A stretch of DNA of 64,000 bases from Oceanispirochaeta sp. (lineage in GTDB: Bacteria > Spirochaetota > Spirochaetia > DSM-2461). The DNA is taken from NCBI GenBank assembly GCA_963663385.2, contig CAXXXD010000002.1, forward strand, positions 1,152,001 through 1,216,000, written 5' to 3'. This document shows positions 1 to 64,000 of this stretch, piece by piece. Within the stretch, counting starts at the first letter, position 1, and each line of letters starts with the position of its first letter. A program made the translations under genes and the position numbers. The notes beneath the pieces were generated by a model. The model was not told the DNA's origin, did no database searches, and was given only the letters and a program-made list of their open reading frames with translations.

Positions 1-556
1 AAACAGGAGTATCGATCTGGTAGCAGCAGGCCCCGATGGCCGGGCCGCACAATCCCAGTATGTTTTCGGTTTTACAATCCAGTTCGTGTATCATCCGGGA
101 AAGGGTGGCCGGGACAATCCCGCCCGCACAGCCCCTCCAGCCGGCGTGTATTACCGCGGCCGCCTTTTTTTGAGTGTCGTATAAAACGACGGGCAGACAG
201 TCTGCCGTGAAGATGACAGGAACCAGGGATGATTCCCTCGTTATCAGGGCATCGGTTCCGGGAAAACACTCTTTCTGTTCAAATGCTCCCCGGCCCCTGT
301 CCTTTTCCAGTACAATCCTGCTCCCGATTCCATGGATCTGCTCTCCGGCGGTAAAAGCGTCTGCCTCCCTTTCCAGGGCTTCCATCAGATATTTGCGGTT
401 TCCGAGAACCGTATCACTCTCTCCAGGTGTATGGAGGGCCAGATTGAAAGGTCTGCCGGCCCTATTCGACCGACAGGTCGTCCCCGCGGTAATCCCGTAT
501 TTTTCAGCCAGTTCCCAGGTATACCAGGTCAGGCCGTTTTTCTCTTTTTTAATCAT
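1..556 (-). CDS. pgeF: Peptidoglycan editing factor PgeF/YfiH (laccase-domain purine nucleoside phosphorylase family), truncated by window edge
   Basis: Not in the ORF track; manual translation from ATG 556 gives MIKKEKNGLTWY...EQIHG...DALIT...FTADCLPV...IHAGWRG...GPAIGACCY, the YfiH signature motifs. Confidence 0.92.
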   Translation of the reverse strand, partial: MIKKEKNGLTWYTWELAEKYGITAGTTCRSNRAGRPFNLALHTPGESDTVLGNRKYLMEALEREADAFTAGEQIHGIGSRIVLEKDRGRGAFEQKECFPGTDALITRESSLVPVIFTADCLPVVLYDTQKKAAAVIHAGWRGCAGGIVPATLSRMIHELDCKTENILGLCGPAIGACCYQIDTPV

Positions 557-562
557 ATCCCG

Positions 563-644
563 ATCTTAGTGCAGCCGGGCAGGGAGTTCAAGGGGAAATC
601 CCACCGGGATTCCTGTTGAAAGGGGGAGAGAAAAGGTATAGGCT
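563..644. promoter_or_regulatory. Divergent sigma70-type promoter pair, each -10 box 6 nt before an ATG
   Basis: Minus strand: TTGAAC(591-586)-17-TAAGAT(568-563)-6-ATG556. Plus strand: TTGAAA(616-621)-17-TAGGCT(639-644)-6-ATG651. Confidence 0.65.
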
Positions 645-650
645 GGGACA

Positions 651-2366
651 ATGCTGAAGCGATTTACGGCCTATTACAAGCCACATATGAAACTCTTTAT
701 TCTGGATATGGTCATAGCGGTTCTCTCATCCGCCCTTTCCATATTTTTCCCCATGATTACTCACCGTTTACTGAGTATCTACCTGCCTGATTCAAACGGC
801 AGGGCGGTACTGTTTTCCCTGATTCTTATTTTTCTTATTTACATTGTTATTTCCGTATTCAATTATATCAGGATCAAATGGGGGCATATCCTCGGGGTAA
901 GGATGGAGTATGATATGCGGAGTGATCTATTCAGACACCTGCAGAAACTCTCTTTCTCCTGGTATGACAATACTAAAACAGGGCATATCATGTCCAGAAT
1001 CACGGGAGACCTGGAGAATATCGCCGAGATCGGTCACCATGCTCCCGAAGACCTTCTGATCTCTCTTTGTGTGATCCTGGGTGCCTACGGGTTTATGTTT
1101 ATCCTGAACCCTCTACTGGCTCTGATTTCACTTGTTCCGCTTCCCCTTATGCTGTTGTGGGGTATCCGTCAGGGCAGCCATTTGAAGAATCAGTTCCGGA
1201 AGGTCCGTTCCCGTATTGCGGATATCAATGCGACAGTGGAAAACACTGTTCAGGGAATCCGGGAAGTAAAATCCTATGCCAATGAATCCTGGGAAATCCG
1301 TAAGTTCAAAGAAACAAACGACCATTTCCGTACAGCCAAGGAAAACGCCTATGCGAAGATGGGGAAATTTTATTCCATAGTCAACTACCTCCGCGAGATG
1401 TACTATTTTGTTGTCGTTGCAGGGGGAGTATACCTTATAGGGGCGGAAAAGCTGGCAATTGCCGATCTGGTAGCGTTTCTGCTCTATGTCGGAATTATCC
1501 TGCCTCCCATAGACCGACTGATCAATTTTGTAGAGCAGTACTCTCAGGGTGCCGCAGCCTTTGAACGTTTTACGGATATTATGGATATCGAACCGGATAT
1601 TCAGGACCGGAGGGACGCGGTATACCCTTCCGCCCCGAAAGGAAGAGTGGAAATACAGAATGTGTATTTTAAATATGAATCCTCATCGGCGGATGTTCTC
1701 AAAGGGGTTACCCTGACTATAGAAGCCGGTGAAATGGCGGCTCTTGTGGGCGAGTCGGGAGCCGGTAAATCTTCCCTTGTTTCACTCCTTCCCCGGTTCT
1801 ATGAACCCCGGTCGGGGAAAATCCTGATTGACGGGTACGATGTTTCTGATGTCAGACAGAAGTGGCTGCGGGAGAATATCGGTCTTGTGCAGCAGAATGT
1901 CTTTCTTTTTGACACCACCATCCGGGAGAATATCAGCTACGGGAGACCGGATGCTGATGACAGAATGATCAGGCAGGCTGCTGAAGCCGCCTATATCTGG
2001 GACTTTATCTGTACCCTGCCTGACGGGCTGGATACACTGGTGGGAGAGCGCGGGGTCAAGCTGTCGGGCGGACAGAAGCAGAGGATTGCCATTGCCAGGG
2101 TATTTCTTAAAAATCCTCCGATTCTTATTTTTGATGAAGCCACGTCCTCCCTGGATAGTGAATCCGAAGCGTACATACAGCAGTCCATGAAGGAGCTCTG
2201 TAAAGGGCGGACTTCCATTGTCATTGCCCACCGCCTTTCCACCGTTAATGAGGCGCATAAACTTTTTGTTATGAAAGACGGTGCTGTCATTGAAGAGGGT
2301 GATCATGCCGCTCTTCTCGCGAAAGACGGGTATTATGCCTCCCTCTATAAAAGGACGCTGATTTAG
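651..2366 (+). CDS. ABC transporter, fused permease/ATP-binding (MdlB/MsbA-type exporter)
   Basis: N-terminal TM helices; Walker A GESGAGKS, signature LSGGQKQR, Walker B ILIFDEATS. Confidence 0.95.
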   Translation: MLKRFTAYYKPHMKLFILDMVIAVLSSALSIFFPMITHRLLSIYLPDSNGRAVLFSLILIFLIYIVISVFNYIRIKWGHILGVRMEYDMRSDLFRHLQKLSFSWYDNTKTGHIMSRITGDLENIAEIGHHAPEDLLISLCVILGAYGFMFILNPLLALISLVPLPLMLLWGIRQGSHLKNQFRKVRSRIADINATVENTVQGIREVKSYANESWEIRKFKETNDHFRTAKENAYAKMGKFYSIVNYLREMYYFVVVAGGVYLIGAEKLAIADLVAFLLYVGIILPPIDRLINFVEQYSQGAAAFERFTDIMDIEPDIQDRRDAVYPSAPKGRVEIQNVYFKYESSSADVLKGVTLTIEAGEMAALVGESGAGKSSLVSLLPRFYEPRSGKILIDGYDVSDVRQKWLRENIGLVQQNVFLFDTTIRENISYGRPDADDRMIRQAAEAAYIWDFICTLPDGLDTLVGERGVKLSGGQKQRIAIARVFLKNPPILIFDEATSSLDSESEAYIQQSMKELCKGRTSIVIAHRLSTVNEAHKLFVMKDGAVIEEGDHAALLAKDGYYASLYKRTLI

Positions 2367-3080
2367 CTATTCCGTATAGTACCAGTAGGACTTTCCCGCT
2401 TCCGGTTTCACTCGGGAGACGGGGTATTCCGCTGTTTTATGAAAAAGGGATTTTCCCTTCAGTACACTATTCATTATTTCCTTTTTTTCTTTTCCACGGA
2501 TAAGGTAGATAAGGTTGGAACAGCGGTTAAGGGCGGGACAGGTCATGGTAATCCTTCGAATCTGCGGATCCAGAGGCGCGGGAGATTCCGTCGCCAGAAC
2601 ACATTTCCTCTTCTCATTCAGTTCGGGGTATCCCGGAAACAGGGAAGCCGTATGCCCGTCGGGTCCCATCCCCAGAAGGACCAGGTCAAACCAGCGGTTT
2701 GTTTCCAGATAATTCCTGACTCTCCTGTTGTAAAGTTCGGCGCCCTCCCCGGGAGAAAGGCTCTGGTCTATTGTATAGATCTGTTCCGGTCTGTGAGGGA
2801 TACGTGAGAGAAAACTCTCCTTTACCATCCTGAAATTACTGTCCCTGTGGTCTTCGGGAACACAACGGTCATCTCCCAGGAAATAATCTATATTTTCCCA
2901 ATGGAAATCCCTGTATTTATCTGCCAGGTAGGCATATACTCCGGATGGCGTACTGCCTCCGCTCAGAACAAGAGATGAACGCTTCTTATGAAGAAGCGAG
3001 GCTTTCAGTATGGTATGAATATGTTCACCTGCCTGGCGGCAGAAATCATCATAATTATCAAAAATCAGGGCACCGGCCAT
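2367..3080 (-). CDS. pgl: 6-phosphogluconolactonase
   Basis: LSGGSTP, GDDRCVP..H.DSN, LGMGPDGHTASLFP, RITMT motifs. Confidence 0.93.
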   Translation of the reverse strand: MAGALIFDNYDDFCRQAGEHIHTILKASLLHKKRSSLVLSGGSTPSGVYAYLADKYRDFHWENIDYFLGDDRCVPEDHRDSNFRMVKESFLSRIPHRPEQIYTIDQSLSPGEGAELYNRRVRNYLETNRWFDLVLLGMGPDGHTASLFPGYPELNEKRKCVLATESPAPLDPQIRRITMTCPALNRCSNLIYLIRGKEKKEIMNSVLKGKSLFHKTAEYPVSRVKPEAGKSYWYYTE

Positions 3081-3134
3081 GGGGAGCCTCCTTTTCGGGG
3101 TATTTACGGATAGAAGCTGCTGTTATTATTATTT

Positions 3135-3719
3135 CTACAGCGGGTTCTCCAGAACATCTTTCTTTTCGTTTTCCCTTATCAGATCCTTTTTCTGAATCAG
3201 GCTTTCGAGAATTCGAGCGCTTCTGGACCAGTAGACAGGGAGCATTGGCTGTTCCTCCTGTGAAAAAGGGGCCAGAACCCATCGTGAGACATCTCCGTGG
3301 GGCGGCCGAGATATACCGAGGCGAAGGCGGTAGAAATCTCCTGTTCCCAGTTGCTGTCTGATCGAACGCAGGCCATTGTGCCCTCCCAGACCTCCGCCTT
3401 TTCTGAATTGAACGGTCCCGAAGGGGAGTTCCAGTTCGTCATGGATCACCAGAATTTCATGTGTTTCAACTTTGAAAAACGAAACAGCCCTGACAACAGA
3501 GTCCCCGCTCCTGTTCATAAATGTCCCCGGTTTCAGAAGCCGGACGACCTGTCCCGGCAGGCCGTAATCACACCATTTTCCGTTGAATTTTTCCTTCCAC
3601 TGGACAAGTTCTATACCCGGCAGGGCTTTCAGGCAGAGCCAGGAGGCATTGTGTCTGGTTTGTTCGTATTTATTTCCCGGATTTCCCAGGAATACGATCA
3701 GTTTGAAATTATTCTTCAC
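3135..3719 (-). CDS. pth: Peptidyl-tRNA hydrolase
   Basis: LGNPG..Y..TRHN, KP.TFMNRSG, HDELELPFG, GGHNGLRSI. Confidence 0.96.
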   Translation of the reverse strand: MKNNFKLIVFLGNPGNKYEQTRHNASWLCLKALPGIELVQWKEKFNGKWCDYGLPGQVVRLLKPGTFMNRSGDSVVRAVSFFKVETHEILVIHDELELPFGTVQFRKGGGLGGHNGLRSIRQQLGTGDFYRLRLGISRPPHGDVSRWVLAPFSQEEQPMLPVYWSRSARILESLIQKKDLIRENEKKDVLENPL

Positions 3720-5589
3720 TTTTTATATACTCCCTGTCATCCATGGGGATCCCGAAAAAATCAAACACAATTCTGTTTATTTCAGGCTTGATATCCTGCC
3801 GGTTTTCTCCCGATTTTACAAGACTTCGAATCTCTCTTCTCTGTATTTCATCCCATTCGGGAAGAGGCAGAGTTTCAAGATGATTCCTTAATAGCTTGAG
3901 CGCGCGATACTGCTTGCGCCAGAGAAACCGGAAAAGATCCGAATTGTACCATAGCGCCAGCTCTTCCAGGTCTGAAATCTCCGGCGGAATAAGGCAGTTG
4001 GCCGAGTTAAGTGTCATGATTCCCCTGCGATCAATGGCAAAGGCCGGTTTGGTTCCGATAAAGGTATAAACCAGTTTTTCTGATTTATAATCATCAGGGG
4101 AACGGCTCTGCTGCCATTGGCCCGCATCTGTTCTTATAAAGAGTCGGGGAGGCAGGGCGGCAAAGGGCCGGATTTCTCTTCCGGTCAGCACAGGCAGACG
4201 GGATTTTTTCATTTTCCCGCTCAGAAAATGGCGGTTGTCTCCTGTAACTGTTCCCAGTACCCATTTGCAGTCTGAGGACAGTTTTCTGACTTTTCCTTCG
4301 TATATCCTTTCAAGAATCCCATCATCCCTGTGAGAACAGTGTATATTGAAGATTGAATCCGGGTTGGCTTTGTATCTTTTCAGAGAATGTTTTTCCTGTC
4401 TGGAAAAATCGCCTTTTCGGTTAATCCGTACAGCCGTTTTCCGCTGCTTCCCTCCTTTTTGTATATCCATCTGTACAACAGTAGTATAAACCCCGCGGAA
4501 CATCCTCCCGTGGTGAAGAATTTTCAGAGGAGGCGCCGTTTTCAGGAGGTGGCGGCGGATATCCCTATGGGTTTTCACATACAGGAGGGATTCGGGAAGG
4601 AGAAAAGATGCCCGGCTCTCCTCCGGCAGTTCCTCAATTGCTTTCGCCATGAAGAGAGATGATGATTCTCCCGACTGTATGAGGGGGTATTTTTTTTTCA
4701 GCAGATCTTTTTCACTCTGTGAAAAATGGGCTCCCCAGGGCGGATTTGTGGCAATCAGAGAAGGGGTCTCTATCTGCCAGCTCTCAGTCAGAAGGGCATC
4801 GGACTGTCGGATGTGGTCCAGGGATTCTACCCCGGGAAAACGAAGAAAAAGGTTCACCTTCGCCAGGAATACCGCAATCGGATCTTTGTCGACTCCCCCT
4901 GCCTGTTCAGGGCGGCCGGACATCTGTGCAAATGTGCAAAGAAACATACCCGATCCGCAGCAGGGGTCCAGGAATGAAGTATATCCTGAAATCTTCCGGT
5001 AAGGGGAAAGCATCTTCCTGATAATCGGAAGGGGAGTGTAGTAAGCCCCCTGCCGGATCTTGTTTCCCTCCTGTCTGAGGGCCTGATAGACCATCCCGGG
5101 CAGATCGGCTTCCTTTATCAGAGACGCTGAAATAAGATTTCTGTTGTAAAAAAGCTCCCGGATTCTATCATCCACTGCTATCTCATCAAGTTCTTTGTAA
5201 AATTCGCTTATTGTTTTATATAGAACGGAACCCTTTTCTGCTCCCTCCATGATCCGGTCAAGGCTGATATCCCCCTTTTCGGGGCAGAGGATAAATCCCC
5301 TCTTCCTGAGAAGAAGGAGTACAAAAAGAAAAACGGTCTGTATAATGCTCAGGTCTGTCTGTACAAGGCTCTGTATCAGTACGGAAAAGGGGAGCCTGTT
5401 CCTTTTGTACAGAAAAAGCTCTGAGGGAATGATCTGCCGGGTTGAGTCTTTCTTGTTTGCCCGGGATGTCAGCTTTTTTCTGTTAGGATCTGTTTTAAAG
5501 GTCTCCAGGTTTTGATTTTCCCTTTTTAACCAGTTTTTGAGAGTATGGGGGGAGATATTCAGCTCTTCTGCAGTTTTTCTAATGGACAT
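3709..5589 (-). CDS. N6-adenine DNA methyltransferase (gamma class, TaqI-like C-terminal specificity domain) with N-terminal HTH; no adjacent endonuclease
   Basis: GAYYTP, motif I FLDPCCGSG, motif IV TNPPW; N-terminal AEELNISPHTLKNW HTH. Confidence 0.85.
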   Translation of the reverse strand: MSIRKTAEELNISPHTLKNWLKRENQNLETFKTDPNRKKLTSRANKKDSTRQIIPSELFLYKRNRLPFSVLIQSLVQTDLSIIQTVFLFVLLLLRKRGFILCPEKGDISLDRIMEGAEKGSVLYKTISEFYKELDEIAVDDRIRELFYNRNLISASLIKEADLPGMVYQALRQEGNKIRQGAYYTPLPIIRKMLSPYRKISGYTSFLDPCCGSGMFLCTFAQMSGRPEQAGGVDKDPIAVFLAKVNLFLRFPGVESLDHIRQSDALLTESWQIETPSLIATNPPWGAHFSQSEKDLLKKKYPLIQSGESSSLFMAKAIEELPEESRASFLLPESLLYVKTHRDIRRHLLKTAPPLKILHHGRMFRGVYTTVVQMDIQKGGKQRKTAVRINRKGDFSRQEKHSLKRYKANPDSIFNIHCSHRDDGILERIYEGKVRKLSSDCKWVLGTVTGDNRHFLSGKMKKSRLPVLTGREIRPFAALPPRLFIRTDAGQWQQSRSPDDYKSEKLVYTFIGTKPAFAIDRRGIMTLNSANCLIPPEISDLEELALWYNSDLFRFLWRKQYRALKLLRNHLETLPLPEWDEIQRREIRSLVKSGENRQDIKPEINRIVFDFFGIPMDDREYIKSEE

Positions 5590-5673
5590 TTGTTCTCTAT
5601 TACCCGGCTTTAGCTATTCAGATTCACAGGAATATGGTATTATATCCTTCACTGTATATAAAAGGCAATTACG

Positions 5674-6888
5674 ATGACAAATATCGATTCATATAGAATC
5701 CTGGAACAGGTGGTTTCGTCAGAAAAAAGCAAGTATCTGACCTGCAAGGCAGAAAAAAACGGGACCCCCCCCGATTCCGGTTCTTTTACCCTTTTCCCTT
5801 CCGGAAAAGGTGTCCAGCTGAAAAAAAAGTTACCCCTGGAGGACAGCCCCTTTTTCCGATTGGAGTTGAAAGGACTGTCTGCATCGGACATCAGGAAGGG
5901 AGCCTTTCTTGTTCCCTCCTCCTATGGCGCCGTGGAAGGAAAAAAAGCTCTGGTTGTCTGGAAAGGTACTCCGCCGGACAGCAGGGGGTATGATCTGAAG
6001 ATCCGGGATCTTCCTTCCTATACTATTAACAGCCGTGTAAGTTCCAGTAAAAAAGAGCGGGTCAGCCAGATCAGCGGAAGAGAACCCTTCCTGCAGCTGC
6101 CCGGGCGCATCTACCGGTTGGAACTGGAGGGGCAGGGCAGTGAATGTGTTCTTCTCATGGCGGAACCGTTCACCCCCGATCAGGCGAAACAGATGATAAA
6201 GAGGGTAAACAAATTCGGGAATTTCCCCGGTTCCGGCAGTATCTATTCCATGAACCTCAGAGTGAGGGGGTATGTCTATATCCCGGAGGAAGAAAAGGAT
6301 CTCTCCTTTGACGGGGCTTTCCGGAAGGGAAACTGGTATATCATGTCCCGTCTCTGTGATAAATGGACCGGTACCATTGAAAAAAGGGCCCGCAGCGAAG
6401 CCGGGATAAAGGAGTCCGGGTTAGGTGAACTTCTGGACTGCCCGGTTCCTCTGGTTCAGGTCATTGTTGACGGGCTTATTGAAAAAGGGCGGATTTTCCG
6501 TAACCGGGGGTACCTGATAAATGCTTCAGATTCATCAGAACAGTTTTTGTCACCCATGACAAGAGCATTCTGGGAGGACTTGAAACTGGCAGGAACAGAA
6601 GGAATAGGCAGCAGGGAAATCGCAGCGTCAGGCCGGAGTGATCTGCCGGAAATCCTGCAGAGGAGGGGACTGGCCAGGATGCTGGATACCCTGCTTCTCA
6701 GTGAGGTGGCTTATGGTTCTCTGGTTGATCAGATTCTGTCTCTTCTGCCGAAAGACCGGTCCTTTGACCTGTCAGACCTGACAACGGTCAGTGATCTGAG
6801 CCGCAGCCGTCTGATTCAGATTCTGGATGAAATGGAGAAGGACGGTGTGATTCGTCCCTGCGGGGATAACAGGAGGGAGTTGGTATGA
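5674..6888 (+). CDS. SelB-like protein (beta-barrel domains plus C-terminal winged helices) lacking the GTPase domain
   Basis: RLELKGLSASDIRKGAFLV resembles EF-Tu/SelB domain II; C-terminal LSRSRLIQILDEMEKDGVIRPCGDNRR resembles SelB WH4; no P-loop. Confidence 0.55.
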   Translation: MTNIDSYRILEQVVSSEKSKYLTCKAEKNGTPPDSGSFTLFPSGKGVQLKKKLPLEDSPFFRLELKGLSASDIRKGAFLVPSSYGAVEGKKALVVWKGTPPDSRGYDLKIRDLPSYTINSRVSSSKKERVSQISGREPFLQLPGRIYRLELEGQGSECVLLMAEPFTPDQAKQMIKRVNKFGNFPGSGSIYSMNLRVRGYVYIPEEEKDLSFDGAFRKGNWYIMSRLCDKWTGTIEKRARSEAGIKESGLGELLDCPVPLVQVIVDGLIEKGRIFRNRGYLINASDSSEQFLSPMTRAFWEDLKLAGTEGIGSREIAASGRSDLPEILQRRGLARMLDTLLLSEVAYGSLVDQILSLLPKDRSFDLSDLTTVSDLSRSRLIQILDEMEKDGVIRPCGDNRRELV

Positions 6889-7556
6889 AAAAAGGCTTCC
6901 TCTGTCCATTCCTGCTGATCCCGCTGCTCTACGCCTGCTCCGGCAGCCCCCCCGGAATTGTCAATACCGACTGGATGGTGGTTTATACCCAGGATCGGGT
7001 TCTGGATACGGTTTATCAGGAGCTGAATTTCTTTGTTCAGATTCAGGATAATGACGGCTTTAATGATATAACCGAGATCTATCTGATTCGGGATGATCTG
7101 AACTGGTCCTGGAAAATCGACTCCTCCAACTGGATAAGTTACGAACAGGACGGGGAATGCTGGATCGGTGCAAACGGTCTGACCCTGGGACGGGGAGAGG
7201 ATCTGCCCGAGGGGAACTATCGTCTTCTTGTAATAGACAGGAGCGGTCAGCGGGATGAACTGGGAGTGAGTATCCGTCAGCCCGACCCGAATTCCGTAGC
7301 CCTGGATTTTGCCGGAATCTCACAGGATAACAGCTTTATTACAATCGACTCTCAGCTGCCTTCTCTTGTTCTGTGGTTTTATGACAGCCAGGCTAATCTG
7401 GTAAACGAAAAATATACCAAACCGGGAACCTATCATGTTTCCGAGTTTCTTAATACGAAGGAGCGTGATCAGGTTACCTGGTTTTATGCCTATTATCAGA
7501 ATGAGGAAAACGGGTATGGCTTAAAATCCGGTCCATATTTATTTGAAGGGCCGTGA
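6885..7556 (+). CDS. Hypothetical lipoprotein
   Basis: MKK plus hydrophobic stretch plus LYAC lipobox; ATGA overlap with upstream gene. Confidence 0.75.
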   Translation: MKKGFLCPFLLIPLLYACSGSPPGIVNTDWMVVYTQDRVLDTVYQELNFFVQIQDNDGFNDITEIYLIRDDLNWSWKIDSSNWISYEQDGECWIGANGLTLGRGEDLPEGNYRLLVIDRSGQRDELGVSIRQPDPNSVALDFAGISQDNSFITIDSQLPSLVLWFYDSQANLVNEKYTKPGTYHVSEFLNTKERDQVTWFYAYYQNEENGYGLKSGPYLFEGP

Positions 7557-7590
7557 GGCCGCAATCGCCGCGTTTATCCGTTCATCCCCG

Positions 7591-8835
7591 TTAACGGGGG
7601 TCTTTTCTATCGTTTTTTGATGTGGTGTTTTCTTCCTGATCAAACCAGGATTCATTGCCGTAGAGTTCTTCGTAGCACTTGGGACAGAGGCTGTGGGACA
7701 GGGAGGCTTCAGTGTGCGCTTCCAGGTACTCTTCTATCTGGTTCCAGTAGCCCTTATCATCCCGGATATTCTTGCAGTGGGAACAGATAGGCAGCAGGCC
7801 CGAAAGGGATTTTAAATTTTCCAGGGCTTCCTTGAGTTCTTCTTCTGTTTTTTTACGGGTTTCAATCTCCCTTGCCAGGCGACGGTTCCATCGGAGGATT
7901 ATGGTGATAATAAGGGAGGCAATAAGCGTCAGAATAAGAATAACCCGGAGAACATCCCAAGTTTTAACACCATGTTCGTAGCGGATGGAGAGCCACTGGT
8001 TCCGGATGGCGGAATGCTGTGCCGGGGTTATGGCGCCCAGAGTTTTATTGATAATCGAGACCAGTTCCGGCCAGTCGCTGCGAACGGCAATGTAAAGGTC
8101 GTAATTATTATACTCTGTGGGAGCCGCTACCTTGAGATTGGATAGACCCTGTTCCCGGATCTGGTAGCTGCAGGATGCCAGGTTTCCGATATAGGCATCG
8201 GCTGAACCGACAGAGACAGTTTCCAATGCATCCAGGGGGCTGCTGCACTGAACGGGAATAATCTCTATATTGTCCCTTTTCAGCCAGTCGGATACAACCG
8301 TTTTTGTTACTACAGCAACTTTTTCATTAGTCAGATCTTCCAGTCCGCCGATAAAGGGATAGTCATCCCGGGTGACAATAACCATGGGGAAGGAGAGGTG
8401 GGGATCTGTAAATAACAGATACTCTTCCCTCTCGGGGCTTTTGGCAGAACAGGCAAGCACATCCAGTTTCTTATTCCGGATTTTATCCAGTACATCCGGC
8501 CAGAGAAGACCGGAGACTATTTCAACTTCAATTCCCAGATTTTCAAACAGGATCTTTATATAATCGGAGGCTATCCCCTGTGGGGTGCCGTCTTCAGTAT
8601 AAGAGTGAAAAGGAGGAAAGCTTTTGGGACCGCTTACGCGGATTGTTCTGTGCTCTTCTATCCACCGGATTTCTTCGCCGGACAGGCCTGGAGTCAGTTG
8701 GTAGAAGGAGGTCGACTCGGGTATATCATCAGCCTGTCTCGAGACAGACCATGCCGGTAAAATTATAAGGAAAAAGTAAATAAGGAAAACTGCTTTACCA
8801 ATAACCGTACCGGGTTTTCTGTTCATACCAAACAA
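7591..8835 (-). CDS. Membrane sensor: periplasmic SBP family-3 domain, TM helix, C-terminal Cys/His-rich (CxxC...HxxCxxC) domain; exact start uncertain
   Basis: FPPF...GIASDY, SPEREEYLLFTDP, ALETVSVGSADAYIG; TM then LLPICSHCKNIRDDKGYW...SHSLCPKC. Confidence 0.8.
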   Translation of the reverse strand: MFGMNRKPGTVIGKAVFLIYFFLIILPAWSVSRQADDIPESTSFYQLTPGLSGEEIRWIEEHRTIRVSGPKSFPPFHSYTEDGTPQGIASDYIKILFENLGIEVEIVSGLLWPDVLDKIRNKKLDVLACSAKSPEREEYLLFTDPHLSFPMVIVTRDDYPFIGGLEDLTNEKVAVVTKTVVSDWLKRDNIEIIPVQCSSPLDALETVSVGSADAYIGNLASCSYQIREQGLSNLKVAAPTEYNNYDLYIAVRSDWPELVSIINKTLGAITPAQHSAIRNQWLSIRYEHGVKTWDVLRVILILTLIASLIITIILRWNRRLAREIETRKKTEEELKEALENLKSLSGLLPICSHCKNIRDDKGYWNQIEEYLEAHTEASLSHSLCPKCYEELYGNESWFDQEENTTSKNDRKDPR

Positions 8836-8912
8836 CCGTATATAAATGAATTATAAGCCGGGTACAATTGAAACGCAATATTTTTAAAAGGTGCTGGATC
8901 CCTTTAACAGGG

Positions 8913-9845
8913 CTATTCCTTTCTGGTTTTACCGGTGCTGTTCAGTTTCTCTTTTATCCATTTCCGGGGATTTTCCAGAAAACTGGTGCCGTGTTTGCGG
9001 GAAAAAGCAGCCGCAGCGGCTTCCATGGGATACTCCTGACCGTATTTGTCCTTTAACTCGTGCCAGTGTTTTACAATCCAGATATACAGGTCCGCCTCTG
9101 TTCTTCCGGGAAAACGGGAAAGCAGATTCGCTGTCCGGATAGTTTTAACAATGGGCTGATAGAGGTTGTCCTTCCAGGACCGGGCGGCCATCGCCAGAGG
9201 AATCTCTTCTTCCTGATCCATATTGATAAAGTACTTATGTCCCAGGATATGACGGAGCATCTCTTCATAACGGCCGGGAGCTGTAAATTCAATTCCTGCT
9301 TCCTCTATCAGGGAAGCCAGTTCCGGCTGAGATACAATAATCCTCTCTTTTTCATAGCTGATAACAGCCGCTACCAGTTCAAGACGGGTCATCTGGGGCG
9401 TTATTTGTATTGAAGTTGTCAGCTCTGTCACTTCTGCGTCAATGGAGTAAACTCCCTGGGCTTTAGCAACGGAGACCCTATGGTTTCCATCCCGAACAAA
9501 ATAGACCTGGCCGATTTTGTAGAGTTTTATGGGCGGGAGGATCACATCTGTTCTATAAGCTTTATCGACGCTTTCCCACCGTTTTCTCAAATGTTCCTTT
9601 TTCGGCAGAAAGGCTTTATTGAAATCGTTATACCGCCCTTCGCTTCCCGCAATATCGTCAATTTTAACTACCTGCATACCCTTATAGCTTTCAGAGCGGG
9701 TTTTGATCAGGGATTTGACATCATAGAAGGAAAGAAGTTCTCTTTTTTCCGGTCTGAGAATATTTATGATTGTATTGAACAGGGCTCTGCTTTTGGCTTT
9801 GTTAAAATCTGAGCTGGCTGTCGAATCCATTGAACTTTTATCCAT
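8913..9845 (-). CDS. ParB/Srx-like N-terminal domain protein (DUF4032-like C-terminus)
   Basis: LPPIKLYKIGQVYFVRDGNHRVSVA; FPGRTEADLYIW. Confidence 0.7.
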   Translation of the reverse strand: MDKSSMDSTASSDFNKAKSRALFNTIINILRPEKRELLSFYDVKSLIKTRSESYKGMQVVKIDDIAGSEGRYNDFNKAFLPKKEHLRKRWESVDKAYRTDVILPPIKLYKIGQVYFVRDGNHRVSVAKAQGVYSIDAEVTELTTSIQITPQMTRLELVAAVISYEKERIIVSQPELASLIEEAGIEFTAPGRYEEMLRHILGHKYFINMDQEEEIPLAMAARSWKDNLYQPIVKTIRTANLLSRFPGRTEADLYIWIVKHWHELKDKYGQEYPMEAAAAAFSRKHGTSFLENPRKWIKEKLNSTGKTRKE

Positions 9846-9854
9846 TACAGTTCC

Positions 9855-10526
9855 TTAAATTTCAATTACGTAGTGGTCATAAGCATTAATGACCGTTGTC
9901 TCTTTGTACTGTGTTACCCTTTTTTCATTAAGAGAATACAGATGAATATGCCCATGCAGCAGGTATTTCGGTTTAAACTTGTCCATAAACCATAAAAAGG
10001 ATTTGAATCCTATATGGCATGGATCCTCCCTGTCATGTATTCCCCTGGGGGATGCATGGGTCAGCAGTATATCCAGATATCTGCCATAAAAAACCTTATT
10101 CCACAAGAGGGACGGGACCATTTTTAAAATCCTTATAAACATCCCCAGTTCGGAATACTGATTATCACCTTTATTATAACGCATACTCCCGCCTAAACCA
10201 GCAATAATAAGATTTTTAGATTTCAACCGGACAGATTTTCCATTCAAATAAATGGCTCCGAAGCTTTTGTTGTACATGTCGTCTATAGCTGAACTGGCGC
10301 TTCCGAAGGCGGGCATTCCTCCCCTTTTAAACAGGTGGTAACGCTTCAGGTTATGATTTCCGAATACAAAATAGAGGGGCTTGTTCAGACTGCTGACGAT
10401 AAAACCGTAATACTCCATAGGGAGATCTCCGGCCCCCAGAACCAGATCTATATCTTTAAAACGTTTCTTTATGTTGGGAGAATAAACCAGCGGGTCTTTA
10501 TGGTCGGCAACCGTCAGTATTTTCAT
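9855..10526 (-). CDS. Calcineurin-like metallophosphoesterase
   Basis: ADH, GAGDL, FGNHN, LTHASP, LHGHIH motifs. Confidence 0.9.
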   Translation of the reverse strand: MKILTVADHKDPLVYSPNIKKRFKDIDLVLGAGDLPMEYYGFIVSSLNKPLYFVFGNHNLKRYHLFKRGGMPAFGSASSAIDDMYNKSFGAIYLNGKSVRLKSKNLIIAGLGGSMRYNKGDNQYSELGMFIRILKMVPSLLWNKVFYGRYLDILLTHASPRGIHDREDPCHIGFKSFLWFMDKFKPKYLLHGHIHLYSLNEKRVTQYKETTVINAYDHYVIEI

Positions 10527-11899
10527 TTGCCCTGTTTTGCCTGATCCGCTTTTTTCAGCAGCTTCTGCAGTTTATCCTTACCCAGCAGTTCCACTGGCCG
10601 GGATTCAACAAAATCAATAGCTGAGCGTGTAAACATGGAACTGGATATCATCATTCCCCTTGACGCCTTGATTCTCTGCATCTCTTCGTGAAACTCTCTT
10701 ACCTGATTCTGATCCATATTTTCCGTAATCCTGTAAAAATGGATCAGCCGAGGCTGTTTTTTCGTATTTCTCCACTGACCTGTCGACTTTTCCACAGCTA
10801 TCACCTGACAGCCCATTTTCATCATGTTCTGATCGGATATACTCAGGTTCATAACATCAACAAGGTCCTGACAGATTTTCAGGAATGTTTCATTGGATGA
10901 TGTGAGGAAATCCTTCATCCTGTCATCCTCTCTCAATTCCTGAAACTGACTGAGTTTTTCAGCTACATCTTTAAAGGACTGTTTTTTGGCATAGATCAGT
11001 TCCCACTGCTCAATAGCTTTATCGATGTTCCGTTTCTTTTCATGGCATAGGGCCAGGTAGTAACGGGAGAAAAGGGTCGAATCATCAGGTTTTTCAGAAG
11101 TCAGTTTAATAGCCCTTTCCAGTTCGGAAATCGCCTTATCGTAATTTTTCATGGCAATATAGCAGATTCCCCTTTCGATAAGGGCTTTTATTTTGAATTC
11201 GCTGTCTTTCTGGGCCTGTTCGAAGGATTGGATGGCTGCCGGAAAATTCTGGGATTCCTTATTCATCTTTCCAAGATAGTAATGGGCTTTGTAATTGTCC
11301 GGTCTGAGTTTCAATGCCTTCTGGAGGATCAGTTTTGAATCGTTAAAACGTTTTCCCTTATATAAAAGGGTTCCCAGGCTGAAGTGGGCCTCCGAGTTAC
11401 GCGGATCCATATCGATGGCCTTCTTGTAGTATTGAGCGGCCTGAGGACCTTTCCCCCTCAGTTCAAACAACTCTCCGGCTTTGAAATAGTAATCCGGATT
11501 ATAGGGTTCCATTTTTATCAGAAGAAGGTATTCCTTCAGAGCCTCCTCGGGGAAGTTGAACTGCTGATAGAGTTCCGCTATGGATTTGCGGAATTCCGGT
11601 TCCTTGCAGTGCCCGTGGAAGTCATTCAGATTATTGACGGTTTTCATCTCCATCAGAGCCAGTTCCGGCTTCCCGTCTATCTTGTAAGCCCTGGCCAGAA
11701 GGTAGTGGGCTTCACTGTTGCGGGGTTCCTTCTGAAGGATCTGCTTGGCCATACGAATGGCTTGTGCGCTTTTCCCGGCTCCCACCAGATCCGACAGATT
11801 CGCCACCCTTTTAGGCAATACAAAGGATCTGATAATAAAAAAGAGAAAAACTGCCAGGGCTGTGCCGAAAATTATTATAAGAATAACGATTATACTCAT
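10523..11899 (-). CDS. Membrane-anchored TPR protein with C-terminal Mrr-like (restriction endonuclease fold) domain
   Basis: Start moved to ATG 11899 (GGAG RBS); N-terminal TM; many TPRs; C-terminal VREFHEEM...GMMISSSMFTRSAIDF...VELLGKDKL. Confidence 0.8.
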   Translation of the reverse strand: MSIIVILIIIFGTALAVFLFFIIRSFVLPKRVANLSDLVGAGKSAQAIRMAKQILQKEPRNSEAHYLLARAYKIDGKPELALMEMKTVNNLNDFHGHCKEPEFRKSIAELYQQFNFPEEALKEYLLLIKMEPYNPDYYFKAGELFELRGKGPQAAQYYKKAIDMDPRNSEAHFSLGTLLYKGKRFNDSKLILQKALKLRPDNYKAHYYLGKMNKESQNFPAAIQSFEQAQKDSEFKIKALIERGICYIAMKNYDKAISELERAIKLTSEKPDDSTLFSRYYLALCHEKKRNIDKAIEQWELIYAKKQSFKDVAEKLSQFQELREDDRMKDFLTSSNETFLKICQDLVDVMNLSISDQNMMKMGCQVIAVEKSTGQWRNTKKQPRLIHFYRITENMDQNQVREFHEEMQRIKASRGMMISSSMFTRSAIDFVESRPVELLGKDKLQKLLKKADQAKQGK

Positions 11900-12037
11900 G
11901 GTTGCTCCGAAAAAAACCACCTTTCCAGGGTATACTATAATAGGAAATTCTATGGAAAGTGATACTTTTTTCCTGTATGGTAATAGACTAAACAGTTTCA
12001 CCGAATCTGTCAAACCTCAGAGGAGGCCCTTTTATAT

Positions 12038-12838
12038 ATGCAAATGAAACAAATAGGGACCCTGTTTATACTCCTTATATCCCTCTGTTCAATTTTCCCG
12101 GATTCCTACGAAGATGGACTGGATGCCTATCGGGAGGGGCGGAACGGCGAAGCCCGTATTTTTCTTGAAAAAGCTATGGAGGAGAATCCGGCAAATGACG
12201 GCGTCTACCTATATCTGGGAATCCTCTATCAGAAGGAAGGTCTGCTGGAACAGGCTGAAAAGGCCATGACGGCGGGAAGTCAGCTGGATGGGGTCAACCA
12301 TTTTGAAATAACCTTCAATCTGGCCAATCTCTACCATAACGAACAGCGGTTCGAAGAGGCTGAGGAAAAATATACCTACATTGCCGAATCTCTTAACCCG
12401 TTCCGCACCAGAGCCCTCCTTAACAGGGCAAATATGGCTGTCAGCAGCAAGGCGTATCAAAATGCCATCAATGACTACCTTAACTACCTGATGGAAGAAC
12501 CCGGGACTGTTCAGAAGGAGAATATCGAAAAGATGGTGGCCCTCCTGCGGCAGCAGCTTCAGGACGAGGAGGCGCAGCGTCTGGCGGAAGAAGAACGGAT
12601 CCGTCTGGAAGAGGAGCAGCGGCGTCTGGCAGAACAGGCTGAAGCGGAGAGGCTTGCGGAAGAGCAGCGTCAGCTTGAACTGGCGGAAAAGAGGCGGCTT
12701 GAGGAAGAAACCAGGCAGCGTGCCCTGATGGAAGAAATTCTGAATTCCCTGAGTACAGCCGGGGATGATACGAAAAATTTTACAGCGGACAGTGAAGAAG
12801 TTGAGGACGTTTTTGAAGAATCCGATCTTGAAGACTAG
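12038..12838 (+). CDS. Exported TPR protein with acidic coiled-coil tail
   Basis: Signal-like N-terminus, TPR motifs, E/Q/R-rich helix; start could be 12044. Confidence 0.8.
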   Translation: MQMKQIGTLFILLISLCSIFPDSYEDGLDAYREGRNGEARIFLEKAMEENPANDGVYLYLGILYQKEGLLEQAEKAMTAGSQLDGVNHFEITFNLANLYHNEQRFEEAEEKYTYIAESLNPFRTRALLNRANMAVSSKAYQNAINDYLNYLMEEPGTVQKENIEKMVALLRQQLQDEEAQRLAEEERIRLEEEQRRLAEQAEAERLAEEQRQLELAEKRRLEEETRQRALMEEILNSLSTAGDDTKNFTADSEEVEDVFEESDLED

Positions 12839-12901
12839 GAAAAAGACTGATATAAAACTGAACGAAAACTTAATAAATGGATTTAAATCCTTGGAGAATA
12901 C

Positions 12902-14968
12902 ATGGACAGAAAAAAAATACTGATTATCGCCTGTTCCCTTGCAGGGGCTGCCCTGATAGGAATAATTATATGGATGTTTCTCAGATCCCCGGGAGAATCA
13001 GGAGAGTCCGGTCCTTCCAGGAGAGACAATATAATCACCCTGGCCCGGGAATATATGGAGCAGGACGAGTATCAGCGGGCATTGGATCTTCTGGATGGTT
13101 TACTCATAGAAGATGCTGCGGATCAGGAGGCACGGGAGCTCAAGAATACGGTTATCGATCTGAAAAAGAAATATGATGAACAGAAACGTCTTGAGGACCT
13201 GAAGAGTCTGGAAGATCAGCAGGATCAGCTGCGGGACAGTCTGGATCAGCTGGGAGAGTCCCTGCAGAATCAGGGGGGAAGCGACAATACCGCCGAAATC
13301 CTGGCCCGTCAGGAGGAACTCCGGCTTCAGAGGGAGATGGAAGAGGCCCGCAAAGCGGAGGAGAGACAGAAGCAGCAGGAAGAACTCCGAAAGATCGAAT
13401 CTCTGATTCAGCAGGGGGAGGACGCCCTGAGCCGTAAGGATTACGGAGGAGCTGTTGACCTGGCCCGTCAGGCTCTGCTGCTGGATCCCTCTTCCTATAA
13501 AGCTTCCAATCTGAAAAGCCGGGCGGAAAAAGCCCGGGAAGATGCGGAATCCGAAGCGGAGAAGAAGGCCCGTGAAGAGAAGGAAGCGGCCATCCAGTCC
13601 CTTTATGATCAGGGTTTGAACGCCATGGAGAAGGAAGCCTATACAGAAGCCCTTCAGAGGGGGAAGGATATTATTGCCCTGGACAGGGATGATCCGAGGG
13701 GGCACTCTCTGGCCGGACAGGCTCAGTTTCTTGCTGATTCCTCCTCCCGGTCATCCCGGGATGATGCCAGGGCTCACCTGGAAAAAGCTGTCAGCCTGGA
13801 TCCCTCCAACTGGCGGAACTATGCCTGCCTGAGTGAAATCGCCTCTGCAGACGGGGATACAAAAAAGGCTATAGAGTATCTGAAGAAAGCTGCCGGACTG
13901 AATCCCCGGGATGCGGCACTGGCCTATGAACTGGGTAAACTTCAGTACCGGGCCCGTATGTATTCCGATGCTCTGGGTTCTTTTAAAAAGTGCGAAGCCC
14001 TGGAGCCCGGTTTAACGGGGAACTACTTTGCCATGGGATTAACCTACCTTAAACTGGGGCGGGATGCGGATGCTCTGGCTACCATGAAACTCAGTATCCA
14101 GTACAGACCGGATCATGCGGCTTCCTACTGGGAAGCGGGAAAACTGGCTCTGAACAGCGGTGTGACATCCATGGCCGTAACCTATTTTAAAAAGGCTGCG
14201 GATCTGGACCCTCAGCAGGGGAAATACTGGCGGAGTCTCGGATCCGCCTACTATACCCAGGGCAGTTATGATCAGGCCATCGGCGCCTATCAGAAAGCGG
14301 CCTCCCTGGAACCGTCCCGGGGAGATATCCATCATAATATCGCCCTTATCTACCTGGCCAAGGGAGAAAGTTCCACCGCCCTGAATTCCGCTGTCCAGGC
14401 GGTCCGGATCGAACCGGACAATGCTAAGTATATCTATACCATGGGGGAAATCAACGAGAACCTGGGGATGACCGACGGGGCCGTCGCCTCCTATAAAAAA
14501 GCGATTGAAGCAGACCCCTCCTATGTTAAACCCCGGATCAATCTGGGTGTGCTTTACGATCAGGCCGGTGATTTCACCCAGGCCCTGAAGTACCTAGAGG
14601 AGGCGGAAAAACTGGAATCCGGATCGGCTGTCATCTGGAACAATCTGGGAAATGTTCATCTGCACAAACAGGATTATGCCAATGCTGTCAAGTATTATCA
14701 GAAAGCCGTAGGGGCAAGTCCCTCAGACGATGTTATCCTTTTCAACCTGGCAAGAGCCTATATGGATAACCAGCAGAATGTGGAAGCCGAGGCCGTTCTT
14801 GGCAAAGTAATTAAACTGAACGATAAAAACTGGGAAGCCCGGGATAAACTGGCGCATGTGCAGTTTTCATTGGGTAAGAAAGATGAGGCTAAAGCTACCG
14901 TGGAGGCTCTGCTGAAAAAGAACCCGGATTATGCGGGGAAGGCAGAACTTCAGCAGCTGATCCAGTAG
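12902..14968 (+). CDS. Membrane-anchored coiled-coil/multi-TPR protein
   Basis: N-terminal TM, coiled coil, more than 10 TPR repeats; GGAG RBS. Confidence 0.85.
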   Translation: MDRKKILIIACSLAGAALIGIIIWMFLRSPGESGESGPSRRDNIITLAREYMEQDEYQRALDLLDGLLIEDAADQEARELKNTVIDLKKKYDEQKRLEDLKSLEDQQDQLRDSLDQLGESLQNQGGSDNTAEILARQEELRLQREMEEARKAEERQKQQEELRKIESLIQQGEDALSRKDYGGAVDLARQALLLDPSSYKASNLKSRAEKAREDAESEAEKKAREEKEAAIQSLYDQGLNAMEKEAYTEALQRGKDIIALDRDDPRGHSLAGQAQFLADSSSRSSRDDARAHLEKAVSLDPSNWRNYACLSEIASADGDTKKAIEYLKKAAGLNPRDAALAYELGKLQYRARMYSDALGSFKKCEALEPGLTGNYFAMGLTYLKLGRDADALATMKLSIQYRPDHAASYWEAGKLALNSGVTSMAVTYFKKAADLDPQQGKYWRSLGSAYYTQGSYDQAIGAYQKAASLEPSRGDIHHNIALIYLAKGESSTALNSAVQAVRIEPDNAKYIYTMGEINENLGMTDGAVASYKKAIEADPSYVKPRINLGVLYDQAGDFTQALKYLEEAEKLESGSAVIWNNLGNVHLHKQDYANAVKYYQKAVGASPSDDVILFNLARAYMDNQQNVEAEAVLGKVIKLNDKNWEARDKLAHVQFSLGKKDEAKATVEALLKKNPDYAGKAELQQLIQ

Positions 14969-15129
14969 CATTTGCGGTCTTTTGTCCAACTGCGGCGTTA
15001 GTCATAATAAAAATTGTGCTCGAGTACAGGGAGTACACTCCGCAATTTTTATTATTTCTGCCTTGCTTTTGAACAAAATCCCTGCAAATGGGTTATTGCA
15101 TGCATTAGTCCAACTGCGGCGTTAGTCAT
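14969..15129. repeat. Long palindromic (ERIC-like/MITE-like) element plus a partial second copy
   Basis: Nested IRs CATTTGCGG/CTGCAAATG, TTTTGTCCAA/TTGAACAAAA, ATAATAAAAATTG(15004-16)/CAATTTTTATTAT(15043-55); 22-bp direct repeat GTCCAACTGCGGCGTTAGTCAT at 14984 and 15108. Confidence 0.75.
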
Positions 15130-15137
15130 GAAATTGA

Positions 15138-17066
15138 TTATACAATCCTGCCGACCAGGGAGTACAACTCATCCCTGGTCAGCCTGAACCACAGGAGCCT
15201 CCCATGGGGGCAGCGGGGATTTTCCAGCGCCAGAGCCCCCTTCAGAAGTTCAATAGCCGCACCGGGATCTATGTGATCCCCTTCCTTGATGGCGTTCCGG
15301 CAGGACATGGTGGCATAGAGTTCCTTCTGCAGTTCCGCCGGTGAACCTTTCCGGCATTTGAGAAACTCGATAATCCGGTTTTCCAGGGAGAGGGCCGCCC
15401 GGGGAAGGGCGCTTAACTCGTACAGATCCTCTTCCCTTTTTCTGAAACGGATGCCCAGCTTTTCAAAAACTCCCTTCTGGGCTTCCATAAAACGGGCTTC
15501 TTCCGGGCTGACTTCAAACTCCAGGGGTATGAGGAGTTCCTGCACGCCGGGATCATTATTTTTGTAACGCTCGTAGAGGATCTTCTCATGAGCGGCATGC
15601 TGATCGACTATGTACAGATCCGTGCCGACTTCCGCCAGGAGAAACACTCCCATAATCTGCCCCATATAGCGGATGGTTTCTCCCGATGGGGAGGCTGCGG
15701 CAGGCATCGCTGATCCGGAGTCGGGGGACGGGCCGGACTGTCCTGTCCGGGGCGGATGGAGTTCCTGCCTGAGGGGCGGGGTTTCCCTGACCAGCTGGGT
15801 GAACCTTTCTGTCTGGGCTGCCGGAGTAGCGGGATATGCCCGGCCTGTAAAGCTGCTGTGTACCCCGTTACTCCCTTTCCCTGCGCTGTAACTTCTCTTT
15901 TCCGTATTAACGGGGGCGGGCCAGGAAGGAGTGCTTTTATATACCGGCGTGACAGCCCCTTCCCGACGGGGGAATGAGGGCGGCTGAAGAGGGCCGGTAC
16001 TGCTGCCTGAATCCGGTATGTTCTTTAGATCCATATCCATCTGTCTGACCTCCGGAGACGCCTGCCGGGGACGGAGGGGATTAAACTCCCTCAGGAAATC
16101 CTTGATCAGGGATACCAGTTCATGGTGAATCTGCGGACCTGTCCGGAACCGGGCTTCCCGTTTGGCCGGGTGGATATTGAAATCCACAAGCGCCGGATCC
16201 ACATTCAGAAAAACGAAGCAGACCGGGAACACCCCTCCCGGCAGAATCTCGTCGTAGCCGTACTGTACCGCCTGCATAAAGGCGTACTCGTCTATCCGTC
16301 TGTTATTGGCGAAGATCTGTATATACCGGCGGTCGTTCCTGTTCAATTCGGGTCGTCCCGCCACGATGGTAATATCGAAGCCGTCCAGCACGGCCTGTCT
16401 CTCAACCAGCATTCCCCCGGGGATGGCGCTGCCGTAAGCGGCGGCCACTCTGTCCTTTAATGAGGAAGGGGGAAGAGAGAGTTTCACTTTCCCGTCCATG
16501 GTGAGCTGAAAGTGAACATCCGGGAAGGGCAGGGCCTTTTCCAGAAAGGTCTTGCGGCAGAGGGTCCCCTCCGACTGGGGGCGTTTGAGAAACTTTTTCC
16601 GGGCCGGGATGGAGTAGAAAATATCGGAGGCTTCTATGATAGTTCCCTTTTCTCCCCGCCAGGGAACGGGATCTGTCAGTCTGCCGTCCCGGATAGTCAG
16701 CCGGTGTGTCTCCCCGTTCCGGGTACTGATAATGTCCAGGCGGGAGCTGGCGGCTATGCTTGAAAGGGCCTCTCCCCTGAATCCCAGGCTTCGGATATGC
16801 ATCAGGTCATTTTCCGATTCAATCTTGCTGGTGGCATGGGGGAGGCAGCAGAGGGTCATGTCCTCCCGGGTCATACCGATCCCGTTGTCTACCAGACGTA
16901 TTCTGGAAATGCCGCCGTTTTCCAGATTGAGATCCAGACGGGAGGCTCCCGCATCAATGGCGTTATCCATCAATTCCCGCACAATGGAATTGGGGCGGTC
17001 TATAACTTCTCCGGCGGCAATCTTCCGGGCTACTGATTCTTTCAGGACTCTGACGGCTTTTTCCAT
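15138..17066 (-). CDS. mutL: DNA mismatch repair endonuclease MutL
   Basis: IAAGEVIDRP, GFRGEAL, DQHAAHE, MSCRNAIK, CPHGR. Confidence 0.97.
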   Translation of the reverse strand: MEKAVRVLKESVARKIAAGEVIDRPNSIVRELMDNAIDAGASRLDLNLENGGISRIRLVDNGIGMTREDMTLCCLPHATSKIESENDLMHIRSLGFRGEALSSIAASSRLDIISTRNGETHRLTIRDGRLTDPVPWRGEKGTIIEASDIFYSIPARKKFLKRPQSEGTLCRKTFLEKALPFPDVHFQLTMDGKVKLSLPPSSLKDRVAAAYGSAIPGGMLVERQAVLDGFDITIVAGRPELNRNDRRYIQIFANNRRIDEYAFMQAVQYGYDEILPGGVFPVCFVFLNVDPALVDFNIHPAKREARFRTGPQIHHELVSLIKDFLREFNPLRPRQASPEVRQMDMDLKNIPDSGSSTGPLQPPSFPRREGAVTPVYKSTPSWPAPVNTEKRSYSAGKGSNGVHSSFTGRAYPATPAAQTERFTQLVRETPPLRQELHPPRTGQSGPSPDSGSAMPAAASPSGETIRYMGQIMGVFLLAEVGTDLYIVDQHAAHEKILYERYKNNDPGVQELLIPLEFEVSPEEARFMEAQKGVFEKLGIRFRKREEDLYELSALPRAALSLENRIIEFLKCRKGSPAELQKELYATMSCRNAIKEGDHIDPGAAIELLKGALALENPRCPHGRLLWFRLTRDELYSLVGRIV

Positions 17067-17078
17067 GTCATTAAGCTA

Positions 17079-20000
17079 TCAGAAAGTGATCTCCAGCTCT
17101 ACCCCCAGCTCATAGGCGTTCCTGAAAACTTCATGTTTTCCGCCCAGTCCCAGAGACATCCATCCCTTAAGGGAACCGAGATCGTCCACAACCAGTCTGG
17201 ACTCGTGGGTCAGTATGGTATCGTAGGTTGTATTGTCCTGATCTTCTCCGTCAAAATACCCTGTAAAAACAAGTTTCTCCCGGTGTTCCATGTGGTTCGA
17301 TTTTACAATCAGATGGTCAAAGAGGGGGATATTGATCCAGGCGTTCTCCGGTTCCCTCCAGCTGAATATAAGCTGCAGATCATCCTGTTTCAGTTCATCT
17401 TCAAAGTCGACTGTAAAGCTGTTGTCCAGAGCGATATCCCACATTTCCTCTCCCATCAGGCTGATATAATTCTGGTAGGTGAGTTCTTCCGGTTCGGGGG
17501 CCCAGCTTTTACGGCCGGACATAACATACTGGATGGAACTGGTCCATTCATCGGTTTTATAGAAGCGGAAGAGGGGAGTGCTGCCCCAGTCTCCGAAGAT
17601 ATTCAGGGCCGACTGAATCAGCTGGAACTCCCAGTGGTTTTCCCGGTACAGGGTGTCCTGATCCTTTATATACTCCCTGTCCATGGATATATCCATGGAA
17701 GAGGGCAGAAAAAGATCGCTCAGGTACGAACCCGGCATCCGGGAGAGGGAAAGAAATACTGTCGGGGTATAGCTGCTCTCATCAGTCAGGGTCAGGGTTT
17801 CTTCAAAGGCATTCATGGAATCGTCGCTGAATATCTCATGAAATGGAACGAAGTTCCAGAGGGGGAACTGGGATTCGATTCCCCTGAAGAGGGTATCCAT
17901 ATCGTCCCTGAAATCCCTGTGATCCCCCGGATAGAGGGTATTTTCCAGTTCACGGGAGTAACCGGGTTTCAGGGTCCATTCCCCCCGGGAGGATTGGAAG
18001 GTCAGGGGGAAGCTGAGCTCCGATTCCCAGCGGTTTTCCTGTACCCACTCATACTCTTCCTCCGCCCTGTATTCCAGGGCCGGTTCCCAGTTGATACCGA
18101 AGACTTCCCCTGTCAGGGTGAAGGTGCCTCTGCCGAATCCTTCCCGGCTTTCGATATCCTCCTGCAGAGGTCTGACATATTTAAAATCCGCCGCCCAGTC
18201 ACTGAAGTAATCACTGGAATCGCTCTCCCAGGCCGCTGTCTGATAAAGGTCCAGGGACAGACGGATACTTCCCGCATCAAATGGTTTGAGAGTGATCCAT
18301 CCCCCCCATTTCTGCAGAATCTGTTCGTCCGATCCGTCGCTTCCTGTGCTCCCCTGCAGGGTCAGGAGTGAGAAGGGGGTCAGGTAGAGGATGTTTTCCC
18401 TCTCCATCACATCATCACCTGGATGAAAAGAGCGGCTGTACCGGTCGGAAACCCATCCGAAAGAGGAGGACGAGGGGAGCCGGACCAGATGCCCCCCGGA
18501 GTAGAACGTATCGGTTTCATTCCGGAGAAGGTCAAAATCTCCTTCCAGACGGACATTCATAAAGTCTATGCCGCTGCTGAGCTGACTCTCAACCTGATTG
18601 GAGCGATCCGAAAAGAGCGAGTCCCTCTCTTCTGTAAAGTAATTCACCCTGTTGTAGACATTGAAGTTTTTCAGAATGGGAAAGCCCCCCGCTGTAAGCA
18701 GAATATCCCCCGGTCTGGCGTACTCCACGGTATATTCCGCAGTGGCCGCTGTGGAAAAGACGGGATCTGAAAAGTGAAGTTCGTCCAGCAGGAGGGTTCC
18801 CGAGGCCAGATCGGACATTCCAATCTCAAAACGGGTCAGTTCCGCCGCATCCTTATCAATCCCCAGGTTTGATACACTGGACGATCCGGAAAAGGAGGCG
18901 GTCCCCTCCCGCAGGTTCACTTTCAACTGTTCCCAGTCGGTTCCGCCGGGTTCATAGGACAGTCTGATCCCCTTGCCGTCGTTATCTGTCAGGCTGATAT
19001 AACCGGTTCCTCCGGTCCGGCCGTGCCGGATGTACAGGGACAGGATCCCGTAGTTCGAGGGATCGACTCCCTCCATCCAGGCTGTGCCGCTCCAGCTCTC
19101 ATCAGCCGCCAGGGCTGTCCCGTCCCTGCTGTCGTCTCCCCAGGATACTTTAAGGATTTTCTGGGTTTCATCTTCCGGGTGGAATAGGGAGGATACATCG
19201 GGAAAGGCCGTTTCCAGGGTAGAGTCCTCCACTTCAACCGCATCCAGGTTTTTCCCTTCCTGCTCATTCCCCTCCGCATCCAGTACTTTCATCAGGAGAG
19301 GAGAACCCTCTCCGCTGAACCCGGCGGCCAGAAGTTCCCCGCTGGACTCCCCGGATACGCTGTTTGTATTTTCCAGGAGAAAACGGTAGGACCGGACCCG
19401 GCTCAGTTTCTGCCTTTCACTGCTGGTAAGAGGCAGGGTAACCTTTTCCCAGCGGTTCTCCGTCCGAGGGAGGGTAATTAACCGTTCTATAAGGTAACTG
19501 CTGTTTCCCCTGTCCACGCTGCCGCTGTCATCGTTATCTTCGTTCTCTCCGTTTTCCCCCAGGAGAAGGGTTACTTTCAGGTCGTCTTCGCCCAGGTTCT
19601 GCCTGCGCAGATAGAAGCTGAGCTCCGAATAGCCGGACAGATCGATCAGCTCGCCGGTCACCGGGAGATAATCCCCCGCCGCCCAGTCATCCCCCTCCAG
19701 ATTGTAGGTCATAACCATAACCCGGGAAGAGAAGGGATCATCCGAGACCGCTGCAGCCAGCGAGGGGCCCTGTTCATCCTCATCAACAGGAGCGTCCCAG
19801 GTGTAGCTGTTCAGGTAGGTCTGTCCCAGGTTTGTGGTGGTGACAAAATCCCGGTAGATCAGATCAACCCTGTCTGCGGGGTCACAGCTGCTGTTGGCGG
19901 GCGTAAGGTTGTACTCCGGGGGAACCAGCTGGTCCATGGATATGGCAAAGCTGTATCCGCTCTCTTCCATCCCCATAATCCGGAAATTCCCCGCCGTATC

Positions 20001-21719
20001 CGCTGTGGTCAGGTTCAGTCCGGCACCGATCTTCATATTCAGGTTCTCCCTGTCGTAGAACCAGGTGGCCGCCAGGTCAACGATACCGGGGCTCTCTCCC
20101 TCTTCCTCGGTCATCCGGGATTCGGGGATGGTCCATCTGAGGGATTCCGCCAGTTCCAGCTTCATTCCGGGGGTCAGGTTCAGCCTGTTTCCCTGGGCCA
20201 TAAAGAGGTCGCCCCCGCTTAAACCGGCAGACTCTGTCCGGTAGGCTACCTCTATCCGGTCATCCGGGAAGATATAGCGGTTGAACTGCAGTTCTCCCGT
20301 GTCATAGTCTACCGTAACAGTCTGATCTTCCAGACCGTTCACTTTGACTTTTACGGACCCTTTTATCAGCCCCGAACCAAGAAAGTAATCCCCCGCATTC
20401 TCCTTTACGGAGAGTACAATCTTCCGGGACAGCTTGGATTCGTCTGTCGTTTTGCCGGGGCCGTAAATTTCCGGGTTCGCCTTAAAAAAGGGGACTCTGT
20501 TAATACTCTCCCTCTCGTCTTCTCCTGTGACCAGAACCGTCAGGACGTAATCGTCGGGGAGAAAGGTATACTCCGCATCCTCATCCGTTTCAGCGCCCTT
20601 ATCCAGCAGGGCAATGTCGGTTTTCCAGGATTCGTCGGGCAGGCTGCTGTTATAGGTATAGCGGTTATAACTCTGAAAAGGGGAGTATGTATGGGGCCTG
20701 TGAACCAGCAGGGTCTCATTCCCGTCAATTGAAACAAGTGATGTTTCCCGGAATGTCAGACTGTCCGGGTTATAGGGATCTGTTTCATCCCAGCTGAAGG
20801 GAAGGAGGGGCAGAGAAGGATCCGGGCGGCCTTTCCTGTCCGTATCCATGATAAAATCTTCCGCCAGGGCGGAATCTCCCACTTCTGATCCTCCCGACCG
20901 GTAGAAAAGGGCCACCCTTTTTTCAGATGCCGTCTCAAGGGTCAGGATGCCCTCTTTCAGATCAATCCTGAAGCCCGTGTCCAGTTCAGTATAGCGCCGG
21001 CCGTCGGATCCGGAATATTCGCCTTGCTCCGTCTCCTGATACACTGTCAGAGTGCTGATTTCCCTATTGGGGAGGATGAAGTACCGTCCTTCCTGATAGT
21101 CTGTAATCTGTATGATCTCTTCGGTAACTTCATACCCGCCCAGAAAGCTTTTGCTCTGTTCTTCTGTCGGATCGTAGCGGATCATAAACTCATGCTCGGA
21201 CTGTTCTGTCTGAAAGTGACCGCTGACACCGGGTGTATTGTATTCGGGTGAGGATACATCGATCCCTTCGTACTCACCGATACCGATACCGGCATTACCG
21301 ATGCGGACCTCTTTTACGGGGCTGTACTCATCCCCCTTATACCCCATAACATAGGTGTTTTTATCGTATCCTTCGGTAAAGGATGTTTCCAGAAAATAGT
21401 GGTCCAGCAGAAGAACGGAGAGAAAGAAATCCGGTTCCTGTGAGAACTCAAGGCCGTACTGCATATCAGGGAAGGCGGCGGGGAAGACAAAACCGTCCGA
21501 TCCGTTCTCCCATCCCGTACCGTAGGCTACTCTGTAGCGCCAGTACCCCTGCCAGAATACGTCGGTTCCCACATCACCCAGCTTCATATCCAGGATATGA
21601 TCCGGAGCTTCTGTAAAATCTTCAGCAGTTACGATCTCCTCTGCGCAGAGTAACGATGCGGAGGGTGAGAAGATGAGGAAAAATCCCATTATAAGAAAAA
21701 TGAATGTAATATTTTTCAC
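17079..21719 (-). CDS. Very large exported/outer-membrane beta-strand-rich protein, remote SprA-like
   Basis: GTG start, signal peptide, amphipathic beta strands, terminal ELGVELEITF beta-signal; SprA-like motifs (see findings). Confidence 0.75.
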   Translation of the reverse strand: MKNITFIFLIMGFFLIFSPSASLLCAEEIVTAEDFTEAPDHILDMKLGDVGTDVFWQGYWRYRVAYGTGWENGSDGFVFPAAFPDMQYGLEFSQEPDFFLSVLLLDHYFLETSFTEGYDKNTYVMGYKGDEYSPVKEVRIGNAGIGIGEYEGIDVSSPEYNTPGVSGHFQTEQSEHEFMIRYDPTEEQSKSFLGGYEVTEEIIQITDYQEGRYFILPNREISTLTVYQETEQGEYSGSDGRRYTELDTGFRIDLKEGILTLETASEKRVALFYRSGGSEVGDSALAEDFIMDTDRKGRPDPSLPLLPFSWDETDPYNPDSLTFRETSLVSIDGNETLLVHRPHTYSPFQSYNRYTYNSSLPDESWKTDIALLDKGAETDEDAEYTFLPDDYVLTVLVTGEDERESINRVPFFKANPEIYGPGKTTDESKLSRKIVLSVKENAGDYFLGSGLIKGSVKVKVNGLEDQTVTVDYDTGELQFNRYIFPDDRIEVAYRTESAGLSGGDLFMAQGNRLNLTPGMKLELAESLRWTIPESRMTEEEGESPGIVDLAATWFYDRENLNMKIGAGLNLTTADTAGNFRIMGMEESGYSFAISMDQLVPPEYNLTPANSSCDPADRVDLIYRDFVTTTNLGQTYLNSYTWDAPVDEDEQGPSLAAAVSDDPFSSRVMVMTYNLEGDDWAAGDYLPVTGELIDLSGYSELSFYLRRQNLGEDDLKVTLLLGENGENEDNDDSGSVDRGNSSYLIERLITLPRTENRWEKVTLPLTSSERQKLSRVRSYRFLLENTNSVSGESSGELLAAGFSGEGSPLLMKVLDAEGNEQEGKNLDAVEVEDSTLETAFPDVSSLFHPEDETQKILKVSWGDDSRDGTALAADESWSGTAWMEGVDPSNYGILSLYIRHGRTGGTGYISLTDNDGKGIRLSYEPGGTDWEQLKVNLREGTASFSGSSSVSNLGIDKDAAELTRFEIGMSDLASGTLLLDELHFSDPVFSTAATAEYTVEYARPGDILLTAGGFPILKNFNVYNRVNYFTEERDSLFSDRSNQVESQLSSGIDFMNVRLEGDFDLLRNETDTFYSGGHLVRLPSSSSFGWVSDRYSRSFHPGDDVMERENILYLTPFSLLTLQGSTGSDGSDEQILQKWGGWITLKPFDAGSIRLSLDLYQTAAWESDSSDYFSDWAADFKYVRPLQEDIESREGFGRGTFTLTGEVFGINWEPALEYRAEEEYEWVQENRWESELSFPLTFQSSRGEWTLKPGYSRELENTLYPGDHRDFRDDMDTLFRGIESQFPLWNFVPFHEIFSDDSMNAFEETLTLTDESSYTPTVFLSLSRMPGSYLSDLFLPSSMDISMDREYIKDQDTLYRENHWEFQLIQSALNIFGDWGSTPLFRFYKTDEWTSSIQYVMSGRKSWAPEPEELTYQNYISLMGEEMWDIALDNSFTVDFEDELKQDDLQLIFSWREPENAWINIPLFDHLIVKSNHMEHREKLVFTGYFDGEDQDNTTYDTILTHESRLVVDDLGSLKGWMSLGLGGKHEVFRNAYELGVELEITF

Positions 21720-21779
21720 TTTGTATTATTATTAACGTGGAAACAAAGATTAAGCAAACCCTTTATTGGTAGGAATATT

Positions 21780-22697
21780 ATGGAAAACGACAAGGCCAAA
21801 GCTCAGCAATTTCTGAGCCGGCTTATGCAGAATCCTACAATGAATGGATTTTCCGCCCTTCAGCGGGAAGATCAGCTGATGCAGTTTTTTTCCATCAATG
21901 GAGAGAAACTGAAGCCGACCTTATCTTCTCCCGCCTATTTCAGCGGTTGGTCCTGGCAGGATATCAATAAGATTATGATGGACACCCTCTTTGATATGAC
22001 AAACAGGGAGATCCTTCCACAGATTCAATCGGAGATTTTTGACAGGACAAGTTACTCCTATATCTCCTTTATGAAGCTTCCGGCTCCTACAGAAAGTATG
22101 AAGCGGCAGTTAATGAATGTGGTCAAAAAGGTGCTGGAGCATCCACAGGGCCGTCAGGAAATGACCGGTCCCCTTATCGCCCTGCGTACCGGAATTCTTA
22201 AAAAGTACATTATGCTGATTTTCGACAGGCAGAAATATGTACACTTTGAACTTACCCGGGCTCAGAGGCTGAGGATGTCTCAGGAGGAGGTGTACAATCT
22301 TATTAAAACATCCCTGATTCTGAAACCCCTCACGGTGCTCTTTATGCCGGGTGGACCTTCTCAGGGCTCCGTCCAGAACCTCTCTCATGCCTATGCCGAG
22401 AAAGTCACACAGCAGCTGACCAAACTGATTCCGGGACTGCCCGATCCCATTATCCGCAGCGGCGTAAACAGCAGCATGTCCTTTCAGGAGTTTAACGGTC
22501 TGGAGGCTACGGCCCGGCTTACGGCAGTTTTTTCAAGCCGCTGTGCGGGCATGAAACAGGGTATGAAGATAGACCGCGGTGCGGCGGCTTCGGATCAGAG
22601 CTGGTTTAATGTGGCCAGGCGCAACTACAAATACTATGGATATGATTTTGATCTGCTGACAGAGCTGTACAACATATCCGCAGAGAACGGATGGTAA
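21780..22697 (+). CDS. Hypothetical protein
   Basis: 305-aa ORF with AGGA RBS, 4 nt upstream of the next gene. Confidence 0.8.
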   Translation: MENDKAKAQQFLSRLMQNPTMNGFSALQREDQLMQFFSINGEKLKPTLSSPAYFSGWSWQDINKIMMDTLFDMTNREILPQIQSEIFDRTSYSYISFMKLPAPTESMKRQLMNVVKKVLEHPQGRQEMTGPLIALRTGILKKYIMLIFDRQKYVHFELTRAQRLRMSQEEVYNLIKTSLILKPLTVLFMPGGPSQGSVQNLSHAYAEKVTQQLTKLIPGLPDPIIRSGVNSSMSFQEFNGLEATARLTAVFSSRCAGMKQGMKIDRGAAASDQSWFNVARRNYKYYGYDFDLLTELYNISAENGW

Positions 22698-22701
22698 GCT
22701 C

Positions 22702-23820
22702 ATGAAAGAAAAGGTTTCCGGTGCTATAGAAAATTTTATCCTTTTTGTGATCTTTATGGTTCTTGTCCAGACCTTTCTGGAAGATCTGGCCGTTATCCTC
22801 TCCTGGTCCTGGAGTGTCCGGAAAACCCTGATTATCACAGGGTTCGGGTTTGACCTCTTTTTTACCCTGGAATTCCTTATCCGGTATTTTACGGCCCTGA
22901 AAAGGGGAAAAGGGATCCGGTATTTTGTTTATCAGAGGGGATGGATCGATCTGATTGCGTCCCTCCCTCTGCTGCTCCTGAGTTCCGGACCGGCGGTAAT
23001 CTCCCTGATGGACGGAGGCGCTTTTGTGGCCGGAGCGGGAATGCTGAATATGCTGAAGGTTGTCAAAACCGTACGGATCGCCCGGATTCTCCGGCTCCTT
23101 CGTCTTCTGAAGGTGTTCAAAAAAATCAAATTCGTCCACTCTTCCATGGCCCAGAGGCACCTGACCAGGATAATCACTACGGTGATTTCCTCGCTGGTCC
23201 TCGCCCTGACTGGGGTTTCTTTTCTTCTGGCCCAGGTTAATGCCGCGGATGCGGAACACGACTTTGTCCGGAAGCATGAATCTCTGATTGAAACAGCCCT
23301 GGACCTTGAGCAGAAAGATCTTCTGACTTTTTTCGGCGAATCTCTCTTCGGAACCCAGGATTCCGTTCTGATTGTCCGTACCGATAAAGGCACTGTCTAT
23401 TCCCGGTTTAACAACAGCTATTACAGGAAGTGGTTCGGCCCCTCGGACTACGGGTATGTCCGGCAGGGGGATATGGAGGTTTTCTACAGCATGAAGCCCC
23501 TTTATGTAGGTGAGTCCAGGAACAATCTTCTGATCTTTATTTCCATCCTGGTTATGCTGGCGGTTCTGATGCTTTTCTACAGCCCCCATTTCGCCATTAC
23601 CGTGACAGATCCTGTCAATATTATGGCAAAAGGGTTCCGGGATTCCTCCTACAACCTGGAGGTCCTGATTCCCGAGGATCTGAAAGAGGACGATATCTTT
23701 CAGCTGGCCAGACTATACAACGAGGAGTATCTGCCTCTGAAAGCCCGTAATAATACCAGGGAGAGCGGGGCCAGCCTGGCCCTGAAGCTGGAGGACTTTG
23801 ACGATCTTTTGAAAGGATAG
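22702..23820 (+). CDS. Ion_trans-type voltage-sensor (S1-S4) membrane protein with periplasmic loop and HAMP-like C-terminus
   Basis: S2 DLFFTLEFLIR, S3 WIDLIASLP, S4 KVVKTVRIARILRLLRLLKVFK; ITVTDPVNIMAKG...DDIFQLARLYN. Confidence 0.75.
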   Translation: MKEKVSGAIENFILFVIFMVLVQTFLEDLAVILSWSWSVRKTLIITGFGFDLFFTLEFLIRYFTALKRGKGIRYFVYQRGWIDLIASLPLLLLSSGPAVISLMDGGAFVAGAGMLNMLKVVKTVRIARILRLLRLLKVFKKIKFVHSSMAQRHLTRIITTVISSLVLALTGVSFLLAQVNAADAEHDFVRKHESLIETALDLEQKDLLTFFGESLFGTQDSVLIVRTDKGTVYSRFNNSYYRKWFGPSDYGYVRQGDMEVFYSMKPLYVGESRNNLLIFISILVMLAVLMLFYSPHFAITVTDPVNIMAKGFRDSSYNLEVLIPEDLKEDDIFQLARLYNEEYLPLKARNNTRESGASLALKLEDFDDLLKG

Positions 23821-23968
23821 GACCTCCCCCGGCCCCTCCTCGAGGAGGGGTGCAATCTGCTGGTCATGCTTCCTCCTTCAAAACAAGTGTGTAATTTATA
23901 TTACTTCTCCCCTTGAGGGGAGACTGAGAGGGGTTCGGGAGGAAGTCGCTTCTCCCACAGGGAGAAGG
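23821..23968. repeat. Cluster of REP-like GC-rich palindromes between convergent genes
   Basis: CCCCTCCTCGAGGAGGGG (23833-50, perfect), TCTCCCCTTGAGGGGAGA (23906-23), CTTCTCCCACAGGGAGAAG (23949-67). Confidence 0.7.
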
Positions 23969-23985
23969 TATGACATAATAGTGAT

Positions 23986-25239
23986 TTATCTTAAGGAAAT
24001 CTCGGGAAAAACCTTTGCCGTTTCTTCGGGAACAATGATCCTGATATAGCGCAGGGCGTCGGTAAATCCCTGAACAACGGGTTCGCTGAAAACCGATCCG
24101 GAATGAATAAAGGGGATATCCCTATCATTGACGAGAATGGGCAGGTCCACTTCGAAAGAGATCTTTGACGGGATATCGATAATCAGGTGATTTTCCGGGA
24201 GCAGGGATTTGTCCTTTTTGCAGATGCTTTCTGCCAGCTGCTCCTCATAGTTGAAGCGGAACTCCAGGTCTGCCAGTTTCCGGTGCAGTTCGTCCCCGTC
24301 ATCAAAGGGAATCTGGTTGACAATCCGGTAGCGTTTGGGGGTCTCCGCCTCCCGTATCAGAGAGGCCAGTTCCTCGGGGAGATCGGTCATACGCTTATAG
24401 AAGTGATCATCATCCATTCCATACAGATCTTCCCCCTTTATCAGTCCCCGGGAGAGACTGAGAAAGACAGCTTTTTTTACCATGGCCGTCGAAATCCGGA
24501 CATCCGTATGCCAGTAGACAGTTTTGTACATAAGGTATTTGGAGAAAAGGATATTCTCTATCGCTGTAACCCCCTTGGAGGTCAGGCCGATACCGGATGA
24601 AGTCGGTCTGATCTGGGATATAACAAAATCGATATCCTGTATCCCGTAGGGAACGCCGCAGAAATAGGCATCCCTGTTCAGGTAGTCCAGTTTATCCGGG
24701 TCCAGGACTCCCGACAGAATGTTTCTGAAAAATATCAGTTCGTCATTCCCCCTGTCGGGGATGGAACTGTCTATTATGGCGGCGGTCAGGTCCGGATCGC
24801 TGCCTATCTTTTCTTTGATTATGCTTCTGAGGCCTGATTCCCGGATCAGCTCCCCGGACAGGACTTCATGGTCCTTGAGAGGGAGTTCCTTAAATGAGTG
24901 GGCATGGGGAAAGTGTCCGATATCATGAAGCATGGAAGCGGTCAGGAAAGCCCTGGCACCCTCCAGTGAAATAAAGGGGCAATCCGCTGAATAAAGCAGG
25001 GTTTTCAGAATCCGCCGGGCCAGAAAGAATACGCCCAGGCTGTGGTTGAGCCTTGTATGGGTGGCCCCGGGGTATACCAGGGCCGCCGGACCAAGCTGTC
25101 TGATCCGGCCCAGTTTCTGAAACTCGGGATCATTCATCAGTTCCCTCAAACCCGGTGTAAGGTAGATATGCTTCCACAGTGGATCCCTGACAGGAACAGT
25201 ATAATCTTCGTTGATATGACGGATAATTGTCTGCTTCAT
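23986..25239 (-). CDS. HD-domain phosphohydrolase (SAMHD1/YdhJ-like dNTPase family)
   Basis: FQKLGRIRQLG, YPGATHTRLNHSLG, LHDIGHFP, DPDKLDYLNRD. Confidence 0.9.
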   Translation of the reverse strand: MKQTIIRHINEDYTVPVRDPLWKHIYLTPGLRELMNDPEFQKLGRIRQLGPAALVYPGATHTRLNHSLGVFFLARRILKTLLYSADCPFISLEGARAFLTASMLHDIGHFPHAHSFKELPLKDHEVLSGELIRESGLRSIIKEKIGSDPDLTAAIIDSSIPDRGNDELIFFRNILSGVLDPDKLDYLNRDAYFCGVPYGIQDIDFVISQIRPTSSGIGLTSKGVTAIENILFSKYLMYKTVYWHTDVRISTAMVKKAVFLSLSRGLIKGEDLYGMDDDHFYKRMTDLPEELASLIREAETPKRYRIVNQIPFDDGDELHRKLADLEFRFNYEEQLAESICKKDKSLLPENHLIIDIPSKISFEVDLPILVNDRDIPFIHSGSVFSEPVVQGFTDALRYIRIIVPEETAKVFPEISLR

Positions 25240-25302
25240 AAGTTTATTATACAGGAAAATGCTTTGACGGTACCCGGGATTTCTGATAAAAGAGTATTAA
25301 TC

Positions 25303-26016
25303 ATGTATAAATACTCCACAGGCTTTTCAGTTCTCATTTTCCTCCTGCTAATCAGTTTCGGCTGCCAGAAAAAGGGAGAGGGGATTCAGAGCGGTGAATC
25401 AGAGGGCTCCACGGAGGAGTCCCGTCCTGCTCTTGATAAAATCACTATGAACCGGAGCGGTGAAGCAGAGAATACCGAGAAAGAAGAGGAGCCTGTGAAG
25501 AAAGAAAAAGAGAGTATTGAAACGTTTTCCGGCCCTCTTTTCCTGCAGCAGATTCTTCCCCGCAGCCGGGTTCTGCCCGACGGAGATTACTGCGGTCCCT
25601 TTATGGATTTTATGTCTACGGATACTGATGAAAACAGGGCCGGGACTGTTCTCCGGAACTTCTTCCATACCTACAGGGCCGGTGTAATAGATTTCCGTTA
25701 CCTCTACGAAGATATGAATGTTTTTTTCCGGGAAGAACTGGAAATGTTTAAACCCCGCTGCGGCGAAATTGTCGGCTACCTGGCCGGCTCCTTTAAAACC
25801 TCCGCCAACCGGGGGAGTGTGCGGATTCGTCTGTACTCCGAAACAGGGTCCATTACGGGAATCCTCTACCTGATTTACCTGGATGAGAACTGGTATGTGG
25901 AGGACTGGGAGCTGCCCATATCCCTCTGGCCGGGGAGCCTCCCCCTTACACCCTCCGAGGGAGAGGGTCTAGAAATGAAAAACGCCCCTCTCGACTCCGC
26001 TCGTGGGGCTGAGTAG
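25303..26016 (+). CDS. Hypothetical lipoprotein
   Basis: Start moved to ATG 25303 (the track's 25042 start overlaps the HD gene); MYKYSTGFSVLIFLLLISFGC lipobox. Confidence 0.7.
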   Translation: MYKYSTGFSVLIFLLLISFGCQKKGEGIQSGESEGSTEESRPALDKITMNRSGEAENTEKEEEPVKKEKESIETFSGPLFLQQILPRSRVLPDGDYCGPFMDFMSTDTDENRAGTVLRNFFHTYRAGVIDFRYLYEDMNVFFREELEMFKPRCGEIVGYLAGSFKTSANRGSVRIRLYSETGSITGILYLIYLDENWYVEDWELPISLWPGSLPLTPSEGEGLEMKNAPLDSARGAE

Positions 26017-26058
26017 AAGGAATATCATGATTATGATTTCTCGGCTTCGCTCGAAATC
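25935..26058. repeat. REP-like palindrome cluster overlapping the 3' end of the lipoprotein gene
   Basis: CCTCCCCC..CCCTCCGAGGGAGAGGG resembles the unit at 23823; GCCCCTCTCGACTCCGCTCGTGGGGC; GATTTCTCGGCTTCGCTCGAAATC. Confidence 0.6.
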
Positions 26059-26080
26059 TGGTTTTCTTCTTATAAATATG

Positions 26081-26106
26081 AAAACTCCGGCGGATACCGG
26101 AGTTTT
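26081..26106. terminator. Bidirectional rho-independent terminator
   Basis: AAAACTCCGG-cggata-CCGGAGTTTT between convergent genes. Confidence 0.8.
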
Positions 26107-26127
26107 TCAATTTTCTGTTGTATTTTT

Positions 26128-26670
26128 CTAGCTTATAGGGATGCCCGCGTCTTTTCTGCGGAATGTTTTACCTACGGCTACGCAGTTGGCTTTTTGCGTA
26201 AAGACAACTCCCTCGTTCCAGTATTCCAGGGCGGCGAACATGGCATTTCCCCCGTCGTTATCATCACTCTCTTCTGTTCGGAAGGAAACAAAATCAGCCA
26301 GCTTTTCATAGTCTTCATGGTTCAGACAGTCGTTTCTCTGAACATTGAAACTGTTCCAGTCATCAATGGATTTGAATCCTTCCCCCTCATCTTCGATAAT
26401 GATACGGGCCTCATCTTCGGAAAAGGAGTACCAGACCTTCACAATCTTGTCTTTGTCGCTTTTATTGCCGTGTTTTACGGCATTTTTGATCAGTTCGCTT
26501 ACCTGCTGTTCCAGAAGGTTGATCTCCCGTATTTCGGGGGGGGCTTTTTGAACAATCAGAAGGGTGAAATAGCGGATCTGCCTGAAATCACTGGGAAACT
26601 CCTTATAAAACAGCCCCTCCTTATCCATTAACCTGTGATTATCATCCTGTAGAATTTTTTTCATGCTCAT
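26128..26670 (-). CDS. RsbW-like anti-sigma/HATPase_c_2 ATP-binding protein
   Basis: SELIKNAVKHGN N-box, IEDEGEGF G1 box. Confidence 0.85.
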   Translation of the reverse strand: MSMKKILQDDNHRLMDKEGLFYKEFPSDFRQIRYFTLLIVQKAPPEIREINLLEQQVSELIKNAVKHGNKSDKDKIVKVWYSFSEDEARIIIEDEGEGFKSIDDWNSFNVQRNDCLNHEDYEKLADFVSFRTEESDDNDGGNAMFAALEYWNEGVVFTQKANCVAVGKTFRRKDAGIPIS

Positions 26671-26674
26671 TGTT

Positions 26675-27016
26675 CTAACCTTTCTGAAGTTTTAGTATAC
26701 CGTCTCTGAGAGTCTCTTCCATGGGGAAGTATCCTGTGAGCTTTGTCAATTCGATAACTTTTTTTACCGAACCGTGCACATTGGTTATGATCAGGCTGGC
26801 ATTTTTCTTTTTCAGGGCTGAACTGACAAAAATCAGGGCGCCGATTCCGCTGGAATCTATGTATTCAACCTTTTCCATGTTGATAATATAGAGGGATATA
26901 TTCTTTTCGAGCATTTTGCTGATCAGTTCCTTCAGCTTAAAAGCATTGTAAAGATCCATTTCTCCTTCGATATCTACAATGTATATATTTCCGCTTTTTC
27001 TAACTTTAAGTTCCAA
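26675..27016 (-). CDS. STAS-domain anti-sigma factor antagonist (RsbV/SpoIIAA-like)
   Basis: GEMDLYNA, YIDSSGIGAL phospho-Ser motif; TTG start at 27016 after AAGGAG. Confidence 0.9.
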   Translation of the reverse strand: MELKVRKSGNIYIVDIEGEMDLYNAFKLKELISKMLEKNISLYIINMEKVEYIDSSGIGALIFVSSALKKKNASLIITNVHGSVKKVIELTKLTGYFPMEETLRDGILKLQKG

Positions 27017-27155
27017 ACAAAAGCTCCTTGAGATCATTATGTTTCAGAAATGAAAATGTAAGTAAGTTCAAAGAAAATACCATTCACTAATCATTTATCA
27101 GAATCATAAATATTGTAACGGCCCTGCCGACGATTCGTCAAGAAAGAAACCAGCT

Positions 27156-27479
27156 TCATGAAGAAAACTGATCCTGAATGTCTTTGTAGATCTGTTTTCC
27201 CTCAGCCGAATCAAATCCGATGATTCTGATGCCGCAAACCTGAAAGCCTTCGTCATCGGTTTTCTGCCAGCGGACCTCTCCCTCCAGCCGGAAGCTTTTG
27301 ACAGAACCGTCCCGGGGGATAACCGTAATCTGTTCCACTGTGCCGGTCGGGGCTGAAACGGGCAGTATGGTTACATATTTAAACCCGTCGCTGCTTATAT
27401 CGCGCATATAACCGGGGATACCATTCATCAGTACTTTGGCATAACTGCTGTACCGGTCGTTCACTCTTTCATGGCTCAT
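27156..27479 (-). CDS. PilZ-domain protein (c-di-GMP receptor)
   Basis: RxxxR (RVNDR) and DxSxxG (DISSDG), GEVRW. Confidence 0.8.
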   Translation of the reverse strand: MSHERVNDRYSSYAKVLMNGIPGYMRDISSDGFKYVTILPVSAPTGTVEQITVIPRDGSVKSFRLEGEVRWQKTDDEGFQVCGIRIIGFDSAEGKQIYKDIQDQFSS

Positions 27480-27996
27480 TACTGTAATTGCTCCTCATGG
27501 TTATAATTGTCCCTACGGTTTTCTCTTTATCCCAGGGAATATCGTTCTCTTCCTTATCATGGAAAGAGATGTGAAAATAATCAAAAGTTCTTTTTGTTAC
27601 CAGAAGTCCCATCCCGAACCGATTATAATTGTGTTTTTCCCTGTAATCCTGAAAGGATGAATCGTTTAAATCGATATCGGACACATCCCTGTTGATGTCA
27701 TAGGGAAGGCGGCCGATGTCAAAACCTCCTCCGGAATCCCGGATGATAATTTCAAGGTATTTATCATAAACGCTGAACCGGATAGTTATGGGAGCGTTGG
27801 TTTTCTGCTCCTTATGAGCTCTGATGGAGTTGTTTACCAGCTCCAGTATGGCATAGCGGATATGTTCAAGCTTGCTGTCCAGATCTGTAAAATACATATT
27901 ATGGAATTCTTTCAATAAAGCATTAAAATCCGAGCTTTTGGTGATATCAATTCTGACCGTTTTATATTTTTTTTCTTTATATTTAATATATCCCAT
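27469..27996 (-). CDS. RsbW-like HATPase_c_2 ATP-binding protein
   Basis: LELVNNSIRA, IRDSGGGF, FGMGL. Confidence 0.82.
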   Translation of the reverse strand: MGYIKYKEKKYKTVRIDITKSSDFNALLKEFHNMYFTDLDSKLEHIRYAILELVNNSIRAHKEQKTNAPITIRFSVYDKYLEIIIRDSGGGFDIGRLPYDINRDVSDIDLNDSSFQDYREKHNYNRFGMGLLVTKRTFDYFHISFHDKEENDIPWDKEKTVGTIITMRSNYSNEP

Positions 27997-28043
27997 AGTT
28001 TATTATATAATGTAAGCACTAATTAATTGCCAGCAGGTTACAT

Positions 28044-31007
28044 ATGTTTTACATCTATTTCGAACTGGATAATAAAAAACAGCTTCTGAGCCTTTACAAT
28101 GACCGGATACAGGGGATTCTGAATAAGGTTGAATCCCTTCTGAATGAAGCCGGAGGCTCCCGTTACGGCGAAGAGGAAGATATTTTCCGCTTTGCCGCTC
28201 TCTATAAGGAAACCGCCCTCAATATTCTGGACTGTGCCGAAAAAATGAAGGCTTTTCTTGACAGTAATGAGGAGCATCTCTACGGTTATACGATCATCCT
28301 TTCGGCCGATCATGACGGAGAAGACCTGAGCATTCACTTTCATAACCTGTCGCTGCTGGCAGAGACGGAAAACGGGATCTGGCTGGAGCAGTCGGCTTTA
28401 AGCCGTTACAGCGCATTTATCGAGCCGGTGGATGATGAGGAGAATGTTCTTCTTCCGATAAAACTGAAAACGGAGAAGATGCTGTTTCTGGAAGATCTGT
28501 ACAGGAACTTCCTTCTGCGTCCCGATCAGACCTACCGTATAAAAAAAGAGATGAACGAGTGGCTCTATCGGGATAATGAACCGAGCGGGCTCTTTCTTCA
28601 AACCAGCGATCCTGATGAAACCCTCATGATTTTAAAGGATGTTTTTGAGGACGACCGGGCCCTGATAGAACAGTATCTGCTGATTGAACCGGCCAGGGAC
28701 TACTGGGATGCTCCCGAACCTCTGATTGTTTTTCTGAATCAGGGATTTCTGGATCAGGCCGGACAGTATCTGTCTCCCGACGAACAGTCCAGATGGAAGA
28801 AGGACGGTCCCTTTTTAAAGAAAATATGCCAGTCCGACTGGTACCTGCAGTGCTGCGATCAATTTAAAACGGATCTGATTAATGCTCTAACCCTCTACTG
28901 GTCCGCCTGCCTGAGGAAGCTGGATACCTATCCGACTCCTCCGGTTCTGATTATCCGGGAACCCGGCCTCTTTACAGCCCAGTCCATGGCGCTCCTTTAT
29001 GAGTTACTGGAAAATCTGATAATACAGCAGCCGGGGCAGAAATTCATTCTCCTTTCCAGGGAAGAGGATCTGCCTGAGATTTTTGAAAAAGATGTTTTGA
29101 GGACTCTGGATATTCCCCGGTCCAGAAGTGACGCCGCCATTAAAAAGGTCAATGATTCCTTTCCGGATACCACAGTTTCCATTGATGATATTATGAAAAC
29201 CTATACCCGGCTGGATCACTCCCTTTCTTCCCTTTTTTTTCACTTCTGGAATCTGAATGAGGATCACTTCAGCAACAGAACGGAACGTCCGGAATGGATT
29301 TTCCTTCAGAATCAGGACATTGTACTGCTTGAAATCCTCTATGTCTGCCTGTACAGCCGTTATTTTATTACCAGGGATCTGCTTATCTCCTTTTTTGAAA
29401 AAAGGAAGATTCCCGCTCCGGAAGTGGAGGAAAGGCTGAAGAGGCTGGAAAACCTTTCCTTTATCCGTTTCAATTCGGGAAGCTGCGGTGTCAGGGGAAG
29501 GCTGGATGCCGTCGAGTTTCTTGATAAGCACCCTGTTCTAAAACGGGCATCCCTGAATCAGGAGTTTTCCCGTTTTCTGGAAAAACAGTACAATAACAAG
29601 AACATCCGCACTTTGAGCGGCCTTTTTTCCTATCTGAACCTGGCGGGGGATATTGATTTCGGTTTGAAGATTCTGAACAGGATTCTGAATCACCTGCTGG
29701 ATCTGCGTCAGATCTCCCTGGCGGAGGATCTTCTTCATTCCCCTCTTTTCCCCAAGCGGGAGCTGGCCAACTTTCAGCAGGAGGGGCTGCATAATATTCT
29801 CTACGCAGGCAGGCTGAGATGCGCTCTGCTGAAACGGGACAGGAAGGATCTGGTTAAGAAAATGAATTCCGGTTATCTCTCCCTTATGCAGGCCCAGGGG
29901 GAGTATTCAGAGGAATTCCAGCTTCAGCAGGCTCACTACCATGCTGTCAACGGTGATTCCGATGCGGCTCTTATTGCGGTAAAAAAGAGCCTTTTCGCTT
30001 TTCAGAAAAACAGTGACCACTCCGGGGAGACCCGGGCGAATATTGCCCTGGCCCTGACCCTCCTTTCCCAGAGAAAGATGCAGGCCGCGGTGGATTACTT
30101 CGAGATTGCCATGAGGATTGGGGAGCAGCTGGAGGATAAAATCTCCAGTTTGTTCAGCAGCCGTTTTATGGTTCTGGCTGCCTACCTGTACGGGAATATC
30201 TCCATGGCTCTCCGTCTGCTGGAAAGCCAGATTGATAATGTTGCAAATGAGAGGAACCGGGAAACCCAGATTTTTCTGCTTTTTCTGAAGGGGCGAATCT
30301 TTTTTGAACTGGGCCGCTACTCCGAGTCTTTTAAAATCCTCAAAGAGGCTCTGCGCCTGGGCAAGCGTTACAATATGAAGTCCCAGATCCGTGTTATTTC
30401 GGCATGGATGGGACGTTCCCTCTGTTTCGGCCATAGTGAAAAGATTGCTCTGGATCTGCTGGAGAAGCAGCCTGTTTCGCTGGAGACGGCTTTTTTCAAG
30501 GCGGAGGCTCTCTATCTGGCGGGCAGCACGGGAAGGGCCCTGGAGATCCTTCAGGGGGCTATGAAGAAGTATGATAAAAGGAAGGAGTTTATCCACGAGC
30601 TGAACTGCTGGGAAGACGGTTACCGCCTGATTGAGGGGCATCTTTCGGATAACAGTTTTTATGAGGATGTTCTGTATGATCAGGTTCTGGGGTTCTACTA
30701 CTATCTGTTGGGAAAGAGCGGCCGTAAGCAGGAGGCTCTTGAGGGGCTGAAACCTCTGTGCCGGATGGATGCGGCGTATAATCAGCAGCCCTTCGGGTAC
30801 TACTTTTTCTTTTATGCCCATGATCTGATGCAGGATGATGACGATCTGAAGGGCGAGAACAATATGATTCTTCTTTCCCATGCGTTCAAGCTGCTTCAGA
30901 CCAGGGCGGGGCGCTTTGATAATCAGCAGATGAAGCATAGCTACTTCAGGAAGAATTACTGGAATAACGAGGTGGTTAAGAAGGCTCAGGAGATGAATTT
31001 TATTTAA
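28044..31007 (+). CDS. Large hypothetical protein with C-terminal TPR-like repeats
   Basis: 987-aa ORF; helical repeats such as LKGRIFFELGRYSESFKILKEAL. Confidence 0.8.
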   Translation: MFYIYFELDNKKQLLSLYNDRIQGILNKVESLLNEAGGSRYGEEEDIFRFAALYKETALNILDCAEKMKAFLDSNEEHLYGYTIILSADHDGEDLSIHFHNLSLLAETENGIWLEQSALSRYSAFIEPVDDEENVLLPIKLKTEKMLFLEDLYRNFLLRPDQTYRIKKEMNEWLYRDNEPSGLFLQTSDPDETLMILKDVFEDDRALIEQYLLIEPARDYWDAPEPLIVFLNQGFLDQAGQYLSPDEQSRWKKDGPFLKKICQSDWYLQCCDQFKTDLINALTLYWSACLRKLDTYPTPPVLIIREPGLFTAQSMALLYELLENLIIQQPGQKFILLSREEDLPEIFEKDVLRTLDIPRSRSDAAIKKVNDSFPDTTVSIDDIMKTYTRLDHSLSSLFFHFWNLNEDHFSNRTERPEWIFLQNQDIVLLEILYVCLYSRYFITRDLLISFFEKRKIPAPEVEERLKRLENLSFIRFNSGSCGVRGRLDAVEFLDKHPVLKRASLNQEFSRFLEKQYNNKNIRTLSGLFSYLNLAGDIDFGLKILNRILNHLLDLRQISLAEDLLHSPLFPKRELANFQQEGLHNILYAGRLRCALLKRDRKDLVKKMNSGYLSLMQAQGEYSEEFQLQQAHYHAVNGDSDAALIAVKKSLFAFQKNSDHSGETRANIALALTLLSQRKMQAAVDYFEIAMRIGEQLEDKISSLFSSRFMVLAAYLYGNISMALRLLESQIDNVANERNRETQIFLLFLKGRIFFELGRYSESFKILKEALRLGKRYNMKSQIRVISAWMGRSLCFGHSEKIALDLLEKQPVSLETAFFKAEALYLAGSTGRALEILQGAMKKYDKRKEFIHELNCWEDGYRLIEGHLSDNSFYEDVLYDQVLGFYYYLLGKSGRKQEALEGLKPLCRMDAAYNQQPFGYYFFFYAHDLMQDDDDLKGENNMILLSHAFKLLQTRAGRFDNQQMKHSYFRKNYWNNEVVKKAQEMNFI

Positions 31008-31108
31008 AACTCACTCTTTTTCTCATATACTGCGTTTGAAAAACGCTCATTTAGCATACTAAACTTCGCCTTTTTCAGCCTTGTCTATGATAAAAATAGT
31101 TGAGTTTT
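31006..31108. repeat. Long palindromic (ERIC-like) element
   Basis: AAAACTCA/TGAGTTTT ends, TGAAAAA/TTTTTCA, TTTAG/CTAAA; carries GCGTT and GCCTTG motifs as at 14969. Confidence 0.65.
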
Positions 31109-31183
31109 GGTTGCCGGTAGTGCTTGTTGATTAGTATTGGGAAAGCATGGTTTCAGGAAATAAAACTTTTTTTCGGAACCCTG

Positions 31184-31213
31184 TTGACAACTTTTCGGGG
31201 TTTAAGGTATATT
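31184..31213 (+). promoter_or_regulatory. Sigma70 promoter of the tRNA gene
   Basis: TTGACA(31184-89)-18-TATATT(31208-13). Confidence 0.75.
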
Positions 31214-31229
31214 ACGCAAGCAATCGCAT

Positions 31230-31302
31230 GGTGGCGTAACTCAGTTGGTAGAGTAACCGGCTCATATCCGGTCTGTCAGGGGTTCAAGTCCCTTCGCCAC
31301 TA
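31230..31302 (+). tRNA. tRNA with CAT anticodon, probably elongator tRNA-Met (Ile2 not excluded); CCA not encoded
   Basis: GGTGGCG/CGCCACT acceptor stem, ACTC/GAGT D arm, ACCGG-CTCATAT-CCGGT anticodon arm, AGGGG-TTCAAGT-CCCTT T arm. Confidence 0.95.
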
Positions 31303-31305
31303 AAT

Positions 31306-31334
31306 AAAAAGCAGTCCTTTCGGGCTGCTTTTTT
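31306..31334 (+). terminator. Rho-independent terminator after the tRNA
   Basis: AAAAAGCAGTCC-TTTC-GGGCTGCTTTTTT. Confidence 0.85.
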
Positions 31335-31736
31335 GTTTATAACCGGTAAAATGTCGAAGGGACTTGAACCCTTCTACAGTTATGTGTCTGAAGCTGATTA
31401 TTGGTTTTCTATGAGGGATAAGTTTCTTTATGAGCCCTCTTCCCTGACCCCCCGGTCACGCCCTGAGGTTGTTGCTCTGGCATGCATCCGGCTCTGGTCA
31501 CTCCGCTGCGCTGCGTTGCTCGAGTATGCATCCGGCTTCTCACAGGGGGAGACGGGGAAGTCTTGTTTTATTATTTTCTAACATTATATCTTGTTGAACT
31601 AATATGTCATTTCTATTATTTGAGTCCCTGTATCAGGGAGAGGTCTGTTCAACAGAGTAATGTTGTATAAGTTTCCTAAAATGGGAATGTTAATATTGAT
31701 TTATGGTAATTTATGACAAATAATTATTATATTGAT

Positions 31737-32939
31737 ATGAAGAGAATAAAACCAATAAAAAACGAAGAAGATTATGAATGGGCTCTGGAAGAAATCGAAG
31801 CGTACTTTGATGCTTCAGCGGGGAGTGATGAAGCTGATTATCGTGATGTTCTTGCCATTCTGGTAGAAAAATATGAAGAGGAAAATTATCCTGTTGATCT
31901 TCCTTCGCCAATAGACGCTATCAGGTTCCGTATGGATCAGCTGGGTTTAAATCAGAAAGATATGATTCCTTATTTGGGAAGCTTATCAAAGGTCTCTGAA
32001 GTATTATCCGGGAAAAGATCATTGACGATGAAAATGGCACGGGGTCTTAATGCGGGTTTGGGAATTTCTGCGGATATACTGCTGCAGGATATGCCGGTAC
32101 AGAATTTTGATGAATTAAGCGGTTTTGATTTTGACAGGTTCCCGATAACCGATATGGAGAACAATGGAGCTTTCCGGTGGTTTCAAATTCAGAATATCAG
32201 GGATAAAGCGGAAGAAGTTATTACTCTTATGATTCAGGCTCTCGGGGGGAGAGAGGCTTTGCCGTCAGGGCTATACAGAAAAACCGCATCTCCCCGATTA
32301 AGTGCCAAAACAGATTCTTATGCTCTTCTCGGGTGGGAGCTTCAGGTTTTACTTGAAGGGAAGATGAATCCGGTCAAACCGCATTTTTCTCGTGAAAAGC
32401 TGACAGAGAAGGTTCTGGGGCAACTGGTCGGTTTGAGCCGTTTACATGAGGGGCCTTTGCTGGCAAAGGAATTCCTTGGCGATTACGGTATCAATCTTGT
32501 GATTGTTCCCCATTTAAAGAAAACCTATCTTGACGGGGCTTCCTTTTTGACAAAAGAGGGAAGGGCTATTATCGGGATGTCTCTCCGTTATGATAGAACT
32601 GATAATTTCTGGTTTACTTTGTGTCATGAACTGGGGCATTTGATGAAACACCTTTCTCCGGATGATTTTATTATTGATGATTTAAATATGAAAGGATCCG
32701 AATCTGATACTGATGTGGAGCAGGATGCCGATAGATTTTCAGAATCAATTCTTTTTCCGGAAGGATTCGGTGAGAAATCATTTGACCTGTGGACTTCCCG
32801 GGATGTGAAGATAGAAGCGGAACGGCAGGGGTGTCATTCTGCTCTGATTGCGGGGCATCTTCAGCATGAGCTGGGGAATTACAGGAAGTTCCGGAATCTT
32901 GTGGGACAGGGAGAGGTTCGGAAACTGTTTTTGGGGTGA
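31737..32939 (+). CDS. HigA-type HTH antitoxin/regulator fused to ImmA/IrrE (M78) metallopeptidase
   Basis: IKPIKNEEDY, PIDAIRFRMDQLGLNQKD, SEVLSGKRSLT; FWFTLCHELGH (HExxH); start may be 31713. Confidence 0.88.
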   Translation: MKRIKPIKNEEDYEWALEEIEAYFDASAGSDEADYRDVLAILVEKYEEENYPVDLPSPIDAIRFRMDQLGLNQKDMIPYLGSLSKVSEVLSGKRSLTMKMARGLNAGLGISADILLQDMPVQNFDELSGFDFDRFPITDMENNGAFRWFQIQNIRDKAEEVITLMIQALGGREALPSGLYRKTASPRLSAKTDSYALLGWELQVLLEGKMNPVKPHFSREKLTEKVLGQLVGLSRLHEGPLLAKEFLGDYGINLVIVPHLKKTYLDGASFLTKEGRAIIGMSLRYDRTDNFWFTLCHELGHLMKHLSPDDFIIDDLNMKGSESDTDVEQDADRFSESILFPEGFGEKSFDLWTSRDVKIEAERQGCHSALIAGHLQHELGNYRKFRNLVGQGEVRKLFLG

Positions 32940-33122
32940 GGATTTTTATTCTGATATGGGCATTCCCCCAAAAAAATCGACTTTTCTAAAAAGTAAATGG
33001 CTGTTACTATAAATTATCGGGAGTTTTTTTACTCCGGTGATGATGTAAAAATAAGGAAGATGGCATGTATAGCTTGAATACAGAGACGCAGATATGATTT
33101 CAGATTCGCCAGAGGAACCGGT

Positions 33123-34153
33123 ATGACCGGAAAGGATATTGTATCCCCGGATAAAAACTTTTTTGAGGATATTCGGGGCATTCTGAGAACAGCCCGCAGT
33201 CAGGCTTATGCCCAGGTTAATACAACCATGGTGAAGGCTTACTGGCAGATAGGTCAAAGGATTGTAAAACAGGAACAAAAAGGAAAGGACCGTGCTGATT
33301 ATGGTACTTTTCTGATTAGGAATCTTTCCAGAGAACTGGGCAATGAGTTCGGAAAAGGTTTTTCCGTAGCGAATTTGAAAAATTTCCGTCAATTTTATAT
33401 GACTTTTCCTGAAGAAGAAAAAAGCTACGCAGTGTGTAGCCAATTGAATTGGTCTCATATCAGGCTTATTATGCGGCTGGATAATATAGATGAGCGGGAT
33501 TACTACATCACTGAATCGCGGGAGCAGAACTGGAGTGTCCGTCAGCTGGAACGTAATATAAAAAGCGGTTATTTCCAGCGTCTGCTTTCTACGCAGAATA
33601 AAGAAATTACAACCGGTAGCTGCAGGCTATTCAGTCTGAATTTCTTAAAGATCCCTATGTGCTGGAGTTTCTGGGGCTGCCGGAGAGTTCCGATTATAAA
33701 GAATCTGCCCTGGAGCAGGCTATTATCAGTAATCTGCAGAAGTTCCTGCTGGAACTGGGGAAGGGGTTTTCTTTTGTAGGAAGGCAGTTCCGCATCAGTA
33801 CGGAAACGTCACATTTTTATATTGATCTGGTTTTTTACAATTATCTGCTGAAGTGTTTTGTGATTATTGATTTAAAGACTGAAAAGCTGTCGCATCAGGA
33901 TATCGGTCAGATGGATATGTATGTCCGCATGTTTGACGATCTGAAGCGCGGGGAAGACGATAACCCTACCATCGGGATTATTCTCTGTGCTGACAAAGAT
34001 GAAACGGTTGTCAGGTATTCGGTACTGAAAGACAGCGAACAGTTGTTTGCTTCCCGGTATAAAACTATTTTACCTACAGAGGAAGAGCTGGCCCGTGAGC
34101 TGGAGTTTGAGGTGGAAAGGGTTAAGCGGATGCTGGAGGGGTATAATGAGTAG
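33123..34153 (+). pseudogene. yhcG: YhcG/DUF1016 PD-(D/E)XK nuclease, split by a frameshift at about 33620-33655
   Basis: N-half YWQIG...FSVANLKNFRQFY...WSVRQL; conserved KDPYVLEFLGL and FLLELGKGFSFVGRQ continue in the -1 frame. Confidence 0.85.
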
Positions 34154-34486
34154 GGGGGCTGGATGGAAATGCCAAGCCTTATGCTGCCGGGGTTATTAAA
34201 TAGAGGGGCTGGCTTCGGGACCTGGTGCTTGATGAGCTGGTGGATGGTTTGGTGTTGTTGAGGATTTCATTCGGGTGGATTGAGACTCTGGGGCAGTGGG
34301 TTGTTCGTTGGGGCATAGAATTGTTTGTGAAGGTACTTTAGAGTTGATAAACGTTGTGGTTGAAGCCTACCGGAGGATAGGGCGATGTATAATCCTGTTT
34401 CTATTTTATAAAAAGAACAAAAAATCAAAGATGGATTCCTCGATTTATGGCATTGTTCTATAATACGACGTGAGGACATTCTTAAT

Positions 34487-34933
34487 ATGGACCATTTATC
34501 TAAAGAAAAAAGAAGCTGGAATATGAGTAGAATCAGGTCAAAAGATACAAAACCTGAATTACTAGCACGTTCCGCTCTACATAAGATGGGCTACCGTTTC
34601 CGTTTAAATGGGAAAGTAAGTAAGAATATTTATAAAAAGGGTGTACTGCCTGGGAAACCAGATATAGTACTCGCAAAATACAGGACAGTTATTTTTGTAC
34701 ATGGGTGTTTTTGGCACCGTCATGAAGGATGCAGTCGTTGTACTACTCCCTCTACAAACCAGAATTACTGGCTAGAGAAATTCGAGAAAAACAAATTTCG
34801 TGATAAACTTGTTATCAAAGGATTGAAAGACATGGGATGGCAGGTAATTGTGATCTGGGAATGTGAAGTGAAAAGTGATTTAAAAGACGTGTGTGAATTA
34901 TTAAAACAAAGAATGGAAAAGGATGAAAGATAA
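34487..34933 (+). CDS. vsr: Very short patch repair endonuclease
   Basis: RSWNMSRIRSKDTKPE, LPGKPDIV, FVHGCFWHRH, IWECE. Confidence 0.96.
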   Translation: MDHLSKEKRSWNMSRIRSKDTKPELLARSALHKMGYRFRLNGKVSKNIYKKGVLPGKPDIVLAKYRTVIFVHGCFWHRHEGCSRCTTPSTNQNYWLEKFEKNKFRDKLVIKGLKDMGWQVIVIWECEVKSDLKDVCELLKQRMEKDER

Positions 34934-36059
34934 TATTTTTAGATTAGGTGAGCTTTTTTGTGGGCCAGGTGGAATAGCTGTAGGAGCTTCTAAGGCTGAA
35001 GTTGAAGGTTGTAAGATTGAACATGCATGGGCAACTGATTATCATCCTGATACCTGTGAAACTTATAGGAAAAATATCTTTCCAACTACACCTGAAAAAG
35101 TTATTTGTCAGGATATAAGAACATTAGATATGAATGTATTAGGAGAAGTTTCAGATGTTGATGCCCTTGCATTTGGTTTCCCATGTAATGATTTTAGCTT
35201 GGTAGGTGAGCAAAAGGGGGTCAAAGGGGAATATGGACCGCTTTATACATATTGTGCTAAGGCAGTTAGACACTTCAGGCCAAAATGGTTCCTAGCTGAA
35301 AATGTCGGTGGACTGAAAAGTTCTAATGAAGGAAGCGCATTTATCTCCATTCTGAATGAATTTAGAGATTGCGGTTACAATCTTTATCCACATCTTTACA
35401 AATTTGAAGAATATGGTGTTCCTCAGGCAAGACATAGAATCATTATAATAGGGATTCGATATGAGATTGATGTTGAATTTAAAATACCTGCACCAACTGG
35501 AATTACTAAAACTGCAAAAGAAGCATTAAGTAACATTCCTGAGAATGCCCCGAATCAAGTTATCACTAAACAGTCGAATACTGTAATCGAGAGACTCTCA
35601 CATATTAAACCTGGAGAAAATGCATTCAACGCTGATCTCCCTGAACACTTAAAGTTAAAAGTGAAAGGTGCAAAAATCAGTCAGATATATAAACGTTTAG
35701 AACCAGACAAACCTGCATACACTGTTACTGGCAGTGGGGGAGGAGGTACACATATGTATCACTGGGAGGAGCCAAGAGCGTTAACTAACAGAGAGCGTGC
35801 TCGACTTCAAACTTTTCCTGATAATCATGAGTTCTACGGTTCTAAAGAGAGTATCAGAAGACAAATAGGTATGGCAGTTCCAGCAGATGGAGTTAAACAG
35901 ATATTCGACGCATTACTTAAATCTTTTGCAGGTATCCCATATTCATATGTAGAACCAACTTTTGAAATCCTTCGTTATGACCCCGATCATAACACTTTAG
36001 AATTAGAGAAGAGTAAACTGATGGAAGAAATAGCTGCATACGGGAAGGAATTATCCTGA
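34923..36059 (+). CDS. dcm: DNA (cytosine-5)-methyltransferase
   Basis: FCGPGG (motif I), GFPC (IV), ENV (VI), QARHR (VIII), RERARLQTFP (IX), QIGMAVP (X). Confidence 0.95.
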   Translation: MKDNIFRLGELFCGPGGIAVGASKAEVEGCKIEHAWATDYHPDTCETYRKNIFPTTPEKVICQDIRTLDMNVLGEVSDVDALAFGFPCNDFSLVGEQKGVKGEYGPLYTYCAKAVRHFRPKWFLAENVGGLKSSNEGSAFISILNEFRDCGYNLYPHLYKFEEYGVPQARHRIIIIGIRYEIDVEFKIPAPTGITKTAKEALSNIPENAPNQVITKQSNTVIERLSHIKPGENAFNADLPEHLKLKVKGAKISQIYKRLEPDKPAYTVTGSGGGGTHMYHWEEPRALTNRERARLQTFPDNHEFYGSKESIRRQIGMAVPADGVKQIFDALLKSFAGIPYSYVEPTFEILRYDPDHNTLELEKSKLMEEIAAYGKELS

Positions 36060-36100
36060 AAAATATTAAGCATAATTGTAATACTGCACAGGGGTGATAT

Positions 36101-38065
36101 ATGGAAGTTTTTCTTGTAAAAATAACAAATCGGGAAAATGTTGATAAAATTTTGGTTAGTGAAGAGTTTACTCATAAAGGTATTTATAACTTTGAATCTG
36201 AGATAAAAGAAAATTCACCAGTTTTCATAGTTTTTAGCGGTGATAAAGCACATATTGATTGGGAACAAGGAGTTATCGGTTTTGGTCATGTTACTAAAGC
36301 CCCATATGAGAAAGGGTATGATCCATCTAACAAACGATATTTTAAAATAGATATTCAACCTGATTTTATTCTAGAGCATCCACTTGATCCCAAATTTACC
36401 AAATTGCATCCAATATATCAAAATGAGTTATACGATGCACCATATGTTGGAGCCAAGCACTTTCCTAATCAAGCAATTGCTAAAGCTTCTGGTAAAAGTG
36501 CTGAAGCGTTGTATTATTTATTTAAAGATATAAAACCAGAATCTGTTGCTAATCTTAATTATCCATTTTTGAAGAATCTTTCTATGCCTAGTCTAGAGTT
36601 ATTCAGGCTGTATTTAGAGTCACGGATACCGAAGCTAAAAGAGAAATCTATTTCAAATTATATTTCAGGAGTTAAAAGTACATGTTCTTGGATAGGTTTT
36701 AATATTGATGAGCTTTTTTCAATGAGTATTGATGAAGTGAAACAAATTTATAATATAATCTGTAATGATCAGCGTGATAAAACAGGGAAAAAAATGTACA
36801 GTAGCGCTGTTCAAAAAGTTATTGAGTTCTTAATAGAAGAAAATGGAATAACACAAAATAACAGTATAGCTTCTTTAGAAAAATATACACAATTAACCAA
36901 ACCCTTTCTCCTCCTAGCGGGCATCAGCGGTACAGGTAAAACCCGTTTCGTTCGAGCCCAGGCAGCCCGATCAAACGGTTGGTATGCTGACGATTCTCAA
37001 AAGCCGGATAACTACGAACTGGTAGCTGTTCGTCCCGACTGGCATGAACCGTCAGATCTGCTCGGATATGTAAGCCGTATCGATGGAACAAAATATGTTC
37101 CAACCAGCTTTCTGAGATTTCTGGTAAAAGCATGGCAGGATGTATTCGACAATAGCGGTTCTTTGACAGGAATCGGTGAAGGAACACGGCCGTTCTGGTT
37201 CTGTCTAGATGAGATGAACCTAGCTCCAGTTGAGCAGTATTTTGCCGACTATCTTTCCATACTTGAGTCACGAAAATGGACAGATGCCGGGTACAGTTCT
37301 CTACCGATAATCAGTGATAACCTTGAGCACGTTATGGAAGCATTCGGTGGTAATGCAGAAGACGCTCTCTGGAGTGCCTTTCTTGATAATGGAGGGATTC
37401 CCCTGCCTCCGAATCTCATTGTGGCAGGCACAGTGAATATGGACGAGACCACCCACGGCTTTTCCCGGAAAGTAATCGACCGCGCCTTAACACTGGATTT
37501 TCAAGAGTTTTTTCCAAACAGATACAACGAGTTCTTTACTCCTCAAACAGAGCCGAAGCTGTTTGGATTTTCAATGGCATCACAAGTGAGCTCTCCTGAA
37601 GACCTCAGTGAAGCAACCGCTGATCCTAATGGAGAAAAGTCTATCAATTTTCTTTCAGAAGTGAACCGTACGCTCAAATCAACACCATTCGAACTTGCCT
37701 ATCGTGCACTAAATGAACTTTTACTGTCTGTGAAATGCTTCAAGCCGGAAAACAAAGAATCTCTGATTGCTGTATGGGACGACTTCCTAATGCAGAAGGT
37801 GCTGCCGCGTATTGAAGGAGATGCAGAAAAACTCTGCTATACGGGAGAGGAAGAGAGCGGTTTGCTCAATGGTCTGAGTAAATTTATCCGAAATGAGTTT
37901 AAAACCATGTTAAATACAGTCGATAACAGCATTACCAGACCCGATCTTCTTAATCAGAAAGTCGATGGCAGTGATGCAGAACCATGCAGCTGCAAGTCCC
38001 TTGATAAGATTGCCTGGATGCAGAATCGTTTAGAACAGAATCAGTATACTTCATTCTGGGCTTAG
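36101..38065 (+). CDS. mcrB: McrB-family AAA+ GTPase (NxD-type) with N-terminal EVE/PUA-like domain
   Basis: GISGTGKT, VRPDW, LDEMNLAPVEQYFADYLS, GTVNMDETTHGFSRKVIDRA. Confidence 0.9.
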   Translation: MEVFLVKITNRENVDKILVSEEFTHKGIYNFESEIKENSPVFIVFSGDKAHIDWEQGVIGFGHVTKAPYEKGYDPSNKRYFKIDIQPDFILEHPLDPKFTKLHPIYQNELYDAPYVGAKHFPNQAIAKASGKSAEALYYLFKDIKPESVANLNYPFLKNLSMPSLELFRLYLESRIPKLKEKSISNYISGVKSTCSWIGFNIDELFSMSIDEVKQIYNIICNDQRDKTGKKMYSSAVQKVIEFLIEENGITQNNSIASLEKYTQLTKPFLLLAGISGTGKTRFVRAQAARSNGWYADDSQKPDNYELVAVRPDWHEPSDLLGYVSRIDGTKYVPTSFLRFLVKAWQDVFDNSGSLTGIGEGTRPFWFCLDEMNLAPVEQYFADYLSILESRKWTDAGYSSLPIISDNLEHVMEAFGGNAEDALWSAFLDNGGIPLPPNLIVAGTVNMDETTHGFSRKVIDRALTLDFQEFFPNRYNEFFTPQTEPKLFGFSMASQVSSPEDLSEATADPNGEKSINFLSEVNRTLKSTPFELAYRALNELLLSVKCFKPENKESLIAVWDDFLMQKVLPRIEGDAEKLCYTGEEESGLLNGLSKFIRNEFKTMLNTVDNSITRPDLLNQKVDGSDAEPCSCKSLDKIAWMQNRLEQNQYTSFWA

Positions 38066-38072
38066 AGTTCTA

Positions 38073-40427
38073 ATGCCTGATATTTTCAATTTAGACTGTG
38101 AACGCTGGGAACTCGTACTCTGGACAAGAAACAACAGTACTCCCCGGGATTTGCTGTCCGCAGTATTAGCTGAACGCGGACAGAAGCTGCCATCTGAAAA
38201 GGTTTGTCTCTCTTTTCAGTTTACAGGAGAAGAAAGTTCTGTATTTGAAGAACAGGTACTGGATGTTATTAAGAATAGTTGTGAACTGAATATTCCGGCT
38301 CCGCTCTGCTATGAGAATCGCGATTATGAGTTTGAGTTCAAATTTAAAAATGGCTTTATCCCGGATAAGGATAACCCAATTATTCATCGGCTTAACGAGA
38401 TAGAAAACGGATTTAGAACTATAGGCCGATGCAGTGTCCGCGGTGTTGTGAATTTCAAAAACAATATTGGCTGGTTTAAGCTCGGCTTGCGGTATCATAA
38501 AGACGGAAAGAACCATCGTGATACAATATCATTCAATGTCTTTCCAACTAAGATGGATATGGAGAATGATCTCGTTACTATCGGTAAAGTTATTGATGAA
38601 ACCTATCCGCTCTGGCGCTTTTCGCTTGCTCAGAAGACAGACTTTCTATTTTCACGATCCAACAGACGTTATGAGTCATTTGAACTGCTCTGGATTGCTC
38701 AATTCAAGGCACTTGCCGGTGAACTTGCTGATGCAGGGAAACTTATATGCCGATCTCCTCACAGTCGCCTGCTGCCGGTTGTAAGAAAGGTAAAAGCTGA
38801 GAGGATAAACGGCAGAATAACCGGTCGGCTTGAAGAACGGATTAAAGAGAACCTCATTGAGAAACAGTACGATAGACGGTATCGAATCGAGAAAAGAAAG
38901 CTCTCTTACGATACACCTGAAAACCGCTTTGTTAAGATGGTGTTGTACTACTCTGTAAAGAGACTGAAACAGTTTACTTCCCGAGTAAAAATGCTTGAGC
39001 AGATACCGGAAAATACAAGGCTTTCAGAATCATTTTATAATGAACTCCATGAATTAGTTATACCCTTCGAGAAACTGTCAGCAGAGCCTCTGTTTAAAGA
39101 AATCGGGAACTATGACGGCCGTATGCGGGAGTCCCTTGTACTGCATCAGCGTGCCGGATATGCCAAGGTGTATCGTATATGGCAGGATCTGAAACTCTAT
39201 CTCGACTTTTTCGGCAGTGATGCATCTGTATCGGTACGGTCAGTAGAACAGCTCTATGAAATATGGTGCCTTCTGGAAGTACGAAAGCAGCTTATTGCGC
39301 TTGGTTTTAACGAGGGCAAGAATCCAGTTCGAAATTTGAAAACTGCGGGATTTGAGAAGAGCCTCAGGAAAACCGATGAGACATTTTACATGTATCGACC
39401 TGATGGGATGGAAGCTCTTCTTATACATGAACCGAATTTCAAAGACCAAAAGCAAAAGCTCTTTGATAGGATTTACTCATGGACAACTTCTCAGCGTCCA
39501 GATATTTTTCTTGAAGTGACAATGCCCTCAGGGGACAAGGTTCGATGGGTATTCGATGCGAAATATCGTATTGACGACAATGAGAAGAAAGAATGGCCGT
39601 GTAAAGGGATTGATACTGTACCCGATGATGCAATAAACCAGATGCACCGTTATCGCGATTCTTTAATTTATATTTCTGAAGCAGATGAAGATGGGGAAAC
39701 GGATAAGAGCCGTCCTATTATTGGTGCTTTTGCTCTTTATCCGGGATGGTTTGAAAATCAGAGCGTGCAGGAGAATCCTTACAGAGATTCTATCGACACG
39801 GTTGGTATAGGAGCTTTTCCTCTGCTTCCGGGACAGGATAACCTCTGGTTTGCAGATTTTTTGAAGAGTCAGCTGGGTGAATATCATCAAACTCAATATA
39901 AACTTAAAGAGGCTGATGAGCTTTATCTGCAGGAGTCTGTGAGAATTGCGCCTTATGGAATGAAACAGTATCGACATAGTGAGTTGATACTTGCTGCAGA
40001 TATCTATGATTCAAAGGGAAGAGTATATATTCAGCCTTTTAAAGATGGTAAAGCTCAGTGGTATCATATTCCTGAAAGCACTGTACAGAATTATAGGATC
40101 TCCCGTCATGTTATGAGAGAAATTAAGTATTGTGCTTTTACAGTCAGATATGATGAAGGAAGGCAATGCAGACACATTTATCCGGTAGTAAAAACTGTAT
40201 TAAAACCCCGCAATGAGATTAATGAATTTGCCGGAGGGAAGAGTAATCGTGGTGGTGATAATAATATGTATTGGCTGATAAAGCTTGGACAGTCATTTGA
40301 ATCATCAGTTGTTTTAACTTCAAAGGAGCAACATAGGCGGTTCAAATTCAGGCTGGTCAAGTTTAGAGATTTTCTAGCAGCAGATTCATGGGACAATATA
40401 CCACGAAAATATACTGTACGAACTTAG
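38073..40427 (+). CDS. McrC-like DUF2357/PD-(D/E)XK nuclease
   Basis: YDTPENRFVK, LYEIWC, RPDI...FDAKYR, INQMHRYRD. Confidence 0.88.
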   Translation: MPDIFNLDCERWELVLWTRNNSTPRDLLSAVLAERGQKLPSEKVCLSFQFTGEESSVFEEQVLDVIKNSCELNIPAPLCYENRDYEFEFKFKNGFIPDKDNPIIHRLNEIENGFRTIGRCSVRGVVNFKNNIGWFKLGLRYHKDGKNHRDTISFNVFPTKMDMENDLVTIGKVIDETYPLWRFSLAQKTDFLFSRSNRRYESFELLWIAQFKALAGELADAGKLICRSPHSRLLPVVRKVKAERINGRITGRLEERIKENLIEKQYDRRYRIEKRKLSYDTPENRFVKMVLYYSVKRLKQFTSRVKMLEQIPENTRLSESFYNELHELVIPFEKLSAEPLFKEIGNYDGRMRESLVLHQRAGYAKVYRIWQDLKLYLDFFGSDASVSVRSVEQLYEIWCLLEVRKQLIALGFNEGKNPVRNLKTAGFEKSLRKTDETFYMYRPDGMEALLIHEPNFKDQKQKLFDRIYSWTTSQRPDIFLEVTMPSGDKVRWVFDAKYRIDDNEKKEWPCKGIDTVPDDAINQMHRYRDSLIYISEADEDGETDKSRPIIGAFALYPGWFENQSVQENPYRDSIDTVGIGAFPLLPGQDNLWFADFLKSQLGEYHQTQYKLKEADELYLQESVRIAPYGMKQYRHSELILAADIYDSKGRVYIQPFKDGKAQWYHIPESTVQNYRISRHVMREIKYCAFTVRYDEGRQCRHIYPVVKTVLKPRNEINEFAGGKSNRGGDNNMYWLIKLGQSFESSVVLTSKEQHRRFKFRLVKFRDFLAADSWDNIPRKYTVRT

Positions 40428-40444
40428 TAATAAAATCCTGTCAA

Positions 40445-40720
40445 TAATGAGGATTGTTTTTTATACTCCACCTCTCCATAACATTATGAAGTGCCAGAAT
40501 CTCAACCTGTTCACAAAAATACCGGAAAATCTCATGCCCCATACCAGATTTTTATTCAGAACTCCCGGTAAGACTCAACATTTCCCTGGAAAACATCTCT
40601 CTTTCCATTTTTATAACACAAATCCCAATATTCCCGAATCCGATTCTCCCGGCTTAACAGAAAAGAACGTTCAGGCAGTCTGTCCCTTTTATTATTATTC
40701 ACATCCTTAGCGGCAGGTTT
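40445..40720 (-). pseudogene. Degraded C-terminal fragment of an HNH-type nuclease domain protein
   Basis: PAAKDVNNNKRDRLP...RIREYW (HNH tail), then frameshift/stop to FCEQVEILAL...MERW; 5' part missing. Confidence 0.5.
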
Positions 40721-40771
40721 CTGCCGGATTTTCCAATGAGCCAATGAGACATCAATAGATAATAGCTGCTT

Positions 40772-42331
40772 TTATCCCATAGTCCTATTGAAAATCACTT
40801 CTATTGCATCAATTTCTCCATCGGTCAGATCTTTGAACTCTTTTTCTCTCGCTCTGGATGATAGACGGCCTCCATTCTGCTTCAGAAAACGAAAGAGAAG
40901 ATCCACTGTTTTGGAAGGCATATCGACGATCTCTGCCAGGCTCCTTTTAAACTGATCGTACCGTTGCAAAAAGGAGGCTTCTTCCTGCAGATCATAATCG
41001 ATGGTTCTCTGAACACAGGAGTAGAGAAACTCCGCATGGGGAGTGGCATCAAAGTAGCGGTAATAGTCTGCCGTCTCATTTATCACCCGGACATTGTTAT
41101 CTTTTGTCGGTTCCCATTGGATCAGAGGGAGAATCCTTCTGGAATAACCCTGGAGAACCGTTCTGTATTCCTCTATCCTGTCAAGCATAACCGCAGAAAC
41201 AGGGAATACAAGCCCCAGAGGATTGAACCCGTTTTCAGCCAGAACATGATGTATCAGATAGCGGTGCAGCCTCCCATTGCCATCGGCAAAGGGATGAATG
41301 TTGACAAATCCGAAGGCCATGATGGCTGCAGTCATGACCGGATCAAGTTTACCTTTAATAGTATTAATATAATCAATCAAACCCTCCATTAATAGAGGAA
41401 GGTCCTCTGATTTGGCACTGATATGCTCGGGAATCGGCATTCCCGTGTCCCTGTCGTGTTCCCCCACAAAACCGCCCTCCGTTCTGAGTCCGGGTTTGAC
41501 AAACCTCAAATCACCGATAACGATTTTCTGTAGACGTGTAAGCTCTTCCATATCAAGGGGATGGGTTCCCGCCTGACCGATAATCTGGCCCCATCTTTCA
41601 ATCCGTTTATGGGCGGGAGCTTCATTTTCAATGGCATAACTGGCCTTTGAATCCTTCAGCAGAAGAAAGGCGGCTGTCCGGCTTATCACATCCGAAGGGA
41701 TCCGGCTAATGACCTCTGCGGCTCTGTTCTTCAGATCAGATTGCAGATATTCTGTTAAAACAGGGGTTTTGAATACAAGAGGGCAGAACTCTCTTGTCCC
41801 GGGCAGATTATTTATAACTCTCTGACGGGAAACATGTTCCCCCGGGAGGGTAAACTGAATATCCGGGTCAATCACCGGTACATAGTTTCCTGTTTTAAGA
41901 TCAGAAAGGTTGAGAGCTTTATTCATAAGCCATTCGTAAAGGAACCAGATTCTTCTGGCATAGGTTCCCGTGGGGGTGGCTTTTACAATATTTTCAATTT
42001 CCAGGGATTCTATTTTCTGAAAGAGGCATTTCAGAACAGCCAGATCAACACCTTCGTATTTCAGGGCAAAGGTAAGGTGCCCACCCAGAGTGGCTTCGGG
42101 TGTATGGCGGGGAGTAAAATAGGACCAGTTTTCCCGGTATGTCCTTTTATGACTGCTTCCGATACAGCTGAGTGTGTAAGGCAGGGGAGCCGCGAGCTTA
42201 TAAGCTCCGATTAAGGCAGCGTAACCGACGGGTTGAGCCCTTTGGGGAAGTCTTAAACCGTGAAAAACTGTTACCGGTCCTGAAAACTCTTTATTCAAAC
42301 CTGTTCTCCTTGAATAATCATTATAAACCAT
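40772..42331 (-). CDS. Fic-family protein (AMPylase motif)
   Basis: HPFADGNGRLHR. Confidence 0.92.
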   Translation of the reverse strand: MVYNDYSRRTGLNKEFSGPVTVFHGLRLPQRAQPVGYAALIGAYKLAAPLPYTLSCIGSSHKRTYRENWSYFTPRHTPEATLGGHLTFALKYEGVDLAVLKCLFQKIESLEIENIVKATPTGTYARRIWFLYEWLMNKALNLSDLKTGNYVPVIDPDIQFTLPGEHVSRQRVINNLPGTREFCPLVFKTPVLTEYLQSDLKNRAAEVISRIPSDVISRTAAFLLLKDSKASYAIENEAPAHKRIERWGQIIGQAGTHPLDMEELTRLQKIVIGDLRFVKPGLRTEGGFVGEHDRDTGMPIPEHISAKSEDLPLLMEGLIDYINTIKGKLDPVMTAAIMAFGFVNIHPFADGNGRLHRYLIHHVLAENGFNPLGLVFPVSAVMLDRIEEYRTVLQGYSRRILPLIQWEPTKDNNVRVINETADYYRYFDATPHAEFLYSCVQRTIDYDLQEEASFLQRYDQFKRSLAEIVDMPSKTVDLLFRFLKQNGGRLSSRAREKEFKDLTDGEIDAIEVIFNRTMG

Positions 42332-42439
42332 GAAAAACGATTATATAAAGCGATATTTGTGAAAAACGATTATTATTTTCCTTGAAGGACAAAAATCCCC
42401 TCGTTTATATAAGTATTTCTTGCACATATACCGCATTAA

Positions 42440-42784
42440 CCGGAAAGTACGATCAGCCTGAATCCTTCGAAAGAACGAACCTATCATCTGAGCCCTGGAA
42501 CGCCGGCCATGGCTGCTGTCAGGATGCTTGTATCCGCAGGACCCTATCCGGCTGATTTGATTGAGTCTTCCATTCAGATGGGAGTACAGGATGTTCACAT
42601 TTCCTTTGATATCACTTTTAAATACAGACCGGAACTGGCAGCCTTTACCCAATCCGTTATAGGACTGACCGGAGGGTTTCCTGAAGATACCGTTGAATTC
42701 AGAGAAATACTGACTCAATCAGAAAACATGGAGCTTATACAGACAAAAGCAAAGAAAGCCGCCGTTGTACAGCAGATGAAATGA
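42440..42784 (+). pseudogene. Internal fragment of an RtcR/PspF-like sigma54 activator (CARF-like N-domain to AAA+ linker)
   Basis: Frame open from 42440: YHLSPGTPAMAAV...PADLIESS...FDI...EFREILTQSENM...KAKKAA, ending before the AAA+ Walker A. Confidence 0.6.
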
Positions 42785-43092
42785 AAGATTTCTTTATAAA
42801 AGTTATTAGGGAAATAATACCTGATTCCCTCCAGGCAGACTACAACAGCTATTGCAGTCACCCTTTCTATGAATTCCCCCCCCAACTGACGGAAGCGGTT
42901 TTGATTGTCAAAAATGGTATTGGTGCTTAATAGTCAAATCCTGTCACCACTGTAATTAATAGGCTGTCCAATGGCTGATTTTTTTTATACTTCAATAATA
43001 AATAAGGTTTTGTTTATTCGGATGATGCTGTATATTCAATATACAAAGACACTTACAAGTTTGTTTAAATTACTTATCGCAGGAGAATATGA

Positions 43093-46023
43093 ATGAAGAA
43101 ATCAATTTTTATAATAGTGGTACTTACACTGGTATATTCTTTTTTCTCCTGTAAAAACAATCTTATTTCGCTTGAAGACGATATCCTTGATAAAGCAAAA
43201 GACGGCACTCTTCCCGAGATTGTTGTTGACAGCCCGACTGCAGACTCCGTATTCGGCCAGGCTGTTACAATCAGCGGAACGGTCAGTGATAACGGATCGG
43301 TAATGCCTGTTCTGGCGTATAAGATCTTAAATGATCTTGGAGAGTCGAAAGCCAGCGGGACGGCGGAACTGCAGGCCCTTGAAACAGAGCAGGGGGTCTC
43401 CGGTAGTTTTGCTATCCGCTTTACAACAGAAACCATAAGCTCCGATATCCTGATCAGTCTTACAGCCACAGACTGGAACGGCAATGAGGTAAGTCTGCCC
43501 TCGTTCAGCCTGAAATACCCCGGGAATGCCATCCCTTCTCTGACGATTCTCTCCGGAAACAAAGAGATCTCCCTCAGCTGGGATGCGATCTCCAATGCCA
43601 CAGAGTACAGGATCTATTATACAAAAGACCAGGCAATCTTTAATGAGAACACCGCCTCCTGTGAAGTCATTACCCCCGGTGAAGAGGAGAGCTTCAGCTC
43701 TGTTCTGAACAGTCAAGATCACGGTATTGGAAATAACCGCTTATCCCAGATTCTGCTCAGGGCGGTAACTCCCGATTCGACACTGGATTCATCGCTTTTC
43801 GATGTTGTTCCCCTGAGTTCTGAGACCCTGACACCCCGTGTCTCCGTTGGAAGGAATTCCGCCTATATTGACTGGAATCCTGTTCAGTGCGCCGATGGTG
43901 TTCAGGTGGAATACTCTCTCTGGCGTTCAGAAAGCGGAGAGGAAGATTCCTATACCAGAGTATCCCCTTCGGGTTGGAGCAGCAGCCATTTTGAGGATGA
44001 AAGCATCAGGGAAGGGCAGACCTACTATTACCGGGTTTCTCTGGATGAGGAATCTTCTGTAATGAGCAGAGCGGTGCAGTGTAGGTCGGCAACCTCCATT
44101 CCCGATCTCTACCAGGTCGATTACAATGAACTTATATCCGAGTCAGGTTTTGCTACAGGTGACAGTGTGTTTTTTACTCCCGACGGAAACCGCCTTTTCT
44201 TTATTGACAAATCGGAGGGTACTCTTTCCGAGTTGGATATGGTCAGCGGTGAAATTATCGGAACACCCTTTACTCCAGAAAATAGTCCGTTCATGTACGC
44301 CCTTACAGGTAATAACAGCAATCTGTTTATTCTATCGAGTGAGCCAACTACTTCTGCTAACATGGACAAGCGGATTACTTCTCTTGATATCAGTTCTCAG
44401 GGAAGCATCACACAGCTGGACAGTCTTATTCTCAACTCTGCCAATAAGATATGTCTTAAAGATCAGACTCTCTATCTAAGCAAGTCAACTGACAGCAGTC
44501 ACTATTCCATGGATGTCAGTAATCCTTCAGACCTTCAGGCGGAGGTGGCTATAAATTACGGTGGTACGGTGAGTGTTGAATCCGGATCTGTGAAGGAGCT
44601 GTTTTTTAATGGAGACTATATGTATTCCCTCTGCAAGAAGGATGACGGCTCAGGAAATGAGCAGATACTAATATATGATCCTGCATTGGGAAGCTGGTCT
44701 GAAGAGGCCTTTGTGGCTGATACTGACGGAATCAGTCAGGACGATTTATTTCGAACTTATATGTGTTGTAATGAGGATGCGGGAAAACTGATCATTCTCA
44801 GTGATGCAGGCGGCTCCGCTATCTGTGACCTTAAGCTCTGGGTTTATGATATTCAAAGCGACGGATCCCTTACCCTGATGGAGTTCAAGGTGCTGGAGGA
44901 TCAGGAATACCTTAATATTACCGTCCCCCTTATTATGGGAGATACATTGTATATTTCCAGGTACCAGAAGACCGTGCAGGCCGTAAGCATCGGCAGCCGC
45001 ATTTATCTGAAGGAAAGCCATTCCATTCCCCACTATCCCTATTTCCTTAATCCTGACGGAGACAAACTCTTTGTCTACACCTATGAGAAAGCTGCCGGAC
45101 TGGTTAGCCTTACCGAGGAATCTCCTCTGAGTTATCAGAATGAATGGTCTACAGGAGCGGGCAGCAGTCCGCTTGCCTTTGACGGCGGAAGACTCTTTAC
45201 CCACAATTATTCCGGAGATATCGCCCAGTTTGAGTGCACCCGGACCGACAGCCTCTCTCTTCTGGGAACCGACAGGCTCTCGGGTTGGGGAATCGCTGTT
45301 TATGGCGACACCCTTTACCTGAGAACGGGAGAGAAGAGGATAGAACTGTATCAGATTAACAGTGATGGAACCCTGGGGGAAAAAATTACGGAGATCAGCA
45401 CTGTAAGGGAGGTTCACTCGCTTGGTTTTGCCGGGGATTACCTCATTGCCGGTGAGAATTACCATGTTGAAATATTTGATATTTCCGATCTGTCCGATAT
45501 AAACCGTATCAGCGACTTTGAAGCCAAATACATGGTGAAGGGGGTCAAAGTCTATGAAGATTCCCTTCTTCTCATTGGCGACGGTTTCGGGCTCTGCTGT
45601 TATGATATATCCACTCCCGAATCGCCTGTGCTTCAGGGTTCCTTTTATGACCGCTCCTCTATCAGTAAATCCTTTTATTCTGTGGATGTACAGGACGGGA
45701 TTATCTATCTCGGATCTGATTCGGGACTATTTGTTCTCGATCTGGATCAGGCTTCCTACTGGACAGCCGCGGAGACCCCTGGAGACACAGGTTCTGCGAG
45801 CTGCTGGATTGAAGGTCAAGCCAGGGCGGTAAAGGCGGCCGGTGATTATCTGTTCTTCTCCAATTCCGGTTATCTGGGTGTCTACAGTCTTATTGACCCC
45901 AAAAAACCGGTATCCTTTTATGAAGATCCCGTTCCCCGTTATTTAGAGAGTCTGGCTCTCTGGGGGAACGGATTATTCGGGAAGACAACGGCCACTTTGT
46001 ACGGTTATTATCTGGATAACTGA
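43093..46023 (+). CDS. Large lipoprotein with Ig/FN3-like domains and LVIVD-type beta-propeller repeats
   Basis: AGGAG RBS, FFSC lipobox, EGQTYYYRV, VEIFDISD / CYDISTPESP / VYSLIDPKKP. Confidence 0.8.
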   Translation: MKKSIFIIVVLTLVYSFFSCKNNLISLEDDILDKAKDGTLPEIVVDSPTADSVFGQAVTISGTVSDNGSVMPVLAYKILNDLGESKASGTAELQALETEQGVSGSFAIRFTTETISSDILISLTATDWNGNEVSLPSFSLKYPGNAIPSLTILSGNKEISLSWDAISNATEYRIYYTKDQAIFNENTASCEVITPGEEESFSSVLNSQDHGIGNNRLSQILLRAVTPDSTLDSSLFDVVPLSSETLTPRVSVGRNSAYIDWNPVQCADGVQVEYSLWRSESGEEDSYTRVSPSGWSSSHFEDESIREGQTYYYRVSLDEESSVMSRAVQCRSATSIPDLYQVDYNELISESGFATGDSVFFTPDGNRLFFIDKSEGTLSELDMVSGEIIGTPFTPENSPFMYALTGNNSNLFILSSEPTTSANMDKRITSLDISSQGSITQLDSLILNSANKICLKDQTLYLSKSTDSSHYSMDVSNPSDLQAEVAINYGGTVSVESGSVKELFFNGDYMYSLCKKDDGSGNEQILIYDPALGSWSEEAFVADTDGISQDDLFRTYMCCNEDAGKLIILSDAGGSAICDLKLWVYDIQSDGSLTLMEFKVLEDQEYLNITVPLIMGDTLYISRYQKTVQAVSIGSRIYLKESHSIPHYPYFLNPDGDKLFVYTYEKAAGLVSLTEESPLSYQNEWSTGAGSSPLAFDGGRLFTHNYSGDIAQFECTRTDSLSLLGTDRLSGWGIAVYGDTLYLRTGEKRIELYQINSDGTLGEKITEISTVREVHSLGFAGDYLIAGENYHVEIFDISDLSDINRISDFEAKYMVKGVKVYEDSLLLIGDGFGLCCYDISTPESPVLQGSFYDRSSISKSFYSVDVQDGIIYLGSDSGLFVLDLDQASYWTAAETPGDTGSASCWIEGQARAVKAAGDYLFFSNSGYLGVYSLIDPKKPVSFYEDPVPRYLESLALWGNGLFGKTTATLYGYYLDN

Positions 46024-46155
46024 TAAAGCCGCTGTGAAAGAGTAATCCGTATGGTCTGAAATATACCTAAATACCGGAATAGAGTTATAGCCGATTGTCG
46101 ATGAGCCTGATATAACCCCCTACAAGCCCCGCCAGGACTTACAAGGGTTATCATC

Positions 46156-47493
46156 CTATAAACTCTCAACCGAAAGAAGAAATTCTATAAACATCACATT
46201 AGCCCAGCTGAACCAGGGCCTTGTAAAATCATCCGGATTATCCTTATTGAAACTCTCATGCATAAGGTAGGTCCCCCCATGAGTCCTCGTCAGCATCTCC
46301 AGAATCTCCCTCTTTCTGCTCTGATCATCGGTGGTCAGACCCTCAATGCACAGAGCAATAGGCCAGATATTACCCGGTTTCGTATGGGCCGATCCAATCC
46401 CTTCCGCACAGCACCCCTGAAAATAGTAGGGATTCGTCCCGCTCAGCAATTTTTCCCGGGTATTCAGATAAATCTCATCATCCGGCCGGCAGTAATTCAG
46501 ATAGGGGAGGCTCATCAGGCTGGGAACGTTGGCATCGTCAGAAAAAAAGCTGTTGCCCAGGCCGTCAACTTCATACATAAGGACCCCGTCAATAATGGCA
46601 AAGTCCTCTATCCCCCGGTTTATTTCTCCCCGGAGCTTTTGAATCTTTTCTTTTAACACATCGCTGCTTTCTTCTGTCATTTCCAGAACCTCAATCATGT
46701 AGCCCAGTATGACAAGGGCATAGCAGTTTGAGGGGACCAGATAATGGTACCGACAGGCGTCATCGCTTGGACGGAACCCGCTCCAGATCATCCCGGTATA
46801 GGCTGTTTTAGTACCCAGCCCCTCCCGGCTCAATGTTTCATTTTCCGGTTTCAGATCAGGGTAAAGATTCATATCCCTCTGGAAGCGGTACTTCGATTCG
46901 CTCTCGTGGTTCTGTTCTGTAATAAACAGACCGACAACAACTTCCATCATCCTTAAAAAATCCCGGTCGAAGATGCCGATGTCCCTGCTTTTCTGATAAT
47001 AAAGGTATGCCAGTTCCATGGGCGCGCATAGGGAATCAATTTCGAACTTTCTTTCCCAGACCCCCTGTTTCATCTCTGTTATATCGTCAAAATGCCCGTC
47101 CTTATTAGGGTACAGGTTAAACGCGTTGGCATAAGGATCGAGCAGGATGGACTGTACCTGCCGCTTAATTACCTTTTTGAAAATTCCATGCAGCTGAACG
47201 TCGTCTTCCGTAAGGTATTTAATTATTGGCTTTAACTGACAGGTCGAGTCCCTGAGCCACATGGCGGGAATATCCCCGGTAATAACAAAGGCATCTGTCT
47301 CGTTTTCCACTATCACCGACTGAATGGTGTTCTTCAGAACATTGAGAGCGAGTTTTTCTGTTTCCGAATTAAGATCTTTCGTCCTGATACTATTTTCTAT
47401 ATTTTGAATGGTCGGGCTATTGGTAATGGGGGTAACGATTTCGGAATAATCGGTAACCTGCAGCCGTCCAAGATAATCCAGCTCCTGATTCAT
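46156..47493 (-). CDS. Glycoside hydrolase family 125 (exo-alpha-1,6-mannosidase)
   Basis: ITGDIPAMWLRDS, WERKFEIDSL, SGFRPSDD, DDANVPSL, FTRPWFSWAN. Confidence 0.93.
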   Translation of the reverse strand: MNQELDYLGRLQVTDYSEIVTPITNSPTIQNIENSIRTKDLNSETEKLALNVLKNTIQSVIVENETDAFVITGDIPAMWLRDSTCQLKPIIKYLTEDDVQLHGIFKKVIKRQVQSILLDPYANAFNLYPNKDGHFDDITEMKQGVWERKFEIDSLCAPMELAYLYYQKSRDIGIFDRDFLRMMEVVVGLFITEQNHESESKYRFQRDMNLYPDLKPENETLSREGLGTKTAYTGMIWSGFRPSDDACRYHYLVPSNCYALVILGYMIEVLEMTEESSDVLKEKIQKLRGEINRGIEDFAIIDGVLMYEVDGLGNSFFSDDANVPSLMSLPYLNYCRPDDEIYLNTREKLLSGTNPYYFQGCCAEGIGSAHTKPGNIWPIALCIEGLTTDDQSRKREILEMLTRTHGGTYLMHESFNKDNPDDFTRPWFSWANVMFIEFLLSVESL

Positions 47494-47499
47494 ACTATT

Positions 47500-48318
47500 C
47501 TAACCCTTAATCCCCGAATTCATAACCGATTCTACAAAGTTCTTCTGAAAGAAAAGGAACGTCAGCAGTATGGGGATCATGACTAATACCCCTGCTGCAA
47601 TAAGAGCCGGATAGTTGATATAGTTATCGTATCCTTTGGACAACTGGGTTATTACAATCGACAGAGGGCGCATCCTCTCTTTTGATACGACGACCCGTGC
47701 CCAGGCAAACTCACTCCAGATAAAAGTAAAAGCAAGGATAATGAGTCCGGAAACAGCGCTTTTCAGCATGGGAAGCGCCACATGGATCAGGGTCATTATA
47801 TTGCCCGCTCCTTCGATCTTTGCCGCTTCGATCATGGAATCGGGAATATACCTGGAAAACTGCATAATATAAATGATTCCGAAGCCGCTGAAGAGGAAGG
47901 GGAGGAACATGCCTAAATAGGTATTGGTCAGTTTCAGCTTCCGTACAATATCAAAAAGGGGCATGAAGGTTATTTCCATGGGGATCATTACTGTCATCAA
48001 TACAATCAGAATAATAACGTTTTTGAATTTGAAGTCATATTTACAGAATACATACCCTGTTATGGTGCTCAGGAAAACCTGAACAATAATCATCAGTACG
48101 CTGACAATTATGGAAACCTTAAAAGCCGATAGAATTCCGCCGACTTCCATGCTGTAGATATAGTTATCCAGGCCTGGATTACGGGGTATCCAGTTAAAGG
48201 GGACTTTGAAAATCTCTCCCTGTCCCTGAAAGGATGCGGAAATCATCCAGATAATGGGAAATATATAAATGACTGTTATAATAGCTATAAACAGATAGAT
48301 TAAGGATTTTTTGATCAT
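47500..48318 (-). CDS. Carbohydrate ABC transporter permease
   Basis: EAAKIEGA loop, TM helices. Confidence 0.92.
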   Translation of the reverse strand: MIKKSLIYLFIAIITVIYIFPIIWMISASFQGQGEIFKVPFNWIPRNPGLDNYIYSMEVGGILSAFKVSIIVSVLMIIVQVFLSTITGYVFCKYDFKFKNVIILIVLMTVMIPMEITFMPLFDIVRKLKLTNTYLGMFLPFLFSGFGIIYIMQFSRYIPDSMIEAAKIEGAGNIMTLIHVALPMLKSAVSGLIILAFTFIWSEFAWARVVVSKERMRPLSIVITQLSKGYDNYINYPALIAAGVLVMIPILLTFLFFQKNFVESVMNSGIKG

Positions 48319-48319
48319 A

Positions 48320-49231
48320 TTATTCTTCCTTGCTTTTTGTTATCCGCATCTGGATTAGCGATACAATCAGAGTTATCAGAAACAGGACGATGGAAAGCAG
48401 GGAGGAATACCCCACATTTCTGGATTTGAATCCCTGGTCGAACATGTATTTTATTATTGTCTCGGTTGAACGGTAGGGGCCGCCACCTGTCATTACTTCC
48501 ACTGTGACGAAAGTCCTGAGAAAACTGATAGTCGCAAAGATAACCGCAAAGACAGTCGTCGGTTTCAGAGACGGTACGGTAATGGAAAAGAATTTTCTGA
48601 TGAATCCGGCTCCATCCACTTCGGCCGCTTCATATAACTGATTATTTATATTGGAAAGCCCGGCCAGGAATATGACCATATAGTATCCTGTGCCGTTCCA
48701 GATATTGAGCAGAATAAGGCAGAAGAGGGCCAGTTCCGGTTCGGTTAACCAGTTTATCTTGCTGCCGCCCATAGAAACAATCAGGCTGTTCATAAGCCCG
48801 GCTTCCGTTCCAAAGAGCAGTTTGAAAATAACGCTGGCTACCACAAGAGGCACCAGATAGGTAGAGAAAATAGCGCTCCTGAATAACCCCTGATATTTGC
48901 CTATTTTAAACAGTATGACAGACAGGAACAGGGCAATCGCCAGTACAGAGGGAACACTCAATAAGGTTAGTATAAAGGTATTTTTAAGGGAGTTATAAAA
49001 GTATTCGTCTCCCAGGAGTTTCCTGTAATTCTCCAGGCCGGCAAAGTGAGGTTCCTTTATATAGTTATAATCCATAAAGGATAAATAAACATTTCTGAAA
49101 AAGGGATAATAAACAAATATGGCAAAGAATATAAGAGCCGGGAGCACTATACTCCATACAAAGATTTTGTCGTTTAATCCGGATTTCATCTGGATCGGTT
49201 TTTTCATCCGGGTTTCTCCGTAATTAGTCAA
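48320..49231 (-). CDS. Carbohydrate ABC transporter permease (start may be ATG 49207)
   Basis: LYEAAEVDGA loop, MTGGGP. Confidence 0.92.
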   Translation of the reverse strand: MTNYGETRMKKPIQMKSGLNDKIFVWSIVLPALIFFAIFVYYPFFRNVYLSFMDYNYIKEPHFAGLENYRKLLGDEYFYNSLKNTFILTLLSVPSVLAIALFLSVILFKIGKYQGLFRSAIFSTYLVPLVVASVIFKLLFGTEAGLMNSLIVSMGGSKINWLTEPELALFCLILLNIWNGTGYYMVIFLAGLSNINNQLYEAAEVDGAGFIRKFFSITVPSLKPTTVFAVIFATISFLRTFVTVEVMTGGGPYRSTETIIKYMFDQGFKSRNVGYSSLLSIVLFLITLIVSLIQMRITKSKEE

Positions 49232-49269
49232 TAAAATGGTTTTGAATAAGTATCTGGATAATATTTGAT

Positions 49270-49307
49270 ACTCCCCGTCCGGTTTTCAAGTACCCGGGAC
49301 GGGGAGT
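49270..49307. other. Intercistronic stem-loop after the binding-protein gene
   Basis: ACTCCCCGTCC...GGACGGGGAGT, 11-bp stem without a U-tract. Confidence 0.6.
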
Positions 49308-49331
49308 CTGCAGTTTTGCAGAAAGTCAGAT

Positions 49332-50573
49332 TTAATAGTTACTGTTGATTTTTTCGGCAGCCTGTGAAAGGACTGCTTTGGGATCTTCCATATTCATAAA
49401 GATTCTTTCCAGGGCTTCAATGTAAATCGATCTTCCGTCAGGGTATTTATACGGACCGTCCATGTACTGGTATTTAGTTGTTTCAAGCTGTTTCTGCTGA
49501 GCCAGCTTTGCTTCCAGTACGCCCTCTTTTTCCCAGTTTGCCTGCTTTTCCGTATTATTGTAGATGTCCAGGCTGGTAACGCCCCGATCAGCCTGAATCT
49601 GGAACTCGTCGGAATACATGATCTGCAGGAATTCATAAGCCATGGCTTTGTTTTCCGCGCCGGAAAAAACGGCCCAGTCGCATCCGCCTGTAGAGGTTAT
49701 ACTCTTCCCTCCCTTTCCGGCCGGAACAGTCGTAATTCCAACATTCACTCCGGCATCCAGTGTAGCGGGCAGAGTCCATTCTCCTGTGAAATAGGTTGCC
49801 AGCTGACCGTTTAACCAGAGCTGATCCATTGTTCCGTCCGGCATGGGAGCCCATCCTTTTTTGATAAAGGACTGAGCATAACTGTGGGCTTTGACAGAGG
49901 CCGGGGTATCGATCAGGGTCTTTGTCAGATCTTCGTTCATGAAGACACCATCGTTAGACCAGATCCAGGCGCCGATCTCCCAGGGGTGTGTCGTCAGGGT
50001 CGTGGCAAAAATATCTCCGCCTGATGTATTTTTAAGGCCTTTTTCTGCGATTAGGGTGCCGATTTTTTCCAGATCCGTAAAAGAGGTCGGTACGTCTGCG
50101 CCTAACTGGTTCAGGATATCTTTATTGTAGAATAAAAGGAATGTATTTGTATTATAGTTAAGGGCGCAAATTTCATTGCCGTAGCGCATCCTTTCAAGTT
50201 GTCCGGGGGTAAATTTGCTGAAGATTTCCCAGTTTTTCACTTCATCAGTCAAGTCTTCCAGGATCCCTTCCTTATAAAATTCCTGAGCCCATCCGCCTGT
50301 TTTGGCTATATCCGGGATATCATCCATAGATACCAGTACAAGCTGTTTTTCTCTGGTTTCTCCCCAGGGGCTGATAATGTATTCAACTTCTGCATTCGGG
50401 TGTCTCTCCAGAAAAACCTTCTCTGCCATATCGATATTGTCGTCAGTGGTTCCTGTCGTCGAAATCCGCAGGGTAAAAGAATCATCTGCTGAACCGGCAT
50501 CCTGAGAACCGGATGCGAATCCGAATGATACAGCGAGAATGAGTCCTGCAATGGAAAGTACTATTTTTTTCAT
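49332..50573 (-). CDS. Sugar ABC transporter substrate-binding protein
   Basis: Signal FASGSQD, AAGGAG RBS, LLFYNKDIL, family-1 SBP pattern. Confidence 0.9.
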   Translation of the reverse strand: MKKIVLSIAGLILAVSFGFASGSQDAGSADDSFTLRISTTGTTDDNIDMAEKVFLERHPNAEVEYIISPWGETREKQLVLVSMDDIPDIAKTGGWAQEFYKEGILEDLTDEVKNWEIFSKFTPGQLERMRYGNEICALNYNTNTFLLFYNKDILNQLGADVPTSFTDLEKIGTLIAEKGLKNTSGGDIFATTLTTHPWEIGAWIWSNDGVFMNEDLTKTLIDTPASVKAHSYAQSFIKKGWAPMPDGTMDQLWLNGQLATYFTGEWTLPATLDAGVNVGITTVPAGKGGKSITSTGGCDWAVFSGAENKAMAYEFLQIMYSDEFQIQADRGVTSLDIYNNTEKQANWEKEGVLEAKLAQQKQLETTKYQYMDGPYKYPDGRSIYIEALERIFMNMEDPKAVLSQAAEKINSNY

Positions 50574-50674
50574 CGTAATAGCTCCTTTGTGTTTGTTTGA
50601 GTGATTATATAGTTGAATGTATTTTTATGTCAAACAAAAAATGTATTAAATAATACAAAAGCAATACATAAATT

Positions 50675-50690
50675 AATGTATGATACAATT
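50675..50690. promoter_or_regulatory. Candidate GntR/AraR-type operator upstream of the SBP gene
   Basis: AATGTATGATACAATT, near-palindromic; 14/16 identical to 51835-51850. Confidence 0.6.
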
Positions 50691-51819
50691 AAATCTCTTT
50701 AATTGTATCTCCTTCAACCAGACTTGCTGAAAGAACAATTCGTTCAATTTCCTGATCACCCTCTATAACACGATTGAGTTTTTCCATGGCCAGAATGCCC
50801 ATTTCGAATTCATTCTGTTTCAGATGAGTGTAGGCGGATTCCCCTATATACTCCCAGGGCGCATCAAAGCACAACAGGGAAACATCCCCGGGAATCTGAA
50901 GCCCGATTTCCTTTAATACATGGGACGCCAATATTGCCAGGTGATATTCGCAGGCAAAAATCGCTGTTATTCCTCTTTCTGCTGTTAGGTGATCAAGGAG
51001 AAGATTTTTATCTGTTTCAATATTTCCCGGTGTATTTCTTCCCGGCATTGTACTGACAAAATCCAGCAGGAACAGGGAGTCGTCAATTGGCAGATTGTAA
51101 TCCAGAATTGCCGCCTTGACTCCATCAAGCCGATCCTCCAATGCCGAAGTGTTTCGAACCGGAGGAGATAAGTAGAGAATCCGACGGTGTCCTTTATCAA
51201 GGAGATAAGAAGCTCCTTTATATGAGGCTTCCTTATGGTCTGTACCGATAAAGGAAGATTTCAATCCCCTCAGTTCCAAGTCGACAAGAACAAAGGGGAA
51301 GCCCTTCATGGATAATTCCATTATGGCAGGGTTAAAGAACTCATCGTGTTGAGGCTGTATAATAAGGCCCGAAGCCCCAAGGCTGATCAGGTCCCTGATA
51401 GCCTTTTCTTCAAGATCCTGTTTTCCTTTGGTCAGCTTCATGACCAGATAGTAGCCCAGTTTTTCGGCTTCCTTTTCAATGCCTTCCATAATTTTAATCC
51501 CGAAACTGGAGGATATATCGGGCAGTATAAAACCGATAAATTTCTGTTTCTGCCTGAATCTTCTACTGGTGCTCTGAAGGGGGAGGGGATGGCTGCCGGA
51601 AGATCCGGAATAGGAAACAATAGTCCCTTTCCCTCTTATCCGGGTTAAATACCCCTCTTCCACCAGCAGTTCCATAGCTTTACGAACAGTTACTCTGCTC
51701 ACTTCGAACTGCTGGGTAAGCTCCATTTCGGTTTCCACAGTAGATCCATACGTCAGTTCACCGCTTTGTATTCTACTTAAGAGATGATTATAAAGTTTCA
51801 AGTATTTCGGCTCTTCCAT
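50689..51819 (-). CDS. GntR-HTH/LacI-type sensor transcriptional regulator (AraR-like)
   Basis: VSRVTVRKAM...GKGTIV HTH, then periplasmic-binding-protein-like domain (IPGDVSLLCFD). Confidence 0.9.
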   Translation of the reverse strand: MEEPKYLKLYNHLLSRIQSGELTYGSTVETEMELTQQFEVSRVTVRKAMELLVEEGYLTRIRGKGTIVSYSGSSGSHPLPLQSTSRRFRQKQKFIGFILPDISSSFGIKIMEGIEKEAEKLGYYLVMKLTKGKQDLEEKAIRDLISLGASGLIIQPQHDEFFNPAIMELSMKGFPFVLVDLELRGLKSSFIGTDHKEASYKGASYLLDKGHRRILYLSPPVRNTSALEDRLDGVKAAILDYNLPIDDSLFLLDFVSTMPGRNTPGNIETDKNLLLDHLTAERGITAIFACEYHLAILASHVLKEIGLQIPGDVSLLCFDAPWEYIGESAYTHLKQNEFEMGILAMEKLNRVIEGDQEIERIVLSASLVEGDTIKEI

Positions 51820-51834
51820 AAGACATTTCCTTAT

Positions 51835-51850
51835 AATGTATCTTACAATT
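51835..51850. promoter_or_regulatory. Candidate autoregulatory operator
   Basis: AATGTATCTTACAATT just upstream of the regulator start. Confidence 0.6.
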
Positions 51851-52015
51851 TATATTAAATGTATCATCCGCTGTATTAGTTTTCAAGCAGTATACGGATT
51901 TTCCATATTTACCAAATCTGAATATAAGTTTTAAATACCTGTAAGAATCCACCTGAATATAAATAACGATATAAAAAGCAGCTCCGGAAGGCAGGAGGAA
52001 TGATAAAAAGTCTTC

Positions 52016-52200
52016 ATAGGCTTGTGGATTGATACAATGTTCTAAACATCGTTTAGAACAGCCAGGTTACTGTTCGCCATTTTTACTGGTCTCCGAGACC
52101 GTACAGGAGAATGAAGAGCCGTGACCGAAACATTCAATGGTCTTCGAGACCGGATAGGAGAATGGAATCAATTCACCGTACAGGCGCTGTTTTAGGCAAT
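52016..52200 (+). ncRNA. Putative bridge/seek RNA in the left non-coding end (boundaries approximate)
   Basis: 10-bp hairpin at 52038-60; two homologous modules CATT..GGTCT(C/T)CGAGACC..AGGAGAATG (52078-113, 52131-164) containing target-like and donor-like segments. Confidence 0.65.
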
Positions 52201-52212
52201 AGGAGCGAAGGT

Positions 52213-53325
52213 ATGAAGATGAGTATCGGAGTGGATCTGCACAAATCCCAGTTAACAGTCTGTTTCCTGAGTGATGATAGAAGCATTTGTGAATCAGGAA
52301 TGTATCCGACCTCTGAGGACGGTTACAGAGCATTTCTTGAGAAAGCAGTGTCCTATACAGAAGAGGGCCTTGATGTTAGGGCTGCAGTGGAATCAACAGG
52401 AAATGCCCGGTTCTTCCGTAACAAGCTATTGCTAGCAGGGATTGAGGTGGTGGTTGTGAATACACTGAAATTCAAAGTTGTAAATGAATCAGTGAAAAAG
52501 ACGGATAAGCATGATGCCAGAACTCTAGCAGAGTTCTTGGAAAAAGATATGCTTCCCGAATCACAGCTTTGTTCTCAGGAGAGTGAGGATATCCGTAGAG
52601 TTCTTAAATCCAGAACTATCCTTGTTAAATCAGTCGTATCTTTGAAGAATCAGGTTCACGGACTGCTTCTAGGGTATGGAATTGAAACAAAAAGAGCTGC
52701 GCTGCAGAGTAAAAAAGAAAGGCAGCGCATCCTCATCGGTCTCGTGGACCATAGGAGTTTCGGAAGCGCTGCCAAAGCGATAGAACCGCTGCTTTCTACG
52801 ATAGATCAGGTTTCGAACCAGGTCAAGCAGTTAGAGAAAGTCCTGCTGGAACTTGTAAAGGAAGATGAGGATGTACAGTTATTGCAGACGATCCCGGGAG
52901 TCGGATTGATAACGGCATCGACTATTAGGGCCTATACGGATGATATCAAGCGGTACGCCAGTGCCAAGAAGTATTCGGCTTATGCCGGTCTTGTACCATG
53001 GGTGCAGAACTCCAATGAGACGATTCATCATGGGCATATAACAAAGAGAGGGGCTGTAGAACTGAGAACGGCATTTGTTCAGTGTGTTATGGGAATGGTT
53101 AGAACTCGGAAAACGACTGGCAATTACCGTATCATGACGAAGTACAGAGCGATGAAGAAGAACAAGGGCAGCGGCACGAGTATTATCGCCTCTGCAAGAA
53201 AGATGAGTACGGTAGTGTACTCCATATTGAAAACCCGTGAACCCTTTGATCCGTTGAAGATGGTTCCGGATGATAAGTACTTGAAGATGCAGGCGGCTGC
53301 ATTCAATGCCGTAAAAACTGGGTAA
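52213..53325 (+). CDS. IS110-family DEDD recombinase/transposase
   Basis: GVDLH, VEST, KTDKHDA (DEDD); IPGVG, YAGLVP..QNS (catalytic Ser region), GHITKRG; AGGAG RBS at 52201. Confidence 0.95.
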   Translation: MKMSIGVDLHKSQLTVCFLSDDRSICESGMYPTSEDGYRAFLEKAVSYTEEGLDVRAAVESTGNARFFRNKLLLAGIEVVVVNTLKFKVVNESVKKTDKHDARTLAEFLEKDMLPESQLCSQESEDIRRVLKSRTILVKSVVSLKNQVHGLLLGYGIETKRAALQSKKERQRILIGLVDHRSFGSAAKAIEPLLSTIDQVSNQVKQLEKVLLELVKEDEDVQLLQTIPGVGLITASTIRAYTDDIKRYASAKKYSAYAGLVPWVQNSNETIHHGHITKRGAVELRTAFVQCVMGMVRTRKTTGNYRIMTKYRAMKKNKGSGTSIIASARKMSTVVYSILKTREPFDPLKMVPDDKYLKMQAAAFNAVKTG

Positions 53326-53385
53326 TCCGGTTCAATTGTAAGCTTGTTAATAGGCTTATGATTGACTTTTTATAGGAGATAAAAA

Positions 53386-53823
53386 ATGGTTTTAAAATGG
53401 TCATACGATCTGAATCAGATAGACTGGAACGAACTGAAGGAACTCTACCGAGTCGCCCCCCTCAGTACAAAAACTGAGGAAAAACTTAAAATCACTTTCA
53501 AAAACAGCATGTTTAAATGCTTTGCCTACGATGGGGACAAACTGATTGCTGCGGGAAGAGCCCTGGCTGACGGGGCATACTGTTCCTATATTTGCGATAT
53601 AGGAGTACATCCCGATTATCAGGGACGGGGCATCGGCAGAAAAACAGTACAGAATCTGATGGATCAGTCCAGAGGGCATAAAAAGATTCTCCTCTATGCC
53701 AATCCGGGAAAAGAGGGGTTCTATGCAAAGCTCGGATTTAAAAAAATGAATACCGCAATGGCTCTTTTTGAAAACCAGGAGGAGATGATTGTTAAAGGAA
53801 TCCTGTCGGGAGAACAGGAATAG
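53386..53823 (+). CDS. GNAT-family N-acetyltransferase
   Basis: VHPDYQGRGIG, FYAKLGF. Confidence 0.92.
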   Translation: MVLKWSYDLNQIDWNELKELYRVAPLSTKTEEKLKITFKNSMFKCFAYDGDKLIAAGRALADGAYCSYICDIGVHPDYQGRGIGRKTVQNLMDQSRGHKKILLYANPGKEGFYAKLGFKKMNTAMALFENQEEMIVKGILSGEQE

Positions 53824-53836
53824 AGTGGAAAACATC

Positions 53837-53971
53837 ATGAAAAATAAAACAATCCTGATAAAAGTGATAGTCTTTATCTCGGGGATCTTTGTTATGTCTC
53901 TGGGGTTACCCTGTCGGTTAAAGCGGATAATTATACTGCGACGGACTTCTGTAATACTAAAATGGGAGTAA
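53837..53971 (+). pseudogene. Possible relic of a YczE/YitT-type membrane protein 5' end
   Basis: MKNKTIL...GIFVMSLG, continuing after a 1-nt shift as VTLSVKA; truncated. Confidence 0.35.
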
Positions 53972-54005
53972 ACTCTTCCATGGTTGTTATGGGGCTGTAT
54001 ATTAA

Positions 54006-54923
54006 TTATTTACTCCGGATATTATCATTGGCATGATTGATAGACGTTCTGACCGCTTCAATATAACTGCGGATATAATCTTTCTCCAGCGCCGATTTAT
54101 GGTAGACCATTCCGCTTGGAAAATTAGCCCTTCTCATATCGGGGTGTATTTCCTTGAGACCGAACTGTTCGGCAATTAAATGGATGGACTGGGGGAGGGA
54201 TGTCAGGTAATTTGTTGAACTGACCACTTCCAGCAGGTTAATCATGGAACCGCTTGTGTATTTGATCCGCCGCCTGTAGCTGGCGCTGATCTGGTGATCA
54301 TCCGGTTTTTCGGCGGAAACAAGATTACTGTGGGAAAATACGGCAAAGTCATATTCGGCCAGGTCCTGTTCTTTAATATTCTGTTTTGAAAAAACCGGAT
54401 GGTTCCAGTTTGCAAAAAAAGAGAAAAACACATTCATCAGGTGCTCCTGAACAACCCCCTCCATCGGGGTCAGAGAACCGATATCACAGAAAATAATATC
54501 AAACTGCCCCATAAGAAACTGATCATAAAGGGTTTGGGAGTAACCGGTAATAACTTTAATCTGAATATCGGGAAACTCATTGATATACTGCTTTACCGCA
54601 TCGGGGAACACTCCGTACTGCCATACAAGGCCGGAGCCGATACGCAGCTGTTTCAGTTTCCGGTTTTTAAGGTAATCGATCTCCTGTATGGCATAACGGA
54701 ATTCATTCCCCATGGAGCAGACCTGTTTGTAAAGAACGTCCCCGTACTCTGTAATTTCAACTCCCTTGTTTTTACGGATAAACAGGGGGGTATCCAGAAT
54801 ATCCTCCAGGAGTTTGATGCTTCTGGACAGGGCCGGCTGGGATATATGAAGCTGTTCCGATGCCCGGAGGATGGATGATGTTTCTGCCACAGCTTTAAAG
54901 TGTTCCAGGTATCTATGAAGCAT
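54006..54923 (-). CDS. LysR-family transcriptional regulator
   Basis: SILRASEQLHISQPALSRSIKLLE...PLFIR; divergent from tctC; start 54923 or 54932. Confidence 0.92.
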   Translation of the reverse strand: MLHRYLEHFKAVAETSSILRASEQLHISQPALSRSIKLLEDILDTPLFIRKNKGVEITEYGDVLYKQVCSMGNEFRYAIQEIDYLKNRKLKQLRIGSGLVWQYGVFPDAVKQYINEFPDIQIKVITGYSQTLYDQFLMGQFDIIFCDIGSLTPMEGVVQEHLMNVFFSFFANWNHPVFSKQNIKEQDLAEYDFAVFSHSNLVSAEKPDDHQISASYRRRIKYTSGSMINLLEVVSSTNYLTSLPQSIHLIAEQFGLKEIHPDMRRANFPSGMVYHKSALEKDYIRSYIEAVRTSINHANDNIRSK

Positions 54924-55102
54924 ATTCCCCATCCTTTCTGTTTGCTTAAGGTAATTAACCTTAATGATATAAAAAAAACTTATATCAAGCAAGGATAATT
55001 GTATTAGACAGTATATCAAACCTGGTGTTTAATTAGGTCATATCCTAATTGAATTGCAATTCAGAATCAGGAGCATTAATTTCCAATTAAGGAGTTTTCT
55101 TG

Positions 55103-56110
55103 ATGAAATCGAATCGAATCCTAATCCTGCTGATATTACTCGGCTGTCTGATGAGTCCCCTGTTTTCAAATGGTCAGGGAGAAGCTGATTTCCCTAAAAG
55201 ACCGATCCAGAATATCTTTCCCTGGGGACCCGGAGCAACCTATGCCGCCAGTCAGGTCGTGGCAACAGCCATGGGTGAAGAACTTGGTGTTAATATGACT
55301 GTGACTTCAACAACCGGTGCTGCCGGAGTTAAAGCAGCCATGACTGTCATGTCAAAACCCGCCGACGGTTATACCGTTTTCGATGGGTATGTAGCCCCCC
55401 TGATCCTTTCTCCTCTGTTTGGTAAAGCCGATTATACCTTTAAGGACTTCAAACCCCTTTATGGTGTGGCATCCAATGCATTTGCCATTGTTGTCCGCAA
55501 GGATGACGACCGGTTTCCCGATCTGACCAGTCTGATCGAATATGCCAAGTCTCACCCGGGGGAACTGAAATACTGCGCCGGCGGCGAAGTTTCGCTTCCG
55601 CATATGGCAGCGGCATCCCTTTTGAAAAACTCCGGAGCCGTTACACGCCACGTTCCCTATAACGATACGAATGAGGGAATCAAGGATATGCTGGCAGGAG
55701 TCCTGGATTTCGATGTTATGAACTCCGGCGGCTACAATACATTCAAGGATGATGTCCGGATCCTGGCTGTCCTCAGCGATCTTCCCCAGCCCGGGTTTCC
55801 CGGACAGCCTCTTGTAAAGGATTTCGGATACTCAATCGGTCTGGATGGACTGGCGGCTACAGGGTGGACCTGGTGGGTTGTTCATAAGGATACCCCCGAT
55901 GAAATTGTTGATATCCTGAGGAGCAGTCTTAAAAAGGCTCTTGATGATCCTGCTGTTCAGAGCAGGCTTTCCGATATGGGGTATCTGCCCATGCCGACCG
56001 ATATCTACAGCCCTGAAAATTACAATGAAGAGTGTACCCTCATGTCCACCCAGCTGGGATCTGCTCTGGCGGCTATCCAGTGGGAAAAGGATGAAGTCAA
56101 AAAGTACTGA
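55103..56110 (+). CDS. tctC: Tripartite tricarboxylate transporter substrate-binding protein
   Basis: FPKRPI..IFPWGPG, GAAG...PADGYT, KDTPDEIV. Confidence 0.88.
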   Translation: MKSNRILILLILLGCLMSPLFSNGQGEADFPKRPIQNIFPWGPGATYAASQVVATAMGEELGVNMTVTSTTGAAGVKAAMTVMSKPADGYTVFDGYVAPLILSPLFGKADYTFKDFKPLYGVASNAFAIVVRKDDDRFPDLTSLIEYAKSHPGELKYCAGGEVSLPHMAAASLLKNSGAVTRHVPYNDTNEGIKDMLAGVLDFDVMNSGGYNTFKDDVRILAVLSDLPQPGFPGQPLVKDFGYSIGLDGLAATGWTWWVVHKDTPDEIVDILRSSLKKALDDPAVQSRLSDMGYLPMPTDIYSPENYNEECTLMSTQLGSALAAIQWEKDEVKKY

Positions 56111-56179
56111 TTATATTGCATCCGGTCAGTCCGGATAAATCCCGTCCCTCCTCATAAGAAGGGCCGGGATGGAGGAACC

Positions 56180-56686
56180 ATGTATCTATCTCAAAAAATG
56201 AAATCCGAACTGGCGGTAGCCTGGTGTTTTGCCATTCCCGCTTTTATTGCTCTGTTTGAAATCCATACCAAATTTGTTGCTCTGGGAATGCATACCGGCG
56301 GGGGAGAACAGAATGCCGCCCTGTTTCCCCGGCTATTATCCTGCCTGCTCCTTTTTCTTGTTGTCCTGAAAACATTAAGCATTGTTATTGAATCGAAAAA
56401 GAATCCCTGTGCTGTCGGAGAGGCTGTCATTGTATTCGAAAAAGACGGACGCCGGCGTCTGGCTCTGATATTCCTTGTGTTTGTCCTATATTTACTGGGA
56501 CTGAATTTTCTGGGATACTATGCAGCCACCCCCCTGGCGCTTGCCGCCTTTTTTATGATTCTGGGTATCAGGAAGGTCCTGCCCCTGGCGCTCCTGTCTC
56601 TGGGGGTCACCATCGCCGTCTGGTACAGCTTCGGTATCCTGCTGAAGGTTATACTTCCCGTAGGCCGTTTCGGCCTGTACTTTTAA
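56180..56686 (+). CDS. tctB: TTT small membrane subunit
   Basis: 4-TM protein, FPRL and LKVILPVG motifs, located between tctC and tctA. Confidence 0.85.
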   Translation: MYLSQKMKSELAVAWCFAIPAFIALFEIHTKFVALGMHTGGGEQNAALFPRLLSCLLLFLVVLKTLSIVIESKKNPCAVGEAVIVFEKDGRRRLALIFLVFVLYLLGLNFLGYYAATPLALAAFFMILGIRKVLPLALLSLGVTIAVWYSFGILLKVILPVGRFGLYF

Positions 56687-56695
56687 GGAGTCTTC

Positions 56696-58225
56696 ATGTT
56701 AAGTGAAATCTTACTGGCCGGAGCTCCTCTGTACTTTGGTCCGGCTCAACTGTTCTTTACCGGACTGGGTGTTTTTATGGGGATCGTTATCGGGATACTC
56801 CCCGGACTGGGGCCTCTGCTGGGTCTGACCCTGCTTACCCCTCTGGCTATGAATATGAACCCCTATACGGGGATGGGCCTGCTGATCGGTATCTTTGTGG
56901 GCGGAACAGCCGGAGGGGCCATCTCGGCTATACTGCTTCGTATCCCGGGTACACCGATTGCCGCCGCTACCCTGCTGGACGGTTATCCTCTTGCGCAGAA
57001 AGGCAGGGCTCCCTTTGCTGTTACCCTGGCTATATCAACATCTGCCATAGGCGGGATTATCGGGGGGATCTATCTGATTTTCTTTTCTCCCCTTCTGGCA
57101 AAGTTCGCTCTGGAGTTTTCTCCTCCCGAATACTTTGCCCTGGCCCTTACAGGAGTTGTCTGTATTGCTGTCGTTTCCAGAGAATCCACAACCAAAGGAC
57201 TGATGGTTGGAAGCCTGGGGCTTCTTCTGTCCACAATAGGAATGGATCCCTTTATGAGTAATTTCCGGTTTACCTTCGGAACCATTGCTCTGGCGGGAGG
57301 CCTTGGGATTGTCCCCATGGTTATCGGACTTTTTGCCATAAGCGAAATGTTTACTCAGGTTGAGAAGGGGGACTTTGACAGTTCTCCCCATCTGAAAGCA
57401 TTTATGCCCCCCGTCAAAGCAATCACGGAAAATTTCAGGCAGGGATTCAACCTTTTCCGTTCCAGTACGCTGGGGACATTTATCGGAGCTCTGCCCGGTG
57501 CAGGATCGGTTATAGCCAGCTTCGTCTCCTATGCGGTGGCAAAAAACAGTTCACGGCATTCTGAGAAATTCGGAACCGGAATCCCGGACGGTATAATCGC
57601 CACCGAATCTGCCAATAATGCCTGCTGCGGGGGAACCCTGATCCCTTCACTGACTCTGGCTCTGCCAGGTGACCCCTGCTCGGCCATGCTTCTGGCTGCG
57701 CTGATGCTGCTCGGGTACATCCCCGGCCCCCGCCTTTTTGTACAGAATCAGGATCTGGTGGGCGGAATCTTTCTTGCCTATATCAGTTCAAATATATTCC
57801 TCCTTCTTCTGGGGCTTCTGTTTCTTCCTCTGTTTGTAAAGGTCCTCAATGTAAAGAAGAAATATCTGATACCCGTTATTCTCATTCTCTGTGCCGTAGG
57901 CTCCTACGGGATGGAGACCTCTGTAAACGATCTCTGGATAACTCTTGCCTTTGGGGTTATCGCCTTTATACTCCAGAAGTTTGATTATCCTCTGGCTCCT
58001 TTTGTTATAGCCAATGTTCTCGGTCCCATTATGGAAGAGAACTTTCGCCGATCATTGATTATGTCCGGAGACGATCCTCTGGTGTTTATTGCCAGACCCA
58101 TTTCCGCATCCATCATTGCGGCGAATATTGTCCTGCTGGTCCTAACCCTTCTTCCTGTCAAGGAGTTTTTTAATCAGAGAAAAGCTCTCAGGACACACTC
58201 TACCAAGGAAAATACAAAACAATGA
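56696..58225 (+). CDS. tctA: TTT large permease
   Basis: GILPGLG, RIPGTP..AATLLDGYPLAQKG, ESANNA, PGPRLF. Confidence 0.95.
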   Translation: MLSEILLAGAPLYFGPAQLFFTGLGVFMGIVIGILPGLGPLLGLTLLTPLAMNMNPYTGMGLLIGIFVGGTAGGAISAILLRIPGTPIAAATLLDGYPLAQKGRAPFAVTLAISTSAIGGIIGGIYLIFFSPLLAKFALEFSPPEYFALALTGVVCIAVVSRESTTKGLMVGSLGLLLSTIGMDPFMSNFRFTFGTIALAGGLGIVPMVIGLFAISEMFTQVEKGDFDSSPHLKAFMPPVKAITENFRQGFNLFRSSTLGTFIGALPGAGSVIASFVSYAVAKNSSRHSEKFGTGIPDGIIATESANNACCGGTLIPSLTLALPGDPCSAMLLAALMLLGYIPGPRLFVQNQDLVGGIFLAYISSNIFLLLLGLLFLPLFVKVLNVKKKYLIPVILILCAVGSYGMETSVNDLWITLAFGVIAFILQKFDYPLAPFVIANVLGPIMEENFRRSLIMSGDDPLVFIARPISASIIAANIVLLVLTLLPVKEFFNQRKALRTHSTKENTKQ

Positions 58226-59742
58226 AAACAATATATCTTCTTTTTGACTCTCTGAACCGGAAGGCCCTGAGTGCCTACGGTAGCAGCGTCCCTACGCCCA
58301 ATTTTGACAGACTTCAGCAAAAGTCTGTGACATTCAACAACCATTATGCCGGAAGTATGCCCTGTATCCCCGCCAGGAGGGATCAGCAGACCGGCCGTTA
58401 TAACTTCTTTCACAGTGCATGGGGACCAATGGAGCCCTATGATAACTCTCTTCCCCGCATCCTGAGAGAAGAGAAAGGTGTTTACAGCCATATTTCCACA
58501 GATCATGCCCACTATTACGAAGATGGGGGGGCTTTCTATTGTACCAATTTCAATACCTGGGAATTTCACAGAGGTCAGGAATATGATCCCTGGATCCCGG
58601 AGATTCAGCCGGATATGGTTAAACTGCAGAGACAGTATGACCCCAGGCATTATGATTTTGCAAAAGGATCCCGAAGCGGTCATAAACTGCAGTTTGCCAG
58701 GAATAAGAACTACCGGATGAAAGAGGCCGCAGACTTTCCCATGACACGCTGTTTTGATTCGGCTCTGCAGTTTCTGGATATTAACAGAGGAGTGGATAAC
58801 TGGTTTCTGCAGCTTGAGTGCTTTGACCCTCATGAACCCTTTGATGTTCCCCCGGAATATCAGGAGAAATTCCAGCTGGACAAGGAGGCCGTTCTTAACT
58901 GGCCCAACTATGCCCGCCCTGTCGAAAACGAGGAAGAGGTTGAGTATATCCGCCGGATGTATTCTGCTCTGGTGGCTTTTTGTGATGATCAGCTGGGACG
59001 TCTGCTGGATAGAATGGATGCTGATAATATGTGGGAGGATACCGCTCTTATCATGACAACCGATCATGGTTTCCTGCTATCGGAGCACGACTGGTGGGCA
59101 AAGGTTATTATGCCCAATTATCAGGAAATCTCCCATATCCCTCTTATGATTTACCATCCGGACTATAAAGAGAAAGCCGGAGAATTCCGGAACGATACAT
59201 CTTCGGTTATCGATCTGATGCCAACTGTTCTGGACTGGTACGGATGCGAAATCCCCAAAGAAGTTACCGGACACTCCCTGACTCCTGTTTTGAACCGTGA
59301 CAGAGAAGAGGAGCGGGTTGTGAGCTGCGGTGTTTTCGGAGGGACCGCCCTGATTACAGACGGACGGTATGCTTATCATTTATGCCCCGAACACCTGGAC
59401 AGTACCGATCTGTATGAATACCGTATTCATCCCTGTCATATGAGAGGGCAGTTCTCTCTTGAGGAAATGAGGGATACATCCCTGCATGAAGGTTTCAGCT
59501 TTACCAAGGGGATCCCTTTGATGAAAATCAAGGGGCGGGATGATTCGGCGCGTGTTCCCAATCATGATGCTCTGGGATTTCAGGATACGGAAACACGGTT
59601 ATTCGATCTTCTGAATGATCCTGAAGAGCAGAATCCCATACGGAATCCCCAGGTGGTAAATCGGCTGAAAGAGCGGTTCAGGACGATTATGGTGGAGCAT
59701 GACGCCCCGAAAGAGATGTACCGGAGGTTTGCTCTGGACTGA
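58222..59742 (+). CDS. Formylglycine-type (Cys) sulfatase
   Basis: CIPAR (CxPxR), FDPHEPF, TTDHG, DLMPT. Confidence 0.9.
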   Translation: MKTIYLLFDSLNRKALSAYGSSVPTPNFDRLQQKSVTFNNHYAGSMPCIPARRDQQTGRYNFFHSAWGPMEPYDNSLPRILREEKGVYSHISTDHAHYYEDGGAFYCTNFNTWEFHRGQEYDPWIPEIQPDMVKLQRQYDPRHYDFAKGSRSGHKLQFARNKNYRMKEAADFPMTRCFDSALQFLDINRGVDNWFLQLECFDPHEPFDVPPEYQEKFQLDKEAVLNWPNYARPVENEEEVEYIRRMYSALVAFCDDQLGRLLDRMDADNMWEDTALIMTTDHGFLLSEHDWWAKVIMPNYQEISHIPLMIYHPDYKEKAGEFRNDTSSVIDLMPTVLDWYGCEIPKEVTGHSLTPVLNRDREEERVVSCGVFGGTALITDGRYAYHLCPEHLDSTDLYEYRIHPCHMRGQFSLEEMRDTSLHEGFSFTKGIPLMKIKGRDDSARVPNHDALGFQDTETRLFDLLNDPEEQNPIRNPQVVNRLKERFRTIMVEHDAPKEMYRRFALD

Positions 59743-59782
59743 TAGTAAGGCCCGGTATACTATTGGAAACAGGGGGAAATCC

Positions 59783-60325
59783 TTGAAACCGATTAATCTG
59801 CTTGAAAAATCAGCAACCCGGAAGACTGCTCTGATTCTGCTGGCCACAACCGCCGTATCAGCCAGCTGCCTTATCACTGGTTTCTATGGGCTGCTGAATC
59901 TTGATCCCGGGGCCACTCTGGATCCTTTAAGCTGTTACGGGAGAGAAATCTTCTACTCCTTTCTGGATATACAGGGGGAAGCGGGCAGGCAGTCCTACCT
60001 GCTCCTCCATCTGGTTGATTACCTGTTTATCACTCAGTTTTATCCCCTCCTGACAATTGCGGTATACAAAGCAGCCGGTAAAACCGGCCGGAGTCGTATT
60101 GTATCCTTTCTGGTCTGGCTTCCCCTTGTTTCTGCTGCCGCGGATCTTATGGAAAATATCCTGATTGATGTAGCCATTCTGCTTTACCCCGGCAGAATAG
60201 AGGTTATGGGTACATTATCAGGGCTGTCTACCTCTTGTAAGATGTACACTATTTATGCTGTGTTTCTGACTATTGCCGTACTGCTTGCACGGAGAGGCAT
60301 TATGGCTATTGTTAAAAGGGAATAG
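59783..60325 (+). CDS. Hypothetical membrane protein
   Basis: Probable TTG start after GGGGG; 4 TM segments; DYLF...ADLMEN. Confidence 0.65.
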   Translation: MKPINLLEKSATRKTALILLATTAVSASCLITGFYGLLNLDPGATLDPLSCYGREIFYSFLDIQGEAGRQSYLLLHLVDYLFITQFYPLLTIAVYKAAGKTGRSRIVSFLVWLPLVSAAADLMENILIDVAILLYPGRIEVMGTLSGLSTSCKMYTIYAVFLTIAVLLARRGIMAIVKRE

Positions 60326-60334
60326 TGTTTCCCT

Positions 60335-60802
60335 TTAAACCAGATCGCATATTTCCGCATCTATCAGATCGGCAAGGGCATCCGCTTTAAGATTTACCTG
60401 CAGCCCCCGGACTCCGGCGCTGACAAAAATGCTCTCGTACAGAAGGCAGGTTTCATCAATAAAAGCAGGGTAGTGCTTTTTCATCCCTATGGGAGAACAG
60501 CCGCCTCTGATATAGCCGGTAAGGGATAGAATCTCTTTTACGGGAATAAGGTCCACCTTTTTAAAACCGGCGGTCTTCGCAGCCTTTTTCAGATCCAGTT
60601 CACAGGCCCCCGGGATAACGCAGACGAATATCTCATTTGTATTACTCCGCAGAACCAGGGTTTTGAATATGCGGTCTATATCGAGTCCGGTTTTAGACGC
60701 AACCGCAACCGCGCTCAGATCGGATTCGTCCACTTCGTAACTTTCAATTTCAAAAGGAACTTTTTTCTGTTCCAGTATTCTAACGGCGTTTGTCTTTTCC
60801 AT
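60335..60802 (-). CDS. ybaK: Cys-tRNA(Pro) deacylase
   Basis: KTNAVRIL, IFKTLV, TGYIRGGCSPIG, VSAGVRG. Confidence 0.95.
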   Translation of the reverse strand: MEKTNAVRILEQKKVPFEIESYEVDESDLSAVAVASKTGLDIDRIFKTLVLRSNTNEIFVCVIPGACELDLKKAAKTAGFKKVDLIPVKEILSLTGYIRGGCSPIGMKKHYPAFIDETCLLYESIFVSAGVRGLQVNLKADALADLIDAEICDLV

Positions 60803-60849
60803 GAATGGATTGTATCGGTTCCATTCGAAAAAGTCCAAAAACTTTTAAT

Positions 60850-61065
60850 TCAGTTTTTTGTAAAACTCTTATCCATGGTCTCCCTGGATTTTACCGTTTT
60901 ACAGGTTTCACAGAAGAAACTGACCGATCCGCAGCTGGAAATTACCTCCGGTGTGCTTCCGCATTTTTCACAGGTAAAGCTAATCTCCCAGCTTGTTCCG
61001 CATCCGCTGCAGGTATAGCTGTTTCCCGCACCATTGAGTTTCCCTTTGCATTCAGGACAATCCAT
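60850..61065 (-). CDS. YfgJ-like double zinc-ribbon protein
   Basis: CPEC, CSGC, CEKC, SCGSVSFFCETC...KSR; AGGAG RBS. Confidence 0.8.
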   Translation of the reverse strand: MDCPECKGKLNGAGNSYTCSGCGTSWEISFTCEKCGSTPEVISSCGSVSFFCETCKTVKSRETMDKSFTKN

Positions 61066-61149
61066 TTTTTATCTCCTGCTGATTAACATATGTTACTAAA
61101 ATACTCATTTATCTCTCTACAGGAAACTTTAACTTATCAATATTTGTAC

Positions 61150-61177
61150 TTGACAAAATGTAACCAATTGGTAACAT
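61150..61177 (+). promoter_or_regulatory. tetR promoter overlapped by a palindromic operator
   Basis: TTGACA-16-TAACAT with extended TG; operator TGTAACCAATTGGTAACA at 61159-76. Confidence 0.75.
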
Positions 61178-61183
61178 ATGGGT

Positions 61184-61765
61184 ATGCACGACAGGAAGGC
61201 AACAGAAGACGCCATAATTACAGCCGTTGACAACCTTATCAGCAGGAAAGGATTTGTCGGGCTGGGGATTAACGCCATCGCCAGGGAAGCGGGTATTTCC
61301 AAAGTTCTGATCTACCGCTACTTCGGGGATTTTGATGGTCTGCTGGAAGCATGGGCATTAAAGAACAGTTACTGGCTGTCCATGGATACGACGATTCTGA
61401 AGGCCGGGAGCCTTTCGAAAAGTGTACAGGATGCCGTTCTTGGTATGTCGAAGGATCTGATGAATCAGCCTGTAAAGCGGGAGGTTCTCAGATGGCTTCT
61501 GTCAGAAGAGAGTCAGGCGGGAACCCGGGTTATGGAAAAACTGGAGGAACGGGGTGTTCAGCTGACAGAGAATTTTATAAAAGAGAATAATATTTCCCCT
61601 GATCTGGATATGGAAGCCCTGTTCGCCGTTCTTACGGCGGGGATAAACTACCTGGCTCTCCTAAGCGACAGAGCCGATGTATACAATGGTATTTCCCTTC
61701 AGGGAGAGGACGGTTGGGAGCGGATTGCCCTTTGTCTATCTGAGTTAATGAATAATCGGAAGTAA
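61184..61765 (+). CDS. TetR/AcrR-family regulator
   Basis: GINAIAREAGISKVLIYRYFG; start 61184 (or 61178). Confidence 0.92.
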   Translation: MHDRKATEDAIITAVDNLISRKGFVGLGINAIAREAGISKVLIYRYFGDFDGLLEAWALKNSYWLSMDTTILKAGSLSKSVQDAVLGMSKDLMNQPVKREVLRWLLSEESQAGTRVMEKLEERGVQLTENFIKENNISPDLDMEALFAVLTAGINYLALLSDRADVYNGISLQGEDGWERIALCLSELMNNRK

Positions 61766-61789
61766 CCGATTTATATTTTTTTATCAGAA

Positions 61790-61807
61790 TGTTACCAATA
61801 GGTAACA
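61790..61807. promoter_or_regulatory. Second copy of the TetR operator, before the DUF2271 gene
   Basis: TGTTACCAATAGGTAACA, 16/18 identical to 61159-76. Confidence 0.75.
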
Positions 61808-61816
61808 TCGGGAGGT

Positions 61817-62548
61817 ATGAAGATGTTCAGGAAGAAAAAAAGAGTTGTTTCTCTCATTCTGTCAGCTCTGCTGGTTCTGGAAATCATATCCTGTAACGGG
61901 ATATCCGAGCAGGTTCAGAGCGGGGATCTGGTTATCAGTCTTGAAACGGGGAGTGAGTGGTTTCATGATTTTTCCGCTTTTAAGAAGAATCCGCCCCAGT
62001 TTGTCTTATGGATGGAAGATGAAGAGGGGAATTATATATCCACTATCTTTGCCACCAGAAAGGTTGCCACGGAAGGATGGATATTCAACGGGGGCAACCG
62101 CCGCCTGGAATCTTTGCCGTACTGGATGCATAAAAGGAACAGGCAGGATGATAAGGGAGTTCTTCTGCCTTCGAAAGATAATCCCCTTACAGACAGCATC
62201 AGCGGCGCTACTCCGAAAAACGATATAGAGATTCTGTTCAGACCGAAAAGCAACCTTCAGGGATTTATACTTTTCCTTGAGCTTAATCACTCAACAGACT
62301 TCAATTCAAACTGGCCGAAGGGAGCGGAAAAGGGTGACCCCGACTGGTCCGGCGGAGAGTGGGGCAGCGGACAGCCGGCTGTTGTCTATTCGGTCAGGGT
62401 TGACCTTACTCAGGATGATTCCCGTGTTTTCACCCTGAAAGGACACAGCAGCGCCGATGGCTCGGATGGGAAACTGTATGAGGATACATCTTCTCTAACC
62501 ACAGCTCTGGATATTCTGGGATCTGCTTCGGTGAGCCTGATACCATGA
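61817..62548 (+). CDS. DUF2271-like lipoprotein
   Basis: IISC lipobox; PQFVLWMEDEEGNYISTIFAT, LPYW, DSISGATP. Confidence 0.75.
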   Translation: MKMFRKKKRVVSLILSALLVLEIISCNGISEQVQSGDLVISLETGSEWFHDFSAFKKNPPQFVLWMEDEEGNYISTIFATRKVATEGWIFNGGNRRLESLPYWMHKRNRQDDKGVLLPSKDNPLTDSISGATPKNDIEILFRPKSNLQGFILFLELNHSTDFNSNWPKGAEKGDPDWSGGEWGSGQPAVVYSVRVDLTQDDSRVFTLKGHSSADGSDGKLYEDTSSLTTALDILGSASVSLIP

Positions 62549-63060
62549 AAAGAGTGCTGAAAGTTATTTTTCTACTAGCGGCTGTACCCTGTTATCTCTA
62601 CTCAATTGAATTCAGCGGCGGATTAATCGTCTCATCGGATGCTCTCATGGCCTCGTTCGGTGTGTCCCCTGTCAAACCGGTCCGTTTTGTTCTGGAAGGG
62701 GGGCCGGCCTTTGAGCGGGAAGCGGATCTCCGGGTAAACGACAGCTGCTGGCACCTGGGGGTAGAGTATACGCCCCGGCCCGAAGGCCGCTGGGATCCGT
62801 ATCTCAGTATGGCCTATGAAATCTTTCTGGTAGATACCTCCTATGCCGAAACAGTGGCACAGGGAGTTCTTCTGGGAGGAGGAGTAGCCTGGCATATTAC
62901 AGAGGGACACTCTTTAACTCTTGAAGGGGGATGGCGGAGTACAAAAGGGGATATTCACAGCCATTATGACACCCCGGATTTTACAGTATTTTATGATGAA
63001 GTGTGGAGAGCTCCGACATTCTGTATGGAACTGGGGTGGCGGATCCGGTTTAAAAGGTAA
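62545..63060 (+). CDS. Small exported, probable outer-membrane beta-barrel protein
   Basis: Signal peptide, alternating strands (DPYLS, LGGGVAW, ELGWRIRF); ATGA overlap with upstream gene. Confidence 0.6.
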   Translation: MKRVLKVIFLLAAVPCYLYSIEFSGGLIVSSDALMASFGVSPVKPVRFVLEGGPAFEREADLRVNDSCWHLGVEYTPRPEGRWDPYLSMAYEIFLVDTSYAETVAQGVLLGGGVAWHITEGHSLTLEGGWRSTKGDIHSHYDTPDFTVFYDEVWRAPTFCMELGWRIRFKR

Positions 63061-63212
63061 AAGGAGATGGGAGACGAAGAGAATACGTGAAGACCTCCCC
63101 CTTGGGGGCAGACTCTCCGGGAGAGAAATATTTCTGTTTGAAAAAAAACACACACTTATAAAGGGGATCTTGATATATTATCATAATACGCCAGTCAAAG
63201 GAGATCTGTCCT

Positions 63213-64000
63213 ATTCTAAAACCTGTACCCTTTATCCTGTTTATATTGTTGATTATGGCAGCTTTTGCCGGCTGTTATTCTGATCATTCGGATTCTCCTC
63301 CCATGCCCCGTGCCGAAAAAGGTGTACTCGACCTGAGTTCCTGGAATTTTCCGGATGACGGGAGTGTCAGTCTGGAAGGAGAGTGGGTCTTCTGGTGGAA
63401 AGAGATCAGAGATCCTGATGACCCTTTCTTTTCTGATCCGGCGGTATATGTCAATGTTCCTGATGTCTGGACCAATTATGAAATCGATGGTCAGGCTCTT
63501 AGTGCGGAAGGGTATGCGACCTACTCCCTTATCCTGATTCCACCGGATGAACTGCAAACCTATGGATTGTATATTGAGGGAGAGGGGAGCGCTTTTGCCT
63601 TGTGGCTGAATGACAGATTGCTGATCCGGAAAGGGCGGGTTGCTTCAGATTCCCACTCTCGTTTAAGAGACAAAGGCCCTCTAACTCTTTATTTCGAATC
63701 CAACGGGGAACCCCTCCGTTTTCTTGTTCAGATGTCAAATGACCAGCATCGCAAGGGAGGCTTCAGGAACAGTTTCCTGCTCGGTCTGGTAGAACCGATT
63801 CATCACTATCAGCTTGTAAACTGGTTTATAGAGGCATTCTCCTTAGGGGTTCTTTTTATAATGGGACTCTATCATCTGATAATTTATCATTTCAGAAGAA
63901 CAGGTAAGGCTCCCCTGTATTTTGCCCTATTGTGTTTTCTGGCCGCCCTGCGTCACGGAGTGACAGACCAGTGCATATTGCCGACTCTTTTTCCGTTAAT
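63213..64000 (+). CDS. 7TM-DISM-type membrane sensor, truncated by window edge; start uncertain
   Basis: Not in the ORF track; AEKGVLDLSSWNF...LEGEWVFWW, GYATY, MGLYHLIIY...LYFALLC. Confidence 0.85.
   Translation, partial: MLKPVPFILFILLIMAAFAGCYSDHSDSPPMPRAEKGVLDLSSWNFPDDGSVSLEGEWVFWWKEIRDPDDPFFSDPAVYVNVPDVWTNYEIDGQALSAEGYATYSLILIPPDELQTYGLYIEGEGSAFALWLNDRLLIRKGRVASDSHSRLRDKGPLTLYFESNGEPLRFLVQMSNDQHRKGGFRNSFLLGLVEPIHHYQLVNWFIEAFSLGVLFIMGLYHLIIYHFRRTGKAPLYFALLCFLAALRHGVTDQCILPTLFPL

Follow-up and report, generated by a model that had tools for sequence, protein, structure and literature searches.

A spirochaete IS110-family insertion sequence with a bridge-RNA-like target loop that appears hard-wired to the translation-initiation region

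The window analysed here, a stretch of 64,000 nucleotides from Oceanispirochaeta sp. (GenBank assembly GCA_963663385.2, contig CAXXXD010000002.1), carries what is very probably (we would put it at roughly 85%) an active, recently amplified insertion sequence (IS) of the IS110 family, which would move by bridge-RNA (seekRNA)-guided site-specific recombination and whose target loop appears to be hard-wired to the translation-initiation region. The mechanistic frame is that of the IS621 and seekRNA papers. An initial annotation of this DNA had pointed in the same direction; its sequence observation is confirmed and its interpretation largely holds. The features discussed below are collected in Table 1.

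Table 1. Features of the element and of its insertion site, in window positions
Feature	Positions	Strand	Basis or remark
Left target half, host Shine-Dalgarno GGCAGGAG	51990..51997	+	Family consensus TACAGGAG; final AG is the shared core
IS element, IS110 family, 1381 bp	51998..53378	+	10 copies with 0-1 SNP; empty-allele contig skips 1381 nt
Left terminal extension GAATG, right-donor pentamer	51998..52002	+	With core AG, 7-bp extension AGGAATG
Left subterminal inverted repeat ATAAAAAGTC	52003..52012	+	10 nt, 100% complementary (I4)
Bridge-RNA-like structured region; putative closing stem P1 pairs 52024-52033 with 52167-52176	52024..52176	+	Covariation
5' stem-loop P2	52038..52060	+	Fold alignment and inverted-repeat listing (I5)
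Putative target-binding arm; outer stem P3 pairs 52065-52075 with 52116-52126; inner hairpin P4 52087-52102	52065..52126	+
Target-loop 5' guide (candidate) CAUUUUUACU	52078..52087	+	Complement of top-strand AG+TAAAA+ATG
Target-loop 3' guide UACAGGAG	52102..52109	+	Identical to left flank top strand plus core; would pair with bottom strand
Donor-loop 5' guide CAUUC	52131..52135	+	Complement of left-end GAATG
Donor-loop inner hairpin P6	52139..52151	+	Helix 6 95.7% paired; GC/AU swaps in 12/27 sequences
Donor-loop 3' guide AUAGGAG	52154..52160	+	Identical to right end plus core
Transposase gene, 370 aa	52213..53325	+	Pfam, NCBIfam and IS621 chain matches
TTGACT, proposed -35 of circle-junction promoter	53362..53367	+	Sequence; conserved in homologues
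Right subterminal inverted repeat GACTTTTTAT	53364..53373	+	Partner of 52003-52012
Right terminal AGGAG (3-bp extension AGG plus core AG)	53374..53378	+	Supplies rebuilt Shine-Dalgarno motif
Right target half (spacer ATAAAAA plus ATG at 53386) and GNAT acetyltransferase gene, 145 aa	53379..53823	+

Copies, boundaries and transposase of the element

The 10 near-identical copies in the same genome fix the ends of the element, with a boundary that is ambiguous within the common AGGAG and would fall at 51996-53376 under the IS1111 convention. At the left end the junction is GGCAGGAG/GAATGA, at the right end TATAGGAG/ATAAAAAATG. The initial annotation had asked for an empty allele, and a precise one was found in a 13,946-nt contig of public run X6, which joins 51992 to 53374 and thereby skips exactly 1381 nt, 5 letters (AGGAG) fitting either side and no target duplication being present at the short core common to target and donor. 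As the empty allele indicates, strand exchange would take place at the AG/CT core, so that ...AGG and AG... come to flank the element and nothing is duplicated. In run X2 the depth was 411 over the IS versus 42.8 over its flanks. A DNA search for the empty allele with the GNAT gene among 40 relatives gave matches only in the own genome.

The Pfam content of the element consists of DEDD_Tnp_IS110 and Transposase_20, both in the transposase. The N-terminal RuvC-like DEDD domain (PF01548, 8.7e-21) covers 1-153 of 155, and the C-terminal Tnp domain matches PF02371 (4.6e-19); NCBIfam NF033542 transpos_IS110 is matched with 228 bits (cut-off 140), and the IS621 chain 8wt6_A with an E of 9.2e-16, the similarity lying mainly in the C-terminal domain. 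Of the DEDD residues, the last three have aligned counterparts in IS621 (vEStG, ktDkhD) and the initial D, in GVDLH, was identified by eye; the Ser of VQNS aligns with the Ser of IS621 RRYES if an offset in the PDB chain numbering is assumed. The protein thus possesses the domains of the IS110 family, a DEDD domain and a Tnp domain with the catalytic-serine position.

Insertion sites in this genome and in homologues

Comparison of further copies had also been proposed, and in all 10 the element follows AGGAG and lies upstream of an ATG. Their left flanks end in AGGAG in 10/10 cases, in ACAGGAG in 8/10 and in TACAGGAG in 6/10; 6-8 nt past AGGAG there is invariably an ATG at the head of an ORF (98-689 aa), and the element is co-oriented with this downstream gene in every copy. 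The Shine-Dalgarno (SD)-ATG pattern exceeds chance. Genome-wide there are 1462 occurrences of ACAGGAG, with an ATG 5-9 nt later in only 170, and when 1734 AGGAG-N5-9-ATG sites are taken as the genome SD background, C at -6 is seen in 9/10 own copies versus 28.7% (binomial P ~1e-4) and AC at -7/-6 in 8/10 versus 9.8% (binomial P ~3e-7).

The same position between an SD motif and an ATG is occupied by homologues with protein identities as low as 33%, whose records bear the labels of several phyla. In the right flanks of 23 families, own copies included, an ATG follows after a 3-9 nt spacer in 49/51, and it does so in 10/11 right flanks of a Lentisphaeria family that is 33% identical. These pooled flanks, together with 10/10 own copies and 15/15 in a 79%-identical relative, agree with the earlier proposal of an AG/CT core, a restored SD and an element ‘programmed’ for ribosome-binding sites (RBS). 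A tblastn search against plasmids for a named relative returned only the label ‘IS110 family transposase’ and ISLin1 at ~30% identity, and the plasmid matches were below 34% identity except for one spirochaete; plasmid pSpe of Thiospirochaeta perfilievii strain P encodes a transposase that is 74.9% identical.

A bridge-RNA-like structure with separate donor and target loops

Non-coding sequence extends over 215 nt upstream of the transposase gene and 53 nt downstream. With the support of covariation, the left-end region is predicted to fold into a bridge-RNA-like structure with target and donor loops, in which a multiloop closed by P1 would hold a 5' hairpin, the target arm and the donor hairpin. 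In an alignment of 27 elements 85.4% of cells are paired, versus 79.5% in shuffles and at most 47.1% when the fold is slid, and 21 pairs have changed on both sides. Compensatory changes are seen in both helices of the target arm (helix 4 96.3% and helix 5 90.7% paired). The strings on which the initial annotation had built its two modules were re-read in the sequence, namely CAGGAGA (52104-52110), ATAGGAG (52154-52160) and the hairpins GGTCTCCGAGACC (52088-52100) and GGTCTTCGAGACC (52139-52151). An Rfam search across 51800-53600 gave no match at E up to 1. As in the IS110 family, the predicted non-coding RNA has separate target- and donor-matching loops that covary with the flanks and the ends.

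Module B had been read as the donor-binding loop, and the comparison bears this out. Its 3' strand AUAGGAG, invariant in 27/27 aligned elements, equals the conserved right end ATAGGAG, and the pentamer on its 5' side changes in step with the left-terminal 5 nt, the match being perfect in 23/29 elements versus 11.8 +/- 1.7 in shuffles. This covariation amounts to about four independent changes; 12 elements have a left-end pentamer other than GAATG, and 6 of them are imperfectly matched to the guide. A mini-ORF of 10 codons at the left end (ATG at 52000) was considered and discarded, being not conserved and having no ATG in the GCACG-type ends.

The assignment of module A to target binding likewise stands, given that its 3' strand equals the left flank and shifts with that flank in relatives. 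Among 29 elements the 3' guide matches the flank at -6 in 28/29 and at -7 in 19/27, and at -8 in just 8/26; the sum over -6 to -9 is 60/108 matches against 38.9 +/- 3.5, and 0/10000 shuffles are as high. The guide letter read at -6 varies (A22, T4, G2, C1), and the -7/-6 dinucleotide shifts by family, from AC in the family of the present element to a T at -6 in 13/15 sites of the 79%-identical relative (guide UUUAGGAG) and TA in 6/6 left flanks of a Marispirochaeta family (guide UUAAGGAG). AGGAG itself is invariant in the target, the donor and both loops, so that pairing there cannot be shown by covariation, the sole exception being element L061 with A at -4 in guide and flank alike. One further candidate, a handshake guide formed by the target-loop AAUG that follows AGGAG and resembles the left end GAATG minus one G, was rejected because elements with GCACG ends keep AAUG, that is, there is no change where the left end changes.

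It is very improbable that the transposase protein itself reads AGGAG and the subterminal repeats while the AGGAG modules of the leader serve translation or regulation, as decoy ribosome-binding sites: AGGAG and the next AAUG are invariant in both modules, unlike freely programmable guides, and the 10-bp inverted repeats at the ends could be protein-binding sites, yet the variable guide positions track the flanks and the left-end pentamer, the fold is kept with compensatory changes in 27 elements, and the family is RNA-guided wherever tested according to the bridge-RNA and seekRNA papers (PMC11208160, PMC11208158, PMC11187229).

Proposed pairing of the target loop with the spacer and start codon

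The near-complement of spacer plus ATG to which the initial annotation had drawn attention is present as CATTTTTACT at 52078-52087. That this 5' strand (CAUUUUUACU) pairs with spacer and ATG is moderately supported, less well than the pairing of the 3' strand, and its register is not fixed: with the core paired the guide predicts a 5-nt spacer, whereas 6 nt is found in 29/51 sites and 5 nt in 0/10 own sites. When covariation between guide and spacer is anchored at the ATG, 5/5000 shuffles reach the observed value; anchoring at the junction gives a weak signal in the three registers, the observed value being equalled or exceeded in 429, 747 and 187 of 5000 shuffles, and single positions deviate by ~1.5-2 sd. 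A guide-derived 8-mer scores 7, 7, 7, 7, 6, 6, 6, 6, 5 and 5 of 8 at the 10 occupied sites, while at free ACAGGAG sites a score of at least 6 is reached in only 43/1454 (3%). Guide and spacer composition could both track host G+C content, and the conserved CAU and AAUG, which the MFE fold pairs with each other, could be structural.

Alternatively, the RNA might read the left half xACAGGAG only, with the A-rich spacer and ATG reflecting purifying selection against in-gene insertions that spares 5' UTRs with a rebuilt SD. The left half is indeed far better conserved than the right half, the spacing to the ATG ranges over 3-9 nt, and two of the three junction-anchored registers show no significant covariation. 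We nevertheless regard this explanation as unlikely. All 8/8 ACAGGAG-type insertions have an ATG at 5-9 nt, against 170/1462 ACAGGAG sites at large, and even free sites with at least 5/6 A/T past the motif have such an ATG in just 46/281. The guide-derived 8-mer separates occupied from free sites among SD-ATG sites too (score of at least 6 in 8/10 versus 23/170), and the ATG-anchored covariation is reached by few shuffles. Furthermore, since the copies are near-identical, selection has had little time to act.

Transcription and the displaced gene

Under the preferred reading, in which the target loop would recognise the translation-initiation region, the excised circle would abut the right and left ends and so place TTGACT 17 nt from TAAAAA (52004-52009), a -10 proposed by eye with a TG before it at 52001-52002. 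We propose that the promoter forms only at the circle junction, where it would drive the left-end RNA and the transposase gene. The principle of a junction promoter is that described in the IS621 bridge-recombinase and seekRNA papers (PMC11208160, PMC11208158, PMC11187229).

After insertion the downstream gene keeps AGGAG at exactly the old spacing, because the right end is ATAGG plus AG, and from this sequence arrangement we infer that its translation continues. As the element is always co-oriented inside a 5' UTR, host read-through may transcribe the guide RNA, the transposase gene and the displaced gene. Directly before the rebuilt SD there is a terminator-like hairpin (53332-53365), which could limit read-through.

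Relation to known IS110, IS1111 and IS900 systems

The element resembles IS621 and the IS110 group (PMC11208160, PMC11208158) in several traits. It has DEDD RuvC-like and Tnp domains, its predicted non-coding RNA belongs to the left end and precedes the transposase gene, both loops consist of an inner hairpin flanked by a pair of guide strands, and target and donor have a 2-nt core in common, with no target duplication. A promoter split over the circle junction would be a further likeness (here a -35/-10 pair proposed by eye). In other respects it differs from IS621. The guide order is reversed, with the top-strand complement first, whereas IS621-like members of the IS110 group have the left sense guide 5' and the right antisense guide 3' in each loop; the transposase strand carries AG at the core, with CT opposite, where the IS621 group carries CT; the subterminal repeats are 10 bp long versus 2-3 bp in the IS621 group; and the donor guides would lie in a P1-closed multiloop, not in a simple internal loop.

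Several of these differences are likenesses to the IS1111 group as set out in the seekRNA paper (PMC11187229). Members of that group have subterminal inverted repeats 7-17 bp long, beyond which the left end extends by 7 bp and the right end by 3 bp when the core is assigned to the left. Here the repeat is perfect over 10 nt (52003-52012/53364-53373), with extensions AGGAATG and AGG, and the top-strand complement (52078-52087) lies 5' of the bottom-strand match (52102-52109). Donor nucleotides in a multiloop are reported for many IS1111 orthologues in Durrant 2024 (PMC11208160). In contrast, the RNA lies upstream of the transposase gene and not downstream as in IS1111, where Siddiquee 2024 (PMC11187229) mentions rare exceptions such as ISMtsp17. 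By these traits the element is IS1111-like in its ends and guide order and IS110-type in RNA position. The two loops and the core of the initial annotation stand, with the addition that guide order and ends are of IS1111 and not of IS621 type.

IS900 of Mycobacterium avium subsp. paratuberculosis provides a precedent for an IS110-family element that targets RBS. IS900 is reportedly also the subject of an earlier paper, Doran 1997. According to Conde 2021 (PMC8141618), IS900 rarely interrupts coding sequence, and its target motif CATGNNNNNNTCTCCTT, when reverse-complemented, reads as an SD followed by a 6-nt spacer and a start codon. The two elements are alike in their target site. In IS900 the host signals are directed at the strand that lies opposite the transposase gene (the hed ORF), whereas here target gene and transposase gene point in the same direction and the SD is rebuilt by the right end. 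Our literature search found no RNA-level explanation for the RBS preference of IS900 and no bridge or seek RNA programmed for an SD site, the supplementary target-motif tables of Durrant 2024, which may contain such elements, being outside its scope.

Discussion

We tentatively suggest that the element belongs to a deep bridge-RNA lineage, spread over records labelled as several phyla and with transposases down to 33% identical, whose otherwise programmable target loop is fixed on SD, spacer and AUG, a start signal that is near-universal in bacteria, and which joins ends and guide order of IS1111 type to an upstream RNA of IS110 type. If this is true, the target would be available in almost any host, landing in a 5' UTR would allow host promoters to drive the RNA and the transposase gene, and restoration of the SD by the element's own end would mean little harm. 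Pairing of the start codon with the conserved CAU would be bulged and flexible in register, and IS900-type RBS targeting would be a mirror-image solution that follows the same logic.

Bridge RNAs are usually described as freely programmable, and here a clade would keep one target class over long divergence, that class being a functional signal upstream of a large share of bacterial genes. The element would therefore offer a natural case of guide tolerance of a variable half-site, of near-neutral insertion through the rebuilding of a split signal, and of an element borrowing host transcription. Its architecture would stand midway between those known from the IS110 group and the IS1111 group, and the cultured carrier T. 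perfilievii strain P (pSpe) makes experiments feasible. Finally, the preference for RBS that has long been known from IS900-type elements could be tested for an explanation of this kind at the RNA level.

Copies, junctions and site preference

The IS110-family element that splits the GNAT acetyltransferase gene from its upstream region at the ribosome-binding site has the features listed in the table below. Its transposase possesses both the DEDD_Tnp_IS110 and Transposase_20 domains, scores 228 bits against the NCBIfam 'IS110 family RNA-guided transposase' model (cut-off 140), and can be aligned with the IS621 transposase (PDB 8wt6) at the catalytic E, D and D residues and at the RRYES serine.

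Features of the element, in window coordinates
Feature	Position	Strand	Basis
Insertion sequence, 1381 bp	51998-53378	+	Copies and ends
Transposase gene, sole ORF of the element, 370 aa	52213-53325	+	Domain matches
Subterminal inverted repeat, 10 nt, perfect	52003-52012 with 53364-53373		Repeat comparison of ends
Terminator-like hairpin, weak (15 pairs, 3 G-C), then the repeat's T-run	53332-53365

We found 10 copies in the 5.3 Mb genome (4 contigs), 8 identical to the window copy and 2 with one base different. All 10 start with GAATGATAAAAAG, end with ...TTGACTTTTTATAGGAG and are preceded by a flank ending in AGGAG, which extends to CAGGAG in 9, to ACAGGAG in 8 and to TACAGGAG in 6. On the right, every copy has an ATG 6, 7 or 8 nt past AGGAG, and the ORFs thus opened (98-689 aa) are without exception co-oriented with the transposase gene. 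Sequencing depth in the public run X2 was 411 over the element versus 42.8 over its flanks, a ratio in keeping with about ten copies. The uninterrupted GNAT allele, GGCAGGAG-ATAAAAAATG, was present on a 13,946-nt contig of a second run, X6, where 51992 is joined straight to 53374 and precisely 1381 nt are absent, five letters fitting either side. Insertion is therefore precise, with fixed ends and in the orientation of the downstream gene. The initial annotation had placed an IS110-family element at a Shine-Dalgarno (SD) site and proposed looking for further copies and an empty allele; every string it quoted was in place, and the 10 copies and the X6 contig confirm that observation.

Although ACAGGAG occurs 1462 times in this genome, an ATG follows at 5-9 nt in only 170 cases. 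Counting positions back from the element (AGGAG being -5 to -1), the background of all 1734 AGGAG-N5-9-ATG sites has C at -6 in 28.7% and AC at -7/-6 in 9.8%, versus 9/10 (P about 1e-4) and 8/10 (P about 3e-7) of the insertions, an excess which argues that the element selects a sub-class of ribosome-binding sites and not any. The transposase gene's own ribosome-binding site (52198-52215; AATAGGAG, 7 nt, ATG) has the form of the element's targets and right end; at -6 it and the target guide have different bases.

The element holds four AGGAG copies, at the host junction, in the target-loop DNA, in the donor-loop DNA and at the right end, and in truncated relatives the breakpoints fall exactly at one of these. 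In L093 (about 1500-1700) and L094 the target-loop AAGGAG/TTAGGAG runs straight into the spacer and host-gene ATG, L092/L065 show a fusion of the two modules at AGGAGAATG, and in L071 the target-loop tail is attached to a host SD. Such forms could have arisen by deletion between short direct repeats, or by guide-matched 'half-site' recombination. Another locus, L039, carries the right end twice in tandem (2317-2390; ...GACTTTTTATAGGAG again after 29 nt); since the rebuilt right junction is itself target-like, re-insertion or partial duplication there is possible.

A conserved predicted RNA fold at the left end

The 215-nt left end folds at -65.2 kcal/mol (z = -3.0), a stability reached by 1 of 200 shuffles. 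We tested on an alignment of 27 homologous left ends a fold in which stem P1 closes a structure holding the 5' hairpin P2, a target arm (outer stem P3, inner hairpin P4) and a second hairpin, P6. Its cells are paired in 85.4% of cases, versus 79.5 +/- 0.6% for shuffled alignments and at most 47.1% with partners slid; 21 of the 42 pairs have changes on both sides, and P3, P4 and P6 were recovered independently by RNAalifold. This comparison shows the predicted fold to be conserved. A covariance model of the alignment, as the initial annotation had suggested, matched exactly the 10 copies in the genome and, of 60 other related genomes, had matches in 6, a scattered occurrence like that of mobile elements. 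Also matched (98.8 bits) was the left end of L066, a homologue with a transposase only 37% identical, which shares a contig with L033 and has the same right end, TTGACTTTTTATAGGAG; its RNA and ends seem either more conserved than the protein or exchanged between lineages.

Shortly after P1, the small hairpin ACAG-GCG-CTGT followed by TTTT (52180-52195), of which ACAGG..CTGT is kept in many homologues, may be the guide RNA 3' end or an attenuator before the transposase gene. Inside the latter, GGTCTCGTGGACC then ATAGGAG (52738-52757) resembles the donor-loop hairpin and its guide. The hairpin is retained in distant homologues with compensatory changes (GGTC/GACC, GTGC/GCAC, GTTC/GAAC), and ATAGGAG in 6 of 22 coding sequences examined. 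Possible explanations are a regulatory site or a third hairpin that the transposase binds.

Proposed donor and target guides

Module B had been proposed as the donor-binding loop, and comparison of homologues supports this. Its 3' strand, AUAGGAG, is invariant in 27/27 aligned elements and equals the conserved right end, whilst its 5' pentamer complements the element's first five bases in 23 of 29, versus 11.8 +/- 1.7 when shuffled. End and guide change jointly (GAATG/CAUUC, GCACG/CGUGC, GCATG/CAUGC, GTATG/CAUAC), showing covariation of the predicted donor guide with the end it would read; the two being co-inherited, the changes count as about four independent events. The left-end pentamer is other than GAATG in 12 elements, 6 of them imperfectly matched by the guide.

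For module A, the putative target-binding loop, the 3' strand UACAGGAG equals the consensus left flank plus core (AG/CT). Among 29 elements of different genomes the guide base at -6 varies (A22, T4, G2, C1) and matches the flank in 28/29, with 19/27 matching at -7 and only 8/26 at -8. Summed over -6 to -9 there are 60/108 matches, versus 38.9 +/- 3.5 shuffled (0/10000 shuffles as high). L061 has A at -4 in guide and flank alike, where all others have G. In a Spirochaetia MAG, an element of 79% identity carries the guide UUUAGGAG, with 15/15 copies at AGGAG and T at -6 in 13/15, and in a Marispirochaeta family with the guide UUAAGGAG all 6 left flanks read TA at -7/-6. Guide and flank are thus shown to covary across genomes, and the proposal that module A would read the left half of the target holds.

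The 5' strand of this loop, CAUUUUUACU, is the complement of AG-TAAAA-ATG and had been proposed to pair with spacer and ATG, a claim for which the evidence is weaker than for the 3' strand, yet real, and which stood in part. The ten occupied sites agree with the guide-derived 8-mer (offset 0-3 allowed) at 7, 7, 7, 7, 6, 6, 6, 6, 5 and 5 positions, a score of at least 6 being reached by only 43/1454 free ACAGGAG sites and only 23 of 170 free sites with ATG. Over 21 families the variable pentamer scores 47.1 against the five bases before ATG, versus 36.3 +/- 3.6 (5/5000 shuffles as high). On the other hand, junction-anchored registers are weak (429, 747 and 187 of 5000 shuffles as high), single positions of the 5' guide versus the spacer reach only ~1.5-2 sd, and with the core paired this guide predicts a 5-nt spacer, whereas sites mostly have 6 nt (29/51). 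From these results we take the reading of the right half to be loose; that it is anchored on the ATG with a bulge is a detail of about even odds.

Layout compared with known systems

As described in parts of the IS621 literature (PMC11208160, PMC11208158), each loop has its sense guide on the 5' side, and the transposase strand has CT as the core; here the guide order is reversed, and the core AG is CT on the other strand. The order is that of IS1111-type seekRNAs, in which the complement of the top strand comes first (Siddiquee 2024, PMC11187229, in the relevant sections), and the ends are also like those portrayed there, with 10-bp subterminal repeats and extensions of 7 bp left (AGGAATG) and 3 bp right (AGG). 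The donor guides lie within the multiloop, where passages of Durrant 2024 (PMC11208160) place the donor nucleotides of many IS1111 orthologues. The RNA, however, is upstream of the transposase gene as in the IS110 type, and rare IS1111-like exceptions in RNA position are mentioned in a portion of PMC11187229. Judged on ends, guide order and RNA position, the element mixes the IS110 and IS1111 layouts.

Targeting of ribosome-binding sites as such is already known, since the target motif of IS900 (IS110 family), given as CATGNNNNNNTCTCCTT in an excerpt of Conde 2021 (PMC8141618), reads on the opposite strand as SD, spacer and start codon. The two differ in orientation: transposase gene and host signals lie on opposite strands in IS900 but on the same strand here, where the element also rebuilds the SD. 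Literature searches and term look-ups within bridge and seekRNA papers (for Durrant 2024, its main text) gave no statement that ties either kind of RNA to an SD target.

Breadth of the lineage

The 76 homologous loci compared carry record labels of Spirochaetia, Desulfobacterales, Gracilibacteria, WWE3, Dehalococcoidales, Dysgonamonadaceae, Treponema, Leptospira, Lentisphaeria and Clostridia, some of which, on small contigs, may be wrong through MAG binning. An ATG begins 3-9 nt after AGGAG in 49/51 right flanks from 23 families, the window's own included. On a Lentisphaeria chromosome whose transposases have an identity of just 33%, 9/11 copies share a left end with (A/G)GAG before it, and an ATG lies 5-9 nt past the right-end ATAGGAG in 10/11. 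SD-ATG sites down to 33% identity argue that this targeting is old in the lineage. Among plasmid records, the closest annotated relative is carried by Thiospirochaeta perfilievii pSpe (74.9% identity; all other matches <34%), inserted after TAAAGGAG ahead of an unannotated small ORF. This ORF follows the rebuilt SD (L100, the pSpe locus, 1828-1950) and has a high content of G, P, S and K; annotation resumes with a gene that starts ~180 nt further on.

Proposed working of the element

In the excised circle, the right-end TTGACT (53362-53367) would be placed 17 nt from TAAAAA (52004-52009), itself preceded by TG, and the joined ends would form a promoter present in the excised form only. Junction promoters are reported, in the parts of the literature covered, for IS621 (PMC11208160, PMC11208158) and ISEc11/ISEc21. 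Once inserted, the element would draw expression from the upstream host promoter, because it is always co-oriented in a 5' UTR. Its right end ATAGG plus the core AG would return AGGAG to the displaced gene at the original spacing, which is the case in every copy and homologue examined. The weak terminator-like hairpin could limit transcription into that gene.

The interpretation of an RNA that guides insertion to ribosome-binding sites is supported overall, with the initial annotation corrected as to the IS1111-like guide order, the loose right half and the IS900 precedent, and is of relevance to work on bridge recombinases and insertion sequences.
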